The notes under the pieces are model-generated. The model was not told the origin of the DNA. It made no database searches and saw nothing but the letters and a program-made list of their open reading frames with translations. This document shows, piece after piece, positions 1 through 64,000 of a DNA stretch of 64,000 bases. The stretch comes from a virus. Where the stretch lies: IMG/VR virus record IMGVR_UViG_3300050343_000182; one strand, written 5' to 3'. How positions within the stretch are numbered: the first letter of the stretch is position 1; each line of letters begins with the position of its first letter. The translations under genes were made by a program, and so were the position numbers.

Positions 1-1
1 C

Positions 2-880
2 ACTACACAATATAACGGCGATAACCTGAGACATCCTGATGGTCATTCTAAGATCATCGGTATTGCATTTGATGGATTCCCCATTTATGGACCTTATGCT
101 TATGCATCTCCATGGGACAATCTGACTACTCCCAGAATTATGAAGTCTTCCTACTCAACTAAATCAGTTGAAACGACAGATAGACCTGACTATGGTAACA
201 CCATCCAAAACCCCCCTGCAGGCGCTCTGGTGGAGGACTGGGAGTATGTAGAGGCAACGGGTGACCTAGACATCCATAATGGTAGATTTTGCATTACTCC
301 AGAATTCCAGGGTGGCACCTTTGCATATTTCTTATCTGTAGACCCAGACGACATTGATCTCCCTGAGTTTCCATACATGATTGGATCTTCCACTAGGGAG
401 ACCATCAATACAAACTTTACATTACAAGCACCTGCTGCTCCACCCAGTGGCGGTGGTGGTGATGGTGGACCACCAGTACTTCCAACTCTGGTGTTTACAT
501 CACAACCTCAGAATGCAACAACAAACCCTGGAGAAACGGCAACGTTTACTGTGCAGGCAGAGATCAGTCCAGAAAACGGACCTATTGCATATCAGTGGTA
601 TCGCTCCACAGACGGCGGTTTCGCATTCGCTGCTATTACAGGAGCAACTGCAAACTCCTATACACTCAGCACTCTTGCATACATGACGGGATACAGATTC
701 CGTTGCCGTATCATCGGTCCTTTGGGAGTATCAATTCAAGCAGAAAACTCACCACTTGATTCCAATGCAGCAGTATTGACTGTTACTGGATCTGGCGGTG
801 GAAGCGGATCTACCGCTAATAGATTCGATAGCACGCAGAGTACTCTCGACTCTACGGCACAAACCTTCGATGGCACCTAA
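2..880 (+). CDS. YHYH-domain protein with C-terminal Ig-like domain (5' end outside window)
   Basis: Frame is open from base 2: HSKIIGIAFDGFPIYGPY and GDLDIHNGRFCITPEF..AYFL are YHYH-family motifs; FTSQPQNATTNPGETATFTV..YQWY is an Ig/I-set-like signature. Confidence 0.75.
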   Translation, partial: TTQYNGDNLRHPDGHSKIIGIAFDGFPIYGPYAYASPWDNLTTPRIMKSSYSTKSVETTDRPDYGNTIQNPPAGALVEDWEYVEATGDLDIHNGRFCITPEFQGGTFAYFLSVDPDDIDLPEFPYMIGSSTRETINTNFTLQAPAAPPSGGGGDGGPPVLPTLVFTSQPQNATTNPGETATFTVQAEISPENGPIAYQWYRSTDGGFAFAAITGATANSYTLSTLAYMTGYRFRCRIIGPLGVSIQAENSPLDSNAAVLTVTGSGGGSGSTANRFDSTQSTLDSTAQTFDGT

Positions 881-883
881 ATA
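877..883 (+). promoter_or_regulatory. T4-type late promoter variant (CTAAATA)
   Basis: Matches TATAAATA core, about 25 nt upstream of the ATG at 906. Confidence 0.5.
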
Positions 884-905
884 ACACTGTAGAAATCTAC
901 CCACC

Positions 906-2390
906 ATGGCAAAACAGAATCTTAGTATTGGATCGTCAGCAAATGACGGAACAGGTGATAGTCTCAGAGATGGTGCTATCAAACTGAATAGCGTCATTGA
1001 CGAAGTTTATACCGCTCTTGGTAATGACACCAACCTGTTGGTGAATATTGGCAGTCCTACCTCAGGACAATTATTAAAATGGAATGGATCCCAATTTGCT
1101 GAGGGAGATTTTGATACGTTAACTTCTAATTTAGATGTTGGTGGATTCCAAGTCAGCTCAACAAACAATGGCGATGTCGTCATAAAACCTAACGGTAGTG
1201 GTCATATTAAGTTTTGGGCAGGTGGCACTGGAAGTGCTCTGACATATATTGATGGCACAGACGGTAAACTAAAGTATTCAAACCATTTTGCTGAAACCGC
1301 AGATCTTCCTGCTGCAGCAGATCATCATGGTATGTTTGCACATGTCCATGCTGAGAATCATGGATACTTTGCACATGGCGGTGCTTGGGTCCAACTGATT
1401 GATTCTGGATCTAGCGTTGGTGAGTTAACCGATGTTGACATGACAGTTGGTGGTGGTCCCTCCGATGGTCAAGTCCTTAAATGGTCTGCTGCCAATAGCA
1501 ATTGGTATCCAGACAACGATGCCACTGCATCTGGAGGCGGTGGATCTACACAGAATTTATTTGAAGGTTTTAATGCTGATACGGGATCTACTACTGCGAG
1601 TGCTGCTACTGATGTCCTCACTGTATCTGGTGGCACAAATATTTCCACGACCATTGCTGGAGATACATTAACAATTGCAATGACGGGGACGTTAGGTGAT
1701 CCTGATCAAAATCTTTTCTCTGTTATCGGATCTGATTCGGGATCCAAAACGGCTGGCAGTGCTACTACTACTGTTAACTTTGTTGGCGGTACTGGGATCT
1801 CCACTGCTGTGGGTGGTGATAATCTAACAATCACTAATGATTCCCCTAACGTTGATCAAAATATTTTTGCTACGGTAACTGGCGATTCTGGCACTACTAC
1901 TTCCAATTCCACTACTGGATCATTGGCAGTCGTTGGTGGCAACGGCGTAACGACAACTGTTACTGAGAATAACGTCAGCATTGCTGCTGAATTGTTTCTT
2001 GCTAGTGGTCAGTCTCTGTCAGAGAATCAGAGTTTCATTACTAATACAAGTGGTGAAGTTGAAGCGGTTGCAACTCCTGCTGTGGGTTTCGAGATTTCTG
2101 GGACGACAGGTGGTGGATATTCCTTCAACAACAATGGATGGAGTGGAACTGGAAACCCAACCATCTATGTCTATCGTGGTTTCACGTATAGATTTAATAA
2201 CACTACTGGTAGTGGACACCCATTTGCTCTGAGACAGACAAATGCTGGATCTGCTGTAACTGCTGGTGTGAGTGGATCCCAAACTGCAGTCCAATATTGG
2301 ACCGTGCCTATGACCCTTGCAGCAGGCACAACATATGTCTATCAATGCACCATTCACTCTGGAATGGTCGGTAATCTCGTGGTTGTCTAA
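906..2390 (+). CDS. Baseplate/virion structural protein, gp9/gp10-like N-terminus, C-terminal cupredoxin-like domain
   Basis: N-terminal MAKQNLSIGSSANDGTGDSLRDGAIKLN resembles the T4 gp9/gp10 N-terminal motif; C-terminus has HPF...YQCTIHSGM. Confidence 0.65.
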   Translation: MAKQNLSIGSSANDGTGDSLRDGAIKLNSVIDEVYTALGNDTNLLVNIGSPTSGQLLKWNGSQFAEGDFDTLTSNLDVGGFQVSSTNNGDVVIKPNGSGHIKFWAGGTGSALTYIDGTDGKLKYSNHFAETADLPAAADHHGMFAHVHAENHGYFAHGGAWVQLIDSGSSVGELTDVDMTVGGGPSDGQVLKWSAANSNWYPDNDATASGGGGSTQNLFEGFNADTGSTTASAATDVLTVSGGTNISTTIAGDTLTIAMTGTLGDPDQNLFSVIGSDSGSKTAGSATTTVNFVGGTGISTAVGGDNLTITNDSPNVDQNIFATVTGDSGTTTSNSTTGSLAVVGGNGVTTTVTENNVSIAAELFLASGQSLSENQSFITNTSGEVEAVATPAVGFEISGTTGGGYSFNNNGWSGTGNPTIYVYRGFTYRFNNTTGSGHPFALRQTNAGSAVTAGVSGSQTAVQYWTVPMTLAAGTTYVYQCTIHSGMVGNLVVV

Positions 2391-4273
2391 TGACAAGAAC
2401 AGTCCCTGGATCTGGTGCTTCAATTTTCCCTGTATTTAATAGTATATTTGGGGTAAGAGAAGTTTATGTTACTGCGGGAGGTAGTGGGTATGATCCTGCT
2501 GACCCCCCTAGACTTCGTGTTGAAAATTGTGGCACTCCCATCAGGGATGCTGTGCTTAGACCAGTCATTGATGGTGTCAATGGTGAAGTCACTGCTGTAG
2601 AAGTATTGGATCCAGGTGAAGGGTATGATCCCATGCGTCTGGAAATTACTGATGAAAATGCAACTGTCCCTGCTGAAGGAAAGATCTTCCTGAAGGATAA
2701 CGGTGGTATTGACTTCATCCAGATGACTCAGTTTGGTGATGAATACTTTACTGCTGAAGCAGAAGTTAAAGGTGGTGGTGGATCTGGATCCGAGTTGGTG
2801 CCTATTACAGGTCTGGTTACAGGTCTTGCCATTGAAGAGTTTGGTAGAAACTATACCGAAGAAGATGTCAACATTATCATCTCAGGTGGTGGTGGACAAG
2901 GTGCAACTGGCGTTGCGGGTGTCAACCCATTCGGTAAAGTTACTGCAATTACCCTCACCGATTCTGGTGAGTTCTTTGAAGATCCTCCTCTAATTCAAAT
3001 TATTGGTGGTGGTGGATCTGGTGCCAGTGCTGCAGCATTTATTGATCTTGGTGCTATTACCACTATTGATCTCATAGCAGGTGGTGCTGGTTATGTAAAT
3101 CCTCCTCAGGTTATCTTCACAAGAGATACAAACCTGATCAAGACTGCAAGAAACAGACAGTCTCTAAACTCTGTTGTTTACAATTTAGCAGGTATTCTGA
3201 CTGACGTTGGCACTGGTGATGAAACTATTCACGTTGAGTCAACTGCACCTTATCCTGGATCTGGTAAATTCCTTCTCGGTAGAGAAGTTGTCAGATATAC
3301 AGGTAAAACTGCCACATCATTTATTGGGTGTGACAGGGGCACAAACTTTAGATTTGATCAGAAAGTCATTCTTGACACTCTCCAAAATGATATCAATACA
3401 GGAGACACACTTTACGACTTCCAAGTTACGGATAAAGTAAGACGTGTTATTGAATCTGCAAGTAACAGAGTCGCTATTGTTTATGATTGGAATGAGACCG
3501 AGAGAGCATTATATCTGACATTCCAGGTTGATGAGTTGGCATTTATTGATGCTGGTAGATCAGGTGAGAAGTCAAAGATCATTGCATTCTTTGCAGGTAC
3601 TTCTGGATCATCTTCAACTGGTGTCGCACCACATACTTTGGTTGAAGCAGAAGGCAGCGAAATTGTTGCATTTACTACACCTTTGTCAGTCATTCAAAAC
3701 AGAAGGTTTGAAGATGACGATGAGGAGTTTGTTGATGCCGATGGTGTGCAGCAGTTTGGAGATGGCATTCCTGACATTCTGAATGACGGCACAGATTTTG
3801 AAAACCAAGTCAACTTAGATGGGGGCATCGCCTCGTCTAAATATGGTATTGAGGAAGAATTAGGTGGCACCAACACCACGCTCTTCCAGATTGGCGATCA
3901 AATCTATGATGGTAGTCCTAACCAATTGGTTGCTACTATCCAGTCTGCAGGTGCTTTAGGAGATGGTGATGCCCATGTCGCTACTGCAACTATCATAATT
4001 GAGTATATTACTGCTGCTCTTTTTAACGTCCCAAATGCTGGTGGCGAAGAACTTGCAACTGGACAATCATCTGGTGTCGCAGCAACAACTACAAATAGAA
4101 GACTTGGACCTAAAGATGGTCAATTCTATCTAGATGTTAAGTCGATTCAAGATAATGACCCAACATATAAATTTACTGTAGGTGAGACACTGCAAGGAAA
4201 CTCCTCTGGAGCCCAAGCAAAAATCATCGCAGTTGAGTATAACAACTTCCTCAGAAATGAGGGTGAGTATTAA
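2390..4273 (+). CDS. Virion structural protein (baseplate wedge region, gp7-like position)
   Basis: 627 aa with repeated V..GGSGY / IIGGGGSGA beta motifs typical of cyanophage baseplate proteins; immediately upstream of g8. Confidence 0.55.
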   Translation: MTRTVPGSGASIFPVFNSIFGVREVYVTAGGSGYDPADPPRLRVENCGTPIRDAVLRPVIDGVNGEVTAVEVLDPGEGYDPMRLEITDENATVPAEGKIFLKDNGGIDFIQMTQFGDEYFTAEAEVKGGGGSGSELVPITGLVTGLAIEEFGRNYTEEDVNIIISGGGGQGATGVAGVNPFGKVTAITLTDSGEFFEDPPLIQIIGGGGSGASAAAFIDLGAITTIDLIAGGAGYVNPPQVIFTRDTNLIKTARNRQSLNSVVYNLAGILTDVGTGDETIHVESTAPYPGSGKFLLGREVVRYTGKTATSFIGCDRGTNFRFDQKVILDTLQNDINTGDTLYDFQVTDKVRRVIESASNRVAIVYDWNETERALYLTFQVDELAFIDAGRSGEKSKIIAFFAGTSGSSSTGVAPHTLVEAEGSEIVAFTTPLSVIQNRRFEDDDEEFVDADGVQQFGDGIPDILNDGTDFENQVNLDGGIASSKYGIEEELGGTNTTLFQIGDQIYDGSPNQLVATIQSAGALGDGDAHVATATIIIEYITAALFNVPNAGGEELATGQSSGVAATTTNRRLGPKDGQFYLDVKSIQDNDPTYKFTVGETLQGNSSGAQAKIIAVEYNNFLRNEGEY

Positions 4274-4276
4274 CCC

Positions 4277-4284
4277 CATAAATA
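4277..4284 (+). promoter_or_regulatory. T4-type late promoter variant (CATAAATA)
   Basis: One mismatch to TATAAATA, intergenic, upstream of g8. Confidence 0.6.
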
Positions 4285-4308
4285 AAACTATAGGATAATT
4301 GGTAACAA

Positions 4309-5844
4309 ATGGCGCTACTAACCGACCAATTTAGAATTTTTACTGCCAGCCGACTTATCAAGTCTCTGCAAGGACCCGATCCTGCTCAGACTGATAGTGA
4401 AGCTGGAAGTAGTCGTGATCGTCTGTATGTTTTCATCGGTCGTCCCCAACCTTGGGATAACGAGAATGCAGCGCCCGATCCTGTAGACTCTTTCCAAGAG
4501 TTTAGCGATGACTTCGCTGACATGATATCAATGAAGCGGGTGCTGGCGAATGATACTATTCAAGTTATTCGTAGGACTGACTGGATTCCTCCTGAGCAAA
4601 CCACTGGTGGCTTGGGTTATGTTTACGATATGTATCGTCATGACTACAGCGCAACTAAAACCGCGTCTTCTGGTGCTACCAAACTTTATGATGCAGACTT
4701 TTACGTTGTTAACTCATCGTATCAAGTCTATAAGTGCATCTATAACGGGACATCCCCTAGTGATCCTAACGGTAAGCCTTCTACTGTTGAGCCTACGGGT
4801 ACTTCAACTTCTATTATTACCACTGCTGACGGTTATCGTTGGAAGTATATGTATACGATCCCTGTGGGTCTTGTACTGAAATTCTTCTCCAATGAATACA
4901 TGCCTGTGCTGAGTGACACCGCTGTGGTGTCCGATGCAATTGGTGGTGAGATCGATACAGTTATTATTTCTTCTTCTGGTGCAGGGTATAACAATGGAAC
5001 CTACGAGAATGTGCCTATCAAAGGAGATGGTGTTGGCGGTCGTGTTTCTTTGGTTGTCGATGGGGGGCGTATTGTTAATGCTACTGTCACATCGGGTGGA
5101 TCAGGATACACCTTCGGTAAAGTCATCATCGATGAAGTCAACGGTATCGGTGCAGGTGCAGGATCAGGCGGCACCGTTGAAGTGATCATTCCCCCAACTG
5201 TCGGTCATGGTGCTGAGCCAGGGACAGAGATGGGTGGATACCGAGTCATGATTAACACCAAGTTTACCTATGCTGAGGGTAGTGGTGACTTCCCAACTGA
5301 TAACGACTACCGTCGTATTGGTTTGGTGATCAACCCTAACAAATTCGGCACAACAGAATTGGCAGCAGATCTTACTCTGTCCGCCACAAAGTCAGTTATC
5401 TTTGCTCCTACCTTCACAGGTAACTTTGCTACTGACGAAATTATCACACAGTCTCGCACAATTGGTGGTCAGCAAGTGACTGCTCGTGGACGTGTGATCT
5501 CATGGAATAGCACAACCAAAGTGCTTAAGTATTACCAGAATAGAATTGATGGTGTCTTCCCTGAATTCACTGGTAGTCTAATTGAGTTTGAGGGTGGTAA
5601 CCCTGTCGTGGGTGCAACATCTGGTGCATCTGCCGACCCTGATATTAACTTCCCAATTGTATCAGGATCCTCTACTCGTGTTATTAACAACACTGAGTAT
5701 GACTTGGGTATGTCTTTTACCAACGGTTATGCAAGACCAGAGGTTGAGCCAAATTCGGGTCGGGTTATTTACATAGATAATAGAGGCGCTATCACTCGTG
5801 CTGGTGACCAAATCGAAGACATTAAGATCGTAGTAGAGTTCTAA
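4309..5844 (+). CDS. g8: Baseplate wedge subunit gp8
   Basis: LYVFIGRPQPW, MISMKRV...IRRTDW, VYKCIYNG, DGYRWKYMYTI motifs characteristic of gp8. Confidence 0.85.
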   Translation: MALLTDQFRIFTASRLIKSLQGPDPAQTDSEAGSSRDRLYVFIGRPQPWDNENAAPDPVDSFQEFSDDFADMISMKRVLANDTIQVIRRTDWIPPEQTTGGLGYVYDMYRHDYSATKTASSGATKLYDADFYVVNSSYQVYKCIYNGTSPSDPNGKPSTVEPTGTSTSIITTADGYRWKYMYTIPVGLVLKFFSNEYMPVLSDTAVVSDAIGGEIDTVIISSSGAGYNNGTYENVPIKGDGVGGRVSLVVDGGRIVNATVTSGGSGYTFGKVIIDEVNGIGAGAGSGGTVEVIIPPTVGHGAEPGTEMGGYRVMINTKFTYAEGSGDFPTDNDYRRIGLVINPNKFGTTELAADLTLSATKSVIFAPTFTGNFATDEIITQSRTIGGQQVTARGRVISWNSTTKVLKYYQNRIDGVFPEFTGSLIEFEGGNPVVGATSGASADPDINFPIVSGSSTRVINNTEYDLGMSFTNGYARPEVEPNSGRVIYIDNRGAITRAGDQIEDIKIVVEF

Positions 5845-5847
5845 ACG

Positions 5848-8800
5848 ATGCCCCAGAATACCAATCTAAATATTGCTCCTTATTTCGACGACTTCGATAA
5901 GGATAAGAATTTCTACAGAGTGTTATTCCGCCCTGGATATCCTATCCAAGCGCGTGAATTAACGACTCTACAATCGATTCTCCAGAATCAGATTGAATCC
6001 ATCGGTCAACACTTCTTCAAAGAAGGCGCGATGGTTATCCCTGGTCAGGTCGGTTATGACCTGAATGTGCAGGCAATCATTCTGCAACAATCATTCCTAG
6101 GTGTCGATGTCGAAACCTACAGGACTCAACTGCATGGTCAGATTGTTGAGGGTATCACGACTGGCGTTAAAGCAAAGGTCTTGTATTCAATTGCTGCTTC
6201 TGAATCTGAGCGTGGTTACGTCACTCTATACGTTAAGTATATCGAGTCTGGTGACACAGTTTCTGACACAACCATTAAAGGATTCCAATCTAATGAGCAG
6301 TTGCTTGCTCAAAACGAAATTACTTTCGGCACAACACTGATCGAAATTGGATCACCATTTGGACAGTTGCTACCCGTTGACTCTACTGCGGTTGCATCTG
6401 CTGCATACATTAACAATGGTGTGTACTTTATTAGAGGTCACTTTGTTGATGTTGCATCTGCAAACCTGATCCTTGAGCAATATAGCAATAACCCTTCTTA
6501 CAGGGTTGGTCTGGAAGTTAGTGAATCTATTGTTACCCCAGAAGACGATCCGTCACTGAATGACAACGCTGCAGGAACTTCAAACTACTCAGCACCTGGC
6601 GGTCATAGATTTAAGATTAAGACTACCCTTGTCAAGAAGGCAATCAATGATTCGACTGACAAAAACTTCGTTGAATTACTACGAATCAACAATAGTAAAG
6701 TTGAGCAGTTTGTTGATCATACTGCATACTCAGAGCTTGAGAAGTCGATGGCACGTCGGACCTATGAAGAGTCTGGCGACTATGTTATCGACACTTTCAG
6801 TATCAAGGCAAGAGAATGTCTTGATGATGGTTTTAACAACGGGGTCTACACTCCTACTCAAACGACTCAGCAAAACAATATTCCTACAGATGATCTCCTA
6901 AGTTATGAGATCTCTCCTGGTAGAGCGTATGTGAAAGGATACAGGACTGAATTCCTTACACCTCAGTATGTTGACTCTGCCAAACCTAGAGATTTTGCTT
7001 GTGTAGAAAACGGTATTATCCACTTCAGACTTGGCAACTTTGTTAAAGTCTACGATCAGTATGGTTGGGCTGACCTAACTGGTGAAGGTGTGTCTGATGC
7101 ATACCAAGTTATCGAATTATACGATGACTGGAATCTAGGCGTATCCAACTCAATTGTTGGTAATCAGATCGGTCGGGCTCGTATTGTCCAACTTCAAGTT
7201 GATCAGGCAAACCAGTATGACATGTGGTTCTTTGATCCACAGATGTTTACTGCTATAAACTTTGCATCTGGTAACAACTCTGTTTCTATTGGTGATGTGC
7301 TTAGAGGTCGCACCTCTGGTGCCCGTGGTTTCGTTGCTGATAGTGGTAGCAGCACTCACTGTAAACTAGAGCAGGTCTCTGGTGTCTTCCTTAACAACGA
7401 AGTTGTTGAAAGAGATGGTCGTGTAATCGGCACACTGGAAGCAGCACATACTTATAACCTATCCGATGTCCGTCGTTCTGTTGGTAGAAATGATAGCAAC
7501 GTTGTAACATTTGCAGCAAACTGGTTGCTGAATGATAATGCTTCTATTGAGTCTTCTACCGTTACTGTAAGTGGCACTGGTGCTCTTTCTACAGGTTTCA
7601 GGACCAAGTTTGCAGAAGATCTCCGTCCTGGTGATGTTGTTACTACAACTGCATCTGGTCTAAATGGTGGCAATACTTTAAGAATTAAGAGAGTTGATCC
7701 TACTCTGATTGCTACCAACACTGGTAACATCGCTACAGGTGGCACACCAGTCTTTGATTACCTTAATCAAACCGCCATTATGGATGCCTCCCTCAAGAAG
7801 GGTAGTGGCAATGCTGATGGTGAGTATGCTGAGATGGTAAGGATGCGTCCTTTCATCTTCCAGAAAGACTATCAGAATGGTGAGTTGTCAATTGACGCTC
7901 CTAGAACTTCGATGAAGTCTATCTCTGACGAGTCATTCTTTGTATACAGGACATTCGCTAACAAGACCGTTGTGTCTGGTGGTGTTACTGTGTCTCTGCC
8001 TGAATCCGAGCAGTTTGCAGCACTCGATGATGAAAACTATGTGTTGACGATTGTTGCTGAGTCTGGATCTTCATATAGTGTTGGTGATAACCTTGACATT
8101 GATAATCTCAATGACCTTGGATCTCTGACTGTTACCTTCGGTGCTGATGCACAGTCTATTACCATCTCTGGTTTGGCTAACGTCAACACCGTTAAGTTGA
8201 CTGCTCTTATCTCTAAGAATATCGTCACCAGAAAGATTAAGACTGCCGCTAAGATGCGTGCAATGAAGGTGACCCGCACACGTATTAACAATGACCAAAC
8301 CAAGTATGGTCTGGCATATGGTAACCTGTATGGCACCCGTATTGAAGATGAAGAGATTTCATTTGCATTGAATGATGTCTATAAGATTCATGCTGTATAT
8401 GAGTCTGAGGGTGATAATGATGCTGAATCACCTTATATGGTGTTGTCAGAATCTACCTTCTTTGATAACGGATCAGTTGTTGTAGGTAAGACCTCTGGTG
8501 CTCGTGGTCGAGTTATCCAGTTTGTCAACAGCACACTGAGACTGTACTTCGTTGCACTTAACGAAATTCCATTCATCCCTGGCGAGACCATTGATGGTGT
8601 TGATGATGACGGCATTCCTCTGCAGGCAATTGTTGATGACTCTGACGGATCCGTTTCTAAGGGATCTAAAGTTGTCACAACCCAGTTTGAATTGGAAAGT
8701 GGTCAGAAGGCACACTTCTATGATGTCTGTAAACTGGCTCGGATGCCTGGTTTCTCCCCACCAATTCGTAAGATACTTGTAATCTTTGACTACTTCTTGC

Positions 8801-11800
8801 ATGAGTCTTCAGGTGATTACTTCTCAGCCCAGTCTTACACTGGTATCATGTATAAGGAGATTCCTAAGTATAAACTAGATGGATCGATTAACTATATCCG
8901 TGACCAGATTGACTTCCGTCCTGGTATCGGTGAATTAGCATCTGGATCTGGCACCATCACGTCACCTTTCTTTGTGAATTGTGCGTCACTTGATTTTGGA
9001 TCTAGACAGTTTGATACCTCTGGTGGTGTCGGTGGATCTACCATCTTCGATATCCCTAAGGTTAACACACAATTTAGATGTGACTACTGCTACTATCTCC
9101 CTAGAGCAGACAAGTTGTATTTGACACATGACAACAAACTGAAAATTGTCAAGGGTGTGTCCTCTGAGGATGTTCCTCATCCTGATAAGATTGACAATGC
9201 GATGCTTCTCGCAACGATTGAGATGCGTCCATATGTGTATGACGTTGAGCGTGATGTCCTGATCTATCCTGAGATCATCAAGCGTTATACCATGAAGGAC
9301 ATCGGAGATCTGGAGACCAGACTCTCCCACGTTGAGTATTACACTTCACTGTCTCTGCTAGAAGTACAAGCAGACAACACTAAGACATATGATGATAACG
9401 GTTTCGACCGTCTGAAGAATGGTTACGTTGTAGATGACTTCACCGACCACACTGTTGGTGACGTTCTCAGCATTGATTATAAGTGCTCCATGGACTTCAA
9501 AGAGGGTCACCTCCGTCCTTCGCACTATACTTCTAACGTGCCCCTGCAAATTAACATGGGTGCATCCAGCAACGTCGTTAAGACTACTGGAAACATGGTG
9601 ATGCTGCCTTATGAAGATCTGGCAATCATTACTCAACCATATGCATCTAGGACTGAGAATGTTAACCCATTCAACGTGTTTACATTCATTGGTCGTATTG
9701 ACCTGACACCTGCATCTGACGACTGGATTGATATCGAGCGTCTTCCTGCTCGTGTTGAGAACGTTGAAGGTGACTTCTCTGCTGTTGCTAGAGACCTTCA
9801 GATTGATCAGAATGGTTTTGCTCCTCTCCAATGGGGTGGTTGGCAAACTAACTGGACTGGTGAATCTCTCCAATCAACCACTCAAACTAGAAACAGGTCT
9901 GGTAGTTTCTCCTCTGGTGGTCGTAGACTCGGTAGATTGGGTCACGGTCAAGGAAGACAACCTCTGTTTGTGCATGAGAGACGCACCTATCGTGTTGTTA
10001 ACAACCAGGCACGTCAAGGCGTGAGAACTCGCGTTACGCCCAAGATTGATAGAAAGTCTTTGGGTGATACCATGCTGTCACAAACAGCAATCCCCTGGAT
10101 TAGATCTAGAAACATCGGTTTCAACATCGATCGCCTCAAGCCTCGCACAAGAATGTATTACTTCTTCGATGGCGTTAATGTCAGCGGTTATGTAACACCT
10201 AAGGTTATTGAGCTTACTAAGTCTTCTACTGCTGATCCCAACTCTAACGAGACCCCATTCGTGGTGGGCGAGACTGTGGTAGGTCAGACCTCTGGCGCAA
10301 GAGTATTAGTTGCTCCTGCCAATGACGGATATAAGACTGACCCATATGGTATTGGTCCAACTGGACTCGCTGAGTCTTATGCATCACAAACCAACTTCCT
10401 GAATATTGACATCACTGCAATGGCAGAGACAGTCAATCCTAACTTCTACGGTAACGTCAACGTGGGTGAAGTCCTTCTTGGATTGACCTCTGGTGCTCGT
10501 GCTGTTGTAAGAGATCGTCGTCTTCTTTCCGATAACGTTGGTAACCTACAAGGCACGTTCTTCATTCCTTCTCCTAAGAATGATTCAAACCCACGCTGGG
10601 CAACTGGCACAAGGACGGTTAGAGTCACAACTTCGGATACGAATGATAGGACTCCTGGAAATGTGGATTCCTCTGCAGACGCATCATACTCCGCAACTGG
10701 CACCTTACAAACTGTTAGAGAAAACATTCTTGCCGTCCGTAATGCTGAGATCGTCCGCGATACAGTTAATGACGAAAGGACTGTTATTACTACCAGGACT
10801 GAGCAACGTCAGATTGGTTGGTATGACCCTCTTGCACAATCCTTTATTTGCGATTCGGAAGGCGGCGTATTCCTGACAGGTGTTGACATCTTCTTCAGGA
10901 CTAAGGACGCTAACATTCCTATCTCAATTCAGATCAGGACCATGGAGAATGGTTATCCTACTAAGGATATCATTCCTTTCTCTGATACTACTATCGATCC
11001 TGACACTGTTGAATTGTCGGAAAACGCAAGTATTCCTACAAGATTTACATTTAGATCTCCTGTTTACATTAAGTCAAACATTGAATATTGCTTCGTGCTT
11101 CTGTCTGACTCCAACGAATATAACGTCTGGATCTCCAGAATGGGTGATGTTGATGTGACAGGTACAAGGACAATCTCCGAGCAACCATATGCTGGTGTGC
11201 TCTTCAAGTCACAAAACGCTTCTACCTGGACTGCTGACCAGTATGAAGATTTGAAGTTTACCATGTATCGTGCTGAGTTTACTGCAAACTTAGGCACAGC
11301 AATCTTTAACAACGCTGAGCTTGGTAAGGGTAACAATGGTATTCACAGACTGATTGAAAATCCAATCCAGACTCTGAAACCTAAGCAGACTCTCACGCTT
11401 CCTGTTGATAGTAACTACACCTTTACAGTTGGTGCAAGAATCATTCAAACACCTTCTAATGCAGAAGGTACTATTGTTGAATTTGATTCTATATCCAATC
11501 CTGAAACTATTACTATTACAGATATTGATGGTATCTGGTCTGCTGGTTTCCTTGATGCCAACAACAACACATTCCAAGGCATCGCTTCCTCCCAATCTGT
11601 CGCTACGATTATCCTGTCTGCGATCTTCAACGGCACGTTTGAGGTTGGTGATGTTGTAAGTGGATCTACATCTGCTTCAACTGGTGTTGTCACAGCATAT
11701 GATACAGGCACGCAGACTCTGACACTCAACTACATTACTAGAGCATTTGATCTTTCAGATACTCTATCTGAGCCAGGTGGCACATCTGCAACGATCACTA

Positions 11801-13155
11801 GCATCGTCTACAGCGGCGATTCCTACGATTCATTCCCAACTTCTTCTCCTTCTTATCCTAACGATGACAAGGAAGTGCTGGTTTATCACAGAAACCATGG
11901 TATGCATCAACGTAGTAATAACGTTGAGGTTGAGGGCATTATCTCAGAAGTGCCTCCTACTACATTGACCACTACCCTGACTGCTGGAGCAACTTCCATC
12001 CAAGTTAATGATGGATCTCAGTTCCATCAAATTATCGGTGGATCTCCAATTGGTAACCTCAACCAAGGTTATCTTAAGATTGAAGATGAGATTATTCAAT
12101 ACTCCTCAATCTCTGTTAACGGTCAAGTCATCACAGTGGCAACCTCTGGTAGAGGTAACAGTGGCACTGCTGATGTTGAGCACGCCTCTGGTGCAATTGT
12201 CGAATGCTACAACCTCGATGGCATTCCTCTGACTCAAATCAATAAGGTCCACACTACTATCTCTTGCCCATGGTTAGATACCTACATGTTGCACATTGAT
12301 AGTGTTGCAACTAACGGTATTCGTGGTGGTGGCACCATGGTTTATTCTTCTCAGAATGTCCAGTTTGAAACCATTACACCTACGGTGTCTACGATGGTTA
12401 TGGCAGATACAAGTCTGTCAGCAAGACTGAATACTACTACTGCTACATCAGTTGGTGATGGATCTAATGTAGTTGACCAAAACTCCTTCATCAATAATGG
12501 CACTTATGTTGACATTGTATTGAATGAGCAAAACGTGTTTACTGCTCCTCAGATGGTTGCATCTAAGATTAATGAGCAGAACAAACTGGATGGTAACAAG
12601 TCCCTTACTATGGCAATCGCACTTGAGACTGAAAAATCATCACTCTCTCCTTGTATTGACCTTGACCGTGTGTCACTGATTACAACATCTAACCGCGTAA
12701 ATATGTGGCCAGGTGGACAATCAACTTACGGTCAGCAATCACAAATTGATAGAGATCAAGATGTTTCTACTCTTGCTGTTGGTGATCAAAATGATGCTGT
12801 CTATGTCACACGTCTGGCACGTTTGGGCAAAGAAGCACGCTCACTGAAGATTGACTTCCAAGTTACCCGTCACCCTGCTACCGAGCTTCGTATCTACTAC
12901 AAGGCATTCAAGGTTGGTGATGCTACTGATCCTAATACTATTGGTTGGACACAAATGGGTCTTCCCACTTCCAATCAAAACTTAGGTGAAGCATATGATA
13001 CAACTCCTACAGAAGAATACCTCTGGAAGGATTATACATATGAAGCAAGGGGACTTAACTTCAACGCTTTCCAAGTGAAGATTGTAATGAGATCTAAAAA
13101 CCAAGCACGAGTACCACTCATAGCTGATCTTAGATCCATTGCTCTTGCAACCTAA
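5848..13155 (+). CDS. Large virion structural protein, DUF4815/VrlC-like
   Basis: N-terminus NLNIAPYFDDFD...FYRVLFRPG..IQARELTTLQSILQNQIE and later RLKNGYVVDDF, FNVFTFIG motifs; position after g8. Confidence 0.8.
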   Translation: MPQNTNLNIAPYFDDFDKDKNFYRVLFRPGYPIQARELTTLQSILQNQIESIGQHFFKEGAMVIPGQVGYDLNVQAIILQQSFLGVDVETYRTQLHGQIVEGITTGVKAKVLYSIAASESERGYVTLYVKYIESGDTVSDTTIKGFQSNEQLLAQNEITFGTTLIEIGSPFGQLLPVDSTAVASAAYINNGVYFIRGHFVDVASANLILEQYSNNPSYRVGLEVSESIVTPEDDPSLNDNAAGTSNYSAPGGHRFKIKTTLVKKAINDSTDKNFVELLRINNSKVEQFVDHTAYSELEKSMARRTYEESGDYVIDTFSIKARECLDDGFNNGVYTPTQTTQQNNIPTDDLLSYEISPGRAYVKGYRTEFLTPQYVDSAKPRDFACVENGIIHFRLGNFVKVYDQYGWADLTGEGVSDAYQVIELYDDWNLGVSNSIVGNQIGRARIVQLQVDQANQYDMWFFDPQMFTAINFASGNNSVSIGDVLRGRTSGARGFVADSGSSTHCKLEQVSGVFLNNEVVERDGRVIGTLEAAHTYNLSDVRRSVGRNDSNVVTFAANWLLNDNASIESSTVTVSGTGALSTGFRTKFAEDLRPGDVVTTTASGLNGGNTLRIKRVDPTLIATNTGNIATGGTPVFDYLNQTAIMDASLKKGSGNADGEYAEMVRMRPFIFQKDYQNGELSIDAPRTSMKSISDESFFVYRTFANKTVVSGGVTVSLPESEQFAALDDENYVLTIVAESGSSYSVGDNLDIDNLNDLGSLTVTFGADAQSITISGLANVNTVKLTALISKNIVTRKIKTAAKMRAMKVTRTRINNDQTKYGLAYGNLYGTRIEDEEISFALNDVYKIHAVYESEGDNDAESPYMVLSESTFFDNGSVVVGKTSGARGRVIQFVNSTLRLYFVALNEIPFIPGETIDGVDDDGIPLQAIVDDSDGSVSKGSKVVTTQFELESGQKAHFYDVCKLARMPGFSPPIRKILVIFDYFLHESSGDYFSAQSYTGIMYKEIPKYKLDGSINYIRDQIDFRPGIGELASGSGTITSPFFVNCASLDFGSRQFDTSGGVGGSTIFDIPKVNTQFRCDYCYYLPRADKLYLTHDNKLKIVKGVSSEDVPHPDKIDNAMLLATIEMRPYVYDVERDVLIYPEIIKRYTMKDIGDLETRLSHVEYYTSLSLLEVQADNTKTYDDNGFDRLKNGYVVDDFTDHTVGDVLSIDYKCSMDFKEGHLRPSHYTSNVPLQINMGASSNVVKTTGNMVMLPYEDLAIITQPYASRTENVNPFNVFTFIGRIDLTPASDDWIDIERLPARVENVEGDFSAVARDLQIDQNGFAPLQWGGWQTNWTGESLQSTTQTRNRSGSFSSGGRRLGRLGHGQGRQPLFVHERRTYRVVNNQARQGVRTRVTPKIDRKSLGDTMLSQTAIPWIRSRNIGFNIDRLKPRTRMYYFFDGVNVSGYVTPKVIELTKSSTADPNSNETPFVVGETVVGQTSGARVLVAPANDGYKTDPYGIGPTGLAESYASQTNFLNIDITAMAETVNPNFYGNVNVGEVLLGLTSGARAVVRDRRLLSDNVGNLQGTFFIPSPKNDSNPRWATGTRTVRVTTSDTNDRTPGNVDSSADASYSATGTLQTVRENILAVRNAEIVRDTVNDERTVITTRTEQRQIGWYDPLAQSFICDSEGGVFLTGVDIFFRTKDANIPISIQIRTMENGYPTKDIIPFSDTTIDPDTVELSENASIPTRFTFRSPVYIKSNIEYCFVLLSDSNEYNVWISRMGDVDVTGTRTISEQPYAGVLFKSQNASTWTADQYEDLKFTMYRAEFTANLGTAIFNNAELGKGNNGIHRLIENPIQTLKPKQTLTLPVDSNYTFTVGARIIQTPSNAEGTIVEFDSISNPETITITDIDGIWSAGFLDANNNTFQGIASSQSVATIILSAIFNGTFEVGDVVSGSTSASTGVVTAYDTGTQTLTLNYITRAFDLSDTLSEPGGTSATITSIVYSGDSYDSFPTSSPSYPNDDKEVLVYHRNHGMHQRSNNVEVEGIISEVPPTTLTTTLTAGATSIQVNDGSQFHQIIGGSPIGNLNQGYLKIEDEIIQYSSISVNGQVITVATSGRGNSGTADVEHASGAIVECYNLDGIPLTQINKVHTTISCPWLDTYMLHIDSVATNGIRGGGTMVYSSQNVQFETITPTVSTMVMADTSLSARLNTTTATSVGDGSNVVDQNSFINNGTYVDIVLNEQNVFTAPQMVASKINEQNKLDGNKSLTMAIALETEKSSLSPCIDLDRVSLITTSNRVNMWPGGQSTYGQQSQIDRDQDVSTLAVGDQNDAVYVTRLARLGKEARSLKIDFQVTRHPATELRIYYKAFKVGDATDPNTIGWTQMGLPTSNQNLGEAYDTTPTEEYLWKDYTYEARGLNFNAFQVKIVMRSKNQARVPLIADLRSIALAT

Positions 13156-13162
13156 CACGGTT

Positions 13163-13191
13163 ATTATAATAGTTATTCTTTGATATGTCAA
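13163..13191 (-). promoter_or_regulatory. Sigma70-consensus promoter on the minus strand
   Basis: Minus strand reads TTGACA (13191-13186), 17 nt, TATAAT (13168-13163). Confidence 0.6.
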
Positions 13192-13457
13192 CAGATTCTG
13201 ATTACATTAAACCATTCAATGATGACCTAATCCCTGTTGAAGGCAGGGATGGTTGGTTTCGTGATCCAAATAGTAATGCTATTGTGAACTGTAATATGTC
13301 AGAGTATGACAACTATATGGCGGCATTTAATCGTCGCACCAAGAAAGAGGAGAAGTTAAACACTTTACAAGATGAGGTATCTGGGTTAAAATCGGATATC
13401 GGTGAAATCAAAAACCTACTTAAATCATTACTACACGGAGACAACAATGCCAGCTGA
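13185..13457 (+). CDS. Hypothetical protein with coiled-coil C-terminus
   Basis: 90-aa ORF, VEGRDGWFRDPNSNAIVN motif, in-operon spacing. Confidence 0.7.
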   Translation: MSTDSDYIKPFNDDLIPVEGRDGWFRDPNSNAIVNCNMSEYDNYMAAFNRRTKKEEKLNTLQDEVSGLKSDIGEIKNLLKSLLHGDNNAS

Positions 13458-13689
13458 TGTGACTGAAACTGCCTCACAAGAAGAATTGCTTGAGCAATTC
13501 AAAACTCGTTACCAGGGTCTTTTGAAAGACAACCGCGAGATGGCAGACAAGATTAAGAGCAATGAAGCTACCGCTCTAAAACTTCTCGGTGCTATTGAGA
13601 CTCTTGAGTATCTCAATCCACCAACTGAAGAAGAAGTTGAGCCACGTCCAGACGGGACTATTGATCCCGACGACCTGGAAACTACCTGA
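13447..13689 (+). CDS. Hypothetical acidic coiled-coil protein
   Basis: ATG at 13447 overlapping upstream stop; followed directly by a terminator. Confidence 0.65.
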   Translation: MPADVTETASQEELLEQFKTRYQGLLKDNREMADKIKSNEATALKLLGAIETLEYLNPPTEEEVEPRPDGTIDPDDLETT

Positions 13690-13694
13690 CCCCT

Positions 13695-13716
13695 ACCCCC
13701 CGAAAGGGGGGTTTTT
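13695..13716 (+). terminator. Rho-independent terminator
   Basis: ACCCCCC-GAAA-GGGGGGT followed by TTTT. Confidence 0.85.
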
Positions 13717-13721
13717 CGTGA

Positions 13722-13729
13722 CATAAATA
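13722..13729 (+). promoter_or_regulatory. T4-type late promoter variant (CATAAATA)
   Basis: Directly after terminator, about 40 nt upstream of the fibre ATG. Confidence 0.65.
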
Positions 13730-13770
13730 AGTCAGACAGACTAACTGTTGTGCTAGGATCCTTTTAAGCA

Positions 13771-16700
13771 ATGGCAAATAGAATACAATTAAGACGTGAC
13801 GGTGCTCAGCAGTGGGCAAACGTCAACCCTATTCTCGCCCAAGGTGAGTTGGGAATCGAAATTGATACCTCGCGTATCAAAATCGGTGATGGTGTAACCG
13901 CCTGGAACTCTCTAAGATATGAGAGACCGATTGAGACGGAATCTAATACCGCTAACACGCTTGTTAAACGTGATGCTGACGGTAACTTTGAGGCAGGTGC
14001 AATTACTGCTTCTCTCGTCGGTAACTCCGCTACTGCAACCCGACTGGCAAACGCACGACAGATCGCCCTGGGTGGTGACATGTCTGGTGCTGGCACGTTT
14101 GATGGATCCTCAAACCTGACCATTACTGCCGAATTGAATTATGTGGTGGCACTGCCTCACTATGATGAGAATGACCTAGCAGCAACTGGCACCTACACCC
14201 GTATCACGGTGGACTCTCGTGGTCGTATTATCGATGCTGAGACACCTGGCACTCTTGCTGAGTATGGTATTGGTGACGCACAACCTTTAGATAGTGATTT
14301 GACCTCTCTTGCCGACATGGCAGGTTTCGGTTTCATCTCTAGACAAGCAGAAGGAACCCTAGTAAACCGCACCATTACGGGTGGTAGTGGTCGTGTCATT
14401 GTCAACAATGGTAATGCTCAAACTAATAATCCATTCATTGACCTAGCAGATACCACAGTTGTGGTGGGTAAGTATAATACCCTCAACTCAATGGATCCTC
14501 TGGTCAATCCTTTGATCAGTGCTACAACTGGTGAGGAGACAGTCAACACAGTTAACTTCCAAGTTGACAGATATGGTCGTCTAGTTTATGCTAATACTTC
14601 ACCGATTGCTACGGCAACTGAAGGAGCTAAGGATGGCACATCTTTCACCAATTACGATAACGCTACTGCGTATCCTAGATTTTCAAAGGTTATTGCTACT
14701 AACGGTCGCGTCTACCAAGCGGCTATTAGGGATATCGGATCAGGACTCGGAGAGCCTTCCCACAACATCCAAGGTGGTGATGCAGACGATCAAGGTGGAT
14801 GGAGAGATCTGGGTACTGATACCGTCGAGCAAAAGGGTCTTGCGAGTTTCGACCAGGAAGACTTCAACGTAGATGCTAACGGTCATGTAACGATTGCGGC
14901 TAACGCCATTGAAAATTCCCAGTTGCAATCACTGGGTCATTTGATGTTTACGGATCAGAATGCAACTGAAACCTTTGAGCTGGACCCCGAAAGGACGACT
15001 GATAATGCTTATCATGGCATTACCAAGCTTAACCATATTAACGTTAACAACAGAACTGGCGGTAGCGTATTCCGTATCGTTGGTTACGATACTGGTGAGT
15101 ATCCTTTCCAACCTGGAGTTTTGGGGCAGGGCAATTCCTATCCTGCTATTGCTGCTGATGACGCTAACGGTAACGGTAGTGCCACCAGTGGATCATCTCT
15201 CACTGGTCTTGTTGACGTTAACCTCGATGCTACCATTAGTGGTAACATTACTCTTGATGTTACAAAAGCCGACCAGTTCATTAAGCGAACCTCGGGAAAT
15301 CTCGAAATTGCCCTAGAGGTAAATGAAGCGACAAATCGCTCCATGGATATCAACGTTACCAATGCTGGTAGTGGAGATGCAACTCTAAACATTACTTCAG
15401 ATCAGGACATCACCATTGCGGTGACTGACGTTGACCATAGAGTCAACATCGAAGACTTCCATATTCAGGATAATGTTATCTCTACAACCAATGCCATCAT
15501 GGTATTGGATCCTAATGATGACGATGACCTTACTGGCACCGTCCGTATCCGTGGTGACCTGACAGTTGATGGTGTTACAACCACTGTTAACTCAACTGTA
15601 GTGACCATCCAAGACCCCATCATGACGTTGGGTGGCGAGGATACACTGTTAACAGATGATAACAAAGACCGTGGTATTGAATTTAGGTATTATGATAGTC
15701 AAGAGCGATTTGGATTCTATGGTTGGGATGAAGACTATGCGGACTCTAACATTTGGTCTGGCACTGGCGGGTATAGGTTCCTCTACAACGCGACTAACGC
15801 CTCTGAAGTTTACTCTGGCACTGACGCTCCTATCATTGCTGGTAACCTCAGACTAACTACAGACACTTCTTCTACTTGGAAGACACCTACAACTGGCACC
15901 TTGGTGGTGACTGGTGGCACAGGTATCTCTGAGAATCTTAACGTCGGTGGCACGACCCACCTGAATGGTAACGTTGAGATTGATGGCACAGTTGACATTG
16001 ATGCCAACTTCGCTGTTAGAAACAATACTACTGATAAGTTTACTATTGAAAGTGCAACTGGTAACACTGTTATCGAAGGCACCCTGGATATTCAACTTGA
16101 GACTGAGATTACAGATAATCTCATCCTCACTGCTGATAACAAAGAATTTATTATCCGCACTGCTGGATCAGTCAATAAGTTTACTGTTGATTCTGATAAC
16201 GGTAATACTGATGTCCAAGGGACACTACATGTAGTCCAAGGTGTTGACTTTGATTCAACTCTTAATGTTGATAGCAACGTAACATTCAATGCTGAATTGG
16301 ATGTCGATGATGATGTGGTCTTCCATAATGACTTCCTGATGGATGTCACTGGTAAGTATTTCACTATTACCAATGGCAGCAATCAAACGTTCCGTATCCT
16401 GAGCACAAATGGCAATACAGATATCGAAGGTAGTCTTAATGTTGGGGGCGTCAACACTTTTGAGCGCACTAACAATATCACTATTGGTGAGACTGATTCT
16501 GACATCACCCTAAGCAGTGGTGGAAATGCTACCTTCGCTGGTGGCGTCAACATGGATAAGGATCTCCGTGTTGGTGGTGACATCTATCTGGCAGATCGTC
16601 TGGTCGTCAAGGATGCTGGCACTGCTCGCACCCGTCCTTCTCTGCTTAATAACGTTGATGTCCTATACCGCACCTATCTGGGTGGTGGCACAGCACACAA

Positions 16701-19700
16701 CGCATCCTTTGCAAATGATGCTGATGCTCAACTGAGAGTTGCTGGTGGTGTTGGTATTGTCCAAGACCTGCATGTTGGTGATGACTTCTACGTTGGTAAG
16801 GTTGCCACTAATGATAACGTTGAATTCTCTATCCTTGGCGAGTCTGGTTACACAACCATTGGTCGTGTTGGACAGGGTAACGCTACTGATGGTGCAATCC
16901 TTGTCCATGGTTACGCTACATTCAACGAGCAATTTACGATCAATGGTCCTCTGACCACTATTGGTGATGCAAATACTGATGTCTTGACAGTCAACGCTGT
17001 CTCTACATTCACCGATAACGTTACTATTAATGGTGACTTTGATATCGATGGCAATGCCATTATCGAAGGAAACTTGACAGTTAACGGAGTTACGACTACA
17101 GTTAATAGCACAGTAGTGACGTTGGATGATCCTGTCATTACTTTAGGTGGGGACACTGCTCCTACCCAGTCGGATGCTAAAGATCGTGGTGTCGAATTCC
17201 GATACTACGACTCGACTGCTCGTGTTGGTTTCTTCGGTTGGGATGTGAGTGCTGCAAGATATGCTCTCTATCACAACGCAACCAACTCCAGTGAAGCATT
17301 CAGTGGATCAAGATCAGGTCTTGACGCTGGATCTATTAAACTATTTGATACAACCAATGCAACTAGCGCATCTTCTGGTACTCTTATCGTTGGTGGCGGT
17401 GTTGGCATCGGTCTCGATCTTTATGTGGGAGATGATCTCGTTGTTACCGACGATGGATCTTTCGGGGGTAACGTTGACATCACTGGCACTCTGGATGTCA
17501 CCGATGACTTCGCAGTCTCCACTGTATTTACAGTAGATGCACAGACTGGTAATACATTTGCTAACGGCACATTCAATGTCAATGGTAATGCACAGATTGG
17601 TAACCAGTCAGGTGACTCTCACACTGTTAACGGCACAGTCCAGTTTAACCAAGCACTGACTGCTGCTGAGAGACTTAATATTCGCGACCTTAAGGTCGGC
17701 ACAGATGCTGCTAACGAGATCGGCACCTCTTCAGGTAACCTGATTCTTGATTCAGCAGCTGGCACAGTCAATATCACAGACAATGCTGACGTAGATGGAG
17801 ACTTAAATGTTGACGGCAATACTCAAATCGATGGCACTCTTACTGTTGATGGTAATGCTACTATTGGCAACCAGGCAGGAGATAACCACATCGTTACTGG
17901 CACGGTTACATTTAACCAAGCAATCACCAGTACTGACATCACCGCCGACGCGATCCAGATCGGGGTCGATGCTAACAATGAGATTAGTACCACAACTGGT
18001 AACCTCATTCTCGACTCCGCTGACGGAAAGGTCCACATTACAGACAACGCCGAGGTTGATGGCAACCTTCAGGTAGATAGCAACACAACTCTGGGTGATG
18101 CTTCTGGCGACACTCTGACAGTCAATGCAACGTCAACCTTTAACGCTCCTATTACTTCTACAGACATTACTGCTGATGCTGTAAGAATTGGTGTTGCTGC
18201 TTCTAACGAGATTGACACCACTGCTGGTAACCTTGTCCTTGACTCTGCTGGTGGATCAGTAGACATCACTGATAATGCTACAGTCAGTGGCACTCTGGTC
18301 GTATCTGATCAGGTTACTGTCAATGACACTCTACTTATTGATGCTACTAACGAAAACTTTGTCATCAGATCTTCTCTGGTTGACAGATTCACTGTTGACA
18401 CTGACAACGGTAACACCTTTATTGCTGGCACAACTCAGATCGAAGGTCTGCTAACTGTCAATGATAACATTGATCACAATGGCAATCAGGATACTTCTGG
18501 CACATTAACTGTCGGTGGTCGCACCGAGTTGAATGGTATTGTAGATGTTGATGCTGACTTCGCTGTCCGCTCTGGCACTACTGATAAGTTTACTGTTACC
18601 TCTGCAACTGGTAACTTCGCTACTGTTGGTAACGGTAGTATCACAGGCACGTTGGCAGTCACTAACACTGCTGCATTTGCTGAGAAGGTTACACTCAGTG
18701 CTAATGAAACCGCTAATCGTCTGACTGCTAACGCAGCACTGATGGTTCCTAACGGTGGTATTGCAGTCTACGAAGATTCTTACTTCGGTCAAGATGTATT
18801 CATCGGACCTGACCAGAATGAAACCATCACCTTATTCGGTGCTACAGGTAACATCACTGCAGACGGCACAATCACCTCTTCCGTAGTTGCTGCTACTACA
18901 GCAAACATTGCTACCGTCAACACGACTTCTAACGTTAACGTTGGTGGATCGATCCTTGTTAACACTAATAAGTTTATCGTCCAAGGATCAACAGGTAACG
19001 TTACTGTTGCTGGCACCCTAGACGTTGCGGGTAGAGCAATCATTGATGATACTCTGCAAGTTACACAGAATGTTGACTTTGATTCTGATCTGAATGTTGA
19101 TGGTGATCAGCAACTAGACGGCACGCTGACTGTCGATAGCACCTCATTGTTTAAGGACAACGTGGTCCTCCGTGGTGCTACTAAGACTCTCAAGTTGCAG
19201 AATGGCAGCGGCACTGACAAGATTACACTTAACTCCACTTCAGGTAACGCTGAGATCACTGGTCTTGGCACCCTTGGAAGTCTTGACGTAACAAACAACA
19301 CCACCATGGGTGGCACGTTGGGTGTTACTGGTCAGATTACTGGTAACGTTACTGGTGACCTGACAGGTACTGCAGACAAGTCAAATCTGGTTGATGTTAC
19401 TGAGACAGCAACTTCTAACCTTACTTACTTCCCCACATTTGTTTCTGCAACGTCTGGACATACTGAGGTCCGCACAGACTCCAGTAACCTTACCTACAAC
19501 CCAAGCACTAACACACTTCAGGTTACTAACTTCAAGTCAGTAACTGACTTTGAGATTCAGGGTAACTTGAATGTTACTGGTGCTTTGACCTTCTTCCAGT
19601 CACAGGTTGGTAGTATTGCTAACCATGACACTGATGCATTAACAGAAGGCACCAGCAACCTCTACTTCACTGATGAGAGAGTCGATGACAGAGTTAACGC

Positions 19701-20808
19701 TCTGATCACAGGTGGCACTGGTATCACTGCTACATATGATGATGCAGGTAATATCCTGACACTGAGTGCAACTCAGGGTGACATCAACACCGACAACATC
19801 ACAGAAGGATCTACTGCCCTATTCACCACTGCTGCACGCACAAGGTCACACTTCACGTATGGCACTGGTATTACACATAGTAGTGGCACCCTATCTGTTA
19901 CCCAATCTGATATTGATACTGATAATGTCACAGAAGGATCCACAAACATCTTCTTTACTGAGTCTCGCGCTAGGGGTGCATTTAGTGCTGGTGGTGACCT
20001 GTCTTATAACGCTAGCACTGGCGCGTTTAGTGTAACCACATTTACGACTGCTAATGCTCGTGGCGCTGTAAGTGCTGGTGGCGATCTGTCTTATAACGGT
20101 AGCACTGGCGTCTTCTCTTATACCACACCTGACTCGGATGGTATTACTGAGGGAAGCACCAATCTTTATCACACTTCTGGTCGTGTTGATACTCGTATCG
20201 CACTTCAAGTTGGTGCAAACCTTGACCTGTCTAATCAGGACACTGGTGATCTGGCAGAGGGCACTAACCTCTACTACACCAACGCTCGTGCTGATGCTCG
20301 TGCCTCAGCAGCCATCACCGCTTTGGGTCTTGGATCTGCTGCTACAACAGCATCTACTGATTATGCAACTGCTGCACAGGGCGCACTCGCTGCTTCTGCT
20401 ACTCAACCAGGAGATCTAGGCACTGCTGCTACTACTGCTGCAACTGATTATGCCACTGCCGCCCAAGGCACACTTGCTGCCTCTGCTACACAACCAGGAG
20501 ATCTGGCAACTGTAGCAACCAGTGGTTCTTACAATGATCTTACTAACCTGCCTTCGCTCTTCTCTGGAGCATACGCTGATCTGACTGGCAAACCTACATT
20601 ATTCTCTGGTGCATATGCTGACCTGACTGGCAAACCTACTCTGGGTACTGCTGCTGCAACTGCTTCTACTGATTATGCTACTGCTGCACAAGGCACAACT
20701 GCTGACTCTGCACTACAAGCAGAGACTATTACCCTCACAACTCTCAAGTCCGTCGCCGCGGCTGCTGCTGATTTCGCAGCATTCCAGGCTGCAATCGCTG
20801 CTCTCTGA
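13771..20808 (+). CDS. Long repeat-rich tail fibre-like protein (Mtd_N-like N-terminus)
   Basis: MANRIQLRRD..W..NPILAQGELGIEIDT.RIKIGDGVTAWNSL is the Mtd_N/hyaluronidase-type fibre N-terminus; body is Thr/Gly/Asp beta repeats. Confidence 0.8.
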   Translation: MANRIQLRRDGAQQWANVNPILAQGELGIEIDTSRIKIGDGVTAWNSLRYERPIETESNTANTLVKRDADGNFEAGAITASLVGNSATATRLANARQIALGGDMSGAGTFDGSSNLTITAELNYVVALPHYDENDLAATGTYTRITVDSRGRIIDAETPGTLAEYGIGDAQPLDSDLTSLADMAGFGFISRQAEGTLVNRTITGGSGRVIVNNGNAQTNNPFIDLADTTVVVGKYNTLNSMDPLVNPLISATTGEETVNTVNFQVDRYGRLVYANTSPIATATEGAKDGTSFTNYDNATAYPRFSKVIATNGRVYQAAIRDIGSGLGEPSHNIQGGDADDQGGWRDLGTDTVEQKGLASFDQEDFNVDANGHVTIAANAIENSQLQSLGHLMFTDQNATETFELDPERTTDNAYHGITKLNHINVNNRTGGSVFRIVGYDTGEYPFQPGVLGQGNSYPAIAADDANGNGSATSGSSLTGLVDVNLDATISGNITLDVTKADQFIKRTSGNLEIALEVNEATNRSMDINVTNAGSGDATLNITSDQDITIAVTDVDHRVNIEDFHIQDNVISTTNAIMVLDPNDDDDLTGTVRIRGDLTVDGVTTTVNSTVVTIQDPIMTLGGEDTLLTDDNKDRGIEFRYYDSQERFGFYGWDEDYADSNIWSGTGGYRFLYNATNASEVYSGTDAPIIAGNLRLTTDTSSTWKTPTTGTLVVTGGTGISENLNVGGTTHLNGNVEIDGTVDIDANFAVRNNTTDKFTIESATGNTVIEGTLDIQLETEITDNLILTADNKEFIIRTAGSVNKFTVDSDNGNTDVQGTLHVVQGVDFDSTLNVDSNVTFNAELDVDDDVVFHNDFLMDVTGKYFTITNGSNQTFRILSTNGNTDIEGSLNVGGVNTFERTNNITIGETDSDITLSSGGNATFAGGVNMDKDLRVGGDIYLADRLVVKDAGTARTRPSLLNNVDVLYRTYLGGGTAHNASFANDADAQLRVAGGVGIVQDLHVGDDFYVGKVATNDNVEFSILGESGYTTIGRVGQGNATDGAILVHGYATFNEQFTINGPLTTIGDANTDVLTVNAVSTFTDNVTINGDFDIDGNAIIEGNLTVNGVTTTVNSTVVTLDDPVITLGGDTAPTQSDAKDRGVEFRYYDSTARVGFFGWDVSAARYALYHNATNSSEAFSGSRSGLDAGSIKLFDTTNATSASSGTLIVGGGVGIGLDLYVGDDLVVTDDGSFGGNVDITGTLDVTDDFAVSTVFTVDAQTGNTFANGTFNVNGNAQIGNQSGDSHTVNGTVQFNQALTAAERLNIRDLKVGTDAANEIGTSSGNLILDSAAGTVNITDNADVDGDLNVDGNTQIDGTLTVDGNATIGNQAGDNHIVTGTVTFNQAITSTDITADAIQIGVDANNEISTTTGNLILDSADGKVHITDNAEVDGNLQVDSNTTLGDASGDTLTVNATSTFNAPITSTDITADAVRIGVAASNEIDTTAGNLVLDSAGGSVDITDNATVSGTLVVSDQVTVNDTLLIDATNENFVIRSSLVDRFTVDTDNGNTFIAGTTQIEGLLTVNDNIDHNGNQDTSGTLTVGGRTELNGIVDVDADFAVRSGTTDKFTVTSATGNFATVGNGSITGTLAVTNTAAFAEKVTLSANETANRLTANAALMVPNGGIAVYEDSYFGQDVFIGPDQNETITLFGATGNITADGTITSSVVAATTANIATVNTTSNVNVGGSILVNTNKFIVQGSTGNVTVAGTLDVAGRAIIDDTLQVTQNVDFDSDLNVDGDQQLDGTLTVDSTSLFKDNVVLRGATKTLKLQNGSGTDKITLNSTSGNAEITGLGTLGSLDVTNNTTMGGTLGVTGQITGNVTGDLTGTADKSNLVDVTETATSNLTYFPTFVSATSGHTEVRTDSSNLTYNPSTNTLQVTNFKSVTDFEIQGNLNVTGALTFFQSQVGSIANHDTDALTEGTSNLYFTDERVDDRVNALITGGTGITATYDDAGNILTLSATQGDINTDNITEGSTALFTTAARTRSHFTYGTGITHSSGTLSVTQSDIDTDNVTEGSTNIFFTESRARGAFSAGGDLSYNASTGAFSVTTFTTANARGAVSAGGDLSYNGSTGVFSYTTPDSDGITEGSTNLYHTSGRVDTRIALQVGANLDLSNQDTGDLAEGTNLYYTNARADARASAAITALGLGSAATTASTDYATAAQGALAASATQPGDLGTAATTAATDYATAAQGTLAASATQPGDLATVATSGSYNDLTNLPSLFSGAYADLTGKPTLFSGAYADLTGKPTLGTAAATASTDYATAAQGTTADSALQAETITLTTLKSVAAAAADFAAFQAAIAAL
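17593..18300 (+). repeat. Three tandem ~70-90-aa repeat units in the fibre
   Basis: IGNQ(S/A)GD.H.V.GTV.FNQA....NEI.T..GNL.LDSA.G.V.ITDNA recurs three times. Confidence 0.75.
19627..20300 (+). repeat. Five TD.(I/L/V)TEGSTNL(Y/F) repeats
   Basis: TDALTEGTSNLYFT, TDNITEGSTALFT, TDNVTEGSTNIFFT, SDGITEGSTNLYHT, TGDLAEGTNLYYT. Confidence 0.75.
20329..20720 (+). repeat. 87-nt and 42-nt tandem repeats at the fibre C-terminus
   Basis: LG(S/T)AATTA(S/A)TDYATAAQG(A/T)LAASATQPGD at 20329-20415 and 20416-20502, partial third copy from 20641; LFSGAYADLTGKPT at 20557-20598 and 20599-20640. Confidence 0.85.
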
Positions 20809-20814
20809 TAACAA

Positions 20815-21615
20815 ATGGCAAAACCTACTTCCAAAGCAGAATTAAAGGAGTATTGCCTCCGTAGACTGGGTAAACCAGTCTTGGAGATTAATGTCTCTGA
20901 CGATCAGGTCGATGATGCTATCGATTACACTCTGCAAAAATTCCAACAGTTTCATTATGATGGATGTGAAAAAGTTTATCTGAAACATCTGTTGACACAG
21001 GATGTCATCGACAGAGCAAAGACCAACACAAACTCAACGTCTGATGGTGGTAATGACATCTGGGCAGAGGCAAATGGGTATATTGAAATGCCCGAGCATA
21101 TTCTTTCAGTAGAAGGTCTCTTCGGTTTCACCGATAAGGGCACCAGGAATATGTTTGATATTCGTTATCAGATGAGACTGAATGATCTGTATGACTTCAC
21201 GTCTACTCAGTTCTATAATTACTACATGGTCCAGCAGCACCTGGAAACTATTGACTTCCTGTTGGAAGGCATGAAACCAGTTAGATATAGTGCTGTGCAA
21301 GACAGATTGTATATTGACTTTGATTGGAGAGCAGATGCTTTGGTTGGTCAGTATATTGTTATCCACGCATATCGTGCTCTGAATCCAGACACATGGACTG
21401 AGATTTACGATCAGATGTGGGTCAAGGATTATGCTTCCGCTAAGATTAAAAAGCAATGGGGAAGCAATATGACTAAATTTACTGGAGTGCAAATGCCAGG
21501 TGGTGTGTCTCTAAATGGTGAGATGATTTATAACGATGCTGTAGATGAGCTCAAGACACTAGAAGAGCAACTACGTACAGAATGGGAATTACCACCTCTA
21601 GATATGATCGGATAA
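20815..21615 (+). CDS. g13: Neck protein gp13
   Basis: LKEYCLRRLGKPVLEINV, KKQWGSNMTKFTGVQMPGGVSLNG. Confidence 0.9.
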   Translation: MAKPTSKAELKEYCLRRLGKPVLEINVSDDQVDDAIDYTLQKFQQFHYDGCEKVYLKHLLTQDVIDRAKTNTNSTSDGGNDIWAEANGYIEMPEHILSVEGLFGFTDKGTRNMFDIRYQMRLNDLYDFTSTQFYNYYMVQQHLETIDFLLEGMKPVRYSAVQDRLYIDFDWRADALVGQYIVIHAYRALNPDTWTEIYDQMWVKDYASAKIKKQWGSNMTKFTGVQMPGGVSLNGEMIYNDAVDELKTLEEQLRTEWELPPLDMIG

Positions 21616-21616
21616 G

Positions 21617-22498
21617 ATGGCTACTAACAGTTACTTTAGTCAAGGCACAACAGGAGAGCAAGATCTCGTAGGAGATCTAGTGGTCGAGCAGATCAAGATG
21701 TTCGGTAAGGATGTTTACTATGTCCCGAGGACGTTGGTTAATGAAGATACTGTTTTTGGAGAAGATACCTTATCAAAATTTGATGGTGCATATCTTCTAG
21801 AAGCATACATCGAAGATGCCAATGGGTTTCGTGGCGATGGTGACATGTTTAGCAAATTCGGAGTCAGAATCTCCGACCAAGTTACATTCATTATTTCACG
21901 CACTAGGTTTACTGAAGTAGTAGACGACAACCACACACTTATAGTAGAAGGACGACCCAATGAAGGTGACCTCATTCATTTCCCCCTTGCTAACAAAACT
22001 TTTGAGATCCAATTCGTCGAGCATGAAATTCCCTTCTATCAACTCGGAAAGATTCATGTCTGGGGTTTACGTTGTGAGCTCTTTGAATACTCTGACGAAG
22101 ACTTCGATACAGGAGTCGCAGAAGTCGATGCTATCGAGCTCAACTTTGCCAACGCTATCACCGTCACATTATTGGCAGGTGGGTCAGGAGACTTTACCGT
22201 TGGTGAGACTGTTACGGGCGGTACCTCCAACACCACAGCTGATGTTAAATCGTGGGATGCTAGTACTGGTAAGTTAATCGTCATCAATCGTGACGGTAGA
22301 TTTACAATTCCTGAGACCATCACTGGAGATGTGTCTAGTGCATCCTGGACAAGTGCTAATTACAACACCATAAATAATGTGAATACTTCTGACACTATCG
22401 ATACTAACCAAATTATCGAGACACAGGCAGATGGCATTCTGGACTTTACTGAGGTTAATCCCTTCGGTGAGTTTGGTAATTCTGGAGGCACTCTGTAA
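21617..22498 (+). CDS. g14: Neck protein gp14
   Basis: EQIKMFGKDVYYVPR, GRPNEGDLIHFP, LRCELFEYSDE, DFTEVNPFG. Confidence 0.9.
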   Translation: MATNSYFSQGTTGEQDLVGDLVVEQIKMFGKDVYYVPRTLVNEDTVFGEDTLSKFDGAYLLEAYIEDANGFRGDGDMFSKFGVRISDQVTFIISRTRFTEVVDDNHTLIVEGRPNEGDLIHFPLANKTFEIQFVEHEIPFYQLGKIHVWGLRCELFEYSDEDFDTGVAEVDAIELNFANAITVTLLAGGSGDFTVGETVTGGTSNTTADVKSWDASTGKLIVINRDGRFTIPETITGDVSSASWTSANYNTINNVNTSDTIDTNQIIETQADGILDFTEVNPFGEFGNSGGTL

Positions 22499-23295
22499 TG
22501 CTAGGCACTTACACATATCACGAAATTATAAGAAAGACAGTTGTCGGATTCGGCACACTGTTTAATAACATTGAGCTTCGTCGCACTAAGGGATCGAAGA
22601 CTGAAGTTATGAAGGTGCCTCTGGCGTATGGTCCTAAGCAAAAATTCTTGGCACGTCTCCGTCAAGTAGGTGACTTGTCTACACAAGATCAGGCACAGAT
22701 CACACTCCCTAGAGTTTCGTTTGAGATCGGTGGTATCTCTTATGATCCTACTAGGAAGTTGTCACCTATCTCTGCGATCAGAAATACTAAGACTGACGGC
22801 ACTAATACAAAGGCATTCATGCCTGTGCCATACAATATCAATTTTGAATTAGCAATCCTTGCAAAGAATCAGGATGACTCTCTGCAAATCCTAGAGCAGA
22901 TTCTTCCATACTTCCAACCAAGTTTTAACCTCACCATGAATCTGGTCCCAGATCTCGGTGAGAAAAGAGACTATCCTGTGACTCTCACATCAGTAGATTA
23001 TAGTGATGAATATGAGGGTGACTATGACACTCGCCGCACACTTGTATATACCCTACAATTCGTCGCTAAGACATACCTGTACGGTCCTGTAGGCGACGCA
23101 AGTGGCGAAGTCATCAAGAAAGTCCAGGTGGACTATGCAACTACTGTGGACCGTCAGGCACCACGGGAATTGCGTTATACCGTCCAACCAGATCCGCTCA
23201 ATGCAGATCCTACAGACGATTTTGGATTCTCCGAGTTCTCATCTCATTATGTCGATGCAAAAGATTACAACCCAGTCACAGGACAAGACGAGTAA
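22498..23295 (+). CDS. g15: Tail sheath stabiliser/terminator gp15
   Basis: YHEIIRKTVVGFGTLFN, VPLAYGPKQKFLAR, LPRVSFE, QILEQILPYFQP. Confidence 0.9.
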   Translation: MLGTYTYHEIIRKTVVGFGTLFNNIELRRTKGSKTEVMKVPLAYGPKQKFLARLRQVGDLSTQDQAQITLPRVSFEIGGISYDPTRKLSPISAIRNTKTDGTNTKAFMPVPYNINFELAILAKNQDDSLQILEQILPYFQPSFNLTMNLVPDLGEKRDYPVTLTSVDYSDEYEGDYDTRRTLVYTLQFVAKTYLYGPVGDASGEVIKKVQVDYATTVDRQAPRELRYTVQPDPLNADPTDDFGFSEFSSHYVDAKDYNPVTGQDE

Positions 23296-23704
23296 GTATG
23301 ACGGCATTGAGGAAGCACTCGATGTCGCTAGCGAAATCGTCCCTGAAGCAAAACCCGAACCTATTGTGCCTGTAGAGAATCCCGTCTCTACTCAGGATCA
23401 ACTGAAGAAAGACTATGAGTATACTCGTGGCAATCTATACTCCCTGATTGAAAAAGGTCAGGAAGCAGTAGATGGAATTCTTGAGTTAGCACAACAATCC
23501 GATCAACCTCGTGCGTTTGAGGTTGCTGGTCAATTGATCAAGCACGTTGGCGACGTGGCGGACAAACTCGTAGACCTTCAAAAGAAAGTCAACGATATCG
23601 AAAATCCCAAAAAATCTAAAGAAGTTAACACTACAAACAATACCATGTTTGTAGGTAGCACAGCAGATCTCGCCAAGTTTCTAAAACAACAACGCGATAA
23701 ATAG
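23249..23704 (+). CDS. g16: Terminase small subunit gp16 (start uncertain)
   Basis: DYEYTRGNLYSLIEKGQEAVDGILELA..PRAFEVAGQLIK, NNTMFVGSTADL. Confidence 0.85.
   Translation: MSMQKITTQSQDKTSKYDGIEEALDVASEIVPEAKPEPIVPVENPVSTQDQLKKDYEYTRGNLYSLIEKGQEAVDGILELAQQSDQPRAFEVAGQLIKHVGDVADKLVDLQKKVNDIENPKKSKEVNTTNNTMFVGSTADLAKFLKQQRDK
23696..23703 (+). promoter_or_regulatory. T4-type late promoter variant (GATAAATA)
   Basis: Overlaps g16 stop, 25 nt before the first island ORF. Confidence 0.55.
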
Positions 23705-23727
23705 AATCGTAGGAGTACGTATTAACA

Positions 23728-24261
23728 ATGTCAGTATTAAATGTCATTGACACCCAAACCATTTCTGCAAGTGGCAGTGGCTACGTTGTGGTGAAGTCAG
23801 GTGTCCTCCGCTGCTATGCAGCATCAGCGTCCACTATCAAGATTGATGCTGGTCCTGCCGTAACACTTGCAGCAGGTGAAGCACTGCTCCTGTCTTGCGG
23901 TAAGGCAAAGAATGCACAAATCAACGCGATGACTGATGCAGCAGCTGCTGTTATCACCGTCCTTGGTGGTGGCACCCCCGCACATAAGTTTGCTGTTGGA
24001 GATTATATCGCAACTGAAGCAAATAGTGATGCAGCGTTTACAAGTGATTTTGTATCTGCTGGATCTGGTGGTAAGAAAGTAACTGCGGTTTCAAATACCA
24101 CAATCACTACTGACTATGACAGTAGTGCAGCAAGTGCTGATTATGCCCTGGGTACTGCAAAGGTTGCAGCAGGCACTGTCCCCGCACTTAAGCGTGCAGT
24201 TAAACTCACTGCTGGAGGAGCCGACGTTGTAGTCGAGCAAGTCCAAGTGGTTGGTGGTTGA
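23728..24261 (+). CDS. Hypothetical protein, probably structural
   Basis: 177-aa Ala/Val/Thr/Gly-rich ORF after a late-promoter motif. Confidence 0.65.
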   Translation: MSVLNVIDTQTISASGSGYVVVKSGVLRCYAASASTIKIDAGPAVTLAAGEALLLSCGKAKNAQINAMTDAAAAVITVLGGGTPAHKFAVGDYIATEANSDAAFTSDFVSAGSGGKKVTAVSNTTITTDYDSSAASADYALGTAKVAAGTVPALKRAVKLTAGGADVVVEQVQVVGG

Positions 24262-24288
24262 TCACACTAATTAAATACAGAGAAGCAC

Positions 24289-26403
24289 ATGAAATCCTTT
24301 TCACAAATCGCTGCCCTCAGTGAGGAAGACTACGACAAGATGAAAGACCGCCAACTAGAGCGTGGTGGTATGGGAGCTCGTAGTAGTAAAGCACCTATTG
24401 GTAAACCAAATACGTTTGGTAAGAAACCTGCAGGTAAAACTCCTCTACAGAAAGATGCAGATAAGAAGTATGGTGCTGGCACCTCTGCAATAGACAGAGT
24501 AAAGGCAGACATCACTGCTAAGTATGGCAAGGGTGCCATCATGAAGACTAAGAAAGAAGAGACTGACCTGGGAGAAGGTAAGAAAGGTCTCTGGGACAAC
24601 ATTCATGCCAAGCGTAAGCGTGGTGAAGCACCTGCTAAGAAAGGATCTAAGGACTATCCTAAGACTCTCGAAGTGGAAGGTTATGCTCCTGGTGACGTTG
24701 ACCAGAAGGTTGGCGCAGTAACTGCTATTCCTAAGAAGGATCAGGATGATGCAAAGGCACGCATCCTTGCTAAGACTAAGGCAAAGAGAGCTGCCAAACT
24801 ACAGAAAGAAAGTGTCTTCGATCAAGTTGACATCTTTGCTGAGTTGAATGATTGGGAGGTCTCACTCCTTAGCGATACTCTTATTGAAGAGATCGTGGCA
24901 GAAGTCTTCGTTGAGGAGATGGCAGAAGGTAGAGATATTGATCACGTCACAGAGATGCTCTGTGAGTCTGTTGACTATTCACTGAGTTTACTCACTGAGG
25001 TTACCAGTCCTGCTAAGGTCAATGCTCTTCGCTTGAAGGACAAAGCATCTGCTGCTTCTGGTGAAGGACAAAGTGCTGGCAAGGATGCTGGTGCTGAAGC
25101 AAGGAGTCGTATCGGAAGTGGTTCTTCATCTAGATCCGATAAACTTGCCAAGGTTAAGAGTGCTGCTCAGAAGGTTGGGTCTGCACTGAAGTCTGGTCTT
25201 AAGACTGGCGCTAAACTGGCACGCAAAGGTGCTGTCAAGGGTGCTGAAGTTGCTGGTAAGGCAGCAGGACACGCGAAAAATCTCGCGAAAGACATGGGTA
25301 GTGCCGCTAAGAGTGGTTACAAGTCCACCCAATCGTCTTCCCCTTCTAAGGATTCTGAGACTACCTCTTCTAATCCCACTACGTCATCTTCTGATTCTTC
25401 CTCTAGCAGCAGTGACTCCTCTTCTAGCAGCAGCGATTCAGGTCCTAAGAAGCCTGGTCTGCTCAGCAGAATTGGTAGCAAACTGAAGCGTGGTATTAAG
25501 AAAGCAGTTGGTGCTGGTGCGAGATCCCTTTCCCGTGGTGCTCGTGGAGTAGCACGCAGAATGGGTGAATCTGTTATTGTCGAGCGTGGTGACCATTGGC
25601 ATCCAGATCCTGAGCAGGATCGTAAGTTGGGTGGTCCTGGTGCTAATGCTCGTGCTCGTGAAGATCGTGCTGATGCAGCAAAACCTAAGACAGATCCTAA
25701 GAAACTGAAGAAGGGTGAGTCCTACATGGACTACTCCAAGCGTCAGAAGGCAGCAAGGTCTGGCACTGCTACTAGCAGATTGAATAAGTTGGGTGCTAAC
25801 ATCAAACCCAAAGAGCGTAAGCGCGACAAGATCGGTAAGGCAATCGGTAAAGCACTCGATAAGATCGGTGGTATCAAGCGTGAGGAAGTGACTACACTTT
25901 CATTCAGTGCATTCCTTGCAGAAGGTAATGCTACTGGTCGCATGATGCAGAAGTCAAAGACTCAGGTTACTGGACACATCAGTGCTGATAGAGGGTCTGA
26001 CGAAAAAAAGAACCGTGCGGGTCGTAAAGGACTCGAAAAGGATCTAAAGAAGCATGGCATCGGACACAAGAAAGGTGTCGGTGAGTATAAGTATGACAGT
26101 GGAGAAACTGGACGCGAAGTGTCCTATCAGACCTCAAAACCTGATAAGATGAGTAAGCGCAGATTCGGTAAAGTTATGCGTCGCATGGGACGCAAGCACG
26201 GGCAAGAATCCGTGATCACCAAGGACAAGGACAAGTCTGCTAAACTTCACTATACTGAGAAGGGCAGTAAGGCAAAGTCTGATTCTATTGGTAAGACCAA
26301 AGCAGGCAAACATCCCGAAGGGTATGGCGAAACCTCTGGCACCAAAGCTAGAAGTGGCAAACTACCTAAGAAAACTACTAAAGGAGCTTATCATTATGGC
26401 TGA
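24289..26403 (+). CDS. Putative internal-head polyprotein with C-terminal SAM-lyase-like domain
   Basis: 704 aa; Lys-rich modules bounded by L/I-X-E sites; C-terminal ISADR...GEY...REVS...GQESV pattern. Confidence 0.6.
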   Translation: MKSFSQIAALSEEDYDKMKDRQLERGGMGARSSKAPIGKPNTFGKKPAGKTPLQKDADKKYGAGTSAIDRVKADITAKYGKGAIMKTKKEETDLGEGKKGLWDNIHAKRKRGEAPAKKGSKDYPKTLEVEGYAPGDVDQKVGAVTAIPKKDQDDAKARILAKTKAKRAAKLQKESVFDQVDIFAELNDWEVSLLSDTLIEEIVAEVFVEEMAEGRDIDHVTEMLCESVDYSLSLLTEVTSPAKVNALRLKDKASAASGEGQSAGKDAGAEARSRIGSGSSSRSDKLAKVKSAAQKVGSALKSGLKTGAKLARKGAVKGAEVAGKAAGHAKNLAKDMGSAAKSGYKSTQSSSPSKDSETTSSNPTTSSSDSSSSSSDSSSSSSDSGPKKPGLLSRIGSKLKRGIKKAVGAGARSLSRGARGVARRMGESVIVERGDHWHPDPEQDRKLGGPGANARAREDRADAAKPKTDPKKLKKGESYMDYSKRQKAARSGTATSRLNKLGANIKPKERKRDKIGKAIGKALDKIGGIKREEVTTLSFSAFLAEGNATGRMMQKSKTQVTGHISADRGSDEKKNRAGRKGLEKDLKKHGIGHKKGVGEYKYDSGETGREVSYQTSKPDKMSKRRFGKVMRRMGRKHGQESVITKDKDKSAKLHYTEKGSKAKSDSIGKTKAGKHPEGYGETSGTKARSGKLPKKTTKGAYHYG

Positions 26404-26521
26404 AACTAAGAAGTGTCGTTACTGTGGCATCACGGTGCCTGTTGGACACCAGCGTCCTAAGACGTGGTTAGAAAAGCATGAGAAGAATTGTGCTAACAAC
26501 CCTGACAATGTAGAAGAATGA
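26396..26521 (+). CDS. Small C2HC zinc-finger-like protein (41 aa)
   Basis: AAGGAG upstream; MAETKKCRYCG...KHEKNCANNP. Confidence 0.55.
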   Translation: MAETKKCRYCGITVPVGHQRPKTWLEKHEKNCANNPDNVEE

Positions 26522-26787
26522 AATCCTTTAATGAATTCATTACTGAAGACTGGCAGAAAAAGTCAGGTAAAAACTCTGAAGGAGGACTAAATGAAAAAGG
26601 ACGGAAGTCGTATGAGCGTGAAAACCCAGGAAGCGATCTTAAGGCACCTTCAAAAAAAGTTGGGAACCCTCGTAGAAAGAGTTTTTGTGCGCGAATGAGC
26701 GGGATGAAGAGGAAACTCACATCTAAGAAGACAGCGAGCGATCCAGATAGTAGAATAAATAAATCACTGAGAGCTTGGAATTGCTAG
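26518..26787 (+). CDS. Basic protein with capsid-targeting-like N-terminus
   Basis: MKSFNEFITE resembles T4 internal-protein leader MKTYQEFIAE; remainder is Lys/Arg rich (RRKSFCARM...SLRAWNC). Confidence 0.7.
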   Translation: MKSFNEFITEDWQKKSGKNSEGGLNEKGRKSYERENPGSDLKAPSKKVGNPRRKSFCARMSGMKRKLTSKKTASDPDSRINKSLRAWNC

Positions 26788-26790
26788 ATC

Positions 26791-27078
26791 ATGGATAAAG
26801 AACTGTCCGACTTTAAGTTGGAACGTAAAGAGTGCCAGAAGTGTGGTGCTACATGGATTAATGGCACCCACGTTTGGCGTGGAACTGGATCATCATCTGA
26901 CTCTTCAGAGTTGGATCTTGCTGGTCTGGTATGTAATAAGTATGGCGACTCACAGTGCATCAATCCCCTGAAAGGGAAAGATGGTGGGCAGACTTGGGAG
27001 TATAGAGCAGGGTATATTGACGGCATGTTGAAGGGTAAAACTGACGCTATGAAACAGTTACGGGACCTTGACATTTGA
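26791..27078 (+). CDS. Cys-containing hypothetical protein
   Basis: CQKCG...LVCNKYGDSQCINP; 3-nt spacing from upstream gene. Confidence 0.7.
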   Translation: MDKELSDFKLERKECQKCGATWINGTHVWRGTGSSSDSSELDLAGLVCNKYGDSQCINPLKGKDGGQTWEYRAGYIDGMLKGKTDAMKQLRDLDI

Positions 27079-27131
27079 ATGTGGCTATGGGGGATAAACC
27101 CCCTACATAACTACAGTTACACAAATAGCAT

Positions 27132-27455
27132 ATGAAGTTTTTCATAGTTTTATTTGCTTCGTTATTCCTCGCGTTGCCAACGTGGGCAGTAGAAGTTACA
27201 ATGGGATCTAACGGAAATCTCATTTTTGAGCCTAACGATATTTCAATTTCCGCTGGGGACACCATAACGTTTACAAATGGTATGCTCCCCCCACACAACA
27301 TCATTGTTGAAGGTCGTGCTGACCTCAGCAGAGAATCACTCATGTTCACTCCTGGAGAAACTCAGGAGATTAAGTTTGCAGATGCAGGCGATTATGAATT
27401 CTTTTGTGGTCCTCACCAAGGCGCTGGTATGACAGGCGTTATTCACGTTAACTAA
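27132..27455 (+). CDS. petE: Plastocyanin
   Basis: Signal peptide, FEP..ISISAGDT, PPHN, YEFFCGPHQGAGMTG (His, Cys, His, Met ligands). Confidence 0.95.
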   Translation: MKFFIVLFASLFLALPTWAVEVTMGSNGNLIFEPNDISISAGDTITFTNGMLPPHNIIVEGRADLSRESLMFTPGETQEIKFADAGDYEFFCGPHQGAGMTGVIHVN

Positions 27456-27458
27456 ATT

Positions 27459-28115
27459 ATGAAAATCTTTTTAGATACTGCTGATGTCTCTGAAATTAAA
27501 AAGGCATACAGCACAGGGTTGATTGATGGCGTCACTACAAATCCGACACTAATTTTGAGATCGGGTGACACCCTTTATAATGTAGCATCAAGACTACTTA
27601 AGGAATGTCCAGAACTTATCAGCGTCTCCACGGAGGTGGTTGCCGAGACAGCTGACGAAATGATTGAGCAAGCAAAAACTTACTTCCCACTAGGTGAAGC
27701 AGTTACAATTAAAGTCCCTTGCACTGTAGAGGGACTGAAGGCATGTAAGGTCCTCTCAGCAGAAGGGATCAAGGTCAATGTAACTCTCATCTTCTCAGTA
27801 GCACAAGCACTGCTAGCGGCGAAAGCAGGGGCAGCATACGTGTCTCCTTTCATTGGTCGCTGTAATGATAACTCATTCAGTGGCATTGAGTTGGTCCGTG
27901 CAATCGCTAATGCATTCAGTGTGCAGATGATGCCTACAGAGATCCTTGCAGCGTCCCTGAGGGATGTGCATCACGTCTCAAGGTGCTATACTTATGGTGC
28001 TAGTACCGTTACTATGCCACCTAAGATCTTCTGGAAGATGTATGATCACGTCTTGACTCGCGAGGGACTTGATCAATTCCAGAAAGACTGGGAATCTGCA
28101 AACACCACAGGCTGA
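27459..28115 (+). CDS. talC: Transaldolase, TalC/FSA family
   Basis: MKIFLDTAD, DGVTTNPTLI, IKVPCT, VNVTLIFS, YVSPFIGR, ILAASLR. Confidence 0.95.
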   Translation: MKIFLDTADVSEIKKAYSTGLIDGVTTNPTLILRSGDTLYNVASRLLKECPELISVSTEVVAETADEMIEQAKTYFPLGEAVTIKVPCTVEGLKACKVLSAEGIKVNVTLIFSVAQALLAAKAGAAYVSPFIGRCNDNSFSGIELVRAIANAFSVQMMPTEILAASLRDVHHVSRCYTYGASTVTMPPKIFWKMYDHVLTREGLDQFQKDWESANTTG

Positions 28116-28119
28116 CACT

Positions 28120-28590
28120 ATGAAAGTTGGGATGATTACTCTTGGTCGTATGGGTGAGGACATTGCTCGCCGTATGATGCAGGATGAGATCAGCGTATTT
28201 TCTTATCAACAGAATTACGAGTTATCAAGTGAGCAGTATGATGCTGGATACATTAGTGGATGCACCACTAGCATCCCACTTCTGGTTGATCAGATTAAGA
28301 AGAAGATGGTATACGGAGTTAAGTCTGGAGAGTCAGTCTTGTTTGAAGAGTCTGGTATCTTTATGCTGTGCATTCCACCTGAGAATGTTGAGCACACACT
28401 TGACCAGTTGTTACCATTAATGGTTGAGGGAGATGTCCTCATCGATTTAAGCAGCTCCGATGCAAAAGCATGTCAAGAGTTAGAATTGTATTGCTCCAAG
28501 TTGGGCATTGCATATATCTACTCTAATGTCTTTGGGTCAAGAGTTGCAATTGACACATGTAGAAAAATCTTTCGCTCGTTAGCACCATGA
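28120..28590 (+). CDS. Truncated, degenerate 6-phosphogluconate dehydrogenase-like protein (nucleotide-binding domain only)
   Basis: MKVGMITLGRMG, GYISGCTTS, EGDVLID, IFRSLAP track phage Gnd N-terminus but the ORF stops at 156 aa. Confidence 0.7.
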   Translation: MKVGMITLGRMGEDIARRMMQDEISVFSYQQNYELSSEQYDAGYISGCTTSIPLLVDQIKKKMVYGVKSGESVLFEESGIFMLCIPPENVEHTLDQLLPLMVEGDVLIDLSSSDAKACQELELYCSKLGIAYIYSNVFGSRVAIDTCRKIFRSLAP

Positions 28591-28718
28591 CCTTCGCCCA
28601 TGTCTTACTTTTCGGATCACTACCCTTTGTATTATCCACAATATATTTCGGGTTACGAAAAGGTGAGAATATCTATTACGAAAGCGACGCCTACTCAGGA
28701 AATGGAACAGCGCATTAG
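28587..28718 (+). CDS. ndhP: NdhP-like small subunit of NDH-1L (43 aa)
   Basis: MTFAHVLLFGSLPFVLSTIYFGLRKGENIYYESDAYSGNGTAH: one TM helix plus the Y-x-(S/T)-D-x-Y-x-GNG(T/S)AH C-terminus of NdhP; ATGA overlap with upstream stop. Confidence 0.8.
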   Translation: MTFAHVLLFGSLPFVLSTIYFGLRKGENIYYESDAYSGNGTAH

Positions 28719-28911
28719 AATGCGATTCGCATTCGCAATGTCCTCCTTCGGGAGGATGTTTAGACCTGACGGTATTACCTTGGAGATGCGAGATATATGT
28801 ACGTGTTGGTCTGAAGACATAGATAGTCTACCACCACCTGCTGCTGATCTCTATCAAGTAGACAGGTATTTCTTGGAGATTTGGAAAAACCGTTATGACC
28901 TCGATCGATAA
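28702..28911 (+). CDS. Hypothetical protein
   Basis: MEQRIRMRFAFAMSSFGRMF...DLYQVDRYFLEIW; start moved from 28600 because the upstream part is occupied by the ndhP-like ORF. Confidence 0.6.
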   Translation: MEQRIRMRFAFAMSSFGRMFRPDGITLEMRDICTCWSEDIDSLPPPAADLYQVDRYFLEIWKNRYDLDR

Positions 28912-29071
28912 GTTAAAGCATCAGATTTATATGTTGAAACTCGAAAATAAACACCTCAAGCAAAGGCTAAAAGAATTAAATAGTGGGTGGGTACATCCTG
29001 ACTCCTGCCTACACAATGAGGATCCATGGGTAAAATGGTGTGGACAAAAGCAATTGCAATTCTGGGAGTAA
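28895..29071 (+). CDS. Hypothetical 58-aa protein
   Basis: MTSIDKLKHQIYMLKLENKHLKQRLKEL, coiled-coil-like; overlaps both neighbours. Confidence 0.4.
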   Translation: MTSIDKLKHQIYMLKLENKHLKQRLKELNSGWVHPDSCLHNEDPWVKWCGQKQLQFWE

Positions 29072-29118
29072 TAGTGTATTCTATTACATGGGGATTAGAC
29101 AATGCTTACTATCATTAG
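29026..29118 (+). CDS. ndhQ: NdhQ-like small membrane protein (30 aa)
   Basis: MGKMVWTKAIAILGVIVYSITWGLDNAYYH matches the NdhQ C-terminal pattern ILG-x-I-xxx-I-x-W-x-L-xx-AY; GAGG 5 nt upstream of ATG. Confidence 0.6.
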   Translation: MGKMVWTKAIAILGVIVYSITWGLDNAYYH

Positions 29119-29127
29119 AGATTAATT

Positions 29128-29328
29128 ATGAGAAACGAAATTCTGAAAGCACTTCGCATCGATGCAGAAGGCAACATTGAAAAGGCACGACTCAATATTG
29201 AGATCTACCTTAAGAATCCAGTAGGCATTGGTGAGCACCCTGATGTGCTCGCTGCCATTCAAGACCAGTTAGATATCATTGCTCACGAGCAAGAGCGCAT
29301 AGACATTCTATCAAAATACTTCCTATAA
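29128..29328 (+). CDS. Conserved phage hypothetical protein
   Basis: NIEIYLKNPVGIGEHPD motif common in phage small proteins. Confidence 0.75.
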   Translation: MRNEILKALRIDAEGNIEKARLNIEIYLKNPVGIGEHPDVLAAIQDQLDIIAHEQERIDILSKYFL

Positions 29329-29501
29329 TGTTACAGTTTGCTAGATTCTGTGGGGTTGTATTAAACAACCCATACGGAATAGGAATCCTGTCCATGAGTT
29401 TAGTCTTTGTCCCTGTCATAGGCATGTGGGCAGTACATAAATATGGTTGGGAGCATTGGGAACCATTCACAAAAAAACATGGAATTCGATCCGAAGGATA
29501 A
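29328..29501 (+). CDS. Small membrane protein (57 aa)
   Basis: TAATG overlap; hydrophobic stretch then HKYGWEHWEPF. Confidence 0.6.
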   Translation: MLQFARFCGVVLNNPYGIGILSMSLVFVPVIGMWAVHKYGWEHWEPFTKKHGIRSEG

Positions 29502-29697
29502 CGAAGGCACATTTGGGTATGAATGGAATATTGAAGACATTTACTTACTCTACCACTGCGTAAAGGAAACAATAAGACTGTGGCCAGGTGCTCCTGCTCG
29601 TCCTTATGAGGAGCAAGAGCATTTGTATGTCATTAGAGACGAACTATATAAGGCAGTATTAGATTACAAATTTCGCTACATGGATGTCGATGAATGA
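29479..29697 (+). CDS. Hypothetical protein
   Basis: EDIYLLYHCV..WPGAPARPYEEQEHL; chained overlaps. Confidence 0.6.
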   Translation: MEFDPKDNEGTFGYEWNIEDIYLLYHCVKETIRLWPGAPARPYEEQEHLYVIRDELYKAVLDYKFRYMDVDE

Positions 29698-29900
29698 ATG
29701 CAAAACTTCTACTTTGCTTAGCCCCTGTTGGGATCATATTCATTATGATGAAGGTTGCAGTCTGGATGTCCGCAGTCAATGTCGAGACTGATTATGTCAG
29801 ACGAGAACCTTTACGCAAACGAGGACCCTTCGTGGCAGACGCATATGCGGACGTTGATGAAGAGGAAGAGGAATATGGAGATCGCACAGATTATAGATGA
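29694..29900 (+). CDS. Small membrane protein with acidic tail
   Basis: N-terminal TM helix, DEEEEEYGD tail; ATGA overlap. Confidence 0.6.
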   Translation: MNAKLLLCLAPVGIIFIMMKVAVWMSAVNVETDYVRREPLRKRGPFVADAYADVDEEEEEYGDRTDYR

Positions 29901-30018
29901 AGCGATTAGAGAGTATTATTCGCTTCAAGGATTGCCAGTCCCAAATTGGAAAAGAAAAGATCCAGACTGGTGGACAGAATATTTAATTAGTTTAGGACTT
30001 GACCCAAAAAACTCGTAA
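29875..30018 (+). CDS. Hypothetical 47-aa protein
   Basis: GAGGA upstream; MEIAQIIDEAIREYY...PDWWTEYL. Confidence 0.5.
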   Translation: MEIAQIIDEAIREYYSLQGLPVPNWKRKDPDWWTEYLISLGLDPKNS

Positions 30019-30024
30019 CAAATT

Positions 30025-30099
30025 ATGGAAATCATCGCAATCGTCGCAGCAATCTTAGTAACATCTGCTGGAGCATATGCATTAACACCTAAGAAATGA
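30025..30099 (+). CDS. Putative 24-aa single-TM peptide
   Basis: MEIIAIVAAILVTSAGAYALTPKK fills the gap exactly and ends in an ATGA overlap. Confidence 0.45.
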   Translation: MEIIAIVAAILVTSAGAYALTPKK

Positions 30100-30305
30100 A
30101 TTTATTATTACGCCCTCTGGATAATGCTAACGACCCTGTGTGGTCGGTTATTATCTGTGTGATACTTGCAGTTGCAGGTGCCTTGTTTGTAGTCATATAC
30201 ATATTAAGACAAGCATTTGCAGAGTTAGAAGATGGGAGTAATGACACCACCAAGCAGGAAGAGCTGCTACAACTTCAGAGTGACGGAGATCAACCGTGTC
30301 CTTGA
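30096..30305 (+). CDS. Small membrane protein
   Basis: NDPVWSVIICVILAVAGALFVVIYIL TM helix. Confidence 0.55.
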   Translation: MNLLLRPLDNANDPVWSVIICVILAVAGALFVVIYILRQAFAELEDGSNDTTKQEELLQLQSDGDQPCP

Positions 30306-30693
30306 TGGTGATACTATCGATGTCACTATTGACCTCGGGTTTGATTTATACAAGAAAGAAAGAGTTAGAGTTGCAGGAGTTGATACGCCAGAGAAAAGGA
30401 CGAGAAACCTAGAGGAGAAAGCACTTGGAATCGACGCAACCAACTGGCTCAAAGAAAAACTCGAAGGCACGCTGGCTGGTGATGATGAGTTGTCTGTTAG
30501 GACTGAACTTGTTGGTGGCACTGGCAAATACGGGCGTCTTCTGGGTTGGCTTTACATTGGGGACGACAGTGTGTCCCTTAACGAGCAAATGATTACTGAA
30601 GGTTTCGCTCATGCATATGATGGCGGCACCAAGGATATGAATTTGGAAAAACTAAAAGAAATTCGTAGGGCACATGGTACTCTGGTAGAGTAA
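30232..30693 (+). CDS. Staphylococcal-nuclease (SNase)-like nuclease
   Basis: RVLDGDTIDV, RVRVAGVDTPE, GKYGRLLG, LNEQMITEGFA..YDGG. Confidence 0.85.
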   Translation: MGVMTPPSRKSCYNFRVTEINRVLDGDTIDVTIDLGFDLYKKERVRVAGVDTPEKRTRNLEEKALGIDATNWLKEKLEGTLAGDDELSVRTELVGGTGKYGRLLGWLYIGDDSVSLNEQMITEGFAHAYDGGTKDMNLEKLKEIRRAHGTLVE

Positions 30694-30698
30694 GTGTA

Positions 30699-31307
30699 AT
30701 GGATATAATGAAATTTGATCAGGTGATGGTCATTGACGATCTCTTCACAGATGATGAGATCCTTTACATGGACACATACTTCACCCACTTTGACGGATGG
30801 CAACTTATCTTTGATAATGCGCCAGACGATACCTTATCCACTTATTCCCTAGGCAGAGCGATTGACTATCCTAACTACGGGGAGTTTGATCACTTCTGTA
30901 TTAAACATGCATTTCTTCGCGCTGGGATTCCCATTCCTTCATTTCACCGAGTCGTTTATAATGCTTTCCGTCTTGGTGATAGTCCTTCTATCCACTGTGA
31001 CGGGGAAGAAATAGACGCACTGAGTTTCCTTGTCTACACGAACAAGGCATGGATACCCGAATGGGGTGGTGAAACTGTCTTCATGATGGGAGATCGAATC
31101 ACAGATACAGTCATTCCTAAACCAGGAAGGATTGTAATATTCCCAGGATTAGTACCTCATGGAGGTAGAGCGCCAACAAGACACTGCCCTGTTGCTGCTA
31201 GATATAGTGCAGTCTTTCAATTCTGTCCTGGACAGGAAGAGGTTGTGCTAGCACACGCAGCAGGTCAGGAGAAAAACAGGAGACCATTCCCGTATGAGCC
31301 AAAATGA
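30699..31307 (+). CDS. 2OG-Fe(II) oxygenase (prolyl-hydroxylase-like)
   Basis: H-C-D, W..EWGGET, PKPGRIVIF, H...R triad. Confidence 0.8.
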   Translation: MDIMKFDQVMVIDDLFTDDEILYMDTYFTHFDGWQLIFDNAPDDTLSTYSLGRAIDYPNYGEFDHFCIKHAFLRAGIPIPSFHRVVYNAFRLGDSPSIHCDGEEIDALSFLVYTNKAWIPEWGGETVFMMGDRITDTVIPKPGRIVIFPGLVPHGGRAPTRHCPVAARYSAVFQFCPGQEEVVLAHAAGQEKNRRPFPYEPK

Positions 31308-32961
31308 GATCTATCTAGGTAATCCTAACCTAAAGAGGGCTAACGTAGCACAGAGCTTCAATGATGAGCAGGTGGCAGAGTTTATCAAGTGCTCTAAGGA
31401 TCCTGTCTACTTCATTAAAAACTACATCCAGATCATCTCGCTGGATCGTGGTTTGATTCCATTTGAGTTGTACGACTTTCAGGAGTCGATGGTCGAAAGA
31501 TTTCATGCGAATAGATTTAATATTGCAAAACTACCACGACAGTCAGGTAAGTCAACTGTTGTTACTGCATATCTGCTGTGGTATATCATTTTTAATGACA
31601 ATGTTAACGTAGCAATCCTTGCTAACAAGGCAGCTACGGCACGAGAGATGTTACAACGTTTGCAACTATCCTATGAAAACCTCCCAAACTGGCTCCAACA
31701 AGGAGTCGTCAACTGGAACAGAGGCAGTCTCGAATTGGAAAACGGAAGCAAGATTATGGCTGCTTCTACTTCAGCTTCTGCCGTCCGTGGTATGTCTTTT
31801 AACATCATATTTCTGGATGAATTCGCCTTTATACCAACGCATATTGCTGACGAGTTCTTTAGCTCTGTGTATCCTACTATTAGTTCTGGTAAATCTACCA
31901 AAGTAATCATCATCTCCACGCCCAAGGGGATGAATATGTTTTACAAACTCTGGCATGATGCAGAGAAGGGCAAGAATGAATACACTACCACAGAAGTCCA
32001 CTGGTCTGAGGTGCCTGGTAGGGATGCTGCATGGAAAGAGCAGACTATTCGCAACACGTCTGAAGAGCAGTTTAACCAGGAATTTGAATGTGAATTTCTG
32101 GGATCGGTTAACACTCTCATTACATCATCTAAACTAAAAACTTTGGTATACGATGATCCTGTGAAGTCCAGTCAAGGACTAGATGTGTATGAAGAGCCAG
32201 TAACCGATCATACTTATGTATGCACGGTGGACGTTGCTCGTGGTATAACTAAAGATTACTCAGCATTCTGTGTATTTGATACTACCACGATCCCATATAA
32301 GTTAGTAGCGAAGTATAGAAACAATAAAATTAAACCATTACTCTTCCCCAATATCATTCATCAGGTAGTGACGAGTTATAATCATGCCTTTACCTTGATT
32401 GAGGTTAATGATATTGGTGGACAGGTGGCAGATATTATGCAGTTTGATCTGGAGTATGACAATCTCCTGATGTCATCCATGCGTGGACGTGCTGGGCAGG
32501 TTGTAGGACAAGGATTCTCTGGGTCTAAGGTGCAACTAGGTGTCAAGATGTCTACCACAGTCAAGAAGACTGGGTGTGCAAACATGAAACAGTTGATTGA
32601 GGATGACAAACTTGTCTTTAATGACTATGATATCATTGCTGAGTTAACTACATTCATCCAGAAGGGACAGGCATGGGAAGCCGAAGAAGGATGTAATGAT
32701 GACCTCTCTATGTGTCTGGTCATATTCTCTTGGTTAGCGACCTCAGACTACTTTAGAGAACTGCATGACAACGATGTCAGGACGCGAATGTATCTGGAGC
32801 AGAAGGAAGCAATTGAAGCAGACATGGCACCGTTTGGATTTATGGATGATGGTCTTCAGGAAGAAGTAATTGTAGATCCACAAGGACAGACATGGCATAA
32901 CGCAGAAAGAGAATCTATTGCTGAGTATGGCGACATGTCGTATATGTGGGATTACCAATGA
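31294..32961 (+). CDS. g17: Terminase large subunit gp17
   Basis: YLGNPNLK, PRQSGKS Walker A, IFLDEFAF Walker B, STPKGMNMFY, QEFECEFLGS. Confidence 0.97.
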   Translation: MSQNEIYLGNPNLKRANVAQSFNDEQVAEFIKCSKDPVYFIKNYIQIISLDRGLIPFELYDFQESMVERFHANRFNIAKLPRQSGKSTVVTAYLLWYIIFNDNVNVAILANKAATAREMLQRLQLSYENLPNWLQQGVVNWNRGSLELENGSKIMAASTSASAVRGMSFNIIFLDEFAFIPTHIADEFFSSVYPTISSGKSTKVIIISTPKGMNMFYKLWHDAEKGKNEYTTTEVHWSEVPGRDAAWKEQTIRNTSEEQFNQEFECEFLGSVNTLITSSKLKTLVYDDPVKSSQGLDVYEEPVTDHTYVCTVDVARGITKDYSAFCVFDTTTIPYKLVAKYRNNKIKPLLFPNIIHQVVTSYNHAFTLIEVNDIGGQVADIMQFDLEYDNLLMSSMRGRAGQVVGQGFSGSKVQLGVKMSTTVKKTGCANMKQLIEDDKLVFNDYDIIAELTTFIQKGQAWEAEEGCNDDLSMCLVIFSWLATSDYFRELHDNDVRTRMYLEQKEAIEADMAPFGFMDDGLQEEVIVDPQGQTWHNAERESIAEYGDMSYMWDYQ

Positions 32962-33143
32962 GTAGCGAATTTGATTACGTTGAAGCACCTACCGAAGGTG
33001 AAGTTGATAAGTGGGGGTTTACTATTAAACCATCTATCAGCGATGAAGAATGCATTCTCCGTTGTATAAAGAATGCACCTGAAGGATGTGATAAAAAACA
33101 AGTTGCCAGATTGGTGCAGGAATGGACTTTGAAGACAACCTAG
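32958..33143 (+). CDS. Hypothetical protein
   Basis: ATGA overlap with g17; VDKWGFTIKP..CLKNAPEG-like motif. Confidence 0.6.
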   Translation: MSSEFDYVEAPTEGEVDKWGFTIKPSISDEECILRCIKNAPEGCDKKQVARLVQEWTLKTT

Positions 33144-33349
33144 ATCTAGAAGAGTTTCTATTTGTAGATAGGCAGTGTCGCAAATGTCTTCGCACCCTGT
33201 CACTGGTAGATCATTTCTATAAGACTAGACCTGATAGAGGTAAGAATGTTTCAGCATATTCTTATACTTGTAAACAGTGTCAAGTAAAGCGTAATGCTGC
33301 TAATAGGAAGAAGAAAAAGATATGGATTACTGAATATCCTGACTGGTGA
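33122..33349 (+). CDS. Zinc-finger-like protein (CxxC...CxxC)
   Basis: CRKC...FYKTR...YSYTCKQC. Confidence 0.65.
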   Translation: MDFEDNLDLEEFLFVDRQCRKCLRTLSLVDHFYKTRPDRGKNVSAYSYTCKQCQVKRNAANRKKKKIWITEYPDW

Positions 33350-33385
33350 TTTCGTCTTGTTTACCCTCTGAAAAACACCGTTATT

Positions 33386-33392
33386 CTAAATA
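33386..33392 (+). promoter_or_regulatory. T4-type late promoter variant (CTAAATA)
   Basis: Intergenic, upstream of g18 and its AGGAG ribosome-binding site. Confidence 0.6.
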
Positions 33393-33432
33393 GTTTCAGC
33401 ATCCGACTAGGAATCTAATCAGGAGAATCTAA

Positions 33433-36204
33433 ATGGCATCAACACAACTTTCACCAGGGGTTGTTGTACTTGAAAGAGATCTGACCTCCGTAGCCAACGC
33501 AACAGTTGATAATGTTGCTGCTATTGTGGGATCCTTTGAAAAAGGACCCGTTGAGGCAATGACCACGGTCACCAGTGAGCGCGAGCTCCTGTCGATCTTC
33601 GGTCGTCCAAACGAGTATAACTACGAGTACTGGTTTTCTGCAGCACAATTCTTGCTGTATGGCGGCACCGTAAAGGTTGTCCGTGCAATGAATGACTCGC
33701 TCAAGAACGCAATCGATACTGCACAGTTTATCGTCGCAACCTTCAGCAGCACTGACACTACGCTGACAGTTGCAGCTGCAACCGATCTGGACGTTAACGA
33801 TCTGCTTCTTGTGGACGCAGAATTGCTCGTTATCCAGGCAGTCTCTGGTAACGACGTTACCGTGCTTCGCGGTCAACTTGCAACATCTGCTGCATCTCAC
33901 GCTGCTGCTGCTCCAGTAACTCTTATTGAGCCTGCTGGCACATCATCAACTATTAACGAAGGATCTACCTTCACCGACGCTGACGCCACTCTTACAGTGA
34001 CCTCTGCAACCACCCTTGGTGGCGGCACCAACTCTTACATTAGAGTTGATGACGAGATCATGCAGATCACTGGTGTTTCAGGTAACAACCTCAACGTGAC
34101 TCGCGGTCTGCTCGGCACTACTGCTGCTGCACACACCGATGGATCTGCCGTTGCACTGCAACTGGTAACAGCACAGAAGACTGAGATCAACGAAACAACT
34201 GCAACTGGTATCACTGCTCCACTCATCAAGAACGATGACGAGTATGAGACCAACGTTGAGAGCGCAGCAAACAACTGGAAGTGGGCAGCAAAATCTGCTG
34301 GTCTTCATGGTAACTCCATCCGCGTGGTAATGACCGACGCTGGTGCTGATCAGGTGTTGTCTTTGGCACAACCTACTAGCACTGAGTGGCAATTTGCCAG
34401 TGGTGCAGAAGTTGCATACTCTGCAGCAAACATCTACGCTAAGGTTTACACCTACGACACGATCGTCACCGTGGTTGACGACTCTACCCTGATTGGATCC
34501 TTCGAGAAGGACAACTACATCACTGCTGTTAGTGGTGGTGTTACTGGTCGTATTGTTGCTTGGGATCCTGAGACTCGCAAACTTGAAGTTGCTATCGACT
34601 CCTCCTCCGCTGACGTGCTGGAGATTGGCGATACCATTTCTGAGTTGGCAAACAGCAGCAACACTCCTGGTAGTGCAACTGGCGATGCCGCTACGGTTGA
34701 GGCAATCCGCAGAGAGTTGAGAGTTTCTCTTAACCCTGGATCTCCTAACTTCCAAGCAAACCAGAACGTTGCAGACTCAAATGCTGCTACTGTGCTGATT
34801 GCCGCAGTCGAAAGTGACTACGACACCCGCCTTTATGGGGTGAATCAGAGATGGGCAAACATCGCTCCTCGTCCTACTACATCCGCATATGTGGAAGATA
34901 GAGGTGGTTATAACGACCTGATGCACATCCTGGTCCTTGACGGCGACGGAAAACTGACTGGCACACCTGGCGCTCTCCTTGAGAAGCACCTCAACGTGTC
35001 TAAGGCAACCGATGCCAAGTCTCCTCAGGGTGACAACATCTACTACAAGAACGTTGTTAAGCAATTCTCGCAATTCCTGTATTGGGGATCGCATGAAGTT
35101 AACAACATCTATGATCGCGACACTAACGCTTCTGGCGGTTTCGGTCTTAGTGGTACCAACAGAGAGTTTGATCTGATTAAGTCTGACAACTCCCTCAACA
35201 ACCTTGATGACCCAACAGGTCTCAACCCCCTCGCTGTGCCTCTGGTTGGCACGAAGGGTCGCGCAACGTTGCGCTTTGCTCTCCAAGGTGGCATCGATGG
35301 TTATACCATCTCACGCCCTAACATCTTGGGTGCATACACACTCTTCAATGACGCTGAGACTGTGCAACTGGACTACATCCTGATGGGTCCTGGCATGAAT
35401 AGTTTGAATGATACTATCGCCAAAGCACAACACATCATCGGCATTGCAGATGCCCGTAAGGATTGTATCGCTTTCATCTCGCCATATAGAGGTGATATTG
35501 TCGGACAATCTTCAGTACCTCAAATTGTGCAACGCACAGTTGAGTACTTCGATCAACTTGGATCTTCCTCGTATACTGTCTTCGATAACAACTACAAGTA
35601 TATCTACGACAAGTATAACGATGTCTATCGTTACCTTCCTTGTAACGCTGACATGGCAGGTCTGGTATTGAGCACCACTCTTAATCAAGAGCCTTGGTTC
35701 TCTCCTGCAGGTTTCAACCGTGGTAACCTGAGAAACAGCATCAAACTTGCTTATTCTCCTTTGAAGGATCACAGAGATTTGCTTTATGCAGCAAGAGTTA
35801 ACCCCATCGTCGCATTCCCTGGTCAGGGTATGGTCCTCTTCGGAGACAAGACTGCACTGGGTTATCAATCTGCATTCGACAGAATCAACGTCCGCCGTCT
35901 CTTCCTCGTCATCGAAGAAGCGATCAGTAAAGCGGCTAAGACTCAACTCTTTGAATTGAATGATGAGTTTACTCGCCAACAATTCAAGAACATCGTTGAG
36001 CCTTTCCTGAGATCTGTCCAATCACGTCGTGGTATTGTTGACTTCTTGGTTGTCTGTGATGGCACCAACAACCCAGCGGAAGCAATTGACCGTGGTGAAT
36101 TCTACGCTGAGATCTTTGTGAAACCCACAAGATCCATCAACTTCATCACACTGACCTTCACGGCAACAAGGACTGGCGCTAGCTTTAACGAGCTCGTCAC
36201 CTGA
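33433..36204 (+). CDS. g18: Tail sheath protein gp18
   Basis: SPGVVVLERD, PWFSPAGFNRG, RVNPIVAFPGQG..LFGDKT, RINVRRLF, FVKPTRSINFITLTF. Confidence 0.97.
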   Translation: MASTQLSPGVVVLERDLTSVANATVDNVAAIVGSFEKGPVEAMTTVTSERELLSIFGRPNEYNYEYWFSAAQFLLYGGTVKVVRAMNDSLKNAIDTAQFIVATFSSTDTTLTVAAATDLDVNDLLLVDAELLVIQAVSGNDVTVLRGQLATSAASHAAAAPVTLIEPAGTSSTINEGSTFTDADATLTVTSATTLGGGTNSYIRVDDEIMQITGVSGNNLNVTRGLLGTTAAAHTDGSAVALQLVTAQKTEINETTATGITAPLIKNDDEYETNVESAANNWKWAAKSAGLHGNSIRVVMTDAGADQVLSLAQPTSTEWQFASGAEVAYSAANIYAKVYTYDTIVTVVDDSTLIGSFEKDNYITAVSGGVTGRIVAWDPETRKLEVAIDSSSADVLEIGDTISELANSSNTPGSATGDAATVEAIRRELRVSLNPGSPNFQANQNVADSNAATVLIAAVESDYDTRLYGVNQRWANIAPRPTTSAYVEDRGGYNDLMHILVLDGDGKLTGTPGALLEKHLNVSKATDAKSPQGDNIYYKNVVKQFSQFLYWGSHEVNNIYDRDTNASGGFGLSGTNREFDLIKSDNSLNNLDDPTGLNPLAVPLVGTKGRATLRFALQGGIDGYTISRPNILGAYTLFNDAETVQLDYILMGPGMNSLNDTIAKAQHIIGIADARKDCIAFISPYRGDIVGQSSVPQIVQRTVEYFDQLGSSSYTVFDNNYKYIYDKYNDVYRYLPCNADMAGLVLSTTLNQEPWFSPAGFNRGNLRNSIKLAYSPLKDHRDLLYAARVNPIVAFPGQGMVLFGDKTALGYQSAFDRINVRRLFLVIEEAISKAAKTQLFELNDEFTRQQFKNIVEPFLRSVQSRRGIVDFLVVCDGTNNPAEAIDRGEFYAEIFVKPTRSINFITLTFTATRTGASFNELVT

Positions 36205-36257
36205 TCATCCAACCATCTAAACCCCATTACATAAACCAATCGGAGTACTAGACAACA

Positions 36258-36935
36258 ATGTCAGAAAAATACCCAGGGCAGACAGAAGGCAAGATGGTCA
36301 ATGCACCAATCCTTGACTTCAGAAACAGAATCGGGGACCTCGCCCGCCCCAACCTATTTCAAGTTGAAATCGGTTTCCCTAGCATAGTCGATGAAGGCAC
36401 CCCAGCATCGGGTGCCACACCTGGATCTCAAGAGAAACTTCAGCAGGAAACTGCTGGTGCTTCCCAGGCAGGATCCTCCGCTTCATCTGGATCTCTCGCA
36501 ACCTTCCTTGTGAAGGCAGCAAACATCCCCGCTTCTACAGTGGGTGTGATTGAGGTTCCTTACAGAGGTAGGACACTCAAGATCGCTGGTGACAGAACCT
36601 TCGAGCCATGGACAGTTACTGTCCTCAACGACAAAGGATTCGCACTGCGCTCTAAGTTTGAAGAGTGGTCTACTAAGATCCAAAACCTGCAGCAAAACCT
36701 GCAAACACCTCAGAATATCTCTGAATATCAGTCTGGTGCAATTGTGCGTCAGTATGATAGACAGGGTGGTGTTGTAAGATCGTATCAGTTTGTTGGCATC
36801 TGGCCCTCAAACATCAGTGCAATTGATCTTGCATGGGATAGCAACGATACTCCTGAAGAGTATACTGTTGAATTCCAGGTCCAGTACTGGACATACGCTA
36901 ACGATAATAACGCTGGTAACAGTGTTTCTAAATAG
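36258..36935 (+). CDS. g19: Tail tube protein gp19
   Basis: ARPNLFQV, VPYRGRTLKIAGDRTFEPWTVTVLND, EEYTVEFQVQYW. Confidence 0.95.
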   Translation: MSEKYPGQTEGKMVNAPILDFRNRIGDLARPNLFQVEIGFPSIVDEGTPASGATPGSQEKLQQETAGASQAGSSASSGSLATFLVKAANIPASTVGVIEVPYRGRTLKIAGDRTFEPWTVTVLNDKGFALRSKFEEWSTKIQNLQQNLQTPQNISEYQSGAIVRQYDRQGGVVRSYQFVGIWPSNISAIDLAWDSNDTPEEYTVEFQVQYWTYANDNNAGNSVSK

Positions 36936-36950
36936 GTTAAATTCCTAGCG

Positions 36951-36958
36951 TATAAATA
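36951..36958 (+). promoter_or_regulatory. T4 late promoter (TATAAATA)
   Basis: Perfect consensus 26 nt upstream of g20. Confidence 0.85.
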
Positions 36959-36983
36959 ATTGATAATGTATAGGGACAGTTGA

Positions 36984-38618
36984 ATGTCACAACTATTTGG
37001 TTATTCCCTAGATCGAAAGAAAGGTAAGGGCTCTGCGAAGGGTCCTTCTTTCGTGCATAAAGACAATGACGATGCCGCGCAACCCATTGCTGCTGGTGGA
37101 CATTTTGGTCAGTATGTAGATCTGGGAGACTCGGCAAACAAGTCGAGCGATGTCGATCTTATTGGTCGGTATCGTGGAATGTCTTTGCATCCTGAAGCGG
37201 ATGCAGCAATTAATGACATTGTGAATGAGGCAATCGCTGGAGATCTTGACGATCACCCTGTTGATATTGAGCTTTCAAATCTTAAAGTGTCTGACGCTAT
37301 TAAGACTCGTATCAGAGAGGAGTTTGAGAATGTTCTCAGTCTCCTCGATTTTGATAGAAAGGCATACGATATCTTCCGTAGATGGTATATCGATGGTCGC
37401 CTCTTTTACCATAAGATGATTAACCCTGATAATCCCAAGGAAGGGATTACAGAGTTGAGGTATATTGATCCTCGCAAAATCAAGAAAGTTATCGAGTATG
37501 ATAAACCCAAGGATCGCATTTCACCTGCAGATCCACAGGTCAACGTGCTGATTCCTAAGGCAGTTGAGTATTATATTTACGCGCCTAAGGGTCTACGCGG
37601 TTACGAAAACAATGGAATCAAGATTGCACCTGATGCAATTTGCTATGCCCACTCAGGGCAACTTGATATGCAGCGCAACACTGTGCTGTCACACCTCCAT
37701 AAAGCAATTAAAGCACTCAATCAACTGAGAATGATTGAGGATTCGCTTGTTATCTATCGTCTCTCTCGCGCACCCGAGCGTAGAATTTTCTACATCGATG
37801 TGGGTAACCTGCCTAAGCAAAAGGCAGAGCAATACCTCAGAGAGGTGATGTCTCGCTACAGAAATAAGTTGGTGTATAACGCTGACACTGGTGAGATTCG
37901 TGATGACAAGAAATTCATGTCTATGCTGGAAGATTTCTGGTTGCCAAGACGTGAAGGTGGACGCGGCACTGAGATCACCACACTCCCAGGTGGACAAAAC
38001 CTAGGTGAGTTGGAGGATGTCAAGTACTTCCAGAAGAAACTCTACAGGTCACTCAACGTACCTGAGTCACGTCTAGAATCTGACTCTTCTTTTAACGTTG
38101 GTAGGTCTGCAGAGATCACCCGTGACGAAGTTAAATTCCAAAAATTCGTCGTTAGACTCCGCAAGAAGTTTGGTGATCTGTTTAACGATCTGCTTAAGAC
38201 TCAACTTATTCTGAAAGGTGTCTTCACACCTGAAGAGTGGGAAGATATGAAAGAGCATATTCAATATGATTTTGTTGCTGACAACTACTTCGCTGAGTTG
38301 AAAGAGCAAGAGATCATGAATGCTCGTATGGCACTTCTGCAGCAGATGGACCCATTCGTGGGCAAATACTTCTCGCTGGAATACATGCGTCGTCAGATCC
38401 TTAAGCAACCTGATGCCCTATTCAAGGACATCGATAAGGATATGGCGCAAGAGATCAAAGACGGTAAGGTCATTGATCCTATGCAAATGCCAGCAATGGA
38501 AGTAGAGCAAATGGCAATGTCACTCCAACCAGAGCCAGTTGATCCTGAGCAACAAGCTATGGATCAATACGCGCAGCAGGGAATCGATCCTGCGGATCGT
38601 AAAAAAGGAGATTTCTAA
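36984..38618 (+). CDS. g20: Portal protein gp20
   Basis: WYIDGRLFYHK, YRLSRAPERRIFYIDVGNLP, EDFWLPRREGGRGTEITTLPGGQNLG. Confidence 0.98.
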   Translation: MSQLFGYSLDRKKGKGSAKGPSFVHKDNDDAAQPIAAGGHFGQYVDLGDSANKSSDVDLIGRYRGMSLHPEADAAINDIVNEAIAGDLDDHPVDIELSNLKVSDAIKTRIREEFENVLSLLDFDRKAYDIFRRWYIDGRLFYHKMINPDNPKEGITELRYIDPRKIKKVIEYDKPKDRISPADPQVNVLIPKAVEYYIYAPKGLRGYENNGIKIAPDAICYAHSGQLDMQRNTVLSHLHKAIKALNQLRMIEDSLVIYRLSRAPERRIFYIDVGNLPKQKAEQYLREVMSRYRNKLVYNADTGEIRDDKKFMSMLEDFWLPRREGGRGTEITTLPGGQNLGELEDVKYFQKKLYRSLNVPESRLESDSSFNVGRSAEITRDEVKFQKFVVRLRKKFGDLFNDLLKTQLILKGVFTPEEWEDMKEHIQYDFVADNYFAELKEQEIMNARMALLQQMDPFVGKYFSLEYMRRQILKQPDALFKDIDKDMAQEIKDGKVIDPMQMPAMEVEQMAMSLQPEPVDPEQQAMDQYAQQGIDPADRKKGDF

Positions 38619-38621
38619 ATA
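38615..38621 (+). promoter_or_regulatory. T4-type late promoter variant (CTAAATA)
   Basis: Overlaps g20 stop, upstream of prohead core gene. Confidence 0.5.
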
Positions 38622-38644
38622 GTATTACTGAATTCTTAATAATT

Positions 38645-38893
38645 ATGCCAACCCAATCCGCGCTTGAGATCGTCAACGCATTGTTTGCAGGTCAAAAAGA
38701 TCTATCAGACTACGTTGATTCTGCTATGAAAGTCGTAGCGGTTGATCAAATTGACGCCAAGAAGCAAGAAGTCGGATCCTCAATGTTTAAGGAACCCGAC
38801 GAAACACCTGAAGTCGAAGCATCTGCAGAGACCGAGGTAACTGATACCCCACCAGAGGAAACAACAGATGAGACTGATCAGAGAGGAGATTGA
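38645..38893 (+). CDS. Prohead core protein (gp67-like position)
   Basis: Small acidic ORF between g20 and g21. Confidence 0.6.
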   Translation: MPTQSALEIVNALFAGQKDLSDYVDSAMKVVAVDQIDAKKQEVGSSMFKEPDETPEVEASAETEVTDTPPEETTDETDQRGD

Positions 38894-39515
38894 ATCCGCA
38901 AAGGTAACGATCACTGAAGGTAAGGATGGTAAGAAACGCCACTTTATCGAAGGTGTTTTCTTGCAGGGTGAGATCAAAAATAGAAATGGTCGCATGTATC
39001 GCGCCGAAACTTTGCAACGTGAAGTTGCTAAATACAACGAGCAATACATCACCAAAGGTCGCGCACTAGGTGAGTTGGGTCATCCTGATGGTCCTACTAT
39101 TAATCTTGACCGCGTGTCTCATCTAATTACTTCTCTGCAAAGAGAGGGTAACAACTTCGTAGGTAAGGCAAGACTTCTCGATACCCCCATGGGTAACATC
39201 GCTAGAAATCTTCTCGACGAAGGTGTAAAACTAGGTGTATCTTCGAGAGGTCTTGGATCTATCAAAGAGGAAGGTGGTATTAAAGTTGTCGCTGATGACT
39301 TTATGCTTGCCACTGCTGCGGATATCGTAGCAGATCCTTCTGCCCCTGACGCTTTTGTCAATGGCATTATGGAAGGAAGAGAGTGGGTCTATGCTGGAGG
39401 CGCAATCCAAGAGCAAAGAATCGAGAAGATTAAACAGAGAATTGATAACGCCCACCGTTCTCAGTTGGATGAGATGAAACTTTCCGCGTTTCACTCCTTC
39501 ATCAAAAATCTTTAA
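38868..39515 (+). CDS. g21: Prohead protease gp21
   Basis: FIEGVFLQ..KNRNGRMY, RALGELGHP, LGVSSRGLGS, DIVADPSAPDA. Confidence 0.97.
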   Translation: MRLIREEIESAKVTITEGKDGKKRHFIEGVFLQGEIKNRNGRMYRAETLQREVAKYNEQYITKGRALGELGHPDGPTINLDRVSHLITSLQREGNNFVGKARLLDTPMGNIARNLLDEGVKLGVSSRGLGSIKEEGGIKVVADDFMLATAADIVADPSAPDAFVNGIMEGREWVYAGGAIQEQRIEKIKQRIDNAHRSQLDEMKLSAFHSFIKNL

Positions 39516-39517
39516 TC

Positions 39518-39525
39518 TATAAATA
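39518..39525 (+). promoter_or_regulatory. T4 late promoter (TATAAATA)
   Basis: Perfect consensus upstream of g22. Confidence 0.85.
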
Positions 39526-39565
39526 ACTATAGCAAATATCGCACGTTTGTAAACCAGGAGACAAA

Positions 39566-40600
39566 ATGTCACAAGAGATTGAAACAACTCTGGATGAATC
39601 GAGTGTAACCGCTGGCGCAAAACCTGCCGAACCACAGCCCAAACTGGGCGCTGACGGTAGTAGTCTCGCTGGAGTACAAGATCTCGGTGGTCCAACACCA
39701 CAGAATAGCAAACCCACAGATGACAGCAATAAGTATAAGACTGTTGCTGGTGGAAATGCTGCTGCACCCACAACAAAACCCTCTGACGCCTCTGGCGCTA
39801 AAGCAGAATTTGCTGCTAAGGGTGATGTGAAGGCAGGTCACGAGCCCGAGGGCGATGTGATTGCTGAAGAGCCTCAGGAGACTGTAATTGAAGTAGACCT
39901 TTCTGCTGATGTTGCTGCTCTTACCGAAGGTGAAGAGCTGACTGAAGAATTCAAAGAGAAAGCAAAAACGATCTTTGAAGCAGCAGTCGTATCACGCATC
40001 AACGAAGAGTTGGAGCGTATGCACGAGGACTACGCTAAAGTCCTTGAAGAAGAAATTGAGTCTGTTAAGTCCGACCTCGCAGAAAAAGTCGATGAGTATC
40101 TGACTTATGCTGTTGGTCAATGGATGACAAAGAATGAGCTCGCCATTGAGCAGGGTATCAAAACCGAAATGGCTGAGTCCATGCTTGCAGGTCTCAAGCA
40201 AGTTTTCGTGGAGAACTATATTGATCTCCCCGAAGAAAAAGTTGATGTTGTAGAAGAAATTCAGACACAACTCGATGTAATGGAAACAAAACTCAACGAG
40301 TCTATTGAAGAAAATGTCGAGCTTAATAAGAGCGTCGGCACCTATATCAAGAATGGGATTGTGACAGAGATCGCTGAGGGACTATCACTCGCTCAACGCG
40401 AGAAGATTGTATCCCTGGCGGAAGCTGTTGAGTTTGAAAATGAAGAGTCTTTCCGTGCGAAGGTCTCTACCCTCCGTGAATCGTATTTCTCCACTAAGCC
40501 TGAAGTGACTACTGTCACTGAGGATGTCCAAGTTGAGAATCTTCCTGTTGGTGACGCTATGGCAGCATATGCCCAAGCGATCTCCCGCTGGAACAAGTAA
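39566..40600 (+). CDS. g22: Prohead scaffold protein gp22
   Basis: EEFKEKAKTIFEAAV, VDEYLTYAVGQWM, F.AKVSTLRESYF; between g21 and g23. Confidence 0.92.
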   Translation: MSQEIETTLDESSVTAGAKPAEPQPKLGADGSSLAGVQDLGGPTPQNSKPTDDSNKYKTVAGGNAAAPTTKPSDASGAKAEFAAKGDVKAGHEPEGDVIAEEPQETVIEVDLSADVAALTEGEELTEEFKEKAKTIFEAAVVSRINEELERMHEDYAKVLEEEIESVKSDLAEKVDEYLTYAVGQWMTKNELAIEQGIKTEMAESMLAGLKQVFVENYIDLPEEKVDVVEEIQTQLDVMETKLNESIEENVELNKSVGTYIKNGIVTEIAEGLSLAQREKIVSLAEAVEFENEESFRAKVSTLRESYFSTKPEVTTVTEDVQVENLPVGDAMAAYAQAISRWNK

Positions 40601-40630
40601 TAACCCTTTCATTTAACCTAAGAGTCTAAA

Positions 40631-41992
40631 ATGTTTAACGCAGAATCACTCCAGGAAAAGTGGAACCCCATTCTTGAGCACAATGAGCTCGATCCTATTA
40701 AGGATACCTACAGAAAGGCGGTTACCTCAGTCCTCTTGGAGAACCAAGAAAAATTCCTTAAGGAAGAGCGCGGTCTGGTAACAGAAGCTGCTCCTACTAA
40801 CTCACTGGGCGGCACTGGCTTCTCAGGTGGCAGCACCGCAACTGGTCCTGTCGCAGGTTTCGACCCTGTGCTGATCTCTCTGATCAGACGCTCCATGCCT
40901 AAGCTTATTGCTTATGACATCTGCGGCGTGCAACCAATGACTGGTCCTACTGGACTGATCTTTGCAATGCGCTCCACAACGGGCACCAACAGAGACATCG
41001 CTAACAGCGGCGTTGAGACTTTCTTCAACGAAGTTAACTCCGAGCATTCTTCCGAGAATAGTGCAAACGGTCTTGCATCTAACACTCAGACTGGATCTAA
41101 TCCTGGTCTGCTTGCTGATGGTGCTGGTCAGTACACGATCGGCGGTCAGGGCATGACCACTGCTCAGTCTGAAACACTGGGTGATGGCGCTTCTAACCAC
41201 TTCAACGAAATGGGCTTCTCGATCGAGAAGGTCACCGTTACTGCGAAGTCAAGAGCTCTGAAAGCAGAATACAGTCTTGAGCTTGCTCAGGACCTTAAGG
41301 CAGTCCATGGTCTGGATGCCGAAAGCGAGCTTGCAAACATCCTCAGCACTGAAGTGCTGGCAGAGATCAACCGTGAGGTTGTCCGTACTGTTTACAAGAT
41401 TGCTCGTCCTGGCGCTCAGAACAACACTGCAACTGCAGGTGTGTTTGACCTCGACGTTGACTCCAACGGTCGCTGGTCAGTTGAGAAATTCAAAGGTCTT
41501 CTCTTCCAAATCGAGAGAGACATGAATGCGATTGGTCACGAGACTCGTCGTGGGAAGGGCAACATCCTCATCTGCTCTGCTGATGTGGCTTCCGCTCTGT
41601 CCATGGCTGGTGTGCTTGACTACACCCCTGCTCTGTCTGGTAACGCTCAGTTGCTGCCCGACGACAACAGCAGCACCCTTGCTGGTACGCTTAACGGTCG
41701 TATTAAGGTCTACGTCGATCCTTACTCTGCCAACGTTTCCGATGCTCACTTCTATGTGGCTGGTTACAAAGGTAGCAGTGCTTATGACGCAGGTCTCTTC
41801 TACTGCCCTTATGTGCCCCTCCAGATGGTCCGCGCTGTGGGTCCTGATACCTTCCAACCAAAAATTGGATTTAAGACTCGTTACGGAATGGTCGCTAACC
41901 CATTCGCTGAAGGTCTTACCCAAGGTCAAGGTGCTCTCACCGCTAACGCTAACCGTTACTACAGACGTGTTAAGGTCACCAACCTCATGTGA
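40631..41992 (+). CDS. g23: Major capsid protein gp23
   Basis: KWNPILEH, FDPVLISLIRRSMP, GVQPMTGPTGLIFAMR, KSRALKAEYSLELAQDLKAVHG, FQPKIGFKTRYG. Confidence 0.99.
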   Translation: MFNAESLQEKWNPILEHNELDPIKDTYRKAVTSVLLENQEKFLKEERGLVTEAAPTNSLGGTGFSGGSTATGPVAGFDPVLISLIRRSMPKLIAYDICGVQPMTGPTGLIFAMRSTTGTNRDIANSGVETFFNEVNSEHSSENSANGLASNTQTGSNPGLLADGAGQYTIGGQGMTTAQSETLGDGASNHFNEMGFSIEKVTVTAKSRALKAEYSLELAQDLKAVHGLDAESELANILSTEVLAEINREVVRTVYKIARPGAQNNTATAGVFDLDVDSNGRWSVEKFKGLLFQIERDMNAIGHETRRGKGNILICSADVASALSMAGVLDYTPALSGNAQLLPDDNSSTLAGTLNGRIKVYVDPYSANVSDAHFYVAGYKGSSAYDAGLFYCPYVPLQMVRAVGPDTFQPKIGFKTRYGMVANPFAEGLTQGQGALTANANRYYRRVKVTNLM

Positions 41993-42032
41993 TCCTGGAT
42001 GTTGTGGCGCTGGTTGCCCAACATGTCCTTTC

Positions 42033-42060
42033 AGACCTCCCGCAAGGGGGGTCTTTTTTT
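42033..42060 (+). terminator. Rho-independent terminator after g23
   Basis: AGACCTCCC-GCAA-GGGGGGTCT followed by a T run. Confidence 0.85.
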
Positions 42061-42148
42061 GTCTTTGTATAGTTACGTTAAAAAGTAAGGAAACTTAGTT
42101 ACGATATCAAAACAAACATAAGTAGTTAAGCAGATTTGAGGTATTCAA

Positions 42149-42307
42149 ATGCACAGTCTAACATCAAGAAATCAACTCAACGAGTGGAGACATTTTGAGG
42201 AAACTGTAGAGGAGCAAAGCTTGAATGATTATTATGAATGTCTAATTGAGTGCGATATCCAGAGTCAAACTGCATGTAAAAAGATCTGTAGGGAGTTGCT
42301 TGTGTGA
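42149..42307 (+). CDS. 52-aa protein with twin CX3C motif
   Basis: GAGG upstream; MHSLTSRNQLNEW...NDYYECLIECDIQSQTACKKICRELLV; flanked by terminators. Confidence 0.7.
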   Translation: MHSLTSRNQLNEWRHFEETVEEQSLNDYYECLIECDIQSQTACKKICRELLV

Positions 42308-42334
42308 GAGTCCCCTCACAGTAAACCTTGTCAG

Positions 42335-42358
42335 AGCACCCCTAGTGGGTGCTTTTTT
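42335..42358 (+). terminator. Rho-independent terminator
   Basis: AGCACCC-CTAGT-GGGTGCT followed by TTTTT. Confidence 0.8.
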
Positions 42359-42387
42359 GTTAAATACCTGTATACTGTGAGAGTAAT

Positions 42388-42549
42388 ATGCCTAGGACTA
42401 GGATGCAGAAGGTTGACCTCCTTGCCAAGATATACAAGCTGAAGACAGCACTATATAATGAGCATGAGGAAGAACATGACGAGTGGCACGATGGTGCTCA
42501 TCATGCGCTAAACTGTGTACTTGATCACTTACAAGAGTATAGAGAATGA
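42388..42549 (+). CDS. 53-aa His/Glu-rich hypothetical protein
   Basis: EHEEEHDEWHDGAHHALNCVLD; ATGA overlap with next ORF. Confidence 0.55.
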   Translation: MPRTRMQKVDLLAKIYKLKTALYNEHEEEHDEWHDGAHHALNCVLDHLQEYRE

Positions 42550-42680
42550 AAGATCTAGACTTCATCGATGACTTCCTAGATGCCAAGGAAAAAGAGCAAG
42601 AGAAGTCTGAGACTATCACCGAAGGTGATGCTAAAGACTGGGAAGATTTCTGGGAAAGATCTGACGATGGCGGAGAGTAA
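42546..42680 (+). CDS. 44-aa acidic hypothetical protein
   Basis: MKDLDFIDDFL...DWEDFWE; chained overlaps. Confidence 0.5.
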   Translation: MKDLDFIDDFLDAKEKEQEKSETITEGDAKDWEDFWERSDDGGE

Positions 42681-42867
42681 CTACGTCACAGAGGAAAAAT
42701 GCAAGGAGATGATCGATGATGCAATACGACAACATAATCGTAACGCTTCAATTATTTCAGTGTTTGTTGGGTGGATTGTTCTTGCACTTTTTGCTGAGGG
42801 TTTGCTTCGACTTATTGGAGTGATAGAGCCCGTATTCCCCTGGTTGGATATACATACTTTGCTATAA
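42667..42867 (+). CDS. Small membrane protein
   Basis: MIDDAIRQHNRNASIIS..GWIVLALFAEGLLRLIG. Confidence 0.6.
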   Translation: MAESNYVTEEKCKEMIDDAIRQHNRNASIISVFVGWIVLALFAEGLLRLIGVIEPVFPWLDIHTLL

Positions 42868-42870
42868 ATA
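42863..42870 (+). promoter_or_regulatory. T4 late promoter (TATAAATA)
   Basis: Perfect consensus upstream of g3. Confidence 0.85.
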
Positions 42871-42894
42871 CTAGGACAAGATATCCTATGACAC

Positions 42895-43449
42895 ATGGCA
42901 ACTTGGAATAAGCAAATTGAAAACAGGAATTTCCTGTCGCCTATTGGATTTAGGTTTACCCTTGCCAAGTATCCTAAGGTTGCATATTTTGCACAGTCTG
43001 CAAACATCCCACAGATCACATTAGGTATTCAACAGCAACCTACACCCTACAGAGCACTACCTCTGGAGGGTTTTATGACGTACGATCCTTTTACGTTATC
43101 ATTCCTTGTAGATGAGGACATGACTAACTACATGATCATGCACAACTGGATCCGTGCTTTAGGAACACCTAACGATACTGTAGAGAGAATTGATTTTAGA
43201 AATAAGATGACTGCACTCTTTGGTAATGATGATCTATATGCTGACGCAACGTTGTCTGTGCTCAACAGCAACTTCAAAATGAATTTCAACGTCCAGTTTG
43301 AGGGACTGATTCCCACTGGGTTGAATGCACTAGAATTTAATGCTACAATAGATGGCACAGAGTATGCCATGGCACAAGTAACATTCCAATACATGCGCTT
43401 TGAGATACAAGATACTGTCACCTACCAACGAGACAAGCGACTTACTTAA
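42895..43449 (+). CDS. g3: Tail tube terminator / tail completion protein gp3
   Basis: NRNFLSPIGFRF, FLVDEDMTNY..HNWI, DATLSVLNSN; position before uvsY. Confidence 0.8.
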   Translation: MATWNKQIENRNFLSPIGFRFTLAKYPKVAYFAQSANIPQITLGIQQQPTPYRALPLEGFMTYDPFTLSFLVDEDMTNYMIMHNWIRALGTPNDTVERIDFRNKMTALFGNDDLYADATLSVLNSNFKMNFNVQFEGLIPTGLNALEFNATIDGTEYAMAQVTFQYMRFEIQDTVTYQRDKRLT

Positions 43450-43892
43450 TGAATCTAGACAAAATTGAGGAGATGTGGGCAAAGGACTCTGAAAGATTCT
43501 TTGATCACAGGGAGTTACCTGAGCTGTTGGCAAACGACAGTATGGAAACACCCAGACTCCATGCAAAGTATTTGCAATTTATTAATCAATTCAAACTGAT
43601 GCTATCAGAAGCAGAAGTAAAGCGCAAGGTATTACTGCGTGAGAAGTTTGAATACTATTCTGGTAAAGCACCTGCCACAGTCTATAAAGAAAAACCTTTT
43701 GCACTCAAAGTGCTCAAGGGTGACCTTCACATGTACATTGATAGTGACCCAGATCTCACTAGAGCACAGCAAAAAATAGACTACCTCGAAACTTGTATAA
43801 ATTGTATTGATAGGATACTTAAACAGATCGACAGTCGTGGATTTGCAATTAAGAATACTATCGAAATTGTGAAGTATTATGGAATCAGATGA
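43449..43892 (+). CDS. uvsY: Recombination mediator UvsY
   Basis: W.KDS, P.LHAKYL, EYYSGKA, YIDSDPDL, RGFAIKNTIE. Confidence 0.88.
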   Translation: MNLDKIEEMWAKDSERFFDHRELPELLANDSMETPRLHAKYLQFINQFKLMLSEAEVKRKVLLREKFEYYSGKAPATVYKEKPFALKVLKGDLHMYIDSDPDLTRAQQKIDYLETCINCIDRILKQIDSRGFAIKNTIEIVKYYGIR

Positions 43893-45349
43893 TTACTATC
43901 GTGAAGAAAAACGAAGTTTTTCTCAAAGTAGAAGGCGAGCAACACATCCATAAAGAACTAAGCGAGCACTTCCAGTTTGAAGTGCCAGGTGCTAAGTTCA
44001 TGCCACAGTATAGAAAAAAAGTATGGGACGGTAAGATCCGATTATACTCTCCAGGCACAGGAGAGATCTATGTCGGTCTATACGATTACCTTTTAGAGTA
44101 TCTCGACCAGAAAGGATACGAGTATGCTATCCAAGATAGCAAATTCTTTGGTCTACCCAATGAGGAGGAAGAGTATGTATCACCAGAATCAGTGGCGTCT
44201 TTTGTTAGATCTTTGGGACTGCCATTTAAGATTCGCGACTACCAACTCAAAGCACTTTTCACGGCAATTAAGCAGCGTCGCAAGTTACTACTCTCGCCTA
44301 CAGGATCTGGAAAATCGCTGATCATTTATGGTCTAGTCCGCTGGCATCTTAAGGCGGAGCGAGAGATCCTAATCATTGTACCTACAGTCTCTCTAGTCTC
44401 ACAATTAACGCAAGACTTCAAAGACTACGGGTGGCAAGCAGATCACTATGTCCATCAAATCATGGGGGGAAAGGAGAGGTATGTAGAAGCACCTGTCGTC
44501 ATCTCCACATGGCAGAGTATCTACAAGGAACCTAAGAAATTCTTTGAGAGGTTTGATGTAATCATTGGTGATGAAGCACACCTGTATAAGGCGAAGAGTC
44601 TGTCAGGTATTTTGAATAAGTGTCACGATGCTCGCTATCGTGTCGGGCTGACAGGGACCCTAGATGGTATGTACAGTCATCAGTTGGTGTTGGAGGGTCT
44701 ATTTGGACGCTGTGATAGGGTAACAACCACTGTCGATCTAATGAAGAAAGGACAGTTGACTCCATTGAAAGTGAAATGTCTTTTGTTGCAGCATGGTCAT
44801 GTGCCATTCGATACCTATCAGCAAGAGATGGATTATATAGTATCACATCCCAAGAGAAATAACCTAATTTGTAACCTAGCAGAAGACATAGGTGGCAATA
44901 CACTCATCCTATTCAACTACATCGAGAAGCACGGTGACCCTCTGTGGGAGATGCTAAATACTAAGGTGAGCAAAGATCGAAGGATCTTCTTTATTCATGG
45001 TGGTGTAGATGCTGTTGAAAGAGAAGAGGCTCGCAAGATATGTGAGCAGGAGAAAGACGCAATCATCCTTGCATCCTACGGAACATTCTCAACAGGCATT
45101 AACATTCGCAACCTACATAATGTAATCTTTGCGAGTCCATCCAAATCACGAGTAAGAAACCTCCAGTCCATTGGACGTGTCTTGCGAAAGGGAGATAACA
45201 AAGCACAGGCAGTGTTGTATGACATTGCTGATGATTGCTCCCGAGGTAATAGACACAATTATACTCTCCGTCACCTCATTGAAAGATTGAAAATCTATGA
45301 GGAAGAGAAATTTGATTATGAAATCACTAAGGTAAATTTACGACAATGA
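43889..45349 (+). CDS. uvsW: DNA helicase UvsW
   Basis: WDGKIRL, SPTGSGKS, DEAH, GLTGT, ASYGTFSTGINI, LQSIGRVLR. Confidence 0.95.
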   Translation: MITIVKKNEVFLKVEGEQHIHKELSEHFQFEVPGAKFMPQYRKKVWDGKIRLYSPGTGEIYVGLYDYLLEYLDQKGYEYAIQDSKFFGLPNEEEEYVSPESVASFVRSLGLPFKIRDYQLKALFTAIKQRRKLLLSPTGSGKSLIIYGLVRWHLKAEREILIIVPTVSLVSQLTQDFKDYGWQADHYVHQIMGGKERYVEAPVVISTWQSIYKEPKKFFERFDVIIGDEAHLYKAKSLSGILNKCHDARYRVGLTGTLDGMYSHQLVLEGLFGRCDRVTTTVDLMKKGQLTPLKVKCLLLQHGHVPFDTYQQEMDYIVSHPKRNNLICNLAEDIGGNTLILFNYIEKHGDPLWEMLNTKVSKDRRIFFIHGGVDAVEREEARKICEQEKDAIILASYGTFSTGINIRNLHNVIFASPSKSRVRNLQSIGRVLRKGDNKAQAVLYDIADDCSRGNRHNYTLRHLIERLKIYEEEKFDYEITKVNLRQ

Positions 45350-45774
45350 TTAACTACATCCGTCACGACAATGAATTCTACGGAATCATCAAGCTAGTAA
45401 CTGGTGAGGAAGTAATAGGTACAATGATCGCCACGAATGAAGATAACTGCACAATGGTATATGTATCTGACCCTCTGTCACCTACACTCACCCCTATAGA
45501 GAAACCTGATGGTGAGATGGGTCTAGCAGCAGGATTTACTAAGTGGATGCTCTGGTCAGATGAAGATTTCTATATCATTCAAGAGCCAGATATTGTGACA
45601 ATTGCCCCTATGTCCACTGAGGCAATCATGATGTATAAAATGTGGTGGAGGAAAGACGGTAAACTAGATAGAGAAGAAGATCCTGGTGTCCCCATGAATG
45701 AAAACATGGGTCTCATCGGTAAAGTCTCAGAGATGAGAAAGAAACTAGAGGATCAGTGGAAGAACTCTAAGTAG
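45346..45774 (+). CDS. Hypothetical protein (Sm-like fold candidate)
   Basis: GIIKLVTGEEVI N-terminal motif; usual position between uvsW and g55. Confidence 0.7.
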   Translation: MINYIRHDNEFYGIIKLVTGEEVIGTMIATNEDNCTMVYVSDPLSPTLTPIEKPDGEMGLAAGFTKWMLWSDEDFYIIQEPDIVTIAPMSTEAIMMYKMWWRKDGKLDREEDPGVPMNENMGLIGKVSEMRKKLEDQWKNSK

Positions 45775-45800
45775 TATTGTTTCCAACCCTTACATGGTTG

Positions 45801-45829
45801 AGTATAATGATTATTCTTAGAGTTGTCAA
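45801..45829 (-). promoter_or_regulatory. Sigma70-type promoter on the minus strand
   Basis: Minus strand reads TTGACA (45829-45824), 17 nt, TATACT (45806-45801). Confidence 0.55.
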
Positions 45830-45831
45830 GC

Positions 45832-45860
45832 TTGACTTATGGGATACAAACCTTTATAAT
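45832..45860 (+). promoter_or_regulatory. Sigma70-type promoter for g55
   Basis: TTGACT (45832-45837), 17 nt, TATAAT (45855-45860). Confidence 0.8.
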
Positions 45861-45882
45861 GCATTTGTGAGCAAAATTAAAT

Positions 45883-46359
45883 ATGACTTTAATGCCTCCT
45901 AAGAAAAAACAACACTACGTTGATAACAAAAAGTTTCTTGTGGAGATCGTTAAGTACCGAGAAGCAGTTGAGATTGCCAAGATACAAGATAAAGAGAAGC
46001 CTAGGATTACTCATTACCTAGGTGATTGCTTCTTGAAGATTGCTACCCACCTGTCATACAGACCTAATTTTATTAACTACATGTATAAGGAGGACATGAT
46101 CTCCGATGGTGTAGAGAATTGCGTCCAGTATATCGATAACTTCGATCCTGCCAAGAGCAAGAATCCATTTGCATATTTCACGCAAATCGTTTACTATGCG
46201 TTTTTGCGACGAATTGCTAAGGAAAAGCGTCAGATGGATATCCGTGATAAACTGATCGAGAAGAACGGTTACGATCAGGTCTTCCACTCAGATGACAACG
46301 ACAACCACGCTGACATGAATTCCATCAAGAGTCGCATCGAAACCAACATGCGTAACTAA
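45883..46359 (+). CDS. g55: Late sigma factor gp55
   Basis: HYVDNKKF, CFLKIATHLSYRPNF..Y.YKEDMISDGVENC, NPFAYFTQI.YYAFLRRI.KEK. Confidence 0.95.
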   Translation: MTLMPPKKKQHYVDNKKFLVEIVKYREAVEIAKIQDKEKPRITHYLGDCFLKIATHLSYRPNFINYMYKEDMISDGVENCVQYIDNFDPAKSKNPFAYFTQIVYYAFLRRIAKEKRQMDIRDKLIEKNGYDQVFHSDDNDNHADMNSIKSRIETNMRN

Positions 46360-46363
46360 CTCC

Positions 46364-46645
46364 ATGCCAAAGTCCACCCTTGCTTCATCGTTGGGAGATA
46401 ATCCCACGATTGAGAAAAACATCCCTGATGATGTAGAATGGATTGATGATGCATTCTATATTAAGGAAACCAGATACGGTCTCTACACCAGTGTGCTAAA
46501 GAATCCTCTAGGGGCAAACTTTCTCACTGGTGCTACCAAAGAAGGTATCCTTCAGACAACAAGATGGCATCTGAAGTGTCTGCAAGATGACACTCTCCAT
46601 CTATACACACGAGTAGTAAACGCAACCGCTGGAGTAAAACTCTAA
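46364..46645 (+). CDS. Hypothetical protein
   Basis: 93 aa, WIDDAFYIKETRYGLY; operon spacing. Confidence 0.65.
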   Translation: MPKSTLASSLGDNPTIEKNIPDDVEWIDDAFYIKETRYGLYTSVLKNPLGANFLTGATKEGILQTTRWHLKCLQDDTLHLYTRVVNATAGVKL

Positions 46646-46791
46646 TGACACAGAAAGACGGACTTGACGAACTTCACGATGCCCAGCAGAGGGACAATCC
46701 CTGCCGTGATGAGAATGAGCGCGGTTACTACCGCAAACGACTTCGTGATCTAGAAAATGGTAAAAGGAATGAAAATCCTACTGATAACTGA
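46645..46791 (+). CDS. 48-aa hypothetical protein
   Basis: TAATG overlap; fills the gap up to g47. Confidence 0.4.
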   Translation: MTQKDGLDELHDAQQRDNPCRDENERGYYRKRLRDLENGKRNENPTDN

Positions 46792-47794
46792 TCAGCACTT
46801 TGGTGTCAGAAATGACAATCAATTCTTTCAAAAACTTTATAGAAAATTTTACCACGATGTAGTCCTCCCTTACATCGACAGAGAAGGTATCACTCAGGTC
46901 TTATGCTTAGGTGATACCTTTGATCGTCGAAAGTATGTGAATTTTAATTCATTAGAAGCAGCACGAGAGATGTGGTTTGATCCACTTGCTGAGCGAGGCA
47001 TCCGTATGTCTATGCTCATCGGTAATCATGACATCTATTACAAGAATACTCTCAAGGTAAATGCACCTGATCTGCTGCTAGGTGACTACAACAACATCGA
47101 GATCATTACAGAACCTACTGCTAAGAAGTTTGGCAGTAGAAGTTTCCTCCTCCTACCATGGATTTGTCCTGAAAACCAGGACCATATCATGAAAAAGGTC
47201 AAGGCATCTAAAGCATCTGTATGCTTAGGACACCTTGAGTTGAATGGGTTTGAAGTTATCCCTGGTCTCAAGATGGACCATGGTATTGATCGCTCTCCCT
47301 TTGAGAAGTTTGACCTGACATGCTCTGGTCACTATCACATGAAGAGTAAGCAAGGTCCTATCCAGTATCTGGGTAACCCTTATCAACTGTATTGGAATGA
47401 TTATGGGTATAAACGTGGATTCCACGTCCTAAATACAGATGATTTGTCAATGGAATTCGTTGCAAATCCCTATAATACTTTTAGTAAGGTCTACTACACC
47501 GATGATATTGATGTCTCTACCTTCCCACAGTTGGAAGGGACATACGTTAAACTGGTTGTAGGAGAAGAGAAAGATCAAGTTAAGTTTGATCGGTGCATAA
47601 GGAAGCTTCAGCAGGTTGACCTGGCAGACTTGAAGATTGTCGAAGACATGTCTCAAGAGTTGGGTGAAATTGATGAAGAGATTGAGGTTGAAGACACTCT
47701 TTCTATCCTGGAATCATGTGTCTCAGAGTATAAAAATCACGATGAGATTTTTGGCATCTTAAAATCCCTATATGTGGAAGCGTTGGAGGTCTAA
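46769..47794 (+). CDS. g47: Recombination endonuclease subunit gp47 (Mre11/SbcD-like)
   Basis: ITDQHFG, LGDTFDRRK, IGNHD, GHLEL, SGHYH, YLGNPYQL.W.D. Confidence 0.95.
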   Translation: MKILLITDQHFGVRNDNQFFQKLYRKFYHDVVLPYIDREGITQVLCLGDTFDRRKYVNFNSLEAAREMWFDPLAERGIRMSMLIGNHDIYYKNTLKVNAPDLLLGDYNNIEIITEPTAKKFGSRSFLLLPWICPENQDHIMKKVKASKASVCLGHLELNGFEVIPGLKMDHGIDRSPFEKFDLTCSGHYHMKSKQGPIQYLGNPYQLYWNDYGYKRGFHVLNTDDLSMEFVANPYNTFSKVYYTDDIDVSTFPQLEGTYVKLVVGEEKDQVKFDRCIRKLQQVDLADLKIVEDMSQELGEIDEEIEVEDTLSILESCVSEYKNHDEIFGILKSLYVEALEV

Positions 47795-48054
47795 TGTTTG
47801 TCCTGACTGACAATAAATCAGGTGGAGTCTATGCTGTCAGAGATGATGTGGCAGTAGACCGCGTTGTCCAGTTGTTTGTTGACAAGGACGACGCCGAACG
47901 CTATTATATGCTACTGAAGGCAGACGAATACCCTCGTGACCTCTCGGTCACGGAGGTAGACGAAGATACTGTCAAAGAAAACTGTCATCAATACGGGTAT
48001 CGTTTTACCATTATTGATGCTGATGAATTTGTTATCCCGCCCCCACAAGAATGA
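47794..48054 (+). CDS. Hypothetical protein (DUF3110-like)
   Basis: GVYAV...LFVDKDDAERY motif; usual g47-g46 spacer gene. Confidence 0.65.
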   Translation: MFVLTDNKSGGVYAVRDDVAVDRVVQLFVDKDDAERYYMLLKADEYPRDLSVTEVDEDTVKENCHQYGYRFTIIDADEFVIPPPQE

Positions 48055-49766
48055 TTGTATTTGAAAAGATTCGTTGGAAGAATTTCCTCAGTACAGGTAA
48101 TACCTTTACGGAAATGACACTTAACGAATCTAAGTCGCAACTTGTCATTGGGTCTAACGGTGCAGGTAAATCCACTATGCTGGATGCCCTGTGCTTTGTG
48201 CTATTTAATAAACCTTTTCGTAAAATTAATAAGTCTCAACTGGTCAACAGCGTCAATGAGAAGGAGTGCTGTGTAGAGGTTGAGTTCTCTATTGGTAAAG
48301 TAAATTACCATGTCATCAGGGGCATCAAACCAGGCATCTTTAAGGTCCTTAGAAACGGACAACTGCTTGATCAAGATGCTGCTCAGAAGGACTACCAGAA
48401 GTATCTTGAGCAGAGTATCCTTAAGTTTAACTATAAGTCATTTACACAGGTTGTTATCCTAGGTAGCAGCACATTTGTGCCTTTCATGCAACTTCCTGCC
48501 ACACATAGGAGAGAGGTGGTAGAAGACCTGCTGGACATCAAAATCTTTTCTAAGATGAATACTATCCTGAAGGATAGAGTCAAGGATAATAAGGAGAATT
48601 TCACATCATGTAAGCACACGCTGGAGATTTGTGAGACAAAATTGAATCACCAACGTGCATCTATCCATAAACTCACTGAGTTACAGGATGGCGTTATTAA
48701 AAGTTTGCACACAAAGTTTAATAACAACGAAGATAGTATCGTATGGTTGAATAAGCGTCAGGAAGAAAACAATCACTCGATGGGTGCGCTTGCTGAGAGT
48801 ATTACTGACCAATCTTCATGGCAGGAGAAGTATGATAGTCTCCGTGACATGCGATCTAAGATCGAGCAGAATAAAAACAAGGCAGATAAAGATCATAAGT
48901 TCTATACCAAGCATGATAAGTGTCCAACATGTAGTCAAGACCTAGAAGAAGAGCACAAACATCGTCAACTTGTGGACGCTGAGTCACGTCGTGTCAAGTA
49001 TACTGAAGGTTACACAAAGATCGATGAGCAAGTCAGTCTCATCTATGACAAACTGCGTGACATGAAGGGTTATGGGCAGTCAATTATTGAATTGCAGAGT
49101 GACAATATCAATATTGATAAGCAGGTATCACGACTGCTTAGAGAGAATGAAAGCATCATGGCCGAGGTAAACAAAGAGACCCCAGATATTGATGGTGAGA
49201 GGGTAAGATTAGACGAATATGAGGCAGAATACTCTGAAAATATAGAGCGTTGTGCTGGTGTCAGTAAAGAGTTTGACAACCTAAAAATTGTATCCTCTCT
49301 GCTCAGGGACAGTGGTATTAAAAGTAAGGTAATCAGTAAGTTTGTGCCTATTTTTAACAATCAAATCAATAAATATCTCCAACTCATGGACTTCTTTATT
49401 GGATTCACACTGGACGAAGAATTCAATGAGGTCATCAAGTCTCGTTGCCGTGATGAGTTCTCTTATGCATCGTTTTCAGAGGGTGAAAAGCAGAAAATTG
49501 ACCTGTCTTTGCTGTTCTGCTGGCGTGACATTGCCAAGATGAAAAACTCTGCATCAACCAATCTCCTCATCCTTGACGAGGTATTCGATTCTTCTCTTGA
49601 TACTGCTGCTACAGACGAATTGATGAAGATTCTAAGGGGTATGGACGACAGGACCAACCTATTTGTGATCAGTCACAAGGGTGACATCCTCCTGGACAAG
49701 TTTGATAGTGTGGTCACCTTTGACAAGGTGGGTGATTTCTCGACCATGAAGCAGGACAGTCTATAA
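48051..49766 (+). CDS. g46: Recombination ATPase gp46 (Rad50/SbcC-like)
   Basis: WKNFLSTGN, GSNGAGKST, CPTC zinc hook, SFSEGEKQKID, LILDEVFDSSLD. Confidence 0.96.
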   Translation: MIVFEKIRWKNFLSTGNTFTEMTLNESKSQLVIGSNGAGKSTMLDALCFVLFNKPFRKINKSQLVNSVNEKECCVEVEFSIGKVNYHVIRGIKPGIFKVLRNGQLLDQDAAQKDYQKYLEQSILKFNYKSFTQVVILGSSTFVPFMQLPATHRREVVEDLLDIKIFSKMNTILKDRVKDNKENFTSCKHTLEICETKLNHQRASIHKLTELQDGVIKSLHTKFNNNEDSIVWLNKRQEENNHSMGALAESITDQSSWQEKYDSLRDMRSKIEQNKNKADKDHKFYTKHDKCPTCSQDLEEEHKHRQLVDAESRRVKYTEGYTKIDEQVSLIYDKLRDMKGYGQSIIELQSDNINIDKQVSRLLRENESIMAEVNKETPDIDGERVRLDEYEAEYSENIERCAGVSKEFDNLKIVSSLLRDSGIKSKVISKFVPIFNNQINKYLQLMDFFIGFTLDEEFNEVIKSRCRDEFSYASFSEGEKQKIDLSLLFCWRDIAKMKNSASTNLLILDEVFDSSLDTAATDELMKILRGMDDRTNLFVISHKGDILLDKFDSVVTFDKVGDFSTMKQDSL

Positions 49767-49810
49767 AGTGGCACCTTCCCCCTTTCGGGGACTGTGTGGC
49801 TGTGTATAAT
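49754..49810 (+). promoter_or_regulatory. Putative phage early promoter with upstream inverted-repeat element
   Basis: GGACAG-N8-GTGGCA starting 51 nt before TATAAT (49805); same architecture at 52427. Confidence 0.6.
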
Positions 49811-49831
49811 AGATGCATACACAAAGAAAGC

Positions 49832-51949
49832 ATGACCGTACAAGAAGTCAAAGGCACCCTTGCCAAATTACTCGCCGCTGAAAACCTCGTTGTAGAGCAC
49901 AAGGCAGTCAGCACAGCATCCTTTGACGTGCATCTTCGTGTCCTGACCCTCCCTATCTGGAATGCTAAGGAAATTGTCTTCAACCTGCTGGTAGCGCATG
50001 AAGTAGGACACGCTCTCTTCACCCCAGACAGTGACCTTCTAGAGAGACTTCCTTGCCCCAAGTCTTATGTCAATGTGACCGAGGATGCTCGCATTGAGAA
50101 GTTGATGAAGCGTAAATTTGCAGGTATTTCCAAGGATTTCTACGGTGGATACAAGCAACTTCATGAGGATGATTTCTTCAGCGTCAAGGAGATCAACACC
50201 AACTCACTCAAACTGATTGACCGTATCAATCTTTACTATAAATTGGGTGCAAATGCCTTTATGCCCTTCTCTGCTGAAGAGATTCCTCTTCGCGATGCAG
50301 TAGGTGAGGCAGAGTCTTTCCAAGACGCTATCGATGCTGCTGTCGCTATCAAAGAGTTTGAAAAAGCAGAAGCAGATCAGCAAAAAATTGATGATATTAG
50401 TGATGTAGACAACAATTCTGGTGGTGGTAGCGACCAGCAGGAAGCACAAGATGAGAGACCTTCTTCTGGAGGTGATGATGGTGATGAGCAAGACGGTGAT
50501 AATGAAGGTCAGGAAGATGCAGACCTTGACACACCCTCATTCAACCGTGATGGTGGTGAAGGTGCAATGACTGATGAGTCTCTTGAAGAAGCACTGCAGG
50601 ACATTGCAACTGAGAACAGTAACAGTGAGACTAGGTATCTTGAGATCCCTAATGTTGACCTAAATCACGTCATTATTGACCCTAAACTGGTCAATGACGC
50701 GGCACAGGCATACTGGTCTGAGTGGACACACCCACTCACTCCATCCACAAGTCTTGACTGGAGTGTTTCAGATCAAAACTACCAGACTTTCAAGAGAGAT
50801 TGCACCCGTGAGGTGTCATATCTTCAGAAAGAGTTTGAGATGAAGAAGTCTGCAGCAGCACATGCTCGCGAGTCTATCTCTAAGACTGGTGTACTTGACA
50901 CTGCTAAACTTCATCAGTATCTTTACAACGAAGATCTCTTTAAGAAGGTCACAATCCGTCCTGATGGCAAGAATCACGGTCTGATCTTCCTTCTTGACTG
51001 GTCTGGATCCATGGCAGAGGTTATCCATGACACATACAGGCAACTGTTGTCATTGTGTTTCTTCTGTCGCAAGTCTGGCATCCCATTCAGTGTGTATGCC
51101 TTCGTAAATGACGCATCCTACGCTCAGTTCCGTGACTATGAAGAGACTGTTGGTAATGAGAATGACCTGTATGTTGCTAAGCACTTCCACCTTGTAGAAT
51201 TGCTCAACAGCACCCTTAATAACAGCACTTTTGACCGTTATGCTAGGGATATTTACCGTGTGACTCAGATGTATGAGCAACGCTATGGTAACCGCAATCC
51301 ATTCGCGAATCGTCCTGTCCCTGACTGCATCCCTCCTCACCTTATGCTTGGTGGCACCCCTCTGAATGAGGCAATTATATGCCTACAGACTCTGATTCCT
51401 GCATTTACTGCTAAGCATGGTGTTGAGAAGTGCCACGTTAGTATCCTGTCTGATGGCGAGAGCAACTGGTCTGGATGCTGGGTCAAGTCTACATATGACG
51501 ATAAGATCCATCGCTCTGCAATGCCTGCACAGTCCGCTATTCGTTGTCGCAAGACGGGTCGCACCTACAACACACCAAGGTGGGGTAACTACATGACTGA
51601 AACTCTCCTACGTTACATGAAGGGTCGTTTCCCACAGTGTAACTTCACTGGTTTCCGTCTTGGTAGCACCCGTGACATCAATTACATCATCCAAAACTTT
51701 AATACTCTCACTCAACCACAGAGGAAGACCGCTGCTGATGTATTCAAGAAGCACAAGTCAACCTCTGCTCCAATCATGGGTTATCAAGAATTGTTTCTAA
51801 TCCAAAGTAACAAGTTGAATGAGGAGGTAGAGTTTGATGTAGAGGAGTCTGCATCCAAAGCACAGATTACTCGTGCCTTCAAGAAAACTCTCAAGGCAAA
51901 GTCCAACAACAAGAAGATCCTCGCGTCCTTTATCAACCAAATTGCATGA
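49832..51949 (+). CDS. vWA-domain protein with N-terminal HEXXH motif (CobT-like)
   Basis: AHEVGHALFT; FLLDWSGSM MIDAS; GGTPL; ILSDGE. Confidence 0.8.
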   Translation: MTVQEVKGTLAKLLAAENLVVEHKAVSTASFDVHLRVLTLPIWNAKEIVFNLLVAHEVGHALFTPDSDLLERLPCPKSYVNVTEDARIEKLMKRKFAGISKDFYGGYKQLHEDDFFSVKEINTNSLKLIDRINLYYKLGANAFMPFSAEEIPLRDAVGEAESFQDAIDAAVAIKEFEKAEADQQKIDDISDVDNNSGGGSDQQEAQDERPSSGGDDGDEQDGDNEGQEDADLDTPSFNRDGGEGAMTDESLEEALQDIATENSNSETRYLEIPNVDLNHVIIDPKLVNDAAQAYWSEWTHPLTPSTSLDWSVSDQNYQTFKRDCTREVSYLQKEFEMKKSAAAHARESISKTGVLDTAKLHQYLYNEDLFKKVTIRPDGKNHGLIFLLDWSGSMAEVIHDTYRQLLSLCFFCRKSGIPFSVYAFVNDASYAQFRDYEETVGNENDLYVAKHFHLVELLNSTLNNSTFDRYARDIYRVTQMYEQRYGNRNPFANRPVPDCIPPHLMLGGTPLNEAIICLQTLIPAFTAKHGVEKCHVSILSDGESNWSGCWVKSTYDDKIHRSAMPAQSAIRCRKTGRTYNTPRWGNYMTETLLRYMKGRFPQCNFTGFRLGSTRDINYIIQNFNTLTQPQRKTAADVFKKHKSTSAPIMGYQELFLIQSNKLNEEVEFDVEESASKAQITRAFKKTLKAKSNNKKILASFINQIA

Positions 51950-52482
51950 ATATCTTTGCAGTAGATGATGATCCTGTCCTGGCAGCAACTTGTCTGCCAG
52001 ACAAGCACATCGTCAAGATGCCACTAGAGTGTTGCCAAATGCTCGCCATTGTATTCAGCAAGTGGTATCTCAATGAGGGTCCTGTTCTTAAGAAGGATGG
52101 GACTCCTTACGCTACAGAGAAGGGTGCATTTCGTAATCACCCTTGCACCAAGTGGGTAGCAGAGTCTGATGATAACATTCAGTGGTTGATGCAGCATGGC
52201 ATTTCTCTATGTGAAGAATATACATATAGATACGGTAAAAGACATGCCTGTCAGTCATCACTCGTAGTTGCTGCAGTCACGTATCAGCATGGTTGTCCTG
52301 ATGACCACACTCCGTTCGCTCGCGCTATGCCTGACGAGTGGAAGTTTGATGATAGTATCTCTACTATCGAAGCATACCAACGGTATGTGGCAAGCAAACC
52401 ATGGGTAGCGACTAACTACCTGCGTGTGCCAGATCACAAACCGTCCTGGGTGGACTACTACTCCACCGCAACCTGTGTATAA
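51946..52482 (+). CDS. Pyrimidine-dimer DNA glycosylase-family protein
   Basis: MNIF..D..P..AA..L.DKHIVKMPLE.CQML, HPCTKW. Confidence 0.6.
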   Translation: MNIFAVDDDPVLAATCLPDKHIVKMPLECCQMLAIVFSKWYLNEGPVLKKDGTPYATEKGAFRNHPCTKWVAESDDNIQWLMQHGISLCEEYTYRYGKRHACQSSLVVAAVTYQHGCPDDHTPFARAMPDEWKFDDSISTIEAYQRYVASKPWVATNYLRVPDHKPSWVDYYSTATCV

Positions 52483-52483
52483 T
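52427..52483 (+). promoter_or_regulatory. Second putative phage early promoter
   Basis: TGCCAG-N8-CCGTCC starting 51 nt before TATAAT (52478). Confidence 0.55.
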
Positions 52484-52508
52484 TACTGTATACACAACAA
52501 AGAAACAC

Positions 52509-53591
52509 ATGACATTCGCACCACACCCTGTGACCACCAATCAAATCGTTGACTACCTTCAAAGCAAGCACGGCGAGCAAGTTGGCACCACAGAATTGCT
52601 TGGTGCTGCTGAGCACTTCTCCTGCTCCTTTGCTACTGTCAAGAAGCGTCTCACTGAATACAAAGCAGGTATTGGTAAGTGGAATCTGTCTGTGCAAGAA
52701 GTCAAGCAACAACTTGAGACTGTCGTGAAGCACAGTGAATCACTCATTCCTTCTAAGGATGCCAACTACGTTCCCTTTGGCAACGCTACAGACCTTAAGA
52801 AGATCATCAAGTCCAAGATCTTCTACCCTACATTCATCACTGGTCTCTCAGGTAACGGTAAGACCCTTGGTGTGGAGCAATCCTGTGCTCAACTCGGACG
52901 TGAGTTGATCCGCGTAAACATTACTGTTGAAACTGATGAAGACGATCTTATTGGCGGTTTCCGTCTTGTCGATGGCAATACTGTATGGCACAATGGACCA
53001 GTTATTGAAGCCCTTGAGCGGGGAGCAGTGCTCCTTCTTGACGAGATCGATCTCGCATCCAACAAAATCCTCTGCCTGCAGTCCATACTAGAAGGTAAGG
53101 GTGTCTTCCTCAAGAAGATTGGTCGCCACGTCACACCTGCCCCTGGTTTCAACGTCTTTGCTACTGCTAATACTAAGGGTAAAGGCAGCGATGACGGTCG
53201 TTTCATCGGCACCAACGTGCTCAATGAGGCATTCCTTGAGCGTTTCCCTGTGACCTTTGAGCAAGAGTATCCTGCTCCTGCTATTGAGATCAAGATGCTC
53301 AATAACTACTGCTCTGAGTTGGATTGCTGCGATGATGACTTCATCAAGAACCTTGTTGCATGGGCAGACATCATCCGTAAGACTTTCAAGGATGGTGGTG
53401 TCGATGAGGTGATCTCCACCCGTCGTCTTGTCCACATCATTCGTGCTTACAGCATCTTCTCTGACCGTGTGAAGGCAATTAAGGTCTGCCTCAATCGTTT
53501 CGATGACGAGACCAAGCAATCATTCATCGAATTGTATGACAAGATCGATGCTGACGTTGACGTGTCAGTTGACAATCCCCTCAATCTCTGA
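52509..53591 (+). CDS. cobS: MoxR/CobS-like AAA+ ATPase
   Basis: GLSGNGKT, TDEDDLIGGF, LLLDEID, TANTKG.G...GRF.GTNVLNEAFLERF, ISTRRL. Confidence 0.85.
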   Translation: MTFAPHPVTTNQIVDYLQSKHGEQVGTTELLGAAEHFSCSFATVKKRLTEYKAGIGKWNLSVQEVKQQLETVVKHSESLIPSKDANYVPFGNATDLKKIIKSKIFYPTFITGLSGNGKTLGVEQSCAQLGRELIRVNITVETDEDDLIGGFRLVDGNTVWHNGPVIEALERGAVLLLDEIDLASNKILCLQSILEGKGVFLKKIGRHVTPAPGFNVFATANTKGKGSDDGRFIGTNVLNEAFLERFPVTFEQEYPAPAIEIKMLNNYCSELDCCDDDFIKNLVAWADIIRKTFKDGGVDEVISTRRLVHIIRAYSIFSDRVKAIKVCLNRFDDETKQSFIELYDKIDADVDVSVDNPLNL

Positions 53592-53597
53592 TATCCT
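53569..53597 (+). promoter_or_regulatory. Sigma70-type promoter
   Basis: TTGACA (53569-53574), 17 nt, TATCCT (53592-53597), upstream of the clamp operon. Confidence 0.65.
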
Positions 53598-53619
53598 TTA
53601 TAGATAATCTCTGTATATT

Positions 53620-53910
53620 ATGGCAAACAAGTATAACGAAGAAGAGATCATCAAGGAGTTGAAAGACTACATCTGCGCCACCTACCAGCAGCACTATTCC
53701 AGTGGTAATGGTGAAGGTGTCCAGACCCTTGATCTCATCAATGCTTGTGGTGACGCTGAGGCATTCTGTAGGAGTAACATCCTGAAGTATGCCTCTCGCT
53801 ATGACAAGAAAGGCACTGCTAGACGTGACCTTATGAAAGTGCTACACTACGCTGTGTTACTGATTCATTTCAGTGACGAATCAGCAATCAAAGAAACTTA
53901 CCCCCAGTAA
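53620..53910 (+). CDS. DUF3310-like protein
   Basis: TYQQHY, AFCRSNILKYASRY.KKG...DL.K..HYA. Confidence 0.7.
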   Translation: MANKYNEEEIIKELKDYICATYQQHYSSGNGEGVQTLDLINACGDAEAFCRSNILKYASRYDKKGTARRDLMKVLHYAVLLIHFSDESAIKETYPQ

Positions 53911-53912
53911 CT

Positions 53913-54635
53913 ATGCAAGCCGAAGCAAGACAAACTGTTAAATTGAGCAAGCAAACCATTGAGGTGCTTCGCAACTTCAGTGCTATTAACAAGTCTATTC
54001 TTATTGATCCTGGTAAGTTTGTAGAAACGATGTCAGTCAATAAGAATATCATCGCAGCAAGCGACATCCGTGAAGGAATCCCTGAGCAGATGGCAATCTA
54101 TGATCTGCCACTCTTCCTCGGTGCTCTGTCACTTTTCAAGACTCCCACTCTCTTCTTCCCTGATAACAAGAAGGTTGTGATCTATGATGAGGACACCAAG
54201 GGTAAGACCACCTTCTACTACAGTGACCCTGAGATCATCGGCAGAGTCCCTGAGTTTAATCCTGACCTCCCTGATCCTGAATTGTTCTTTGACCTGCCAC
54301 AGCAGGACCTGGAGCAACTGATGCAGGCATCTAAAGTCTATGGTGTGGAAGATCTCTGCATCTATGGATATGAAGGTGAGTATAGTATCTGCGTGAAAGA
54401 CAAGAAGAATGACACGTCCAATGTCTTCTCCCTGCCACTGAAGAAACCAACCTTTAGTGACCCAGGTAACATGACAGTTGAGCGTATGACATTCTGTTAT
54501 TGTTTCAAGGTTGAGAACCTGAAACTGCTCCCTGGCAGTTACCATGTATGTCTCTCACGACGTAACATCGCTAACTTCTCCAGTCTCTCCAACTCCTCAC
54601 TCAACTATTTCATCGCACTCGAGCCTAACAAATGA
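53913..54635 (+). CDS. g45: Sliding clamp gp45
   Basis: LSKQTIEVLRNFSAINKSI, AIYDL..FL, YYSDP, FKVENLKLLPGSY, YFIALEP. Confidence 0.92.
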   Translation: MQAEARQTVKLSKQTIEVLRNFSAINKSILIDPGKFVETMSVNKNIIAASDIREGIPEQMAIYDLPLFLGALSLFKTPTLFFPDNKKVVIYDEDTKGKTTFYYSDPEIIGRVPEFNPDLPDPELFFDLPQQDLEQLMQASKVYGVEDLCIYGYEGEYSICVKDKKNDTSNVFSLPLKKPTFSDPGNMTVERMTFCYCFKVENLKLLPGSYHVCLSRRNIANFSSLSNSSLNYFIALEPNK

Positions 54636-55579
54636 GTAACAAACTGTTTCTTTGGGTAGAAAAGTATCGTCCTCAGACTATTGAGGAGTGCATTCTACCA
54701 GGAAGCACTAAGGAAATCTTTCAAGGTTTCCTTGATCAGGGTGAGATCCCTAATCTCTTACTCTCAGGGTCTGCTGGTGTTGGTAAAACTACTATCGCTA
54801 AGGCACTGTGTAAAGAGTTAGGTGCTGACTGTCTGGTTATCAACGGATCTGACGAAGGTCGTTTCCTCGATACCGTCCGTAATCAGGCAAAGGTATATGC
54901 TTCCACAGTATCGTTGACCTCCACTGCTAAGCACAAGGTCATCATTATTGATGAGGCAGACAACACCACACCTGATGTGCAGATGCTTCTTCGTGCTTGC
55001 ATCGAAGAGTTTCAAGGTAACTGTAGATTTATCTTCACTTGTAACTACAAGAACAAGATCATCTCCCCTCTACACTCACGATGCTCTGTTGTTGAATTCT
55101 CCCTCAAAGGTGAGGAGAAGCGAGCACTGGCAGGAGCATTCTTCAACCGTGTCAAAACTATCCTAGATAGTGAAGGCGTCAACTATGAGCCAAAGGTTGT
55201 CGCTGAGGTGGTCCAGAAACATTTCCCTGACTTCCGTCGCACACTCAATGAGTTGCAACGGTATTCTTCTTCGGGAAAGATTGACACAGGTATCCTTGGT
55301 GTCTCCAATGACATCAATATTACCAACCTCGTGGGATATATTCGCACAAAAGAGTTTACCAACATGAAGAAGTGGGTGACTCAGAATATGGACAACGAGC
55401 CTATTTCTATTATGAGAAAAATCTATGACAACCTCTACACCCATGTCCAACCAAAGTCCATTCCTGAAGCAGTGCTGGTCATCTCTGAGTATCAGTATAA
55501 GTCTGCTTTCGTTGTTGACCAAGAGATCAACATGGTGGCATTCCTGACTGAGTTAATGATGAGATGTGAATTCAAATGA
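54632..55579 (+). CDS. g44: Clamp loader large subunit gp44
   Basis: LWVEKYRP, GSAGVGKTT, IIDEAD, SPLHSRC, FPDFRR.LNELQ. Confidence 0.96.
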   Translation: MSNKLFLWVEKYRPQTIEECILPGSTKEIFQGFLDQGEIPNLLLSGSAGVGKTTIAKALCKELGADCLVINGSDEGRFLDTVRNQAKVYASTVSLTSTAKHKVIIIDEADNTTPDVQMLLRACIEEFQGNCRFIFTCNYKNKIISPLHSRCSVVEFSLKGEEKRALAGAFFNRVKTILDSEGVNYEPKVVAEVVQKHFPDFRRTLNELQRYSSSGKIDTGILGVSNDINITNLVGYIRTKEFTNMKKWVTQNMDNEPISIMRKIYDNLYTHVQPKSIPEAVLVISEYQYKSAFVVDQEINMVAFLTELMMRCEFK

Positions 55580-55866
55580 ATGTAAAACTATTCCGTATGC
55601 GGTCTGGCGAAGATGTCGTTGCAGACCTGATCGAAGACACTGCACTTAGTGTCACCTTCTGTAACCCTATTGTCGCTATCCCTAGTGGAGAAGGTAGACT
55701 GGGGTTTGCTCCTTGGGCACCACTCCTGAATGGACGTGATGCACCTGTGACTGTCCCCAAAGACTACCTTGTCTTCGGTCCTCTGGACACTCAAGAGGCA
55801 GTAGTCAAACAGTTTGAGCAAATGTTTAGTATCATTGAGACCCCTAGTAAAAAACTGATCATGTGA
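55576..55866 (+). CDS. Hypothetical protein (Sm-like fold candidate)
   Basis: VKLFRMRSGEDVVA, GFAPWAP. Confidence 0.7.
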   Translation: MNVKLFRMRSGEDVVADLIEDTALSVTFCNPIVAIPSGEGRLGFAPWAPLLNGRDAPVTVPKDYLVFGPLDTQEAVVKQFEQMFSIIETPSKKLIM

Positions 55867-56066
55867 TGATTGAAAAGAGGAGAGCACAAGTTAAGTCCAA
55901 ATTTTATTACATCTTCTGGGGTGTTGCTACTGTTTCAGTACTGCTAGGTCAACTCTATGTTGGTAGTGGATACCGTAAGTTGCATTACTCTATGGAAGAT
56001 CTAATTAATAAGGTTAACGGTGTGTTGTTGGAGGCAAAACCAAATCCATATGAGGGATACATGTGA
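55866..56066 (+). CDS. Small membrane protein
   Basis: FYYIFWGVATVSVLLGQLYVGSGYR TM segment. Confidence 0.6.
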   Translation: MIEKRRAQVKSKFYYIFWGVATVSVLLGQLYVGSGYRKLHYSMEDLINKVNGVLLEAKPNPYEGYM

Positions 56067-56728
56067 GGCAAAATTACGAAGCACTAAACTTCTTTCCTGT
56101 CCAGTGTTATGAGTTTCGTTGTGATCAATTTTTAGTTGACACTACTCTAGGTCTTTTACAAGACGTAGAGTATAAAGCATACAACGAACCTACTGGTGTT
56201 AAAACAAGCGATGACATTCATCGTAGGGAAGTATTCAAACCACTCATGTCCTGGTTTCAGGAGTGTGTGGATACCATTCACTTTGATGCTGGTTACGATT
56301 GTGATCGTCTGGCAGTCAATAAGGCATGGGCAAATAGATCCCTAGCAAATTCTGCTCATCATCATGATGCTCACAGACATCCTATGTCTTATCTGAGTGG
56401 TATCTTCTACCTCACTAAAGGTGCTCCTACAATCTTTGTTGACCCCCTCTTCCAGAGAGAGTGGGGATCTTTCCATTTAGATGGTAAAATCGCTCAGGAG
56501 TTGGCATTTCATGGTGGTCCAGGTGGGTTGGTTGTATTTCCTAGTTACATGATCCATGCTAGTTTACCCAATCATGATGATGTTGATAGGTATACTATTG
56601 CCTTCAATACCTATCCTGATGGGGGTATTAACCAAGGCGGATGGGGTAAACCTATGAGTAAAGTCAAAGTAGAATCATGGAATGATGATCTTGGACCATT
56701 GAAACTTAGTGACTATGCAAGGGACTGA
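56063..56728 (+). CDS. 2OG-Fe(II) oxygenase, TIGR02466-like
   Basis: W.N, HRHPMSYLSGIFYL, F.DP, LVVFPSYM.H, RYTIAFN. Confidence 0.8.
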   Translation: MRQNYEALNFFPVQCYEFRCDQFLVDTTLGLLQDVEYKAYNEPTGVKTSDDIHRREVFKPLMSWFQECVDTIHFDAGYDCDRLAVNKAWANRSLANSAHHHDAHRHPMSYLSGIFYLTKGAPTIFVDPLFQREWGSFHLDGKIAQELAFHGGPGGLVVFPSYMIHASLPNHDDVDRYTIAFNTYPDGGINQGGWGKPMSKVKVESWNDDLGPLKLSDYARD

Positions 56729-57353
56729 AGTACATATGTTTCCTGTCGTGTGCAGGACATATCAACAACCAGACGAGACTCTCAATCAACGTGTGATTGA
56801 ATCAATGGATGGGTATCCTGCTCAGCAGTCCAACTTTCCTGAAGGTGTCATTACTTCACGTCCTGATCTCCATAAACTTGAGGAGGGTCCTATCACAGAG
56901 TTGAGGCAGTTCTTCTGGGACTGTCTGGCAGAGTATAGGTATGCCTACAAACTCTACTGTGATGCCTTAGAGATCTCTTCTATGTGGTTTAACCATGCAC
57001 CTGCAGGGAGTGGGTATGGACACCCCTTACACAGGCATCCAATGTCCTATCTGAGTGCTGTCTACTACCTCACTCCAGGTGCTCCTACCTTCTTTGACGA
57101 TCCTGTTACACCTCGGACATACGACACACTAGATGTCTTCCAAGGTGATATGATGGAGCGTGATTGGGGTATCAATGAAAAGGTTGATGCACAGGAGAAT
57201 AAACTTATTCTCTTTCCCTCCTGGTTACGACACTACTCAGGTCGTCAACTAGATAACTATGACCGTTGGACTATTTCATTTAATGTATTCCCTTGTGGAA
57301 ACATAAATGTAGGTCCATTTGAAATGCCACAACTACACGTCTCTATACAATGA
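56709..57353 (+). CDS. 2OG-Fe(II) oxygenase, TIGR02466-like (paralogue)
   Basis: WFN, HRHPMSYLSAVYYL, LILFPSWLRH, RWTISFN. Confidence 0.8.
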   Translation: MTMQGTEVHMFPVVCRTYQQPDETLNQRVIESMDGYPAQQSNFPEGVITSRPDLHKLEEGPITELRQFFWDCLAEYRYAYKLYCDALEISSMWFNHAPAGSGYGHPLHRHPMSYLSAVYYLTPGAPTFFDDPVTPRTYDTLDVFQGDMMERDWGINEKVDAQENKLILFPSWLRHYSGRQLDNYDRWTISFNVFPCGNINVGPFEMPQLHVSIQ

Positions 57354-58195
57354 AGTATTTGAAAACTCCACTCCGTTATCCTGGTGGTAAATCAAGGGTA
57401 GCAAAGACGTTGCTTGAGAAATTCCCAAGTGAGATCAATGAATTTCGTGAGCCCTTCGTGGGTGGTGGGAGTGTAGCACTGCTATTCTCTCAGAAGTATC
57501 CTGACGTTCCCATATGGATTAATGATAAGTATGTCTACCTCTACAGTTTTTGGAAGATGCTCCAAGAGCGTGGCGATGAGTTATCGGATACTCTCTACAA
57601 TATCAAAGTCGAAAACAGCACGGAAGAAAAAGCGAAAGAGTTATTCGTATCTGCTAAAGCAGAGATATCCAACGCAGATACTTTTCGCCAAGCTGTGCTC
57701 TTTTGGATTCTTAATAAGTGTAGCTATAGCGGGTTGACTGAAAACTCTTCCTTCTCTAAGACTGCATCCAATCAAAACTTCACCACCCGTGGTGCTCATA
57801 ACCTGAAGAATATCTCTGAGATCATTCAGCACTGGCGTATCACTAACCTAGATTACCAGACCGTAATGAATACTGAGGAGGGGTTGAGTAATACATTCAT
57901 CTTCCTGGATCCTCCATACAAGATCAACACATATCTCTACGGCACTAACGCCGAGATGCATAAGAATTTTAACCACACTCAGTTTGTGGAAGACTGTAAG
58001 GTATGTCCTCACAGTTGGTTGGTTACATACAACATTGACGATGAGTTGAAAGAAGCATATACTGACTACCATCAAGAAGAGTTTCGTATTACCTATGGTA
58101 TGAAGCACCGTCCAGATAATAAACTCAAGACTGAATTGTTAGTTACCAACTTCACTGAATCCACTCCTCTGGCATCCCTTTATGAAACAGTATGA
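57350..58195 (+). CDS. dam: DNA adenine methyltransferase (D12/Dam family)
   Basis: PLRYPGGKS, EPFVGGGSV, IND, FLDPPY. Confidence 0.9.
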   Translation: MKYLKTPLRYPGGKSRVAKTLLEKFPSEINEFREPFVGGGSVALLFSQKYPDVPIWINDKYVYLYSFWKMLQERGDELSDTLYNIKVENSTEEKAKELFVSAKAEISNADTFRQAVLFWILNKCSYSGLTENSSFSKTASNQNFTTRGAHNLKNISEIIQHWRITNLDYQTVMNTEEGLSNTFIFLDPPYKINTYLYGTNAEMHKNFNHTQFVEDCKVCPHSWLVTYNIDDELKEAYTDYHQEEFRITYGMKHRPDNKLKTELLVTNFTESTPLASLYETV

Positions 58196-58574
58196 CATTC
58201 CTCTCAAAGATTACCTCAACAGTATCAACCTGAAGCAAGGGGATCTCTCAGAGGATCCTATTGCTATGAAGAAGTATCCAGCATACGTTATCAATAAGTG
58301 TATGATGCACCACATTGATACGTTGATGCACGCTAATGAGATGAATGCGTGTCAGAACTTAGATAGTGACTTACAATATCAATATTTCCTATATAGTGTT
58401 AGGAAATCGAAGAGATTTTCCCCGTGGGACAAGAAGATAAAAGACGGTGATCTTGACCTAGTTAAACGATACTATGGTTACAACACTGAGAAAGCACAAG
58501 CGGCACTAAAGATTCTAACCCAGGACCAGCTAAAAATTATTGCATCTAAATTGAATACTGGAGGTAAGAAATGA
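58182..58574 (+). CDS. g62: Clamp loader small subunit gp62
   Basis: DYLNSIN..., YPAYVIN, QYQYFLYSVRKSKRFSPW, YYGYN.EKA. Confidence 0.9.
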   Translation: MKQYDIPLKDYLNSINLKQGDLSEDPIAMKKYPAYVINKCMMHHIDTLMHANEMNACQNLDSDLQYQYFLYSVRKSKRFSPWDKKIKDGDLDLVKRYYGYNTEKAQAALKILTQDQLKIIASKLNTGGKK

Positions 58575-58993
58575 GCGATGAGATCCAATGGTCTCAAGAC
58601 ATGATGTTAGAAGTGACGCTTAAAGAACCCGACGATTTTCTCAAGGTAAGAGAAACCCTCACCCGTATTGGTGTTGCGTCTAGGAAAGAGCGCAAACTGT
58701 ATCAGTCTTGTCACATTCTCCACAAACGTGGTAAGTATTACGTCGTACACTTCAAGGAGTTGTTTGCGTTGGATGGTAAGCCAACAAACATCACTACGAA
58801 TGATATCGAACGTAGAAGTCGCATTGCGAAACTGTTATCAGACTGGGGTCTGATTGACATTGCTCGTGATGAAGAGGTAGGAGAGCTTGCTCCCCTTAAC
58901 CAAATCAAAGTTTTGTCCTTTAAGGATAAAGGTGAATGGTCTCTAGAGTCCAAATATAATATTGGGAAGAAAAAACAACCAGTTGAATCCTAA
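58571..58993 (+). CDS. regA: Translational repressor RegA
   Basis: DDFLKVRETLTRIG, LYQSCHILHK.G.YY.VHFKELF.LDG. Confidence 0.97.
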   Translation: MSDEIQWSQDMMLEVTLKEPDDFLKVRETLTRIGVASRKERKLYQSCHILHKRGKYYVVHFKELFALDGKPTNITTNDIERRSRIAKLLSDWGLIDIARDEEVGELAPLNQIKVLSFKDKGEWSLESKYNIGKKKQPVES

Positions 58994-59415
58994 TGTCACA
59001 AGAAACCACACCGAAGGAAGAACCTAAAAAGAAAGGTCTCCTAGGTAAAATCAAAGAAGCAGCTGATGACAAAGAAGAGCAGCTAGCTATTCTGTCTACT
59101 TTTGTTAGACTTGGTATTCTCGTTTGGAGTGGTGGTATACTCACTCTAGCGTATATTAAATTACCCCCTGCACTGGGTATTCCAGAGCAGAAACTCGATC
59201 CAACTTTCATAGCCAGCGTCTTCACAGGCGTTTTGGCTACTTTTGGTGTTCAGGCAGCAAAGAAAGCTGGAGAAGGTGGTGGTAATGGTGGTGGAATTAC
59301 CAAAGACCAGATGGAAAGATTGATTGAGAAAGCAGCACAGACTGCACCTTCACAGACTATTCGTCTTGAGCAGGGACCAATCAAAATTTCTACAGATGAA
59401 TCCTACAAACTGTAA
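58993..59415 (+). CDS. Two-TM membrane protein
   Basis: Two hydrophobic segments around DPTFIASVFTGVLATFGV. Confidence 0.7.
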   Translation: MSQETTPKEEPKKKGLLGKIKEAADDKEEQLAILSTFVRLGILVWSGGILTLAYIKLPPALGIPEQKLDPTFIASVFTGVLATFGVQAAKKAGEGGGNGGGITKDQMERLIEKAAQTAPSQTIRLEQGPIKISTDESYKL

Positions 59416-59420
59416 ATGTT

Positions 59421-59690
59421 ATGCAAAAACTAATTAATGTAATGGCAGTCCTATCATTTGTAGGTACTGCAGGTATCGTCGGAGGTGGCACCTATCTGTA
59501 TGTGCAGAAGGATGCAATTACCGCACAACTTATGGGTAAGGTTGCTGCAGCAGCGACAGAAGCAATCGCTGGTGCATTGCCTAGTATTGTGGATGGCGCA
59601 ATGCCTGAGTTACCTAAGGCAACAGGAGGTGCTGCTCTGCCTTTTGGTGAAGGTAAAGGTGGAGGAGTTCCTGGAATGAGATTGCCATGA
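59421..59690 (+). CDS. Membrane-anchored hypothetical protein
   Basis: MQKLINVMAVLSF N-terminal TM; Pro/Gly-rich tail. Confidence 0.7.
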   Translation: MQKLINVMAVLSFVGTAGIVGGGTYLYVQKDAITAQLMGKVAAAATEAIAGALPSIVDGAMPELPKATGGAALPFGEGKGGGVPGMRLP

Positions 59691-60256
59691 ATAATAAACT
59701 AAAGATTGTAGCTGCTACAGTTGGTGGTTTATTTGCTGTGGCACATATTGGATTACTTGGGTATGTAGTCAACAGGCCGAAGCATCCTCAGGTCCCTACC
59801 ATTAATATCCCACGAGGCACACCTTACTCTTCTTACAAAATAGAAGCAGGTAAGGATGGTTACAGTATCGAATACAAAGCAAACGATCCTGCTATCCTTG
59901 AGTCTCAGAAATCCTTAGACCTCACTAAAAGTAAAAGTGGTTTCTTTGGTGGTAAGACATATGAAGATCGCACCGAGTTTCGTAGTGATCAATACACTAT
60001 GGATGGGACTAGAAATATTGGGGGTGTTGATAGCGAGGGAAAGTCTGCGAAAGACGTACAGTGTTTAATCGCGGACGCTGGAGCACGCTCACAAGGTGCA
60101 ATGGCAGGTAGTGCTATCGCTGCTGGTGTTGCTGTCCCTGCTGTAATGGGTATCCCATACGTTGGATGGCTAGCAGGTGGTTGGGCATTGCTTCTGGGTC
60201 AGAAGGCAGGCTCATCGGTTGGATCACAAGTGGGGTCAGTATTTAATGATTGCTAA
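59687..60256 (+). CDS. Membrane protein with C-terminal glycine zipper
   Basis: GAMAGSAIAAG...GWLAGGWALLLGQKAGSSVG. Confidence 0.7.
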   Translation: MNNKLKIVAATVGGLFAVAHIGLLGYVVNRPKHPQVPTINIPRGTPYSSYKIEAGKDGYSIEYKANDPAILESQKSLDLTKSKSGFFGGKTYEDRTEFRSDQYTMDGTRNIGGVDSEGKSAKDVQCLIADAGARSQGAMAGSAIAAGVAVPAVMGIPYVGWLAGGWALLLGQKAGSSVGSQVGSVFNDC

Positions 60257-60264
60257 TTTTAATT

Positions 60265-60756
60265 ATGAAAGAGTTGATTGTCCCTCAAACCCATGAGTAT
60301 CATGAGTTAAAGAGTCTGGTAACAGGGGAGTTTTTCCCCTGGATGCGGACTCAAAATCAGTTAGATAATTTTTACTTCTATAGTCATATCTTTCTAGAGA
60401 GACCTGAGATTGCTGGATACCCAGTGCAACAATGTGAATATCTACAGTTATTCCAGGTTGTCTTTAGTCAGATCTGTCAACATAACGAGGACATAGGATT
60501 CAACTACCTCTTAAGGATGAATGCAAATGCTATTGAGCCGTTGCCATCCAACCCTAAGATTGGTGCTGTGCATGAAGACCATACCTTCCCACATAAAAAC
60601 GTTATCATATATTTGACGGACGCTGGTGGTGATACCATCGCTGGCGATGAATCATTCCCTGCAAATGAAGACACTGCGTGCCTATTTGAAGGACCACATT
60701 GTCATGCTCTACCTGAGAAAGATCGTCGTGTTGTATTGGTGGTGACCTATGCCTGA
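60265..60756 (+). CDS. 2OG-Fe(II) oxygenase-like protein
   Basis: H-E-D-H, IIYL.DAGGDT, FEG.HCH, RRVVLV. Confidence 0.6.
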   Translation: MKELIVPQTHEYHELKSLVTGEFFPWMRTQNQLDNFYFYSHIFLERPEIAGYPVQQCEYLQLFQVVFSQICQHNEDIGFNYLLRMNANAIEPLPSNPKIGAVHEDHTFPHKNVIIYLTDAGGDTIAGDESFPANEDTACLFEGPHCHALPEKDRRVVLVVTYA

Positions 60757-61531
60757 TATTCCTGATATTGATATCAATATTAGAAACATTGACATTGGGA
60801 ATGTTAGAATTTCTGAAGTCCGTGATTGGATTGTAAATCCTCCAAGAGTAATCCCACCCAATGTCCCTATCACAGAGCAGATAGGTGTGCCTATTGTAGA
60901 CATGCCTGGATGTGTAGAGGCACACGAATCAAAAAATAATTCTAATACTGTAGGTGTAGATGATGAGAATGGACTGATAACATACTGCGATGCTGGTATG
61001 CCAAACTTCAGTCCTCTTGACTACGACACTAACAAGATGGACTTTGAGTATAACTCTCCAGTCCCACCAGTAAACTCTCCTGAGCAACCAGAGGTTGACA
61101 CACCAGAGATCCCTGCAGGCACTGGTGCAGCGACTGCAAAGGTAGACTGTCCCACAGAGACACAAGCATTAAAAGAACCAGTCGGACACATCAAGGGTGA
61201 CAAGAAGGTCACTGAGTATCGACTGGTTGGTAAGGAGTGTATACAGGTAACAGATAAACTATCCATTCCTGATCAGGTTATAGGTAATCTTCCTAGTGCT
61301 GGTGCTGTTACTGCGACTGCATCGATTGCTGTCGTTGCAACGACTGCTGCACTGCTTTCAAAACCGCTTGCCGATCTAATTCTGAAAGTGGTGAAGCCGA
61401 CTGTGAAGAAGGTAATGAAGAAGATTGCTGCGATACGGGGGAAGACTCCTCCGATTGAGTCGTCAAAGGAGCGCCAAGATCAGCAGCGGATTCGCTCACA
61501 CGCGATTCGGAAACTGAAGGGGAAGGAATAG
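60749..61531 (+). CDS. Pro-rich protein with C-terminal TM anchor
   Basis: IGVPIVDMPGCVEAH, CDAGMP, ATASIAVVATTAALL. Confidence 0.7.
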   Translation: MPDIPDIDINIRNIDIGNVRISEVRDWIVNPPRVIPPNVPITEQIGVPIVDMPGCVEAHESKNNSNTVGVDDENGLITYCDAGMPNFSPLDYDTNKMDFEYNSPVPPVNSPEQPEVDTPEIPAGTGAATAKVDCPTETQALKEPVGHIKGDKKVTEYRLVGKECIQVTDKLSIPDQVIGNLPSAGAVTATASIAVVATTAALLSKPLADLILKVVKPTVKKVMKKIAAIRGKTPPIESSKERQDQQRIRSHAIRKLKGKE

Positions 61532-62306
61532 AGTGCCTGTGATCCTTTAATACATTTACATTAGTCACTTGGACATCTGCACAGATGGAAGCATACTGTG
61601 TGCCAGGTGCAAAGCGAATACCTTCCTTCATTAAATTTCCACAATTTTTTAGTCTCGCAATCTCAAAGTCGAGACGCTTGTTAGCAGTTAGTTGATTCAT
61701 CATGTTGATGTTAGCAGCAGCTGCTTCTTTGCATTGTGCTTGTAGTTTCTTATCTAATGGTGTTGACCATGTAGCAGAGAAACCTACGCCAATACTGTAG
61801 TTGTCTTTCTGTCCTGTCCTAGTGGGGACATGGTATAAAATCGAGCCAGGATTATCTAAAGATCCGTCTTCATCTAGATCACGCATATCATATACAGGAT
61901 CTTGATAGTAAGGCTCGTATGGTTTAGATGCAGACGCTGTGCCTGTCACATACGGGGTGAAATTCATAGTGGGTCCTTGACAACTAATACCATTCCCATA
62001 TGTATTAGTAATGTATGGTCCCTGCAAAACCTGAATAGCTTGGTTCGTCACTGAGCCAGAGCTATTCGCGATTGGAGATGCTGTTGCACTGACACCACCA
62101 ACCGTCTCAGCGTTAACTGGTGCTGTTATAAACAGTGCTATTACTGGGTAAAGATACTTGTAGTATCGGTGACGCTTGTCACCTCTGTTACCCTTTGGAT
62201 AATTGTCTGTTGAGTCAACCCTGGTCCGCTCAGAGTTTCCGTGAATTGAAACGCTGCGCCTGGTGTCGTTTGTGTAAACGCTGGTTTGTTGGTCGGCGTT
62301 GTCCAT
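61308..62306 (-). CDS. Secreted hypothetical protein (true start uncertain)
   Basis: Signal-peptide-like KYLYPVIALFITAPVNA then ETVGGVSATASP; Cys pairs; LDFEIARLKNCG. Confidence 0.65.
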   Translation of the reverse strand: MDNADQQTSVYTNDTRRSVSIHGNSERTRVDSTDNYPKGNRGDKRHRYYKYLYPVIALFITAPVNAETVGGVSATASPIANSSGSVTNQAIQVLQGPYITNTYGNGISCQGPTMNFTPYVTGTASASKPYEPYYQDPVYDMRDLDEDGSLDNPGSILYHVPTRTGQKDNYSIGVGFSATWSTPLDKKLQAQCKEAAAANINMMNQLTANKRLDFEIARLKNCGNLMKEGIRFAPGTQYASICADVQVTNVNVLKDHRHSIPSPSVSESRVSESAADLGAPLTTQSEESSPVSQQSSSLPSSQSASPLSELDRQAVLKAVQQSLQRQQSMQSQ

Positions 62307-62587
62307 GAAGAAGTCACTCCATCAATAGTTACATTGTTTGTACCTGTACCAGGATTTAGGTTACCTGAAGCGGTAACTCCTGAGCCAGTCACAGAGTATT
62401 GATACCCTGTGTTATAGTCCATGCTGTTTATGGTTTCTGTTACCTTACTGGTCGTTTCCGTGTGGCTCGTCATTGACCCCTGGGTGAAGTTTGGGACCAC
62501 GGGGACCGCCTGGACAGGAGCAAGTATGACACTTGCACCCACCACAGACATCACAGACCATAAGATCGTCTTTCCAAAATGGGTCAT
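62141..62587 (-). CDS. Secreted Thr-rich hypothetical protein
   Basis: Signal peptide ending PVQA, then VPVVPNFTQGSM. Confidence 0.75.
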   Translation of the reverse strand: MTHFGKTILWSVMSVVGASVILAPVQAVPVVPNFTQGSMTSHTETTSKVTETINSMDYNTGYQYSVTGSGVTASGNLNPGTGTNNVTIDGVTSSWTTPTNKPAFTQTTPGAAFQFTETLSGPGLTQQTIIQRVTEVTSVTDTTSIFTQ

Positions 62588-62598
62588 CCCTAACGCTC

Positions 62599-63096
62599 CT
62601 AGTCAATGACAGTGATCTCAGAGACGAATTGTCCCGTGGCAGATGTGCCAGCTCCACCAGCCGTTACCGTAAGAGCACCGCTACTCAAGACTGTACCTGC
62701 AAGGGTTGATGCCACACCAGCAGTGTATGAAGTCTGAGAGGAGTAGTTGCTTACATCACCTACAGTTGGTGCGCTAGTTGAAATAGCATCACCTTGAGTA
62801 AAGGACTGACTGTAGCTGAATGCATTGCCGTTTGTGTGCTGTGTTGCTGCGATAGTGCCAGGTGCCATAACACCTGAGGTGATCGTGCCTGCTGAGATAG
62901 TGCCAGCAGTCGTGCCATCAGTAGTGTTTATACCACTACCTGAGATCGCGTAAGAGTTTCCAACTCTGGAGACGGTAGACCTTGCTGCATCAACATTCAA
63001 CTGCACACTAGAAGCATGTTTAGTAACGAGTCCACCTGCTTGGGCGGCACCCGCTGTCATCAATAACATAACGATAGGGAGCAGAGATTTTCTCAT
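62599..63096 (-). CDS. Secreted Ser/Thr/Gly-rich hypothetical protein
   Basis: MRKSLLPIVMLLMTAGAAQA signal peptide. Confidence 0.75.
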   Translation of the reverse strand: MRKSLLPIVMLLMTAGAAQAGGLVTKHASSVQLNVDAARSTVSRVGNSYAISGSGINTTDGTTAGTISAGTITSGVMAPGTIAATQHTNGNAFSYSQSFTQGDAISTSAPTVGDVSNYSSQTSYTAGVASTLAGTVLSSGALTVTAGGAGTSATGQFVSEITVID

Positions 63097-63122
63097 TTCC
63101 ATCGGTTATAAAGTGCTAGAGG

Positions 63123-63129
63123 TATTTAG
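63123..63129 (-). promoter_or_regulatory. T4-type late promoter variant on minus strand
   Basis: TATTTAG = CTAAATA on minus, about 25 nt upstream of the minus-strand cassette. Confidence 0.55.
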
Positions 63130-63171
63130 CAAGATGAGTATGTTTACGGTAAACACTACTAGGTATGTTTA

Positions 63172-63178
63172 CTAAATA
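63172..63178 (+). promoter_or_regulatory. T4-type late promoter variant (CTAAATA) for hsp20
   Basis: Followed by a UUCG hairpin and an AAGGAG ribosome-binding site. Confidence 0.55.
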
Positions 63179-63234
63179 TATCGGTTGCCTTCGGGGACCA
63201 CACAATACAATCTCGCTTTATAAGGAGAAGTTAC

Positions 63235-63729
63235 ATGGACCTTACTAGATGGTCATCGAAAGATGTCGATAAAATTTTTGATGCTGCGAACAGATACAGC
63301 ATCGGACTAGATGATATCTTCTATCGATTACATTCATATGGATCGAATCATCCTGGTGGACAATATCCCCCATACAATATCATCAAAGAATCAAATATTA
63401 AATGGCGCATTGAAGTAGCACTTGCTGGATGGGATCCGAAAGATGTTGAGGTAACTACTGAGTCAAATATACTCTTAGTAAAATCTGTTGCATCTAAGAA
63501 TGATATTGAAGATGATGAGTATGTGCATCGTGGATTGTCTTCACGCACCTTCACTAGGGGATTCAACCTGAGTGATGATGTCGAAGTCGGTACAGTCAGG
63601 TTTACAAACGGGTTGCTCGTGGTAGAATTGCAGAGGATTATTCCTGATCATCAGAAACGAAAAGTTTATGACATCGAAAATACTGCACTGGATCAAGGTA
63701 GCAGTGACACACCCAGCGACGCACGCTAA
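63235..63729 (+). CDS. hsp20: Small heat-shock protein Hsp20
   Basis: YPPYNII, IEVALAG, YVHRGLSSR.F.R.F.LS, NGLL.V.L..IIP. Confidence 0.93.
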   Translation: MDLTRWSSKDVDKIFDAANRYSIGLDDIFYRLHSYGSNHPGGQYPPYNIIKESNIKWRIEVALAGWDPKDVEVTTESNILLVKSVASKNDIEDDEYVHRGLSSRTFTRGFNLSDDVEVGTVRFTNGLLVVELQRIIPDHQKRKVYDIENTALDQGSSDTPSDAR

Positions 63730-63883
63730 CCTTATGATGGTGGGCACTCTGATTATGATTGGAGTGCTCCATAACCATGCTCACTTCTCCATGGAGAAGG
63801 ATGCAGATGCATATGTCAGGCAATGGTGTAGGTCTTCAGATCAAAACAAAGCGACTTGCAAAAGTTACAGCACCGATTATTGA
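63668..63883 (+). CDS. Small membrane protein
   Basis: GTLIMIGVLHNHAHFSM..DAD.YVRQWC; overlaps hsp20 3' end by 62 nt. Confidence 0.55.
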   Translation: MTSKILHWIKVAVTHPATHANLMMVGTLIMIGVLHNHAHFSMEKDADAYVRQWCRSSDQNKATCKSYSTDY

Positions 63884-63912
63884 TATATACTGGGGTTAGT
63901 GACTTACGAAAC

Positions 63913-64000
63913 ATGAACGTAACTATTAAGCAGACAGACGGGACCGAAACAACTTTTGAATGTGACGGTGACACATATATTCTTGACGCAGCAGAAGAAG
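63913..64000 (+). CDS. petF: Ferredoxin, 5' part only (runs off window)
   Basis: MNVTIKQTDGTETTFECDGDTYILDAAEE matches the plant-type [2Fe-2S] ferredoxin N-terminus. Confidence 0.8.
   Translation, partial: MNVTIKQTDGTETTFECDGDTYILDAAEE

Follow-up and report, generated by a model that had tools for sequence, protein, structure and literature searches.

This locus raises the question of why a SAM-lyase domain, of a kind known from T3-like phages as an early-expressed counter-defence enzyme, should form the end of a long protein encoded among the late structural genes of a T4-like cyanophage. The window (the whole stretch of DNA analysed, 64,000 nt of the IMG/VR virus record IMGVR_UViG_3300050343_000182) contains a 704-aa ORF at 24,289-26,403 (forward strand), whose product of 75 kDa and pI 9.95 consists of a variable basic carrier (residues 1-545) and a C-terminal SAM-lyase domain (residues 546-704; 25,924-26,400, forward strand). 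We asked what the C-terminal domain is, what lies directly in front of it, when it is likely to be made, and whether it would travel in the virion.

Identity of the C-terminal domain

A preliminary description, made from the sequence alone, had proposed a SAM-lyase-like domain at the C-terminal end of the protein, and this proposal is borne out by Pfam, profile, fold and residue comparisons. Residues 546-704 matched PF23780 (S-AdoMet_lyase) with 32.9 bits (E 7e-8) and the entire 704-aa protein with 28.8 bits, the curated gathering threshold being 28 bits; a precomputed PF23780 match is present in most of the homologues. A profile built from 41 relatives and searched against 177,635 PDB sequences returned only the T3 SAM lyase (SAMase, gp0.3; E 1.4e-6) and the Svi3-3 SAM lyase (E 0.007); these were reached with the family profile only, phmmer with the domain sequence alone as query giving no match in the PDB. 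The profile alignment pairs iSAeRg with VSAFRS, GeY with GCY/GVY, EkS with EKT/ENS and QeSV with QDCV/QESV, and so includes each of the motifs that the preliminary description had listed for T3 and Svi3-3 (VSAFR, G-x-Y, E-x-(S/T), and Q-(E/D)-(S/C)-V). It had also placed GEY at residues 598-600, REVS at 609-612, and QESV at 639-642, where we find them; ISADRG, however, begins at residue 564 and not at 546. The domain thus has the motifs SA-R...N, G-x-Y, E-x-S/T, and Q-D/E-x-V in common with the T3 enzyme, and presumably the same chemistry and counter-defence logic, although sequence identity between the two is just ∼12-16%.

The fold, which in the solved SAM lyases is of the PII/ferredoxin-like alpha-beta type, agrees with this assignment. 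An AF2 model of the domain (pLDDT 87, pTM 0.82) was compared with 48,161 PDB representatives, among which the best match was the T3 SAM lyase (7ock_L: Z 13.3, 135 residues, rmsd 3.1), the sole chain with Z of at least 8; the like fold extends over 135 of 152 residues (T3 structures 7OCK and 8BB1). Svi3-3 (6zm9) ranked second with Z 7.6 (7.6-8.2 across comparisons), and the top seven Foldseek matches were all SAM lyases. A complex prediction with three copies of the domain and SAM scored 0.00, a value that carries no weight for or against a trimer.

At the level of residues, only three columns are invariant among 41 diverse relatives (identity down to 23%), namely G598, E610, and Q639; their Svi3-3 counterparts (G56, E69, and Q104) are the three that every proven SAMase retains (PMC7877911). 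G598-E-Y600 (26,080-26,088, forward strand), in which the invariant glycine is aligned to GCY/GVY, corresponds to Svi3-3 G56-V-Y58, which packs against the ribose and makes a cation-pi contact to the sulfonium of SAM (PMC7877911). E610-V-S612 (26,116-26,124, forward strand) corresponds to E69-N-S71, of which E69 is essential, activity being down ∼4500-fold in E69Q (PMC7877911), and Q639-E640-S641 (26,203-26,211, forward strand) to Q104-E105-S106, which bind the homoserine moiety (PMC7877911). Besides the three invariant residues, the equivalents of Y58, S71, E105, and S106 are present, so that all seven of these Svi3-3 residues (6ZM9, 6ZNB) have their counterpart in the cyanophage domain; Svi3-3 is nevertheless the weaker structural match of the two lyases, and the conserved C-terminal tail of the cyanophage domain, which ends in H-Y, is longer. 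The domain is under purifying selection, with dN/dS of 0.04-0.09 at dS >1.

Two other views of the domain can be weighed on these data. It could have lost its activity and persist solely as a basic internal protein of the head, perhaps condensing DNA or filling the scaffold; its pI of 10.2 and its content of 26% K+R do resemble the T4 internal proteins, but the retention of all ligand-binding residues of active SAM lyases, invariant across relatives at 23% identity, and the low dN/dS make this very improbable. It could also cleave a SAM derivative such as SAM-AMP, a type III CRISPR signal, and act as an anti-CRISPR like AcrIIIB4, since the SAM-AMP lyases (the C. botulinum enzyme and phage AcrIIIB4; 9GAB, 9GAD) have the same PII-like fold, the conserved Glu and Gln (PMC12255297), and a chemistry that likewise yields homoserine lactone. 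Those enzymes, however, differ in the T-loop, possess an extended pocket for AMP, and do not take SAM as a substrate; their structures reach only Z 5.5 (against 13.3 for the T3 SAM lyase) and a Foldseek TM of ∼0.3, the family profile matched no SAM-AMP lyase in the PDB at E ≤1, and the G-x-Y and Q-E-S motifs of the domain follow the SAM-lyase pattern. We therefore regard this activity, too, as having very little likelihood. Because sequence, profile, fold, conserved ligand-binding residues, and purifying selection all agree, the assignment of residues 546-704 as a genuine T3-type SAM-lyase domain, presumed to be catalytically active, is strongly supported.

The internal leader and the predicted gp21 site

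Immediately in front of the domain, at residues 538-545 (25,900-25,923, forward strand), lies the sequence SFSAFLAE|G, which resembles a T4 capsid-targeting sequence (CTS) and contains a predicted gp21 site, with the cut after E545. The preliminary description had put the domain right behind this motif, and the translation of 25,924-26,400 agrees, opening with GNATGR. The T4 CTS is of the MKTYQEFIAE type, about 10 residues long with key positions 4 and 7, and SFSAFLAE|G agrees with it at positions 3, 4, 7, 8, 9, and 10; gp21 cleaves at L/I-x-E (PMC9026906), and sites of this type in the precursor include LAE545|G and LSE12|E. Within the window, the real forward-strand genes hold just two such CTS-like motifs, SFSAFLAE being one. 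Cleavage after E545 would release a domain of 159 aa, 17.5 kDa and pI 10.2, and a small, basic mature form of this kind is a trait of T4-type internal head proteins processed by gp21.

The position of the motif is conserved. In 122 of 133 close homologues the leader motif ends at the domain boundary, and the 11 without it, all of those listed, still have a Glu before the Gly. Among profile matches of at least 130 aa, 39 of 106 begin with the leader (for example, MKTYQEFMLE, or MKSFKQFIAE|GN): many stand-alone relatives bear a CTS-like leader at the N-terminus, whereas in the 704-aa protein the full motif is internal, and T4 CTS function has been demonstrated at the N-terminus only. The 704-aa protein's own N-terminus, MKSFSQIAALSE (24,289-24,324, forward strand), does not match the strict CTS motif; it is loosely CTS-like, retaining F4 and a hydrophobic residue 7, and its last three residues (10-12) form an L-x-E site, LSE|E.

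The carrier between these two points is variable. Identity to S-SZBM1 and P-TIM40 is 90-91% in the domain vs. 28-29% in the remaining protein, and the orthologues' N-termini in these two phages are an unrelated MPAVSKKQQRFFG module. An acidic helical block at about residues 170-240 (24,796-25,008, forward strand) holds nine of the 14 [LIVM]-x-E sites of the precursor and is also found as a module at the N-terminus of one relative (P0125); it may be a scaffold-binding element or a cleaved spacer. A Protein Atlas search with residues 1-545 gave a single lead (0.78), to a viral cluster. Among the other members of the family, the distant relative P0148 is found in a cyanophage-like context, and the neighbours of P0208 are uninformative. 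A 153-aa form (P0004), which starts with MMQKS, appears to be a gene-calling truncation and was set aside.

The components that would act on such a leader are encoded in the same window: the gp21 prohead protease (Peptidase_S77, 116 bits), the predicted processing enzyme, is at 38,868-39,515 (forward strand), and profile matches place gp20 at 36,984-38,618, the scaffolding-core protein gp22 (T4_CASP) at 39,566-40,600, and gp23 at 40,631-41,992. The nearest record (G001) likewise has both the gene for the 704-aa protein and gp21. In addition, an 89-aa DUF6321 protein at 26,518-26,787 (forward strand) begins with a full CTS (MKSFNEFITE), and its mature part would be of 8.9 kDa and pI 10.4; judged by its sequence, it is a candidate for a second packaged protein. 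In one relative (P0017), DUF6321 is fused C-terminally to the SAM lyase.

The arrangement resembles that of the T4 proteins IPI*, IPII, IPIII, and Alt, which have a leader of ∼10 residues with aromatic positions 4 and 7, are cleaved by gp21 after L/I-x-E, and are delivered with the DNA as small basic mature proteins, IPI* being an anti-restriction protein. The T4 cargoes are not related to the cyanophage enzyme by sequence, and each is a single protein that carries its leader at the N-terminus; the putative cyanophage cargo instead closes a long precursor built of modules and has its leader inside the chain. Since the domain stands directly behind a copy of the T4 head-loading leader and cut site, it probably travels in the virion and enters the host along with the DNA.

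Late genomic context and virion proteomes of related cyanophages

The 704-aa ORF sits between gp16 and gp17, in the gp13-gp17 late structural block (gp14-gp15-gp16 ... gp17), and the same position is filled in P-TIM40, S-SZBM1, and P-SSM4. Immediately 5′ of it is a DUF7243 gene, and 25 nt 5′ of that gene is a late-promoter-like ATAAATA box (23,697-23,703, forward strand). ATAAATA has 10 matches, all on the forward strand, and seven of them are 31-48 nt 5′ of an ORF start, including those of gp20 and gp22; the exact T4 late promoter, TATAAATA, is absent upstream of the 704-aa ORF, where the shorter ATAAATA box is found. RNA-library contigs of three studies end at 23,701-23,713, a weak hint of a transcript start. 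The stretch was also found at ≥99% identity in marine metatranscriptome assemblies of four studies, which speaks for its presence only, and the gaps in RNA-contig cover in runs X3-X5 are not interpretable. The DUF7243 neighbour shows no similarity to S-SZBM1_195, an abundant virion protein encoded at the same position.

No sigma-70-like promoter was predicted on the forward strand from ∼24,150 to 26,200, and an early promoter or internal start of the domain's own was rejected on this ground. The gene is thus placed differently from T3 gp0.3, an early first gene: it belongs to a late block with an ATAAATA box and has no predicted sigma-70-like promoter, and its enzyme domain ends a 704-aa late-block protein, behind a capsid-targeting and protease-site motif. 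If the enzyme acts in a T3-like manner, its timing would accordingly come from packaging and not from early transcription.

The closest precedent is gp6 of S-CREM2, also a T4-like cyanophage. S-CREM2 gp6 belongs to the same Pfam family (PF23780, 70 bits), is matched by the cyanophage profile (as relative P0202), and has a CTS-like leader, MKDFDSFLEE, at its N-terminus; the domain of gp6 occupies the N-terminal part of a 414-aa protein encoded in an early-looking region beside Dam, whereas here it is C-terminal, with an internal leader, in the gp16-gp17 island. Gp6 was detected in virions as a “SAM hydrolase” with 19 peptides, and the authors proposed that it enters with the DNA and counters R-M (PMC10665884, 2023); the targeting and cleavage motif of gp6 is unremarked in that paper (PMC10665884). 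We found the strict leader at six annotated starts in S-CREM2, and five of these six proteins are in the published virion proteome, as against 52 of 219 overall (Fisher p = 0.003): the SAM lyase gp6, a kinase, a cytidylyltransferase, gp13, and gp136.

A second virion proteome points the other way. The closest orthologue with such data, S-SZBM1_194 (707 aa, 91% identical in the domain), is absent from the 30 virion proteins detected in the shallow S-SZBM1 proteome, and so are the leader-bearing S-SZBM1_191 and S-SZBM1_192. The domain gives just five tryptic peptides of 7-30 aa (TQVTGHISADR, YDSGETGR, EVSYQTSKPDK, HGQESVITK, and HPEGYGETSGTK). The proposal in the preliminary description, that the precursor enters the head and gp21 cleaves it after LAE, therefore has indirect backing from the motif, from the presence of gp21, gp22, and gp23, and from the S-CREM2 pattern, but is weakened by the undetected S-SZBM1_194 and by the internal position of the leader.

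These observations bear on the possibility that the protein is a real SAM lyase that acts late in the producing cell, where it might halt methylation of progeny DNA or redirect methionine/SAM metabolism, with no functional delivery and with any virion signal being carry-over of an abundant late protein. The late-block position, the absence of S-SZBM1_194 from the detected virion proteins, and the caution of the S-CREM2 authors that virion preparations may contain co-purified regulatory proteins of high abundance (PMC10665884) all fit this explanation. It leaves unexplained, however, both the T4-type targeting and cleavage motif at the boundary in 122 of 133 homologues and the association of leader and virion in S-CREM2. 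A late cytoplasmic SAM lyase would also compete with the phage's own Dam: as the preliminary description had stated, the phage encodes a SAM-using enzyme of this kind, a D12-class N6-adenine DNA methyltransferase (PF02086, 104.5 bits) at 57,350-58,195 (forward strand), and its consumption of SAM creates a timing conflict with a SAM lyase. On balance, we consider an action confined to the producing cell to be unlikely.

Proposed delivery and its significance

The reading that we infer for catalysis, packaging, cleavage at E545, ejection, and the host process targeted, and to which we give a probability of about one half, is that of a late precursor whose SAM lyase is targeted to the prohead, released by gp21, and ejected with the genome to deplete host SAM. 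The 704-aa ORF would be expressed late, and the precursor would be drawn into the core of the assembling prohead by its CTS signals, the loose one at the N-terminus and the full one at residues 538-545. The phage gp21 would then cleave at its L/I-x-E sites behind the Glu, LAE545|G among them, and the released, very basic enzyme of 17.5 kDa would stay in the head beside the DNA. When the virion infects its next host, the enzyme would leave the head with the genome and convert SAM to 5′-methylthioadenosine and homoserine lactone, so that the SAM pool of a small host cell would be depleted ahead of the first phage transcription, and this loss would weaken type I R-M, BREX, host methylation, and other processes that depend on SAM.

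A more general form of this scheme, which we hold to be doubtful, is that T4-like cyanophages make modular “internal-protein polyproteins”, in which enzymes (here the SAM lyase, elsewhere a kinase and a cytidylyltransferase) would be cargo modules behind a CTS and gp21 sites. Within the producing cell, the N-terminal carrier would suppress the activity of the SAM lyase, in the manner of a zymogen, until gp21 armed it in the prohead, and the internal copy of the CTS would be address and release site at once. With the lyase inactivated by its carrier, the phage Dam could still use SAM.

Which process an injected lyase would serve is a separate matter. Anti-restriction is an uncertain purpose, given how rarely defence systems are recognised in marine picocyanobacteria: active ones were recognisable in only four of 17 strains (PMC6708340). 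A scan of genome contigs with the phage petE for the host genome gave one match, to a contig in a “Verrucomicrobiales” MAG. The enzyme could therefore be packaged and injected for general host take-over by SAM depletion, possibly with T3-like inhibition of MetK, a purpose that fits the scarcity of known defences in these hosts and the best structural match, which is the T3 SAM lyase from MetK complexes (7OCK, 8BB1); the T3 enzyme additionally blocks SAM synthesis by the host SAM synthetase MetK. Picocyanobacterial defence inventories are, however, incomplete, and the characterised phage SAM lyases have all been linked to evasion of R-M or BREX; we think it rather unlikely that an injected lyase serves general take-over instead of anti-restriction.

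The concept of a SAM-cleaving enzyme in the virion was partly anticipated by the 2023 S-CREM2 paper, which described a virion SAM hydrolase but not the targeting logic (PMC10665884). If true, delivery of the kind proposed here would join a SAM lyase to injection in the style of T4 IPI*, giving a ready-made enzyme that acts ahead of phage transcription. The Svi3-3 enzyme turns over ∼9.5 times per second (PMC7877911); at such a rate, and with an assumed ∼10^4 SAM molecules per cell, tens of molecules could empty the SAM pool of a very small host in seconds to minutes. The leader also offers a testable rule, namely that a T4-type leader predicts which “non-structural” proteins enter cyanophage virions (five of six in S-CREM2). 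For the abundant ocean viruses that carry it, the conserved and unannotated gene family T4-GC 110 would thereby gain a possible function, and it becomes a question which process depending on SAM is important in hosts for which so few defences are known.

SAM-lyase identity of residues 546-704 and its genomic setting

The preliminary description placed a SAM-lyase candidate at residues 546-704 of the 704-aa ORF (24289-26403, forward strand), and 25924-26400 (forward strand) indeed translates to these residues; we find that they are a real feature, a genuine SAM-lyase domain. The motifs listed for it are present at the positions given, except that ISADRG begins at residue 564 and not 546, a trivial difference. 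The Pfam S-AdoMet_lyase model (PF23780) matched the domain with 32.9 bits (cut-off 28). We built a family profile from 41 relatives (identity down to 23%) and searched it against the whole PDB: only two sequence clusters were matched, T3 SAM lyase (E 1.4e-6) and Svi3-3 (E 0.007), and the SAM-lyase motifs named in the preliminary description aligned one-to-one. The AlphaFold model based on the 41-relative alignment (pLDDT 87, pTM 0.82) was compared, independently of Foldseek, with 48,161 PDB representatives. T3 SAM lyase was the top match (Z 13.3, 135 aligned residues, rmsd 3.1) and the only chain with Z of at least 8, and Svi3-3 was next (Z 7.6; SAM-AMP lyase, Z 5.5); an earlier, shallower model gave the identical ranking. 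Only G598, E610, and Q639 are invariant in the 41-sequence alignment. Guo et al. found exactly three strictly conserved residues in proven SAMases (Gly56, Glu69, and Gln104), with Tyr58, Ser71, Glu105, and Ser106 lining the site and activity abolished by E69Q (PMC7877911). Five lines thus agree (Pfam, profile, AlphaFold model, structure comparison, and invariant residues); membership in the S-AdoMet_lyase family is established, and SAM-lyase catalysis by the domain is very likely. The domain is 90-91% identical to its counterparts in S-SZBM1 and P-TIM40, with saturated synonymous divergence and dN/dS of 0.04-0.09, and is under strong purifying selection; residues 1-545 share only 28-29% identity with the same orthologues, in a forced alignment.

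The window belongs to a T4-like cyanomyovirus (Kyanoviridae) and resembles Synechococcus and Prochlorococcus myoviruses at the DNA level. An island with petE, talC, and a gnd-like gene separates gp14, gp15, and gp16 from gp17 to gp23; beyond this second block lie replication genes and the gene of a Dam-like methyltransferase. The 704-aa gene lies inside the late structural block, downstream of gp16 and a DUF7243 gene; orthologues hold the same position in P-TIM40 (769 aa), S-SZBM1 (707 aa), and P-SSM4 (222 aa), all three annotated as “hypothetical.” The gnd-like ORF (28069-28590, forward strand; 173 aa) aligns with the NAD-binding domain of 6-phosphogluconate dehydrogenase (PF03446) alone; it is a truncated version, preserved beside talC with its reading frame intact. 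The phage plastocyanin has a sole match among genome contigs (70% identity), on the 35.7-kb NYWG01000069.1 (“MAG: Verrucomicrobiales bacterium”), probably a cyanophage contig mis-binned into a Verrucomicrobiales MAG.

A capsid-targeting-like motif at the domain boundary

Residues 1-545 are basic, of low complexity, and assembled from modules found again in other cyanophage proteins (PHROG matches); an acidic block at about residues 170-240 holds 9 of the precursor's 14 [LIVM]-x-E sites. Immediately N-terminal to the domain stands SFSAFLAE/G (the slash marks the predicted cut). In the T4 capsid-targeting sequence, MKTYQEFIAE, positions 4 and 7 are important for targeting and 8 and 10 for processing, and the prohead protease gp21 cleaves after L/I-x-E (PMC9026906). 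The cyanophage motif agrees with it at positions 3, 4, 7, 8, 9, and 10, but here the full leader is internal, a placement with no T4 precedent.

Of 133 close homologues whose upstream sequence was available, 122 have the motif ending at the domain boundary; the other 11 retain the Glu before the Gly. Stand-alone forms begin directly with the motif (for example, MKSFKQFIAE/GN and MKTFSQFMAE/GN), and the same kind of start is seen in many distant relatives (MKTYQEFMLE and MKTFQEFITE, for instance); the motif starts 39 of 106 profile matches of at least 130 aa, where we estimate that composition would give about 0.2. The Pfam domain does not include the motif, and the T3 and Svi3-3 SAM lyases lack it, so it does not belong to the enzyme fold. 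The P-TIM40 and S-SZBM1 orthologues have no N-terminal leader of any kind, and no link between SAM lyases and capsid-targeting sequences was found in the literature searched.

Within the window the motif occurs in two real genes only, the 704-aa ORF and, at its N-terminus, the next gene, DUF6321 (26518-26787, forward strand; 89 aa). The latter carries a full T4-type leader, MKSFNEFITE/D, ahead of a mature part of 8.9 kDa (pI 10.4), and is another candidate for packaging. A 251-aa metagenomic protein (P0017) joins the SAM lyase and DUF6321 in a single chain. A Cys/His-rich micro-ORF of 41 codons (26396-26521, forward strand; MAETKKCRYCG...HEKNC) starts inside the 704-aa ORF, overlapping its stop by 8 nt; it looks conserved and translationally coupled, since its annotated S-SZBM1 counterpart (SSZBM1_193, 45 aa) has the identical overlap.

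Leader-bearing proteins in cyanophage virions

We scanned cyanophage S-CREM2 (OR473000) at all possible starts for the strict pattern M-x-x-[FYWL]-x-x-[FYW]-[LIMVF]-x-E and compared the matches with its published virion proteome (Table 3 in PMC10665884). Six annotated genes have the strict leader, and five of their products were detected in virions, against a background of 52 of 219 (Fisher p=0.003): the SAM lyase gp6 (a PF23780 member, 70 bits), kinase gp14, cytidylyltransferase gp154, and the hypothetical proteins gp13 and gp136. These include all three “regulatory” virion proteins that puzzled the S-CREM2 authors, who in 2023 had described a “SAM hydrolase” in the virion and proposed that it enters with the DNA (PMC10665884). 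As a set, the leaders of gp13, gp14, gp136, and gp154 are MKRFDAFLTE, MKNFSSFLTE, MKDLHSFLTE, and MQTFSMFFSE; the virion “Cas9-like” gp12 has LRFASFMAE close to its N-terminus, and in S-CREM2 the Dam and SAM lyase genes lie two genes apart.

The S-SZBM1 orthologue (SSZBM1_194) and two leader-bearing neighbours are not among the 30 proteins reported in S-SZBM1 virions. This absence weakens the case for packaging without refuting it, since 8 of 32 predicted structural proteins also went undetected in that proteome and trypsin yields just five peptides of usable length from the domain.

Predicted late expression and the proposed delivery route

Ten ATAAATA boxes occur in the window, on the forward strand only, and seven sit 31-48 nt 5′ of ORF starts (gp20 and gp22 included); boxes stand at 4278, 13723, 23697, 26755, 36952, 39519, and 42864. 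Their sequence and placement are consistent with T4-type late promoters. The box at 23697 is 25 nt 5′ of the DUF7243 gene, whose end is separated from the 704-aa ORF by 28 nt; promoter prediction gave no sigma-70-like site ahead of the domain. In four studies, marine metatranscriptome libraries include contigs that carry this stretch at ≥99% identity, which shows presence in RNA libraries; the contigs of three of these studies break at 23701-23713, right at the box, which hints at best weakly at where a transcript starts. Because a SAM lyase made late would protect incoming DNA only if borne by the particle, we infer that the genomic position itself favours packaging.

The most likely mechanism is that the late precursor would co-assemble with the scaffolding core and be cut by gp21, the predicted processing protease (38868-39515, forward strand), after LAE545, with further cuts probable elsewhere; the released enzyme (17.5 kDa, pI 10.2) would be retained in the head and ejected along with the DNA, depleting SAM in the new host. 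Head targeting and injection of the domain are well-motivated predictions. The host process targeted is not evident, as recognisable defence systems were present in just 4 of 17 marine picocyanobacteria (PMC6708340). The preliminary description had also pointed to a SAM-using Dam of the phage; this gene is present at 57350-58195 (forward strand), with two tandem 2OG-Fe(II) oxygenase genes (56063-57353, forward strand) immediately 5′ of it, and its need for SAM conflicts with SAM depletion. We speculate that a zymogen-like precursor would resolve this conflict.

The precursor would combine two known kinds, resembling T3 in its SAM-lyase domain and T4 in the internal-protein delivery route proposed for the cyanophage, the delivery part being predicted. 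The leader may be the explanation for the “non-structural” proteins that recur in cyanophage virion proteomes.
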